The notes beneath the pieces are model-generated. The model ran no database searches, had not been told where the DNA came from, and saw nothing but the letters and a program-made list of their open reading frames with translations. This document shows, piece after piece, positions 1 to 6,838 of a stretch of DNA of 6,838 bases (positions within the stretch are counted from its first letter, which is position 1; the number at the start of each line of letters is the position of its first letter). This DNA is from a virus. Its lineage: Duplodnaviria > Heunggongvirae > Uroviricota > Caudoviricetes. The translations under genes were made by a program, and so were the position numbers. The DNA lies in IMG/VR virus record IMGVR_UViG_2778261105_000002, positions 1 to 6,838 of that record; one strand, written 5' to 3'.

Positions 1-119
1 TTGCAGAAAAAATACCGCTCACCGCCCTGCACCGTCAGGTCGATTTCCCAGAGCACCACCCGCGGTGACTGCTCTGACTTAACCGACTCGTTCAGGCTTT
101 CTTCGTGAATATCCTGCAT
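1..119 (-). CDS. L: Minor tail protein L (lambda gpL-like), N-terminal fragment only; gene continues past the window start
   Basis: Minus-strand translation from ATG at 119..117 gives MQDIHEESLNESVKSEQSPRVVLWEIDLTVQGGERYFFC, closely matching the lambda gpL N-terminus as I remember it (MQDIRQETLNE...VVLWEIDLTEVGGERYFFC). An in-frame ATG at 131..129 (MGGY-MQDI) is an alternative start but follows the terminator U-tract directly with no Shine-Dalgarno. This ORF is below the length cutoff of the supplied track. Confidence 0.8.
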   Translation of the reverse strand, partial: MQDIHEESLNESVKSEQSPRVVLWEIDLTVQGGERYFFC

Positions 120-131
120 ATATCCGCCCAT

Positions 132-155
132 AAAAAAGGGGCGCAGACGCGCCCC
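132..155 (-). terminator. Rho-independent terminator closing the porin cassette
   Basis: On the minus strand: GGGGCGC-GUCU-GCGCCCC (perfect 7-bp all-GC stem at 155..138, 4-nt loop) followed directly by UUUUUU (137..132). On the plus strand the hairpin is preceded, not followed, by the A-run, so it is unidirectional for minus-strand transcripts. Confidence 0.75.
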
Positions 156-158
156 GAA

Positions 159-328
159 CAATAAAAGTCCAATTTAAAATAAAACCAATAAAGGTAATAA
201 CAGAAAGTTAAATCAGCACATGCCAGATGGCAATTGCTGATCGCAGTGACCAATGAAAACTGTGTTTTCATTGATACAGGCCGCCTGTAAGGGCAGACGG
301 CCCGTATTTATTAACTTATCAGCAATAA
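159..328 (-). ncRNA. Structured 3' region of the porin transcript; candidate 3'-UTR-derived small RNA (IpeX-like hypothesis)
   Basis: About 170 nt between the porin stop (331..329) and the terminator carry three consecutive hairpins: a 9-bp inverted repeat ACTTATCAG/CTGATAAGT (314..322 / 335..343) with the stop codon in its loop; a 9-bp stem at 279..302 with a 6-nt loop (one C/A mismatch on plus, a G-U wobble in minus-strand RNA); and a perfect 10-bp inverted repeat CAATGAAAAC-TGT-GTTTTCATTG (251..273). No convincing ORF is present. The sRNA assignment is inference only. Confidence 0.25.
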
Positions 329-1483
329 TCAGAACTGATAAGTCATACCCACAGCAACGATATTATCTGTCGCAACACCGGCTTTCCGGGTAAATTCACT
401 TTCATCAATCAGGTTAATTTTATAATCAACATAGGTGGACATATTCTTGTTAAAGTAATAAGTCGCACCGACATCAATATATTTAACCAGATCCTGATCG
501 CCATGGTTCACACCACCAACCATAACATCCTGTCCGCGGGACTGAAGGTAGGCAAGGGACGGGCGCAGACCAAAATCAAACTGATACTGAACAACGGCTT
601 CGATATTCTGAGCTTTATCCGCAACACCTTGATCACCAAAGGTCGTCATATTCTGGGTTTCAGAATACACTGCTGCCAGATACAGGTTATTGGCATCATA
701 TTTAAGACCAGTTCCCCAGAATTCAGCATGTTTACCTTTTGCCACACTACCTGAGTCAACTGCTTTTTCTCCAACCTTTTTACCTGATGCAGGATCAAGA
801 ACATCTGCAGTACCATTCAACCCCTGAACCTGCTTATCAGTACGATCTGACTTGGTATACGCAGCGACAAAACCAAAACCATCAAACTCATAGCTGGCCG
901 AGAAACCATACCCGTCGCCATTAGCCTTCTGAAGGTCATCACGCTCATTTTTGCCCTGATACTGCGCCGCAAAATTCAGACCATCAACCAGTCCGAAGAA
1001 GTCTGTATTACGGTAAGTCAGGACACCGGAAGTTCGGGCCGTCATAAAGTTATCGGTCTGCGTCCAGCCATCACCACCAAACTCAGGCAGTACGTCAGTA
1101 TATGATCCGACATCGTAAGCAATACCATAGTTACGTCCGTAATCAATGGTACCAACATCTGCAAATCTCAGACCTGCAAATGCCAGACGGGTTTTATTTC
1201 CCGCGGAACCTTCAGATTCCGTTTTATTACCAGAGAACTGGTATTCCCACTGACCAAATCCGGTCAGTTGATCATTAATCTGCGTTTCGCCTTTAAAGCC
1301 GAGACGAGCATAAGTCTGGTCTCCGTCATTACCTTTATCATCCGAGAAGTAATGCAGAGCGGTTGCACGCCCGTAAAGATCCAGTTTATTACCATCTTTA
1401 TTATAAACTTCTGCTGCCTGCGCCCCCGCAGCAAACATCACTGCCACTGCTACAGCAGAAAGTGCCACTGTCATTTTTTTCAT
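329..1483 (-). CDS. General bacterial porin, OmpC/OmpF/PhoE family (16-strand outer membrane porin), complete, 384 aa
   Basis: Full ORF with a Shine-Dalgarno AAGGA 7 nt upstream of ATG (1483..1481). Signal peptide [23 protein letters not shown] with an AQA|AEV cleavage site. Mature N-terminus [16 protein letters not shown]3 constriction motif PEFGG, conserved blocks [79 protein letters not shown], and a C-terminal aromatic ...GMTYQF, all characteristic of enterobacterial general porins. Confidence 0.95.
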
Positions 1484-1681
1484 GATTTAATCCTTATTTA
1501 AACTGAACTATTCATGCATTCAGATGTCATGAACAAAAATTAAAATATTTTAATACAAATTCTTAGTTCAATTTATATTATGTAACAAAATGTAAATGCA
1601 AGATCGATTTCGCACTTTCTGACAAGACAGATTAAAAATAATTAACAACTAAACACTAAAGAATGATTTATAGGATAATTC
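1484..1681 (-). promoter_or_regulatory. AT-rich upstream and 5'-UTR region of the porin gene (own promoter likely)
   Basis: A 198-bp AT-rich spacer starts immediately after the M stop codon (1684..1682). A sigma70-like candidate on the minus strand is TTGCAT - 17 nt - ATATAA (approx 1602..1574), but its spacer overlaps the OmpR-like box, so the exact promoter is unresolved. A perfect 14-bp palindrome TTAAAATATTTTAA lies at 1540..1553. Confidence 0.5.
1577..1596 (-). promoter_or_regulatory. OmpR-box-like motif
   Basis: Minus-strand TTTACATTTTGTTACATAAT, with direct half-sites TTTACA and GTTACA 10 bp apart. It closely resembles the E. coli OmpR sites as I recall them (ompC C1 TTTACATTTTGAAACATCTA; ompF F1 TTTACTTTTGGTTACATATT). 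It lies 94-113 nt upstream of the porin ATG. Confidence 0.4.
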
Positions 1682-2023
1682 TCATCTAACTACCTGCTCT
1701 ATCGTGCAACTGAAATCACTGTACCGGGCGTTATCCGTAATACTCCACTCCCGGCACACCACCCTGACCGTCCGGTTATGTTTCGGGGGCTTCCACAAAA
1801 AAGCCCGGTAACCACCATGCCATGACAGAAACGCGGACAGTGCCTCCCGCTCAGCATCCGTTGTCACCCGAAAAACCACCTGAAAGGTCTTCAGTTGCGC
1901 ATTCAGTCCTGCCGGACGACGCTGCTGATAACCGTCGCCAAACTTCACCGTCATCACCGACGGTTTCTCCGTCACCTGCATCCCTTCCCGGGGACACCAG
2001 TGAAGAGTCTTAATCTCATCCAC
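1682..2023 (-). CDS. M: Minor tail protein M (lambda gpM-like), 113 aa, GTG start
   Basis: Translation ...IKTLHWCPREGMQVTEKPSVMTVKFGDGYQQRRPAGLNAQLKTFQV...CTIEQVVR aligns along its whole length with lambda gpM as I remember it (MKTFRWKVKPGMDVASVPSVRKVRFGDGYSQRAPAGLNANLKTY...FEQVVN). The start is GTG at 2023..2021 with GGAGGA 7 nt upstream, overlapping the H stop codon. Confidence 0.9.
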   Translation of the reverse strand: MDEIKTLHWCPREGMQVTEKPSVMTVKFGDGYQQRRPAGLNAQLKTFQVVFRVTTDAEREALSAFLSWHGGYRAFLWKPPKHNRTVRVVCREWSITDNARYSDFSCTIEQVVR

Positions 2024-5000
2024 TCAGCATTCCTCCGTCACGACGCATGGATAACATCACCGCCTGTACCCGCTGGTCAATCAGTTGCACAAGGGTGCCC
2101 GCCGCTTCCGGCCCTATCTGCCCGTTAGCGCCGTCATTCTGAATGGCGATGTGGTACACCGGGGAATACACCAGACCCGCACTGCCGTTCATACTGCCCA
2201 CCGCACGCACGCCGAGTGAACCATCCGCTGCCCGGGTCAGGGGCATGATGGCTTCAGGTCCGGCCTCCCCCATCAGCCCTGCCCCTTTTGCAAAGGCAAA
2301 GTACGTGGGCGTGTCCACAATACTGTTACTGTATGCACTCAGGTTTGCCGAGGTATAAACGCCGCCTTTTGCATTTGCCACCGCGCCACCCAGCCAGTTG
2401 CCTATACTGCCGAAAAATCCTCCTGCACCGGACATACTGTTTGCCGCCATCTTAATGCCGTTGACAATGGCCGCATTCATAAGAACTTTTGATATTTCCT
2501 GCAGGATTGATGCAGCCCAGCTGCGCCATTCCACTTTATTTCCGTTCAGCATCTCCGTGATGTTATTCACCATCCCTGAGATACCGTCTGTCGCAAGCTG
2601 TGCTGCCTGTGAAGCGTAATCTGATGCGCTGTCCACCCAGTTACTTAGCCCTTCCTGCAGCCCTTTCTGCCAGTCAGCACGCTGCGCATCCGATTCGGCA
2701 TAAAAAGCCTCCTGGTCTTTAAGGCGTTCACTCAGATACTGCGCATTCTGCGCCAGCGCCTGTCTGTAAAAATCCTCACTGATATCCCCTGTCTGATACT
2801 GAGACTGCAGGTCCGCATCCTTCTGGCGGTAGCCGTCACGAATCTGCTGCAGCTCCCGCATCCGTTCACGGACCCGCTCACCCTGCCCGTACCCCAGCAG
2901 CTCAGCGTCATTTGATGCCCTTGCGTCTGCATTATCATTTTTCAGGGTCTCCTCCCGGGCCCGTAACTGCTCCCGGATTTTCTTCTGGTCAATCAGGGCA
3001 GCATTGCGCAGCAGCTCCTGCTTCTGTATCTCCGTCAGGGTTTTCAGCTCGCCCTGCGAGGTCTGGTATTTCAGTTTTGCCAGTTCTGTATTCTTCCCGG
3101 CCAGTGCCAGTTGTTCCTTCTGCTGCTTCAGCAGACGGGAAAAACTGTCTTCCGCTTTTTCCGCCCCTGATTTTCCGGCCCGGGATTTGGGTTTATTCGC
3201 CTCATTATTGCGCCAGGCTTCCATCGAATTACGGATGTAACGCTGCCTCGCCTCCTGATACGTATCCCCCACCAGACCAAGGTCATCCGCCGCATACCCC
3301 AGCCGGGCACGCTCTTTTTCTTCCCCTTTCAGCCGGGACAGGGCCAGTTGACGCTCTGTGTTATTCAGGGCGCTCTGCTGTTTATCATCCAGAGTGGCCT
3401 GTGGCAGTCGCAGCGGTACACTCGCCAGTCCCTGACGCTGTTGCAGCAGTTCATTACCCAGCCCCAGCAGGCGGTTGAATTCCGTATGCTGACCGTTCAT
3501 GACCAGCAGTGACTGATACGCTTTATTCTGCTCTGCTGCCTGCTGACGAATTAACACAACACGGCGCTCTTCCAGTCCGGCAAGCACATCCTGAATGGAC
3601 TGCGCTTTTTCCTGCATCTGTGCCAGACGGGACTGCTCAACAGCAAACTGCTCTGTTGCCTGAGCAAGCTCTTCCGTTACAGTTTTCACCGATGTCAGAT
3701 GGTTTATCATGAAGCCGTTACCGGTCGTCCAGCCCGGATTAGCCAGCACATACTGATACCCGGCGATTTTTTCCTGCAGGGATTTCACCCGGCTGGCCTG
3801 CTCATCAATCAGCCGGTTCTGCTCTGTCAGCGCCTCCCGTGTTCGCCCTTCATTATCTGAGGCTTCAGGCAGAGACATTGATGGCGTTTTATGCGCGATT
3901 TCATCAATCGTCAGTGCATACTGGCGCGCAGACTCCCTGGCCTGCTCCTGATTCTGGTACAGCGTGTACCATGCGGCAGCTCCCAGCATCACCAGTCCGG
4001 GTACGCCTCCAACCAGTCCCAGCGCACCGCTCATCAGACGTGAGCCCACCGCCGTTGTACTGTTCAGCGCATTCTGGGCGGCGGTTCTGGCAGCAATATT
4101 TCTGTTCAGGCGTTCCTGTGTGACCGCCAGACGGGCCTCTGCCGCAATCTGCATCTCAGTCCCGCGGGCTGCCGCCACAGCCTGCTGAGCCCGGTACACG
4201 GCTGCCCTTGCCCGCGCCGTGGCAATCTGCGTTCCCCTTAACTGGGCCTCAGCCAGTGCCACTTCATTACGTGCAGCGGTCACAAGTCCTGCCGTGGCAG
4301 ACATCGCTCCGGAAGCCAGATTACCAAAGTACCGGGCCACCCCGACAGCAACCAGCACACCCGCAGCTGTTGCCACGGTATCAATATTTCCGGCCACACC
4401 GTTCAGTGCGCCGGAGAGCGTTTTCGTCGCTCCGCTGGCCTCATTCGCGCCGCCCACCCAGGCCATAAAGGCGTTTTCCACCTTCGTGATCCCGTCAGAC
4501 ACCGTTTCCGGCATGGCTGCATATTCATCACGCAATATCCCCAGCTGGCTGATTAACGCGGGAACGACTTTATCCGCCGTCAGTTGACCATCGTCCGCCA
4601 TCGCCTTCAGATCCTTACGGGCCACGCCCATGCCTGCAGCCAGTGCGCGAATGATCCGGTCCCCACTTTCATTGACCGAATTAAATTCCTCGCCGCGCAA
4701 CACCCCCTGTGCCAGCGCCTGGCTGAACTGGGTGATCACCGAACCCGCCTCTGCCGCACTGGCACCGGAAATTTTCAGCCCTGTCGAAATGGCCTCCGTC
4801 ACCTTCAGCACATCATCAGCACTGTAACCATATTCACGCATCGAGGCAGCCGAACGGGCAAACAGGGTCGCATTATCCGAAAATGCGGTGCCTGTCCGCT
4901 GGCTGATGTCCATCAGCACTTTCTGTGATAACGCAAATTCATCCGATGACTGCGACGCCTGTTTCAGACGGGCATTCACGGAGCTCCATTCATCTGCCAG

Positions 5001-5258
5001 CGAAATCAGGTGTCCGGTGGCAAAGGCACCGGCAAACGCACTGGTCATTCCGACAGCCGAAGCGCGGATTTCCGTCAACTGGCTGTTCAGCTCAGCCAGA
5101 GCCCGGCACTGCTCCCTGGCTGCCGCAGCAGCCTGACGTCCGCCATTCTGCAGGGTCCGGTAATATTCACTGCCCATACGGGACGCCCGCTGGATCTCCG
5201 ACTGGAATGACTGTGAATTTGCCGAAATTTTGATAATCAGTTCACGTAACGTCGCCAT
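2016..5258 (-). CDS. H: Tail tape measure protein (lambda gpH family), 1080 aa
   Basis: Very long Ala/Gln/Glu-rich, coiled-coil-like ORF with internal hydrophobic Gly/Ala-rich segments (e.g. TVATAAGVLVAVGVARYFGNLASGAMSATAGLV and GALGLVGGVPGLVMLGAAAWYTLY) and a Gly-rich C-terminal region, sitting between the G/G-T and M genes. Strong SD AGGAGAAAGGTGA directly upstream of ATG at 5258..5256. Confidence 0.95.
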   Translation of the reverse strand: MATLRELIIKISANSQSFQSEIQRASRMGSEYYRTLQNGGRQAAAAAREQCRALAELNSQLTEIRASAVGMTSAFAGAFATGHLISLADEWSSVNARLKQASQSSDEFALSQKVLMDISQRTGTAFSDNATLFARSAASMREYGYSADDVLKVTEAISTGLKISGASAAEAGSVITQFSQALAQGVLRGEEFNSVNESGDRIIRALAAGMGVARKDLKAMADDGQLTADKVVPALISQLGILRDEYAAMPETVSDGITKVENAFMAWVGGANEASGATKTLSGALNGVAGNIDTVATAAGVLVAVGVARYFGNLASGAMSATAGLVTAARNEVALAEAQLRGTQIATARARAAVYRAQQAVAAARGTEMQIAAEARLAVTQERLNRNIAARTAAQNALNSTTAVGSRLMSGALGLVGGVPGLVMLGAAAWYTLYQNQEQARESARQYALTIDEIAHKTPSMSLPEASDNEGRTREALTEQNRLIDEQASRVKSLQEKIAGYQYVLANPGWTTGNGFMINHLTSVKTVTEELAQATEQFAVEQSRLAQMQEKAQSIQDVLAGLEERRVVLIRQQAAEQNKAYQSLLVMNGQHTEFNRLLGLGNELLQQRQGLASVPLRLPQATLDDKQQSALNNTERQLALSRLKGEEKERARLGYAADDLGLVGDTYQEARQRYIRNSMEAWRNNEANKPKSRAGKSGAEKAEDSFSRLLKQQKEQLALAGKNTELAKLKYQTSQGELKTLTEIQKQELLRNAALIDQKKIREQLRAREETLKNDNADARASNDAELLGYGQGERVRERMRELQQIRDGYRQKDADLQSQYQTGDISEDFYRQALAQNAQYLSERLKDQEAFYAESDAQRADWQKGLQEGLSNWVDSASDYASQAAQLATDGISGMVNNITEMLNGNKVEWRSWAASILQEISKVLMNAAIVNGIKMAANSMSGAGGFFGSIGNWLGGAVANAKGGVYTSANLSAYSNSIVDTPTYFAFAKGAGLMGEAGPEAIMPLTRAADGSLGVRAVGSMNGSAGLVYSPVYHIAIQNDGANGQIGPEAAGTLVQLIDQRVQAVMLSMRRDGGMLSG

Positions 5259-5276
5259 TCACCTTTCTCCTGGCGT

Positions 5277-5297
5277 AAAAAAACCGCCTCAGCGGTT
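5277..5297 (-). terminator. Weak terminator-like hairpin plus U-tract between the T stop and the H start
   Basis: Minus-strand RNA AACCGC-UGAG-GCGGUU followed by UUUUU (U-run 5283..5277, the first two Us possibly paired). The stem is short with a 4-bp GC core, so at best a partial terminator or an mRNA structural element. Confidence 0.3.
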
Positions 5298-5305
5298 CTC
5301 ATCAT

Positions 5306-5985
5306 TCATGACTGTGCTGCAAGGCTCAGCGCGTCTTCCAGCGCCGCAAACGGATCCACCTCCGGCTTATCCTCATCCTCGCCCCAGCAGAGCATGGCGT
5401 CCTTCAGTGCAACATTCATCCCCTGTGCCCCGAAAACCGCTTTCACGATCTGTGCATTACGGATATCCCCGCGCTCATCACCCAGCGGGGATATCCTGTC
5501 GAACTCCATCCACATCATCGCCTCGCTCGCACTCAGGCTGTGCCGCAGTTCGGATAAGGTGCGCCCCAGACGGAGCGCAAGTCGCATCAGAAAGCGAATT
5601 TCCGGGCGGGCTACTTTTTTCTGACCGACTCTGCATCAGCGATCAGTTCCAGTGCCTGACGCAGCAAGCGGGCATGTACCGGACCATAGACGGCCAGCAC
5701 CTGCTCACGGTCGTCCGGAGTGAACACCCGTTGCAGATCCGTATCACACAGGACATCGCAGAACAGCGTCACATCCGCTTCCAGGTTACGGCGGGTTTTC
5801 GCCACCACCGACAGAGTATCGTCATCCTCTCCATCACCATTGAGCACGTCCTGCCACAGATACCAGGCCTCTGCCGAAGGCTCCCGCAGCACCACGCTGA
5901 CATTACCCCATTCCGGCACCTTCACCGTTTTATGACGAAACCCTGACAGTCTGGCCAGCGCCAGCGTTTTCAGATCCTTTTTCAT
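5306..5985 (-). CDS. Tail assembly chaperone G-T fusion made by programmed -1 ribosomal frameshift (G frame 5985..5614, then T frame 5614..5306)
   Basis: The G frame ends ...AESVRKK* with codons AGA AAA AAG TAG. The heptamer A_AAA_AAG (5620..5614) is a classic -1 slippery site. After a -1 slip the reading continues GTA GCC CGC CCG GAA... = VARPEIRFLMRLALRLG..., which is exactly the upstream extension and body of the 93-aa ORF 5306..5587. Position between V and H matches the conserved G/G-T arrangement. Confidence 0.75.
5611..5985 (-). CDS. G: Tail assembly chaperone G (lambda gpG-like), about 124 aa
   Basis: ORF directly downstream of V on the same strand. Preferred start is ATG at 5985..5983 (MKKDLKTLALARLSG...) with SD AGGGGA 9 nt upstream. 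The track's longer start at 6033 would overlap the V 3' end by 34 nt and has no SD. Assignment is by position and the frameshift architecture; I could not confirm sequence identity to lambda gpG from memory. Confidence 0.75.
   Translation of the reverse strand: MKKDLKTLALARLSGFRHKTVKVPEWGNVSVVLREPSAEAWYLWQDVLNGDGEDDDTLSVVAKTRRNLEADVTLFCDVLCDTDLQRVFTPDDREQVLAVYGPVHARLLRQALELIADAESVRKK
5614..5620 (-). other. -1 programmed frameshift slippery heptamer A_AAA_AAG
   Basis: Minus-strand AAAAAAG sits immediately before the G stop codon TAG (5613..5611), and the -1 frame is open for 102 further codons. Confidence 0.75.
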
Positions 5986-5999
5986 GATGACCCATCCCC

Positions 6000-6716
6000 T
6001 TATCCGGCGGCTGCGCTCACTGTCACGGTGCATTCAACAGACGTCACACTCTGTGCTTTCTCTGCCGAATCGGTCACCACGCAGGTATATTTCCCCGCAT
6101 CGGCGGACTGCGCACCTGGCTTACTGAAGGTGTCTGTCGTCTGCCCGTCAACCGGCTGACCATCCTTCTTCCAGGCGTATTTATACGGCGGCGTTCCCCC
6201 GTTGGCACTGACTGACATTGTCAGCAGCGCACCGGTATTCACGGTAAGTGTCTTATCCAGATTTTTCACAAACGCCAGCGGTACCACAAAGGACACCGGT
6301 TTGCCTTTCAGACGCAGTGAGAACGTTGCAGCCACCACGCCGTTGGTACCGGATGACCAGGTGTGCTGGCGCACTTCCGCCAGGAATTTAAAGCCCTTAC
6401 CGGACGGAAACAGCACCTTAAACGCATACAACGCGTCATTGTCATAGGCATCACGCAGGGCGTTCTGGGCCTGATTCAGATAAAAATTACCCGACATGGA
6501 AATCTCAGACGACGCCCCCAGACCGTTGATATTCTCCTGCTCTGTGGAGCAGAGCGTGGTCACATCAATATCCTGTTTCTGACCGGCGGTGAACTGGACT
6601 TCCTTGATGGTGCAGTCCAGGCGCAGATATTCCGCCTTATCCATAGTTTCAGCAGTCGCCGGGGCAGATGAAATCATCACCTGCGTCAGCTGTGAGCGTT
6701 CATACAAAGCAGACAT
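6000..6716 (-). CDS. V: Major tail (tube) protein V-like with a C-terminal Ig-like domain, about 238 aa
   Basis: First gene of the V-G-GT-H-M series on this strand. ATG at 6716..6714 (MSALYERSQ...) is preceded by AGGAGG with a 4-nt spacer. The C-terminal ~70 aa (...GGTPPYKYAWKKDGQPVDGQTTDTFSKPGAQSADAGKYTCVVTDSAEKAQSVTSVECTVTVS) looks like an Ig-like fold (W...Y.C pattern), as found on lambda gpV. The track's longer ORF to 6830 would read through the SD and an upstream hairpin. Confidence 0.8.
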   Translation of the reverse strand: MSALYERSQLTQVMISSAPATAETMDKAEYLRLDCTIKEVQFTAGQKQDIDVTTLCSTEQENINGLGASSEISMSGNFYLNQAQNALRDAYDNDALYAFKVLFPSGKGFKFLAEVRQHTWSSGTNGVVAATFSLRLKGKPVSFVVPLAFVKNLDKTLTVNTGALLTMSVSANGGTPPYKYAWKKDGQPVDGQTTDTFSKPGAQSADAGKYTCVVTDSAEKAQSVTSVECTVTVSAAAG

Positions 6717-6732
6717 TCTGCCTCCTGATAAT

Positions 6733-6753
6733 AAAAAACCCGCACGCGGCGGG
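6733..6753 (-). terminator. Terminator-like GC hairpin plus U6 immediately upstream of the V ribosome-binding site
   Basis: Minus-strand RNA CCCGC-CGCGU-GCGGG followed by UUUUUU (6738..6733), then AUUAUC-AGGAGG-CAGA-AUG. The stem is only 5 bp but all GC. Confidence 0.4.
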
Positions 6754-6838
6754 GTATGGGTGTAAGCGTAAACTGACCGCCGTATGTAGCCATCAGACGA
6801 GAATTGGTAACTTAGACGCCCATCTGACACAGACGGAC

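Follow-up and report, generated by a model that had tools for sequence, protein, structure and literature searches.

The hairpin that stands just upstream of the minor tail protein gene L in the stretch of viral DNA analysed here (IMG/VR record IMGVR_UViG_2778261105_000002, 6,838 nucleotides, referred to below as the window) is most plausibly, with a probability that we put at about 0.8, the Rho-independent terminator of a self-contained porin cassette, or moron, which lies co-directionally at the junction of the tail genes M and L and consists of an OmpR-box-like upstream region, a porin gene of the NmpC/Lc type and a five-helix 3'UTR homologous to ipeX. The window itself is the tail operon of a lambdoid prophage of Escherichia coli, largely of Shiga-toxin-producing strains (STEC), and carries throughout its minus strand, in this order, V (the major tail protein), the chaperones G/T, H, M, the porin and L. 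It is matched over 99% of its length, at 98-99.9% identity, by 92 complete E. coli genomes, many of them STEC, in which the annotation gives a tail tape measure, a 'porin OmpC' and minor tail protein L. In strain N51 a near-identical region lies within a lambdoid prophage integrated at ompW, which is apparently complete to judge from its gene content (int, xis, cI, cro, replication genes, Q, lysis, terminase, head and tail) and in which Q, all of the late genes, the porin gene and L-K-I-J share one strand. A search for more distant relatives with positions 100..340 recovered the porin-terminator-L arrangement from 111 E. coli genomes, in variants ranging from 100% down to 74% identity; the closest matches and many others among these carriers are Shiga-toxin-producing E. 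coli, and representatives of them, together with 22 IMG/VR contigs, make up the set in which cassette copies were compared. Sequenced phages match both flanks without the porin segment (76% of the window, in two pieces), and the M-porin-L arrangement was found in 0 of 50,697 sequenced phage records. The features on which the argument turns are collected in Table 1.

Table 1. Features of the window that bear on the porin cassette and its junction with L
Feature	Position	Strand	Basis or remark
Tape measure H	5258..2016	-	ORF
Minor tail protein M	1682..2023	-	ORF and annotation; stop 1684..1682 is the upstream edge of the insertion
AT-rich region upstream of the porin with OmpR-box-like TTTACATTTTGTTACAT (1596..1580); presumed promoter	1484..1681	-	pattern match
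Porin gene, 384 aa, annotated ompC, NmpC/Lc-type	329..1483	-	ORF
Four conserved hairpins of the porin 3'UTR	211..343	-	RNAalifold consensus
A/U-rich linker, predicted single-stranded, motif UUAUUACCUU (200..191)	156..210	-	invariant alignment columns
Terminator hairpin GGGGCGC-GUCU-GCGCCCC, helix 5 of the 3'UTR RNA	138..155	-	terminator scan
U6 tract of the terminator	132..137	-	terminator scan
12-nt junction spacer AUGGGCGGAUAU	120..131	-	SD-like GGGCGGA (129..123) and non-conserved ATG (131..129)
Minor tail protein L, 5' end	1..119	-	ATG 119..117; first 39 codons in the window

The cassette is a 1.56-kb insert of low G+C content, placed exactly at the M/L junction. Lambda and the cassette-free phage JLK-2012 share one and the same native junction (CAGGTGGTGAACTGATG), with AGGTGGTGA preceding TGATG in both, so that the stop codon of M and the start codon of L overlap by one base, whereas in the window 1562 bases separate the end of M, at 1682, from the start of L. 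The statement of an earlier note on this DNA, that the insertion has replaced the native M-L junction, is thereby borne out: over the L start region the insert-free relatives carry the overlap, and the window carries the cassette spacer. The G+C content of the cassette is 41.9%, against 56.6% in the flanking tail genes, and that of the 198 bases upstream of the porin gene is 23%. Morons are pieces of extra DNA, foreign in composition and equipped with their own promoter and terminator, that separate genes found side by side in relatives, and gene 15 in the tail operon of HK97 is the classic example (PMC3594210). The porin cassette lies between genes that adjoin one another in relatives, differs from them in base composition and has a terminator of its own; direct proof of its promoter apart, it is a moron, of a kind already known. 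It shares with lambdoid morons such as HK97 gene 15 and lambda lom and bor the character of extra DNA, the foreign composition, the terminator, the presumed promoter and the position within the tail gene cluster. It is unlike them in its payload, which is a 384-aa porin with a structured regulatory 3'UTR rather than a small membrane protein, and in that its insertion destroys an overlapping stop/start junction and provides a new Shine-Dalgarno (SD) sequence for the essential gene downstream. What the cassette adds to the known kinds is its M/L location, its orientation co-directional with late transcription, a covariation-supported five-helix structure and a candidate seed like those of MicF and MicC; literature searches found no prior description of these, and no described porin between M and L.

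On the minus strand the terminator is laid out as a stem arm GGGGCGC (155..149), a loop GTCT (148..145), a second arm GCGCCCC (144..138) and T6 (137..132), followed by an ATG at 131..129, GGCGGA at 128..123 and the ATG at 119..117. The earlier note had placed the end of the U-tract, the intervening ATG and a lambda-like start of L at these same positions, and had seen in the hairpin a strong intrinsic terminator, an assignment that holds up well. The terminator scan returns seven pairs, all of them G-C, with a loop of 4 and the tail TTTTTTAT, and the hairpin folded alone has a dG of -15.0 kcal/mol. With its G+C-rich stem-loop and a U run directly 3' of the stem, the element 12 nt before the L start has, as far as sequence can tell, the structure of a strong intrinsic (Rho-independent) terminator. 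Of hairpins in a strict class, defined by a perfectly paired 7-bp stem in which 6 or more pairs are G-C, a loop of 3-8 and 5 or more T among the 8 bases that follow, the window contains one, against a mean of 0.0155 per shuffle in 2000 dinucleotide-preserving shuffles of the window, 1.45% of which contain one or more; a lenient terminator class, by comparison, is without enrichment (9 found, 6.1 expected). All M-porin-L copies compared agree in the 14 bases of the stem, with loops of GTCT, GGTT or ATT and with variable flanks, and the U tract is T6 or T7 across all cassette variants. Because the stem is invariant within the M-porin-L family, it shows no covariation there, and compensatory changes are found only in the model-fitted cross-context alignment described below, in which the DLP12 and phi456 homologues show changes in both partners of four of the seven terminator pairs. 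The hairpin sequence is generic, being carried by more than 120 unrelated bacterial genomes in a bare-pattern search of genome contigs, and occurrences of the bare pattern are therefore uninformative on the distribution of the cassette. The native operon contains a second terminator-like hairpin with T6, which ends 16 nt before the V start and is present also in cassette-free JLK-2012, so a terminator near the start of a late gene is not foreign to this operon.

The terminator is the end of a longer conserved structure. The 3'UTR is 197 nt long and runs from the porin stop to the U tract (328..132), and in eight cassette copies RNAalifold finds four hairpins plus the terminator, with eight compensatory pairs within the M-porin-L family. 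Helix 1 (343..334/323..314) spans the porin stop codon and is followed by helix 2 (307..294/287..274), helix 3 (273..264/260..251) and helix 4 (242..236/217..211). The ipeX element is described as an RNA in the 3'UTR of nmpC (DLP12) or lc (PA-2) that lowers OmpC and OmpF (PMC12197685, PMC8065619, PMC5069750). Direct comparison of the window 3'UTR with DLP12 is marginal (blastn E 0.06), and blastn and nhmmer align only the terminator and a 28-nt motif; a chain of blastn matches nevertheless leads through phi456 as intermediate (window to phi456, E 5e-9; phi456 to DLP12, E 6e-8). A covariance model, R1, was built from 3'UTRs of the M-porin-L family only, with a shortened calibration that makes its E-values rough, and was run against 51 kb made up of DLP12, PhiR30_1, phi456, JLK-2012 and the early region of the N51 prophage. 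It matches over its full length the porin 3'UTRs of phi456 (66.3 bits), DLP12 nmpC (39.6 bits) and PhiR30_1 (38.8 bits), and these three are the only strong matches in that space (E at most 1.7e-8), the remainder being one 10-bit partial match with an E of 0.31. As a negative control, 100 unrelated bacterial loci with the identical hairpin and T6 reached at most 21 bits and mostly 10-15. The phi456 intermediate, the R1 matches and this control together establish homology of the 3'UTR with the ipeX region, and on that evidence the terminator is the homologue of the ipeX terminator and forms the final helix of an RNA carried along with phage porin genes. In a cross-context alignment of ten sequences, itself fitted to R1, 95% of cells are paired, a figure that drops to 36-46% once the pairing partners are shifted against each other, and both bases have changed in 30 of the 48 pairs; 0 of 500 shuffles reach the observed values.

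Like the ipeX of DLP12 and PA-2, the window RNA runs on the same strand from the stop of an NmpC/Lc-type porin to a Rho-independent terminator with a G-C hairpin and U tract, and it shares with the 3'UTR of DLP12 nmpC both sequence and structure, including the five-helix layout and a conserved A/U-rich linker (..CUGUUAU..UUACC(C)UUUAUU..). It differs in length (197 nt, against about 165 nt for ipeX) and in a primary sequence that can barely be aligned directly, the homology being visible through structure and through phi456. The setting differs as well, in that the window cassette is co-directional with late transcription in the tail operon whereas those of DLP12 and PhiR30_1 are antisense and lie between Q and the lysis genes. 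As traced by these matches, the 3'UTR RNA family spans three phage contexts, namely antisense between Q and S, P1-like, and the M/L tail junction, which widens the IpeX element, beyond one cryptic prophage, into a family whose five-helix structure has the support of covariation. That the terminator forms the conserved 3' terminus of an IpeX-family RNA, moving with the porin gene from one phage context to another, had escaped the earlier note. A search of Rfam with positions 1..1750, at E values up to 10, gave chance-level matches only; Rfam holds no family for the ipeX region of DLP12 either, and the missing match for the window is consequently uninformative. IpeX is in general poorly characterised.

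The porin is 68% identical to DLP12 NmpC and 68-69% identical to the porins of 42 phage records. Two of these 42 were looked at for context: in PhiR30_1 the porin gene lies antisense between Q and a holin gene, and in phi456 it is carried by a P1-like phage. The OmpR-box-like 17-mer TTTACATTTTGTTACAT precedes the porin ATG by 97-113 nt, and its pattern, for which the chance expectation in the window is 0, is found also upstream of K-12 ompC, where the OmpR C1 site lies. A promoter scan of the window at a 9-of-12 threshold gave no sigma-70 consensus on the minus strand. Expression of a prophage porin from the lysogenic state has a precedent in the NmpC of prophage Perceval, which is expressed 10-fold above the prophage background in lysogen LF82 (PMC9928086).

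These elements suggest how the cassette might operate within the late operon. In the lysogen it would be transcribed from its own promoter, probably under OmpR control, and transcription would stop at 132-137, which would give the porin mRNA and any IpeX-like RNA a defined 3' end of hairpin and U tail, as in Hfq-binding sRNAs, while the terminator would keep L-K-I-J silent. Upon induction, RNA polymerase modified by Q and arriving from far upstream would ignore the terminator, and L would then be translated independently of M from GGGCGGA-N4-AUG, which replaces the native overlapping TGATG. It is established that lambdoid late operons use antitermination of the Q type to pass intrinsic terminators. 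We infer termination, read-through and the cassette promoter alike from the DNA sequence; insulation in the lysogen and Q-dependent read-through, both anticipated by the earlier note, would fit the gene layout, which resembles that of Q-dependent lambdoid late operons, where tR' and downstream terminators are read through, in being a one-strand operon from Q to J with internal terminator-like hairpins. Insulation combined with antiterminated read-through is also the standard model for morons (PMC3594210). Read in this way, the region would be a clear natural example of how an essential operon of a lambdoid phage can accommodate a strong terminator.

L starts at ATG 119, as in lambda. This codon opens the reading frame MQDIHEESLNE..., PGAP annotates the same start in N51, and the N51 protein, of 232 aa, is 76% identical to lambda L from end to end, with no gaps and the same MQDI start. 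The earlier note had described the SD-like element before this codon as weak, and had suggested that the initiation of L may be altered. The first part of this stands insofar as the duplex of GGGCGGA with the 3' end of 16S rRNA (-5.7 kcal/mol) falls below that of the native junction (-7.2 kcal/mol) and the spacing to the ATG in the window is short, at 4 nt (6 nt in other junction classes), but the energy is near that of the porin's own site (-6.0 kcal/mol), and the conserved GGG(C/T)GGA keeps -5.7 to -5.8 kcal/mol across junction classes. As to initiation, the native overlap is indeed lost, but L has been re-equipped with a replacement SD sequence that travels with the cassette, so that 'weak' is not the whole description; this cassette-linked replacement had gone unremarked. 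In IMG/VR the spacer precedes an L gene only where the terminator stands upstream, which assigns the replacement ribosome-binding site to the cassette junction. The notion that the spacer (ATGGGYGGA..) is the native M/L junction of a cassette-free lineage was rejected, all of its occurrences before L in IMG/VR being accompanied by the terminator.

Several other readings of the same features have to be weighed against the moron terminator. It is very improbable that L starts instead at the ATG at 131..129, giving a protein that begins MGGY-MQDI... and a U-tract that abuts the start codon. This ATG is in frame in the window, and ATGGG is found in all junction classes, but the frame is not conserved: of the five spacer classes, two are 12 nt long (ATGGGCGGATAT) and have the upstream ATG in frame, and the other three are 14 nt long (ATGGGCGGATACAT, ATGGGTGGAAGTTT, ATGGGTGGATGTTT) and have it out of frame. 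It has no SD sequence (+1.2 kcal/mol) and stands 7 nt from the -15 kcal/mol hairpin, and the L proteins of lambda and JLK-2012 begin MQDI. ATG131 was rejected as the L start on duplex energy and junction-class frames, which together with its nearness to the hairpin place the start at 119; that it is not a conserved in-frame start had also been missed by the earlier note. We give still less credence to the view that the hairpin is a chance inverted repeat devoid of function. The count of the lenient class, close to expectation, would suit it, but the strict class is rare in shuffles, the stem stays unchanged between variants although their flanks are only about 75% identical, and its position equals that of the terminators of the homologous cassettes in DLP12 and phi456; that the terminator is not a chance feature is confirmed. 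It is more conceivable, if still quite improbable, that the hairpin serves mainly in RNA stability or processing, as a barrier to 3' exonucleases or the 3' end of an sRNA, and is a poor terminator that does not insulate L. Its place as the last helix of a conserved five-helix RNA speaks for such a role, as does the report that IpeX is processed from the porin transcript (PMC12197685); against it, a 7-bp all-G-C stem with a tetraloop and an adjacent U6 is that of a textbook intrinsic terminator, and a U tract of 6-7 is kept in every variant. The two roles are in any case not exclusive.

A different objection concerns the operon rather than the hairpin. The terminator might sever L-K-I-J from late transcription, the prophages then being tail-defective remnants kept only for their porin. 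We consider such a polar block unlikely. The absence of M-porin-L from all sequenced phage records would be expected under it, and some carriers do show decay: the tape measure gene is a pseudogene in two cassette variants, L007 and L008, and a third, L009, is a degraded copy beside IS elements. L itself, however, keeps an intact frame of 232 codons in each of the seven diverged variants, and its dN/dS of 0.05-0.15 at dS up to 0.95 matches the 0.13 obtained between the cassette-free phages JLK-2012 and lambda; it is under purifying selection and has evidently remained a working gene behind the terminator. K, I and J are annotated as intact in the N51 prophage, which retains the integration, regulatory, lysis, head and tail genes listed above; an SD sequence is conserved between the terminator and L; and antitermination of the Q type is an established means of passing intrinsic terminators in lambdoid late operons.

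The most interesting lead to emerge, and a lead rather than a result, is a stretch resembling the seeds of MicF and MicC. MicF and MicC are chromosomal antisense sRNAs that repress ompF and ompC. The linker between helix 4 and the terminator has a core, UUAUUACCUU (200..191), that does not vary within the family and persists in phi456 and DLP12, and it aligns with the 5' region of MicF (UUAACUUU..UUAUUACC) and with the MicC seed (GUUAU..CCUUUAUUG), both taken from MG1655. One tentative reading, to which we give somewhat less than even odds, is that the five-helix 3'UTR is a mobile MicF/MicC-like antisense RNA of the IpeX family whose seed (..AACUUUCUGUUAUUACCUUUAUU..) pairs with the ribosome-binding regions of ompC and ompF, making the cassette a 'porin swap' module. 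Were this so, the cassette would make the phage porin and silence those of the host, with the terminator as an Hfq-type 3' end. OmpC and OmpF are phage receptors and entry routes for antibiotics, and the seed offers a concrete, testable idea of how phage porin cassettes could silence them. The original IpeX paper is said to have reported no complementarity with ompC. Action of IpeX without simple complementarity to ompC is also the view paraphrased in PMC12197685, and it would be revised if the pairing holds.

Unrestricted duplex folding of whole UTRs against mRNAs produced meaningless long duplexes and was set aside in favour of folding the linker only, against targets from -35 to +20, with background controls and controls of 400 shuffles. 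The window linker is predicted to pair with ompC at -26.7 kcal/mol (z -3.3) and with ompF at -22.3 kcal/mol (z -2.2), the DLP12 linker with ompC at -26.7 kcal/mol (z -4.7) and the phi456 linker with ompF at -24.5 kcal/mol (z -4.1); the control pairs gave -27.4 kcal/mol (z -4.5) for MicF with ompF and -22.5 kcal/mol for MicC with ompC. The linker is like MicF and MicC in being predicted to pair with the same ribosome-binding regions, at energies similar to those of the controls, and unlike them in being embedded in the 3'UTR of an mRNA, with no separate gene, and in a similarity limited to the seed-like stretch. The predicted duplex of DLP12 with ompC includes a near-perfect block of 15 bp (AACCUUCUGUUAUAU with AUAUAACAGAGGGUU), which contains one G-U pair and covers the SD sequence, and a second block of 9 bp. 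The window linker also pairs in silico with the ribosome-binding region of its own porin, at -26.3 kcal/mol (z -4.05).

The terminator hairpin that closes the porin 3'UTR is far from peculiar to the cassette, the insert of porin gene, 3'UTR and terminator that lies between tail genes M and L. In a scan of bacterial genome contigs the exact sequence GGGGCGC-N3-4-GCGCCCC-T6 was recovered from more than 120 unrelated bacteria (loci L036-L155), ranging from Alphaproteobacteria to Cyanobacteria and Firmicutes, and it is a generic terminator shape of manifold origin. In the 3'UTR the porin stop codon falls within helix 1, which places the final porin codons inside the conserved RNA structure. Helix 4 lies in opposite orientation in the two mouse-isolate variants of the cassette, L005 and L006, reading ATCAGCAATTGCCATGCATATGCTGAT in one whereas the other carries the exact reverse complement, and the whole hairpin is concerned; the pair differ by a small inversion across the palindromic stem.

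A degraded copy of the cassette is found in E. coli DETEC-P1056 (L009). It retains an intact porin and 3'UTR and a terminator with a T5 tract; its L is frameshifted and preceded by a different junction, ATTACTCAGGAAATGCATG. The flanks of this copy contain IS66 and transposase fragments, a Rop gene and a T6SS effector gene.

Upstream of the porin, the OmpR C1-like box has a pattern that also occurs upstream of K-12 ompC, and the other cassette classes carry variants of it, TTTACATTTTGAAACAA and TTTACATTCTCTTACAT. Farther upstream, the M stop overlaps the ATG of a five-codon ORF as ATGA. This ORF, which is absent from the other junction classes, is possibly the remnant of a former coupled start.

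Features of the window and of the N51 prophage, with their positions
Feature	Position	Strand	Remarks
Helix 1 of porin 3'UTR	window 314..343	(-)	ACUUAUCAG...CUGAUAAGU; porin stop codon inside its span
Helix 4 of porin 3'UTR	window-equivalent 242..211
OmpR C1-like box	window 1580..1596	(-)	TTTACATTTTGTTACAT; 97-113 nt upstream of porin ATG
Five-codon ORF	window 1685..1668	(-)	ATGAGAATTATCCTATAA; AGGTAG precedes
Terminator-like hairpin upstream of V	window 6739..6753	(-)	CCCGC-CGCGT-GCGGG, then T6 at 6738..6733
Segment past the last E. coli and phage matches	window 6762..6838
I-J gap	L001 17377..18088		N51 prophage; no annotated gene
Genes past the tail fibre genes	L001 4542..10710 and 13564..13704		N51 prophage; S6-family (SPATE-type) peptidase, YadA-like adhesin, hok/gef toxin gene

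A second terminator-like hairpin with its T6 ends 16 nt before the start ATG (6716) of V, the major tail gene; downstream of it lies a strong AGGAGG. Phage JLK-2012, which is without the cassette, has an identical copy of this hairpin, and strain N51, host of a near-identical prophage at ompW (L001), has a G-to-A change in its 3' arm. Past the hairpin the window and N51 are completely different, and all E. coli and phage matches stop at 6761; the U/V boundary is a mosaic breakpoint, and the genomes retrieved for comparison do not include the exact source of the window.

In the N51 prophage, tail genes I and J are separated by about 700 bp, compared with about 60 bp in lambda, and this gap may be another small insert, because it contains a promoter-like site (10/12) and terminator-like hairpins. 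The peptidase, adhesin and hok/gef genes past the tail fibre genes are further cargo adjoining attR at ompW.

Follow-up and report, generated by a model that had tools for sequence, protein, structure and literature searches.

A porin cassette with an IpeX-type 3' untranslated region at the junction of tail genes M and L in lambdoid prophages

Lambdoid phages are known to carry general porins: Lc is encoded by phage PA-2 and NmpC by the prophage DLP12 (qsr'). Their genes are found between Q and the lysis genes and are oriented against late transcription (the order in DLP12 is quuD(+) nmpC(-) essD(+)), and the presumed outcome is that the phage porin replaces OmpC and OmpF of the host. The 3' untranslated region (UTR) RNA of nmpC and lc is IpeX, which passages in PMC8065619, PMC5745476, and PMC3333887 cite as a repressor of OmpC and OmpF. 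Another described type of accessory element is the moron in the sense of Juhala and Hendrix, represented by lom and bor of phage lambda, in which extra DNA stands between genes that are adjacent in relatives. Llp of T5 and Cor of phi80 and N15 are small lipoproteins that act by blocking FhuA, a receptor already present in the cell. On the host side, small hydrophilic antibiotics enter mainly through OmpC and OmpF, which many phages and colicins also use as receptors, and the RNAs MicC and MicF come from separate divergent sRNA genes.

The locus analyzed here is a phage porin with an IpeX module, an element of known kind, in a new fixed position between the tail genes M and L and co-oriented with late transcription. 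The window is the whole stretch of 6,838 nucleotides from a virus of the Caudoviricetes (IMG/VR record IMGVR_UViG_2778261105_000002). Its genes, V, G, T, H, M, porin, and L in this order, are all encoded on the minus strand; Pfam matches identify M (Phage_min_tail) and H (three tape-measure domains), and T, G, and V are likewise supported. The first-pass annotation had placed a porin cassette precisely at the M-L junction, and the alignment of both junctions with phage BP-4795, by which the ends of the insert were set, bears this out: homology ends at the M stop codon (1682) and restarts at the ATG of L (117–119), and in BP-4795 the stop codon of M and the start codon of L overlap (cTGATGcag). 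The insert is thus a discrete unit of 1.56 kb at an otherwise closed junction (Table 1). The last residue of M is R here and N in the uninterrupted relatives, and the translation of L, MQDIHEESLNES, agrees with the PGAP product "phage minor tail protein L" in a genome with an identical locus (L001). The proposed contrast in base composition was correct in direction, with a GC content of 45.3% in the porin CDS (GC3 38%) and 56.6% in the tail genes (GC3 61–63%), while the earlier estimate of 60–68% for the tail genes was too high. The upstream spacer has 23.2%, the 3' region 41.1%, and the cassette as a whole 41.9% GC. Like lom and bor, the cassette is extra DNA of differing composition with its own terminator, and its product is an outer-membrane protein from which the lysogen probably benefits. 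In contrast to these morons, it splits a conserved and normally coupled gene pair and brings a candidate replacement ribosome-binding site for L as well as a putative regulatory RNA element.

Table 1. Features of the insert and its flanks, in window coordinates.
Feature	Position	Strand	Description and basis
Tail gene L, 5' end	1–119	minus	Start codon 117–119; gene runs past the window edge
Insert	120–1681	minus	1,562 bp between tail genes M and L
IpeX-type 3' UTR	120–328	minus	Porin stop codon to terminator; 190-nt structured part; covariance-model homology
Candidate ribosome-binding site of L	123–129	minus	GGGCGGA, purine-rich, 3 nt 5' of the L ATG
Intrinsic terminator	132–155	minus	Stem 138–155, T6 132–137; 12 nt before the L start
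Conserved A/U-rich core	157–214	minus	Mostly unpaired; near-invariant columns in alignment A2
Predicted seed	185–209	minus	AACTTTCTGTTATTACCTTTATTGG; antisense to the ribosome-binding region of host ompC, less strongly ompF
3' UTR hairpin 3	211–242	minus	RNAalifold helix, columns 88–94/113–119; one compensatory pair
3' UTR hairpin 2	251–273	minus	10 bp; four pairs kept through two-sided changes, 100% of cells paired
3' UTR hairpin 1	274–307	minus	14 bp, loop CCCTTA; three compensatory pairs, 98.6% of cells paired
Porin CDS	329–1483	minus	384 aa; Pfam Porin_1 and PDB porin matches
Extracellular loop L5	731–844	minus	Residues 214–251; long, hypervariable
PEFGG motif	1073–1087	minus	Residues 133–137; L3 constriction motif
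Signal-peptide-like N-terminus			Residues 1–23, ending AQA, followed by AEVYNK; PDB porin alignments begin at residue 24
AT-rich upstream region	1484–1681	minus	198 nt, 23% GC; presumed promoter
Shine-Dalgarno sequence of the porin gene	1491–1495	minus	AAGGA, 7 nt 5' of the ATG; kept in all alleles
Weak promoter candidate	1542–1547, 1566–1571		TTGAAC (1566–1571) N18 TATTTT (1542–1547); only 8 of 12 positions match
Candidate OmpR-type box	1577–1601	minus	TTGCATTTACATTTTGTTACATAAT; predicted from sequence
Tail gene M	1682–2023	minus	113 aa; Pfam Phage_min_tail, E=3e-33; junction alignment

The insert encodes a complete porin, as had been claimed. Its product matches Porin_1 (PF00267, E=5.9e-144) over all profile positions (1–337 of 337) and OmpC, OmpF, PhoE, and OmpK36 in the PDB with E values of 1e-131 to 1e-97, and it ends in ...TYQF with a terminal Phe. 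An AlphaFold2 model has a strand pattern that fits a 16-stranded barrel, with a mean pLDDT of only 65 and a pTM of 0.58. Fold, PEFGG, and terminal Phe are features that it has in common with chromosomal OmpC; with 58% identity to K-12 OmpC and a prophage location between tail genes, it is not an OmpC orthologue. The identity is higher with other porins, at 67% with Salmonella OmpD, 68% with Lc, and 67–69% over the Lc/NmpC porins; the latter are the nearest relatives known and lie at another site, in agreement with the first reading. No porin more than 68% identical was found in the species-representative genomes searched, and recent capture of a resident chromosomal porin is rejected on these identities. 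In a simple NJ tree, the cassette porins form a clade of their own beside the NmpC/Lc/OmpD group and are not nested inside it, so that the cassette porin is placed as a sister lineage of that branch. It differs from Lc and NmpC also in its loop L5, which is much longer and hypervariable: between alleles this loop has indels of up to 25 residues and a dN of 0.2–0.33. The segment falls in a gap of the PDB OmpC alignments, and the model (pLDDT only 65) predicts it as a protruding beta-hairpin between the strands 203–213 and 252–262.

The cassette had also been described as a moron, a kind of unit that includes a promoter. Insertion site, composition, and terminator agree with this description, whereas no consensus promoter was detected on the porin strand by a simple scan for sigma-70 sites. 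We therefore only infer a promoter within the cassette, and late read-through could in principle be the sole means of expression. The upstream region, which is AT-rich as first noted, is 72–76% conserved between deep alleles compared with 57–60% at third codon positions, and has sequence blocks in common with the upstream region of lc and nmpC. Within the candidate OmpR-type box, 16 nt (TTGCATTTACATTTTG) match without exception the beginning of the C1 region 5' of K-12 ompC, which we take to be the OmpR C1 site, and the sequence TTACATYTTG does not vary among the cassette alleles, lc, nmpC, and ompC. Control by OmpR need not follow from the presence of such a box, because NmpC was first seen in ompR-type mutants. 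At the other end, the cassette closes with a strong predicted terminator just before L, as first proposed: the terminator scan found a 7-bp all-GC stem, a 4-nt loop, and a T-run. The stem is invariant in all alleles, and GGGGCG...CGCCCC is common to the cassette and the nmpC/lc terminators. Between terminator and L, GGGYGGA is kept in 10 of 10 distinct 3' regions, and GGGCGGA resembles GGTGGTGA at the native 3' end of M in uninterrupted junctions. This sequence is likely to be the ribosome-binding site of L, the translation of which would now be uncoupled from that of M.

These observations bear on the possibility that the porin is simply a late lytic gene, expressed from the Q-antiterminated operon only, which would remove or dilute OmpC receptors so that progeny are spared on cell debris, in the manner of T5 Llp for FhuA. 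The missing sigma-70 consensus fits such a gene, as does the orientation of the cassette, which runs with the tail genes, whereas nmpC and lc are antisense to late transcription. A strong terminator kept in every allele immediately before L would, however, be purposeless if transcription were always antiterminated; such a signal is meaningful only where unmodified polymerase has started transcription within the cassette, which argues against late-only expression. The conservation of the 198-nt upstream region above the synonymous level and the blocks that it has in common with the lc, nmpC, and ompC promoters also speak against it, and a passage in PMC8065619 citing Schnaitman 1975 states that Lc is made in PA-2 lysogens. 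We therefore regard an exclusively late gene as unlikely, although late and lysogenic roles are compatible with each other.

The 3' region of the porin transcript had been described as structured, which folding confirmed (MFE -84.7 kcal/mol, z = -8.4 against shuffles); its kinship to IpeX had gone unrecognized. Across the 3' UTR, eight pairs have changes on both sides and 99.2% of the cells are paired, and the covariation score is above that of 500 of 500 shuffles and of all slid controls. A covariance model (R1) was built from the cassette 3' UTRs alone. It matched directly 3' of 12 of 12 Lc/NmpC-type porin genes on the right strand (29–31 bits, E about 1e-6), among them K-12 DLP12 nmpC and PA-2 lc, and gave no match with E<0.05 in the nine chromosomal porin loci searched. 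Both AACYTTCTGTTAT and TTACC(C)TTTATT occur in the core as well as in K-12 ipeX, and one ipeX hairpin has the loop CCCTCA, similar to that of hairpin 1. Judged by the covariance model, the cassette 3' UTR and IpeX are homologous but diverged, the former being about 30 nt longer and having a partly different seed. The Rfam scan of the window gave no match within the cassette and no MicF or other family near it; Rfam holds no IpeX family, and the K-12 ipeX locus gives only noise there. A 59-aa ORF in this region (92–271, minus strand) was rejected as coding, since other alleles have GTG in place of its ATG, its frame is disrupted by a 13-nt indel, and the variation tracks RNA pairing.

No non-coding stretch is better conserved than the unpaired core, which is complementary to the leader of host ompC. 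The segment concerned (-24 to -10 of the leader) is ATAACAGAGGGTT; 5,364 of 5,426 genomes have the ompC leader in conserved form. In RNAduplex, the core of the window and the ompC leader gave -35.0 kcal/mol (z -4.4), with 0 of 150 shuffles as good, and K-12 IpeX behaved likewise (z -5.3, 0 of 150). The predicted duplexes comprise 15 bp for K-12 IpeX and 15 bp plus 8 bp for the cassette. They are A/U-rich and have a high background, with shuffle means of -12 to -20 kcal/mol. Against 1,500 real windows, the ompC leader came second for the core of this cassette and ranked 0–6 (top 0.4%) in four diverged lineages, where ompF ranked 5–41; the ompA leader was unremarkable in the same ranking. For ompF, the duplexes stand out only modestly (z about -2 to -3.7), and in two deep alleles (L003 and L005) the seed is altered and the complementarity to ompC is weaker against shuffles (z -1.7 to -2.0). 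The core overlaps what is presumably the target segment of MicC in the ompC leader. Homology to MicC-like sRNAs, considered from the shared CCTTTATTG, was rejected: there is no Rfam MicC match, and we therefore attribute the resemblance to convergent targeting of one site in ompC. These data raise the possibility, which we put forward tentatively, that IpeX-type cores pair directly with the Shine-Dalgarno region of host ompC (some alleles preferentially with that of ompF), so that one transcript would supply a porin and shut off the resident ones. The 2006 study of IpeX reportedly found that ipeX is not complementary to the ompC leader and that its effect on ompC is independent of Hfq, a result in conflict with a simple antisense model.

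The porin might also be the only functional cargo, with the 3' hairpins acting in cis as stabilizers or insulators before L and the likeness to ompC and ompF being a by-product of A/U-richness. Stable 3' hairpins commonly shield mRNAs from exonucleases, and both the high shuffle background of A/U-rich duplexes and the variation of the seed between alleles would be expected under this explanation. It does not account well for a conserved core that is unpaired, or for the rank of the ompC leader, but not the ompA leader, among real windows in four diverged lineages; moreover, the UTR is homologous to ipeX, for which the sources cited above, in the passages concerned, report a trans effect on OmpC and OmpF. 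A function in cis only appears slightly less probable still than an exclusively late gene.

The arrangement recurs. The cassette was found in 109 of 5,426 complete E. coli genomes (~2%) and on 29 independent IMG/VR contigs, always at the M-L position, and at least 80% of the insert plus flanks is covered in 92 genomes. An identical 2.1-kb stretch (100%) is present in the complete genomes of strains N51 and 2013C-3181, and the cassette also occurs in an assembly labeled Citrobacter farmeri. A chimeric assembly, raised as a concern in the first-pass annotation, is rejected, as the same junctions are found in more than 100 complete genomes and in the 29 viral contigs. Junctions without the insert, looked for as had been suggested, proved to be the majority: of the 79 M/L junctions that were informative for this tail type in IMG/VR, 56 are closed and 23 carry the cassette. 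No other type of insert was present at these 79 junctions, so that the M/L junction is not a general moron hot-spot for this tail type; the cassette is the only insert there, and two apparent exceptions were degraded L genes adjoining M. The location, which had been called unusual, does differ from that of Lc and NmpC, yet it is not rare. RefSeq/PGAP labels the cassette porin only "ompC" or "porin OmpC". This machine annotation touches on the refuting condition of the first-pass annotation, namely that the arrangement is already a common annotated feature of a known phage group, although we found no description of a porin between tail genes in the literature searched. Seven annotated genome loci were inspected, one of which has a lambda-type tail with an M only 48% identical. 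Decay is evident in some of the host prophages (a frameshifted M in L007, a fragmented H in L252), and one cassette copy is annotated as two porin fragments.

All 37 porin copies examined are intact, which answers the question whether related copies are pseudogenes. Outside loop L5, dN/dS is 0.04–0.08, with dS reaching 1.4 between alleles (1.1–1.4 for deep pairs). The cassette is therefore an old allele series under strong purifying selection (dN/dS about 0.05). That it is passive cargo, either a recently captured chromosomal porin decaying in defective prophages or an assembly artefact, as the RefSeq name OmpC, the decaying prophages, and the two-fragment annotation might suggest, is very improbable in view of the identities to OmpC and other porins, the intact copies under selection, the divergence of alleles at one fixed position, and the junctions repeated in complete genomes and viral contigs.

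We consider it probable that positions 120–1681 are a module of the Lc/NmpC type with an IpeX-type RNA, fixed at M/L, by which a lysogen exchanges the porins of its host for that of the phage. The cassette agrees with Lc and NmpC in being a phage-borne general porin gene, placed in their branch or beside it, with similar upstream blocks, a homologous structured 3' UTR, and the same terminator motif, and the presumed outcome would be the same; it differs in its sense orientation between M and L and in forming a separate clade. The proposal that it has a conversion or exclusion role through changed porin display is supported, and it is strengthened because the 3' UTR is of the IpeX type and complementary to the host ompC and ompF leaders. 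Expression and porin swapping by the prophage would proceed as follows. In the lysogen, the porin would be transcribed from a promoter of its own, probably activator-dependent and perhaps of the OmpR type, and the transcript would end at the cassette terminator, leaving the tail genes L to J silent. The 3' UTR, within the mRNA or as a processed fragment, would pair with the ompC and ompF leaders and reduce their translation. The main porins, common receptors of phages and colicins, would thereby be replaced by a phage porin with an allele-variable exposed loop, so that the receptors would be gone and permeability retained. During lytic growth, Q-modified polymerase would pass the terminator, the porin and the UTR RNA would also be made late, and L would be translated from the conserved purine-rich site in place of coupling to M.

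This scheme can be compared with other systems. The proposed benefit is the same as that of Llp and Cor, namely a receptor removed or masked; the analogy is functional, without sequence relationship, and the cassette would repress receptor synthesis by RNA and supply a substitute channel, whereas the lipoproteins block a receptor already present. In comparison with OmpC and its regulators MicC and MicF, the cassette is prophage-borne and its putative antisense element is part of the porin transcript. OmpC is the receptor of a long-tailed lambdoid EHEC phage (PMC12502783). For the prophage studied here, the best matches of the J C-terminus are uncharacterized J proteins of Stx phages (90%), and since the receptor-binding domains published for lambda, 434, and phi330 are no more than 35–40% identical to one another, the J sequence is no guide to the receptor.

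The normally coupled M-L pair of lambdoid tails tolerates one specific insert, which has a terminator and, probably, a replacement ribosome-binding site for L. Genome annotation hides this cassette under the label "ompC", and many of its carriers are Shiga-toxin-producing strains. When the cassette is set beside IpeX, a conserved core with complementarity to the ribosome-binding site of ompC becomes apparent, which makes the mechanism of IpeX simply testable. If the cores do pair with the ompC leader, this would provide a base-pairing mechanism for IpeX, the action of which was reportedly left unexplained by complementarity in 2006; cassette alleles would then carry retargeted seeds, and seeds and hypervariable L5 together would constitute a diversifying "receptor-swap" system in ~2% of E. 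coli. Porin replacement, if real, could have consequences for phage susceptibility, sensitivity to colicins, permeability to antibiotics, and antigenicity.

The genes of the window follow one another in the order V, G, T, H, M, porin, L, all on the minus strand. In BP-4795, the stop codon of M overlaps the start codon of L (cTGATGcag). Homology with this junction ends at the M stop codon of the window and restarts at the ATG of L, and the insert therefore comprises positions 120-1681 (1,562 bp), in agreement with the first-pass annotation, which had placed a porin cassette at the M-L junction. The contrast in GC content that it described is real (45.3% in the porin gene versus 56.6% in the tail genes, whose GC3 is 61-63%), but it overestimated the GC content of the tail genes. 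The strong intrinsic terminator that it mentioned was located at 132-155. The T-run stops 12 nt short of the L ATG, and the intervening GGGYGGA, kept in all alleles and resembling the native 3' end of M (GGTGGTGA), is probably the ribosome-binding site of L, the coupling of M and L being broken.

Features of the tail operon and of the inserted cassette (window positions)
Feature	Position	Length	Strand	Description
V	6000-6716/6830		minus	Pfam: tail-tube and Ig domains
G	5611-5985		minus	Pfam Phage_TAC_1
T	5306-5587		minus	Pfam Phage_tail_T
H	2016-5258		minus	Pfam: three tape-measure domains
M	1682-2023		minus	Pfam Phage_min_tail
Upstream region		198 nt	minus	23% GC
Porin gene (CDS)	329-1483	1,155 nt	minus	45.3% GC, GC3 38%; Pfam Porin_1 E=6e-144, full profile
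3' region		about 190 nt	minus	41% GC
Hairpin 1	274-307		minus	14 bp, alignment A2
Hairpin 2	251-273		minus	10 bp, alignment A2
Hairpin 3	211-242		minus	alignment A2
Core	157-214		minus	mostly unpaired, A/U-rich, near-invariant blocks; between hairpin 3 and terminator
Terminator	stem 138-155, T6 run 132-137		minus	7-bp stem, all GC
L	ATG at 117-119		minus	first 119 nt within window

Some features of the tail genes deserve mention. The major tail protein V starts at 6716 according to PGAP, and its long ORF carries an immunoglobulin-like domain at its C-terminus (Pfam Ig_3, Ig_2, and I-set matches, residues about 187-265). The 3' end of G (5611-5621, minus) reads GTC AGA AAA AAG TAG, with the heptamer A AAA AAG directly before the stop codon, and the -1 frame is open into T (ATG at 5587). 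Judged from its sequence, this site would be that of the programmed G-T frameshift expected for lambdoid tail chaperones; the lambda-type GGGAAAG is missing. A weak Rfam match to the Hfq-binding sRNA isrK (5277-5344, minus; 23.7 bits versus a gathering score of 50, E=0.065) covers the 3' end of T and the T-H spacer and is probably due to chance.

A prophage inserted at ompW in E. coli N51 matches the window with 100% identity; PGAP annotates the same genes there and names the porin "ompC". At least 80% of the cassette is present in 109 of 5,426 complete E. coli genomes, as alleles with about 99, 95, 91, 86, and 79% DNA identity, and some genomes hold two alleles in two prophages. The M-porin-L order was found in all seven annotated genome loci inspected, one of which, from a mouse isolate, has a classical lambda-type tail module with an M only 48% identical. 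The same order occurs in an assembly labelled Citrobacter farmeri. IMG/VR contains 29 cassette loci (protein identity 84-100%), flanked by M upstream and L downstream in all but one, which ends at a contig end. Among 80 IMG/VR contigs retrieved through M, the M/L junction is closed in 56 (two with a degraded L), carries the cassette in 23, and is truncated in one, with no other insert. Both the insert-free junctions and the further copies of the porin that the first-pass annotation proposed to look for exist, and the arrangement is recurrent. The cassette was not found in any deposited phage genome of the INPHARED collection. The M/L porin is visible in databases, and the literature searched, which included few subscription journals, gave no account of a porin between M and L.

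The prophages carry other cargo as well. In the N51 prophage (L001 3687-13704), an OmpW fragment remains at 3687-3812, a Hok/Gef toxin gene lies between J and the tail-fibre gene, and the tail fibres are followed by an S6-family serine-protease autotransporter, a YadA-like adhesin, and a DUF4376 protein. Two prophages with diverged alleles possess a second insert between L and K (L003 3215-5240 and L005 3229-5241), which encodes an Arc-family repressor, a ClpP-like protease, YlcI/YnfO, and an Ant/P22AR-type antirepressor; in L003, sodC is located between I and J (1076-1603). Several junctions of the same tail operon thus bear cargo. Some host prophages decay while their porin gene is still whole: strain 2014C-4587 has a frameshift in M (L007 7573-7913), and the contig labelled Citrobacter farmeri (L252) has H in fragments. 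Conversely, the annotation of one cassette copy in strain 2015C-3121 (H225) splits the porin into two fragments. On E. coli plasmids (H153-H160), genes annotated as porin OmpC match 12-27% of the cassette at 75-78% identity. The window allele has matches at 15 plasmid places and the allele L113 at 99, and plasmids seem commonly to carry porin genes from a related branch.

The porin gene is complete, as first described: the N-terminus is signal-peptide-like (the alignment with PDB chains begins at residue 24), PEFGG occupies residues 133-137, and the C-terminal residue is Phe. The 37 cassette copies comprise 21 DNA and 11 protein variants without any internal stop, and dN/dS is 0.04-0.08 outside one segment (residues about 214-251), with dS of 1.1-1.4 between the deepest alleles. 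These values indicate a gene that is maintained and old. The protein is 58% identical to K-12 OmpC, 67.7% to PA-2 Lc, and 66.9% to Salmonella OmpD, and the M/L porins form a separate clade next to the OmpD/NmpC/Lc group in a simple NJ tree. The "OmpC" label is thus generic, and the porin is no orthologue of OmpC. Nor is it copied from a resident chromosomal porin, since the closest porin among species-representative genomes shows only 68% identity. Variation is clustered in the exceptional segment (indels up to 25 aa, dN 0.2-0.33), which lies in the gap that separates the two blocks aligned with solved OmpC structures. An AlphaFold model of moderate quality (pLDDT 65) places this hypervariable segment after the 9th barrel strand and before the 10th, as a protruding β-hairpin; by the usual numbering of porin loops, this position is that of extracellular loop L5. 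The allele L104 is a recombinant of two other alleles.

The upstream region is 72-76% conserved between deep alleles, versus 57-60% at third codon positions, and has blocks in common with those of lc and nmpC. A TTACATYTTG box is invariant among the cassette alleles, lc, nmpC, and K-12 ompC, and 16 nt of the window (TTGCATTTACATTTTG, 1586-1601) are identical to a stretch upstream of K-12 ompC, presumably the start of the OmpR C1 site. A consensus scan detected no σ70 promoter on the porin strand; the best candidate, TTGAAC-N18-TATTTT, matches at 8 of 12 positions and would fit an activator-dependent promoter. Apart from its promoter, which we infer from this region, the cassette conforms to the definition of a moron.

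The 3' UTR of the window folds with -84.7 kcal/mol (z = -8.4), and three hairpins, all upstream of the terminator, covary in an alignment of ten distinct cassette UTRs (A2), which substantiates the structured 3' region noted initially. Eight pairs are preserved through two-sided changes, pairing is retained in 99.2% of cells, and the covariation score is 0.243, versus 0.152 for shuffles (none of 500 reached 0.243) and 0.05-0.09 with partners slid. A 59-aa ORF in the UTR was rejected because it is not conserved. A long-range helix closing the whole UTR (120-135 with 317-328; A2 columns 5-14 with 199-208) is predicted by RNAalifold as well as by the single-sequence fold. It joins the first bases that follow the stop codon of the porin to the T-run and GGGYGG ahead of the L ATG and contains a G-C to A-U compensatory change (columns 6/207). 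The predicted helix could form only in read-through (late) transcripts, where it would cover the presumed ribosome-binding site of L.

According to Castillo-Keller et al. in 2006, ipeX is reportedly the untranslated region from the stop codon of nmpC or lc to the terminator, and the lc transcript bearing it is said to lower OmpC. The cassette UTR has the same layout as the regions downstream of K-12 nmpC and PA-2 lc, with AACYTTCTGTTAT, TTACC(C)TTTATT, a CCCTCA hairpin loop, and a GGGGCG...CGCCCC terminator in common. A covariance model built from the ten cassette UTRs alone was searched over 21 loci and matched 12 of 12 Lc/NmpC-type porin loci (29-31 bits) directly downstream of the porin gene, on the correct strand and abutting the stop codon; the E-values (about 1e-6) are rough owing to short calibration, and the positional consistency is decisive. 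Nine chromosomal porin loci gave no match at E<0.05. The cassette 3' UTR is thus a relative of IpeX. Rfam scans were empty because the database contains no family for IpeX. IpeX is brought up in a review on STEC phages (PMC8065619), and two other papers place it among the repressors of ompC mRNA (PMC5745476, PMC3333887).

The unpaired cores were paired with K-12 leaders by RNAduplex and compared with 150 shuffles. None was as good as the window core (-35.0 kcal/mol, z -4.4) or the K-12 IpeX core (-26.7 kcal/mol, z -5.3) with ompC. With ompF, the window, IpeX, L005, and L003 cores gave -18.6 to -28.6 kcal/mol (z about -1.9 to -2.3; 2-7 of 150 as good), and with ompA -15.8 to -22.8 kcal/mol (z +0.3 to -0.9, not significant). 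Against 1,500 real 115-nt windows, the leaders ranked 0-6 (ompC), 5-41 (ompF), and 72-833 (ompA) for these four cores; the background included the cassette loci, whose own antisense strands must account for some of the few windows that ranked better. The window core would pair AACUUUCUGUUAU with AUAACAGAGGGUU, covering the Shine-Dalgarno sequence, and CCUUUAUU with AAUAAAGG; the IpeX core would pair AACCUUCUGUUAUAU with AUAUAACAGAGGGUU (15 bp including one G-U pair). The ompC leader is conserved in 5,364 of 5,426 genomes. The conserved core is thus predicted to be antisense to host porin leaders. The 2006 study reportedly found no ipeX-ompC complementarity, with which the predicted duplexes conflict, and the discrepancy stands. 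The K-12 ompC leader (L009) has two copies of GAGGGTTAAT, at about -68 and -14, and TTTATTG likewise occurs two times in the cassette core. Both copies are engaged in the RNAduplex pairing, a result suggestive of a bipartite interaction or of a duplication within the UTR relative to IpeX. The window core is also somewhat complementary to its own cassette leader (1484-1540; -26.3 kcal/mol, z -2.9, 0 of 150), whose RBS region TAAATAAGGA is one base off the AAATAAAGG of ompC; this complementarity may reflect self-regulation or escape from it.

We consider it likely that the cassette is a phage porin and IpeX module. In the lysogen, its transcript would supply the phage porin while its 3' UTR would repress OmpC and OmpF, so that common phage and colicin receptors would be removed and permeability kept; in lytic growth, polymerase would read through the whole unit. 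A purely late-phase role is improbable; a terminator inside a Q-antiterminated operon is only sensible for stopping transcripts initiated within the cassette in the lysogen, and its place before L follows moron logic. Slightly less probable still is an action of the 3' UTR in cis only, beside which stands its predicted pairing with ompC. Passive or decaying cargo, or an artefact, is very improbable for a porin under such constraint. The porin and IpeX module would work like Lc/NmpC with IpeX, to which it is alike in UTR and promoter ancestry; it departs from them in position and orientation, and its porin is a separate clade with a distinctive L5. The long-tailed lambdoid EHEC phage phi330 uses OmpC as its receptor (PMC12502783), and such use by lambdoid EHEC phages would fit a self-exclusion role.

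The type of element is already known; its location, the allele series, and the link to IpeX are relevant to specialists of phages and of the outer membrane. The conserved antisense core predicted here makes the mechanism of IpeX open to direct test.

Follow-up and report, generated by a model that had tools for sequence, protein, structure and literature searches.

A prophage porin 3′ untranslated region related to IpeX contains a conserved box predicted to pair with the ompC leader

The 6,838-nucleotide stretch of viral DNA that we analysed as a whole (hereafter the window) carries on its minus strand a prophage porin gene whose 3′ untranslated region (UTR) is a diverged member of the IpeX kind of RNA, located at a new prophage position. 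The region forms an RNA structure supported by covariation, is homologous to the ipeX region of E. coli K-12, and contains a conserved box with specific complementarity to the leader of the host porin gene ompC. Judging from the duplex models, the UTR probably acts by MicC-like pairing, and we think it likely that this 3′ UTR of a prophage porin cassette works as an IpeX-kind RNA by the mechanism set out below. A first-pass annotation of the same DNA had proposed a candidate IpeX-like 3′-UTR riboregulator at this place. That proposal is now supported by homology detected with a covariance model, by the kinship of the porin, by covariation and by predicted pairing with ompC and ompF, with a shift of emphasis: the likely active part is an unpaired box between the fourth hairpin (hp4) and the terminator, not a hairpin.

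The porin gene (329..1483, minus strand; stop TGA at 331..329) was identified from the list of open reading frames and encodes a protein of 384 aa of the Lc/NmpC lineage. PGAP annotates it as 'porin OmpC'. The protein is 72–73% identical to Lc/NmpC, 65% to OmpC and 62% to OmpF, with 62–65% across OmpC, OmpF and OmpN, and sequence comparison places it as the sister of Lc/NmpC. When one genome per species was scanned at the protein level, the closest other porins reached at most 68% identity.

Folding of the minus-strand RNA from 345 to 120 gave a minimum free energy of –94.1 kcal/mol, compared to –52.0 ± 4.2 kcal/mol for 200 dinucleotide shuffles (z = –10.1; 0/200 shuffles reached the observed value). 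The ~200 nt from the porin stop to the terminator formed four hairpins followed by the terminator, all on the minus strand, and the hairpins were found by both RNA folding and RNAalifold. The first of them, hp1 (345..312), has 12 bp including 2 G·U pairs and spans the TGA stop, so that the last porin codons make up its 5′ arm. It is followed by hp2 (307..274; 14 bp, G+C-rich), hp3 (273..251; a perfect 10 bp) and hp4 (242..211; an 8-bp basal stem with a variable 4-bp top). Between hp3 and hp4 lies the linker GUCACUGC (243..250), which is predicted to be unpaired and was recognised by its invariant columns. The box 5′-UUUAACUUUCUGUUAUUACCUUUAUUGGUUUU (212..181), also predicted to be unpaired, was delimited by conservation and duplex energies, and we call it the anti-porin box. 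An A/U-rich spacer (156..180), read from the sequence as a candidate Hfq-binding stretch by analogy with other sRNAs, leads to a Rho-independent terminator with a 7-bp all-G-C stem and a 4-nt loop (stem 155..138) and a run of T6 (137..132). Fold and separate terminator scan agreed on this terminator, which the first-pass annotation had already described as strong at 155..132. The three minus-strand hairpins listed there are all real, as is the perfect 10-bp repeat at 251..273, but hp4 had been missed, and two stems had been drawn too short: the 9-bp repeat at 314..343 across the stop codon is the 12-bp hp1, and the 9-bp stem at 279..302 is the 14-bp hp2.

Pairing was then counted on this specified structure in an alignment (A3) of 11 distinct window-type variants. 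Between 96.9 and 100% of the cells in hp1–hp4 were paired (hp1 96.9%, hp2 98.7%, hp3 100%), and compensatory two-sided changes occurred at 8 pairs, 3 in hp2, 4 in hp3 and 1 in hp4, so the covariation across homologous cassettes that had been named as a check is present. The observed covariation score was reached by 0/500 shuffles, and moving the 3′ partners by 1–3 columns lowered pairing to 33–42%. RNAalifold on A3 independently gave the same five helices, with all seven terminator pairs invariant across the variants. The most conserved parts of the UTR were the linker (8/8 columns invariant), the box (25/31) and the terminator, whereas the hairpins varied with compensation.

The invariance of GUCACUGC in 11/11 variants, though it is predicted to be unpaired and lies outside the box, is an observation in its own right. 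The linker might be recognised by a nuclease or a protein, or might act as a second seed; its 9-bp match to ompF codons 7–10 (GCAGUGAUC) is by itself not significant. The top of hp4 was deleted in variants L007–L009 and inverted between L005 and L006. In the latter pair (L005:2600-2640 and L006:2600-2640, window ~230..216), which are otherwise near-identical, the change is an exact 15-nt inversion, AATTGCCATGCATAT versus ATATGCATGGCAATT, that preserves the hairpin and looks like a hairpin-mediated template switch. RNAalifold also drew a long-range 4-bp helix of CUGC with GCGG (A3 columns 101–104 and 223–226; window ~245..242 and ~124..121), with one G-C to G-U change in the variants. Since one side of this helix lies beyond the T-run, it is possible only in read-through (late, antiterminated) transcripts.

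Published work reports that IpeX lowers OmpC and OmpF and is produced within the porin transcript. In K-12, the nmpC stop and the end of the terminator T-run delimit 165 nt, corresponding to the IpeX of 167 nt in the literature (PMC12197685). The same sequence lies downstream of lc in phage PA-2 (100% identical), and this DLP12-type ipeX region is present in 2,510 of 5,426 E. coli genomes. Searches with blastn, including its 'distant' mode, found no link between the window-type and DLP12-type UTRs. A covariance model (R1) built from the 11 window-type sequences only, with no ipeX sequence included, nevertheless gave full-length matches to the ipeX regions of K-12 and PA-2 and to those of three further strains, at 32.7–40.1 bits (E 2.5e-7 to 2.4e-9), with K-12 and PA-2 at 33.4 bits (E 1.5e-7); part of the score stems from the conserved last codons and the terminator. 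Within 80 kb of K-12 DNA that included the ompC, ompF and ompA loci, R1 gave no match beyond the ipeX region. Among 80 porin loci from the scan of other species, only an E. coli NmpC-type locus (L018) had the module or a strong match to the model. The R1 matches together with the 72–73% identity of the porins indicate that the window UTR is a distant ipeX homologue on a sister porin. Pairwise alignment of the window UTR with the K-12 ipeX region, a comparison with the nmpC/lc downstream regions that the first-pass annotation had suggested and in which blastn failed, showed sequence identity in three places only: the last codons, the box (AACYUUCUGUUAU...UACC(C)UUUAUU) and the terminator (GGGGCG...CGCCCC).

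The layout of the two RNAs is also alike. Both lie between the stop codon of an Lc/NmpC-lineage porin gene of a lambdoid prophage and a Rho-independent terminator; folding of the K-12 ipeX region gave three hairpins, an unpaired box and the terminator, in the same order as in the window UTR. In both, hairpins are followed by an unpaired A/U-rich box with the core YUUCUGUUAU...UACC(C)UUUAUU, antisense to the ompC leader, and then by the G+C-rich terminator. This core was identical in four DLP12-type variants (K-12, L010, L011 and L012), of which L010 is 89.6% identical to K-12 overall. In contrast, the hairpin sequences of the two types are unrelated. The window type has an extra hairpin over the stop codon and a spacer of ~25 nt of A/U-rich sequence, bringing it to ~200 nt compared to 165 nt, and its box is without the AUAUU insertion of the IpeX box. 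The locations differ as well, the window cassette lying between M and L of the tail operon, in the orientation of the late genes, whereas IpeX adjoins Q in the opposite orientation. Rfam searches with the whole window and with the region alone gave no match near a gathering score. Rfam is without an IpeX family and did not match the K-12 ipeX region either, so the missing match for the window UTR is uninformative.

Some genomes have both loci, and hence two anti-ompC boxes of different sequence. Strain JNEC-KY203 (NZ_AP045179.1, hits H79 and H107), for example, carries a window-type cassette and a DLP12-type nmpC/ipeX locus. A further full-length but weak R1 match (23.3 bits, E 3e-4), possibly spurious, was seen in Serratia fonticola (L041:3913-4085; 55% G+C), ~1.3 kb downstream of a porin gene.

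Besides the last codons, the box is the only sequence outside the terminator that the window UTR and K-12 ipeX have in common. Duplexes were calculated for the unpaired box only, with dinucleotide shuffles, genomic background and opening energies as controls. The box at 212..181, whose sections include CUGUUAU and CCUUUAUU, is predicted to be antisense to the ompC leader at –36..–5 and to the ompF leader at –22..–4. On ompC, the predicted duplex comprises 15 bp at –19..–5, including the Shine-Dalgarno GAGGG, 8 bp at –30..–23 and 5 bp at –36..–32, in total 28 bp with 3 G·U pairs at –27.8 kcal/mol. The K-12 IpeX box would form 9 bp (–31..–23) and 15 bp (–21..–7) at –26.7 kcal/mol, and the L007-type box would be shifted in register, pairing through 12 bp over the AUG (+1..+12) and also with the Shine-Dalgarno (–23.8 kcal/mol). 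There are at least three box variants, and all keep the ompC match. The K-12 ompC leader (L014, –21..+12) contains a tandem near-repeat, AUAACAGAGGGUUA then AUAACAUGAAAGUUA; because of this near-repeat the phage boxes have two registers, over the Shine-Dalgarno or over the AUG.

Shuffled boxes already averaged –14.7 kcal/mol on ompC, box and leader both being A/U-rich, and the observed ompC energy was reached by 1/2000 shuffles for the window box and by one or two in 2,000 for each box. The genomic background consisted of 3,996 windows of 60 nt from 50 kb of K-12 DNA and 42 real start regions. The ompC energy was matched by 0/3,996 background windows for the window box, 0/3,996 for K-12 IpeX and 1/3,996 for the L007-type box, and by 0/42 start regions. 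Pairing of the boxes with ompF was weaker, at –19 to –20 kcal/mol, within the top 0.2–0.8% of the background, while pairing with ompA, with the leader of the cassette's own porin and with the lc leader was average. The check for pairing with the host ompC and ompF leaders named in the first-pass annotation thus gave a strong and specific prediction. After correction for opening, the ompC totals were –14.4 kcal/mol for the window box, –15.7 for K-12 IpeX and –13.5 for the L007-type box, compared to –14.3 and –18.7 kcal/mol for the validated pairs MicC-ompC and MicF-ompF and to +4.0 and –4.4 kcal/mol for the cross-controls MicC-ompF and MicF-ompC. Within the UTR taken alone, the box was only partly open, with a mean unpaired probability of 0.46. 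The target itself is nearly constant, the ompC leader being ≥99% identical in 5,364 of 5,371 E. coli genomes. In the original IpeX paper, ipeX reportedly has no complementarity with the ompC untranslated region and is said to act on ompC independently of Hfq. The complementarity of the box is at odds with the first of these statements. The same paper is said to report no effect on OmpA, and the average pairing with ompA fits this.

MicC represses ompC via a duplex in the same leader (PMC5745476). The window box resembles the MicC seed (GUUAUAUGCCUUUAUUG...UUUUAUUUU in MicC, GUUAU-UACCUUUAUUG-G-UUUUAUUUU in the window), its target includes the MicC site in the ompC leader (–30..–15), and both RNAs are linked to a porin gene, which for MicC is ompN. 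MicC, however, is a free-standing gene of 109 nt that has its own promoter, is divergent from ompN and carries its seed at the 5′ end, whereas the window seed lies inside the 3′ UTR of a porin mRNA and reaches over the Shine-Dalgarno. The Rfam MicC model (RF00121) gave no match at E ≤ 10 on 110..350, nor at E ≤ 1 on the whole window. We therefore rejected identity with MicC: the model is unmatched, the region is a porin 3′ UTR, and only the seed is alike. MicF shares with the box the property of being antisense to a porin ribosome-binding site, and MicF nt 10–40 are identical to the box at 24/30 positions (window) or 26/32 (L007), with p ~0.003–0.008. This likeness is modest, and homology between the ompC and ompF leaders may be enough to account for it. 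The target of MicF is ompF, its gene is divergent from ompC, and identity with it (RF00033) was also rejected, since there was no Rfam match and the likeness is local, to nt 10–40 only. R1 positions 133–205, which cover the box and terminator, gave weak matches (10–17 bits, E 0.02–1) on the opposite strand ~330–430 nt upstream of chromosomal porin genes of several genera, among them Buttiauxella, Lelliottia, Kluyvera and Leclercia (L042, L046, L047, L062, L067, L074, L083 and L097). This is the place and strand where micF lies in E. coli, and we regard these matches as putative micF.

CpxQ, SroC and MicL are sRNAs derived from 3′ UTRs. The window UTR resembles them in a terminator held in common with the parent mRNA and in a conserved seed in the 3′ part. 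They differ from it in being core-genome RNAs with demonstrated RNase E processing.

We propose that in the lysogen the cassette would be transcribed from its own promoter, with transcripts ending at the terminator (155..132). The four hairpins probably protect the RNA and mark off a stable 3′ fragment, and the conserved A/U-rich box would stay unpaired just upstream of the terminator. An unpaired box beside an A/U-rich stretch and a terminator is, by analogy, a typical Hfq-binding arrangement. Whether still part of the intact porin mRNA or released from it by cleavage as a small RNA, the box would pair with the ompC leader, where it would cover the MicC site and the Shine-Dalgarno, and less strongly with the ribosome-binding site of ompF; translation would thereby be blocked and decay promoted. 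The leader of the phage porin lacks complementarity to the box, and the phage porin mRNA would not be a target. The net outcome would be replacement of OmpC and OmpF by the phage porin. We infer that the RNA is transcribed and processed in vivo with Hfq and RNase E taking part, that it represses there, and that the phage would benefit from a changed receptor and permeability profile. Such a mechanism fits the reported behaviour of IpeX as well as the ompC-micF and ompN-micC arrangement. We lean, by a little, toward extending it to the whole IpeX family: the K-12 and PA-2 IpeX would then also work by direct antisense pairing through the conserved MicC-like box, and phage porin genes would share the rule of ompC-micF and ompN-micC, each porin gene being linked to an RNA that silences competing porins. 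Such a reading departs from the understanding prevailing since 2006, in which IpeX has no complementarity to ompC.

It is unlikely, in our estimate, that the hairpins and terminator are only a 3′-end module of the mRNA. As such a module they would serve as exonuclease barriers, stabilise the porin mRNA and end transcription, the box would have no role in trans, and its ompC match would be left over from ancestry shared with porin leaders or with micC. Retention of hairpin structure while hairpin sequence is lost is indeed typical of stabilisers, but here the box is more conserved than the hairpins and, outside the terminator, is the sole sequence kept between families whose hairpins have no sequence in common. 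The box variants pair with ompC in different registers, which could mean that the match is an ancestral similarity (an inverted porin-leader remnant) and not a maintained interaction. In addition, the internal repeat of the ompC leader makes matches easier, and the likeness of the box to MicC and MicF reaches only p ~0.003–0.02. A leftover of this kind has to be weighed against a complementarity that is specific to ompC and ompF, and not found for ompA or the phage porin leaders, against corrected energies that equal the validated MicC-ompC pair, and against the reported repression of OmpC and OmpF in trans by the homologous IpeX region. We believe that these points favour antisense pairing of the box with host porin leaders.

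The location of the cassette bears on whether the element might instead act in cis. The window represents the tail region of a lambdoid prophage, and all its genes are on the minus strand (list of open reading frames and RefSeq annotation). It is 100% identical to E. coli strain N51, where RefSeq annotates a tape measure protein, tail protein M, 'porin OmpC' and minor tail protein L. The tail gene M occupies 2023..1682 (stop at 1684..1682; list of open reading frames and RefSeq annotation), and L starts at 119 (RefSeq annotation). Comparison with phages and the N51 annotation delimited a porin cassette of ~1.56 kb (120..1690, minus strand) between the M stop and the L start. Phage BP-4795 and ~148 other phage records matched window 1..119 only and then ran straight into M; in BP-4795 the M stop overlaps the L start. 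Because these cassette-less phages join M to L directly, the cassette at ~120..1690 is an insertion exactly at the M/L junction. A putative sigma-70 promoter of the cassette (TTGCAT, 18 nt, TATAAA; 1572..1601, minus strand) was read by eye. The consensus promoter scan missed it, its –10 hexamer having A at position 6. The same scan, with that miss to be borne in mind, found no internal sigma-70-like promoter on the minus strand of the UTR, which fits co-transcription with the porin as weak evidence.

That the element acts in cis on the late operon, as a processing or insulation site or by controlling read-through into L-K-I-J, we hold to be highly unlikely. The cassette does lie inside the late tail operon in the same orientation, its terminator immediately precedes the L start codon, and the CUGC/GCGG helix past the T-run belongs to read-through RNA only. 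However, the homologous module after nmpC/lc occupies a different place in the prophage, where it adjoins Q and points the other way; since these copies sit elsewhere, the module travels with the porin gene and not with the tail operon. Phages without the cassette, moreover, join M and L with nothing in between. The cassette resembles the lambdoid accessory-gene cassettes ('morons', for example lom and bor) in being a self-contained insertion of promoter, gene and terminator between conserved phage genes that would be expressed from the prophage. It differs from them in that the terminator-proximal UTR appears to add a second, RNA-level function.

The UTR was present in 111 of 5,426 complete E. 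coli genomes, at 120 places, always between M and L and at 100% to 75% identity; N51 and 2013C-3181 are examples of lysogens with the cassette. IMG/VR contained 31 further true copies; two other pattern matches there (L099 and L112) were rejected as false. A blastn search of the UTR against the phage GenBank collection gave no match. This distribution weighs against the idea that the inverted repeats are DNA-level features, either REP-like or MITE-like palindromes or scars of cassette insertion, which we judge more improbable still than action in cis. The exact inversion of the hp4 top between L005 and L006 is a DNA-level event, and a REP-finding tool classes the K-12 ipeX as REP-containing (PMC12306157). 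The sequence is nevertheless not dispersed but confined to a single context, and a REP or dispersed-palindrome class was rejected because each genome has one or two sites, all of them downstream of this porin. The strand preference also points to RNA: the plus strand from 345 to 120 folded markedly worse (–72.4 kcal/mol, z = –7.0). All non-Watson-Crick pairs kept in the 11 variants were G·U on the minus-strand RNA, with zero A·C cells, and would be A·C mismatches in the other strand. The earlier claim that the minus-strand RNA pairs better holds on both counts. In hp1, variation was confined to the non-coding 3′ arm and led only to G·U or A-U. The wobbles and this restriction together argue for selection on the porin-strand RNA. 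That the region encodes a small protein, the 59-aa ORF at 271..92 in the mechanical ORF list, is barely conceivable and was rejected, the frame being broken or start-less in 6/11 variants (stop at codon 4 in L005/L006, no ATG in L007–L009/L108) and shifted by indels of 1, 3 and 13 nt, in agreement with the first-pass statement that the region has no credible ORF.

A regulatory porin RNA with these properties makes the IpeX kind a family with at least two deeply diverged lineages that moves with phage porin genes to different prophage locations. What the lineages have in common is the MicC-like box antisense to the ompC ribosome-binding region, not the hairpins. The anti-ompC box shared with K-12 IpeX is a new addition to the picture and makes the mechanism of IpeX testable. 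The distribution of the UTR suggests that a second means of replacing OmpC and OmpF is present in ~2% of E. coli genomes, many from Shiga-toxin-producing strains, with altered phage receptors, antibiotic permeability and surface antigens as possible consequences. The C-terminus of the tail-tip protein J had its best matches among Stx-phage J proteins (≤89.6% identical) to which receptors are not assigned, and is neutral on OmpC as a receptor.

Two further observations concern the surroundings of the cassette. Downstream of J, the N51 prophage (L131) carries a Hok/Gef toxin gene and a gene for an adhesin-like protein with a YadA C-terminal domain. Within the window, 5277..5344 (minus strand) gave a weak Rfam match (23.7 bits, E 0.065; gathering score 50) to isrK, an Hfq-binding sRNA of Salmonella prophages. 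This stretch is flanked by the tail assembly gene T and the gene for the tape measure and ends in a terminator-like hairpin followed by a U-run.

Follow-up and report, generated by a model that had tools for sequence, protein, structure and literature searches.

The OmpR boxes C1 of ompC and F1 of ompF are 20 bp long, with two 10-bp half-sites in direct repeat. Each is the most distal box in a contiguous set of three (-100 to -40) and lies 160–235 nt from the ATG; in addition, ompF has an F4-type site and ompC a divergent micF. Occupancy of the proximal box activates transcription, whereas C1 alone at the distal position does not (PMC3050692). A solitary, high-scoring OmpR box, which is also listed for CpxR (centre -49.5), is found 5–6 bp 5′ of the -35 element of csgD, an unrelated gene with other regulator sites around it. 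Among phage-borne general porins, nmpC of DLP12 and lc of phage PA-2 adjoin the Q/lysis region, and the annotation of nmpC names OmpR, IHF and MprA as its repressors and Crp as its activator (PMC11677980). OmpR is furthermore known to recruit horizontally acquired genes readily, with a modest genome-wide sequence specificity (PMC3945435).

Here we analysed a phage stretch of 6838 bp (the window), in which a porin gene of the NmpC/Lc clade lies between tail genes M and L and is preceded by a C1/F1-like box that, unlike C1 and F1, is single and promoter-proximal, beginning 113 nt from the ATG, and that has neither an F4-type site nor micF beside it. We propose, with a probability of about one half, that this box is a functional site for one dimer of an OmpR-family regulator, of which OmpR~P would be the expected one and CpxR~P could compete, 5′ of a sigma-70 promoter belonging to the porin itself. 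The features on which the analysis draws are collected in Table 1.

Table 1. Positions in the window of the porin cassette, its putative regulatory elements and its boundaries.
Feature	Position	Strand	Details
Intrinsic terminator	138..155	-	GGGGCGC-GTCT-GCGCCCC + T6; just 5′ of tail gene L (ATG 119)
Porin, 384 aa	329..1483	-	OmpC/OmpF/PhoE-family general porin, sister to NmpC/Lc/OmpD
Shine-Dalgarno AAGGA	1491..1495	-	invariant in all variants, 7 nt 5′ of ATG
nmpC-shared leader block	1505..1529	-	TGACATC-N10-AATAGTTC(A)
Predicted 5′-terminal hairpin	1510..1534	-	GUUCAUG-N11-CAUGAAU; RNAalifold consensus of 8 distinct sequences
Predicted transcription start, T1535 or G1534	1534..1535	-	from the -10 position and ompD/nmpC analogy; 5′ UTR ~51 nt
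Predicted -10, TATTTT	1542..1547	-	inside invariant block AATATTTT (1549-1542), the longest invariant spacer run
Predicted -35, TTGAAC	1566..1571	-	5 bp 3′ of the box; ATTGAA invariant in 5 lineages
OmpR-type box, 20 bp	1577..1596	-	two 10-bp direct half-sites, TTTACATTTT and GTTACATAAT; PWM score 12.98
CpxR motif GTAACAAAATGTAAA	1582..1596	+	GTAAA-N5-GTAAA, 9/10; reads GTAAC-N5-GTAAA
AAAGTG block, invariant	1613..1618	-	17 nt 5′ of the box; no CRP core within 3 mismatches
Tail gene M homologue	1682..2023	-	upstream boundary of the insertion

The porin cassette at the junction of tail genes M and L

The window belongs to a lambdoid prophage and represents its tail region, is 100% identical to sequences of E. 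coli N51 and 2013C-3181, and has the gene order major tail, G, T, tape measure, M, porin, L, K, I and J. The porin is 74% identical to the NmpC/Lc-type phage porins, with which it also shares a similar signal peptide, and 64.6% identical to K-12 OmpC; it clears the NCBIfam cut-off of the OmpC subfamily, the PhoE and OmpF scores being nearly equal, and carries the name 'porin OmpC' in RefSeq. In BP-4795 and a large number of Stx phages, matches are confined to the flanks (25% of the query, in two pieces), and therefore M and L are adjacent there, while the order M-porin-L recurs in further genomes. The GC content amounts to 25% in the spacer between M and the porin, 36–50% in the porin gene and 55–63% in the tail genes. 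Inserted between adjacent genes, deviant in GC content, and provided with a terminator of its own and a predicted promoter, the porin cassette is a phage moron in the sense of the published definition (PMC8065619).

Of 5426 complete E. coli genomes, ~94 contain the spacer, some copies being only 72–82% identical, and every intact genomic copy is situated between M and L; cassette lysogens thus account for ~1.7% of these genomes, and many of them are STEC. Further copies were retrieved from IMG/VR. A distant-mode comparison of the spacer with 50,697 deposited phage genomes gave no match, and literature searches by accession numbers and phrases found no report on a porin at the M/L junction. A chromosomal donor was sought and rejected, the best non-phage relatives being OmpD-type genes of only 66–68% identity that have weak OmpR-like sequences.

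The cassette alleles are 84–96% identical overall, and their main difference is an indel-rich segment at ~698–781 on the minus strand (porin residues ~235–262), presumably a surface loop, whose length varies by up to ~30 residues. The 3′ UTR of ~190 nt (138–328, minus strand) contains a GC hairpin directly after the stop codon, followed by the terminator; it is not ipeX-like, as no similarity to the region downstream of nmpC was found. In L103, a 3′ UTR that is 100% identical to that of the window is combined with an 88% identical porin and a promoter of the L003 type, and this mosaic indicates that cassettes recombine internally. Three prophage contigs from one source genome, L112, L116 and L117 (IMGVR_UViG_643348545_000009, _000013 and _000008), each carry an L003-type porin cassette. 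A decayed copy with an intact porin (L002, 3098–5520) is flanked by fragments of the tape-measure gene and of L, IS66 remnants and a Rop gene, and this cassette has outlived its prophage. Apart from the cassette, the major tail subunit ORF of the window (6000–6830, minus strand) was seen, by reading its translation, to end in an Ig-like-looking segment (…GKYTCVVTD…VECTVTV).

The OmpR-type box and its variation among cassette copies

An initial sequence-only reading had placed an OmpR-box-like motif, TTTACATTTTGTTACATAAT, on the minus strand at 1596..1577, 94–113 nt 5′ of the porin ATG (at 1483), and its sequence, position and distance all proved exact. The box was scored with an OmpR matrix made from the published counts of 24 sites footprinted in E. 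coli or Salmonella (PMC3050692, Additional file 3), which was reproduced exactly; scores are given in natural-log units with micF duplicates removed, and the cut-off used in that study is 7. When 1484..1681 was scanned, as that reading had suggested, the box came out with 12.98 as the top match in the window, compared with a median of 9.3 for the known sites, of which only csgD and ompF F1 score higher, and it still reached 11.8 after all ompC and ompF sites had been dropped from the matrix. On both strands of the whole window it is the best 20-mer, the next one (7.83) overlapping it on the opposite strand. When the 198-bp spacer, which is 77% AT, was shuffled 5000 times with its dinucleotides preserved, no shuffle reached the box score, and five did so with the leave-out matrix. 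The specificity of the matrix was estimated on 552 kb of enterobacterial DNA around porin genes, where 22 positions on the two strands scored at least 10, and 19 of these lie on the sense strand, 160–235 nt 5′ of a porin ATG, where the C1/F1 sites sit. With A4C5 and A14C15 in place, as in the ompF/ompC type, and a score like those of footprinted sites, the box is an OmpR-type motif beyond chance, and its sequence makes it very probable that a host OmpR-family regulator can bind it.

The likeness to known boxes that this reading had put forward holds against the real K-12 sequences: all of the first 11 positions agree with ompC C1 (TTTACATTTTGAAACATCTA; 15/20 overall), and 17 of 20 with ompF F1 (TTTACTTTTGGTTACATATT). 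Together with the first 11 positions, the box has the 6-nt 5′ flank CTTGCA in common with C1, giving a 17-nt identity, and the same flank is carried by the published C1 oligo (PMC2586830). In local alignments of the spacer with the upstream regions of ompC, ompF, nmpC and ompD, the C1 segment alone was significant (21/23; 0/500 shuffles). Three of the 22 OmpR matches of at least 10, in chromosomal loci (L013:6850, L019:6828 and L066:6385), do not lie 5′ of the query porin, and two of them are located ~3.8 kb 3′ of the ompD start.

On its other strand the box DNA reads as a CpxR motif, and GTAACAAAATGTAAA is the only GTAAA-N5-6-GTAAA site in the window (1 mismatch). A CpxR PWM from 41 published sites gave it a score of 10.5, the median of the known sites being 8.8, and ranked it as the top match in the window. 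The box might accordingly be mainly a CpxR site, through which CpxR~P would control the porin under envelope stress, most likely by repression, with OmpR irrelevant or secondary; the A16G change of the L095-type allele, which falls outside the 15-bp CpxR core, would suit this explanation as well. The published CpxR list, which includes the reverse complements of ompF F1, ompF F4 and the csgD OmpR site, likewise fits a CpxR role, and it indicates that promoters of this class as a rule have sites shared by OmpR and CpxR. A CpxR role is compatible with the OmpR explanation. The L003-type allele, the commonest in IMG/VR, has the half-site GAAAC, as in ompC C1, and scores 2.8 for CpxR but 10.8 for OmpR. 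Since this allele loses the CpxR fit and keeps the OmpR fit, OmpR is compatible with all lineages, and we consider a predominantly CpxR-controlled box quite unlikely.

The cassette copies from complete E. coli genomes and IMG/VR yielded 16 distinct upstream sequences of ~5 lineages, with a spacer divergence of up to ~28%. In 16/16 variants the box was the best OmpR match within the 240 bp scanned upstream and occupied the same position, with scores of 8.4–13.0, and the published cut-off was exceeded in all lineages. The first half-site TTTACAT and C15 are invariant, and the second half-site occurs as GTTACA, GTTACG, GAAACA, GTTGCA or CTTACA, of which GTTACA, GAAACA, GTTGCA and CTTACA are forms found among known OmpR sites. 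Across five lineage representatives, the longest invariant runs are AATATTTT (1549-1542), TTTACAT (1596-1590), AAAGTG (1618-1613) and ATTGAA (1572-1567), and we read AATATTTT, TTTACAT and ATTGAA as the putative -10, OmpR half-site and -35, respectively. In the L004 type, the AAAGTG region is extended to TGTGA-N6-TCTCT, a sequence similar to a CRP half-site.

The conservation of the box is nevertheless modest evidence, because 43% of the spacer columns are invariant in the five representatives, so that an invariant run of 7 nt is not rare; because a random-mutation test of score retention, in which the box of the window was mutated with the observed number of changes, gave P values of 0.07–0.95 and detected significant purifying selection in no lineage; and because the L095-type A16G, approximately the worst possible single substitution, leaves a box score of 8.8. 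Taken as sequences, the variants point weakly to selection on the box. Non-significant tests and a damaging change in one lineage would be expected if the box now had no regulator-specific role and were an ompC-type relic or a -35-like or UP-like TTTACA, the expression of the porin being set by H-NS silencing and late read-through. The 17-nt identity to C1 with its flank points to common descent more than to selection for function, the spacer is AT-rich, and such foreign DNA may simply be H-NS-silenced. By consensus, the best match in the spacer is TTTACA-15-TAAATT. However, the hexamers of this pair are 15 nt apart, and two lineages have lost the essential A2 of TAAATT, whereas the box remains above 7 in all lineages at a fixed distance of 5 bp from a conserved -35, and OmpR scores this high are almost confined to real porin promoters. 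A box devoid of a present regulator-specific role therefore seems unlikely to us, if less so than a box mainly for CpxR.

Promoter architecture and proposed regulation

All -35/-10 pairs in the spacer were listed and then ranked by their survival across lineages. TTGAAN-18-TATTTT was the sole candidate promoter retained in all of them (with 16-nt spacing in the L005 type), and its form in the window, TTGAAC-18-TATTTT, is weak, with 4/6 matches in each hexamer (8/12) and no call by a generic promoter scan. TTGAAC is the counterpart of TTGAAA in nmpC and of TTGAAC in Salmonella ompD, a gene of the same porin clade with a structured leader, its 5′ UTR being 69 nt long (PMC3333887). The starts of ompD and nmpC are both found ~36–37 nt after the TTGAA hexamer, and that of nmpC is a G (PMC11677980). 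From the conservation and the homology to nmpC and ompD, we infer that TTGAAC-18-TATTTT is the porin promoter and that transcription starts near G1534.

The sequence-only reading had preferred a different pair, TTGCAT-17-ATATAA, which would enclose the box between its hexamers, and had pointed out that this would imply repression. TTGCAT (1601-1596) and ATATAA (1578-1573) are both present in the window, but only the lineage of the window has the pair, and 3/5 lineages have lost it, their hexamers retaining 1–2/6 and 2–4/6 matches; in addition, an identical TTGCAT precedes ompC C1, ~100 bp 5′ of the expected ompC start position. A promoter of this kind is extremely improbable, and as it is not conserved, the worry about a box in the promoter spacer falls.

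Under the predicted promoter, the box would span ~-62 to -43 and end 5 bp before the -35. On the K-12 sequence, box and -35 are separated by 5 bp at ompF F3 (-60..-41), by 4 bp at ompC C3 and by 6 bp at csgD, and the window thus has a promoter-proximal box at the distance of 4–6 bp from a weak -35, the -35 being a predicted one. The site centre of -49.5 presupposes a csgD start at -148, which the measured geometry reproduced. A box of C1/F1 grade hence occupies the place of the weak, activation-competent F3/C3 boxes. By analogy with the geometry of F3, C3 and csgD, our best guess is that OmpR activates the porin promoter.

Repression by a bound OmpR, as annotated for nmpC (PMC11677980), deserves consideration since that promoter belongs to the nearest relative. 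The nmpC OmpR site, GAAACCAAAACTTACATCTT, however, has a different sequence and a score of 7.6, and it overlaps the -35 by 2 bp, which is 7 bp closer than the box of the window and on another helix face, whereas the box has the geometry of activating sites. Nor does the spacer offer a CRP core site that could supply activation instead: unlike nmpC, which has Crp sites, and ompD, which has a CRP-like GATCT-N-GATCACA further upstream, the region 1484-1681 contains no TGTGA-N6-TCACA within 3 mismatches, its best candidate being TGCGA-N6-TCTTG with 4 mismatches. Repression through this box is thus very unlikely. At ompD, the OmpR-like 20-mer at the -35 is weak (score 3–7, gap 1). Altogether, the upstream region looks, from its sequence, like an NmpC-type core promoter that carries an ompC-C1-like box.

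The companions of the box in ompC and ompF were also looked for. The in-phase 20-mers at -40, -20, +20 and +40 from the box scored -6.9, -10.8, -1.4 and -0.2, compared with 4.3–8.3 for weak known sites, and with every in-phase neighbour below 2.1, neither C2/C3-like tandem boxes nor an array of three boxes over ~-100 to -40 was found. No distal F4-type site was present, as no other minus-strand OmpR match in the whole window exceeded 4, and no Rfam match to a micF-like divergent RNA was obtained in 1-2100 at E<=1, a match to NsiR9 being due to chance. With a single box and without an F4-type site or micF, graded or reciprocal osmoregulation of the ompC/ompF style is therefore not inferable. 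The suggestion that the acquired porin kept or brought along host-responsive regulation accordingly stands in part: a top-grade OmpR-type site is found, and all diverged copies have it at one and the same position, together with a promoter region and terminator of the cassette's own, whereas the 'tandem form' and the 'osmoregulation' were overstated for one box with such neighbours.

According to the activation proposed here, OmpR~P bound at ~-62 to -43 in a lysogen would recruit RNA polymerase as at F3, C3 and the single csgD site, production of the porin would not depend on late transcription of the phage, and read-through into tail gene L would be stopped by the terminator at 155–138. Because the site is of C1/F1 grade and solitary, expression would be expected to depend on OmpR and to need no more than low OmpR~P to be switched on, instead of being graded or reciprocal. 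With a functional site, lysogens would produce one more general porin at all times of OmpR activity and not just upon phage induction, and the cassette would illustrate compactly how a moron can be tied to a host two-component system via one high-affinity site; the additional porin could change how permeable the outer membrane is, how beta-lactams enter and which receptors other phages find. An OmpR site is already known for nmpC, as is the control of acquired genes by OmpR (PMC3945435), and the gain is therefore incremental. A broader and tentative proposal, possible but on the whole doubtful, is that the cassettes form a group of lambdoid morons at the M/L junction that combine a porin diversifying in one loop with an NmpC-type core promoter stripped of CRP control and a single proximal box of ompC-C1 grade, signalled by OmpR/CpxR. 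If true, lysogeny would add a major porin under OmpR/CpxR envelope signalling, and the permeability, antibiotic uptake and phage-receptor surface of STEC could change.

Predicted leader and translation signals of the porin mRNA

The first base of the predicted 5′-terminal hairpin coincides with the predicted transcription start, and in the L005 type all 7 pairs of the hairpin are kept via wobble or compensatory changes. The leader block shared with nmpC has the form TGACATC-N10-AATAGTTCA in K-12, with the same spacing and at nearly the same distance from the TTGAA -35 (41 versus 42 nt). The 5′ UTR is accordingly closer to nmpC than to ompC, whose C1 is resembled by the box and its 5′ flank alone. 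Within the coding region, AGCAGTGGC is a perfect 9-nt complement to nt 1-9 of RybB, and CAGTGGC complements nt 1-7 (RybB from K-12); these stretches are located at 1443-1451 and 1464-1470 on the minus strand, in porin codons 5–7 and 11–14. As nmpC is a reported RybB target (PMC3333887), these matches suggest that sigma-E/RybB may also repress the porin mRNA.
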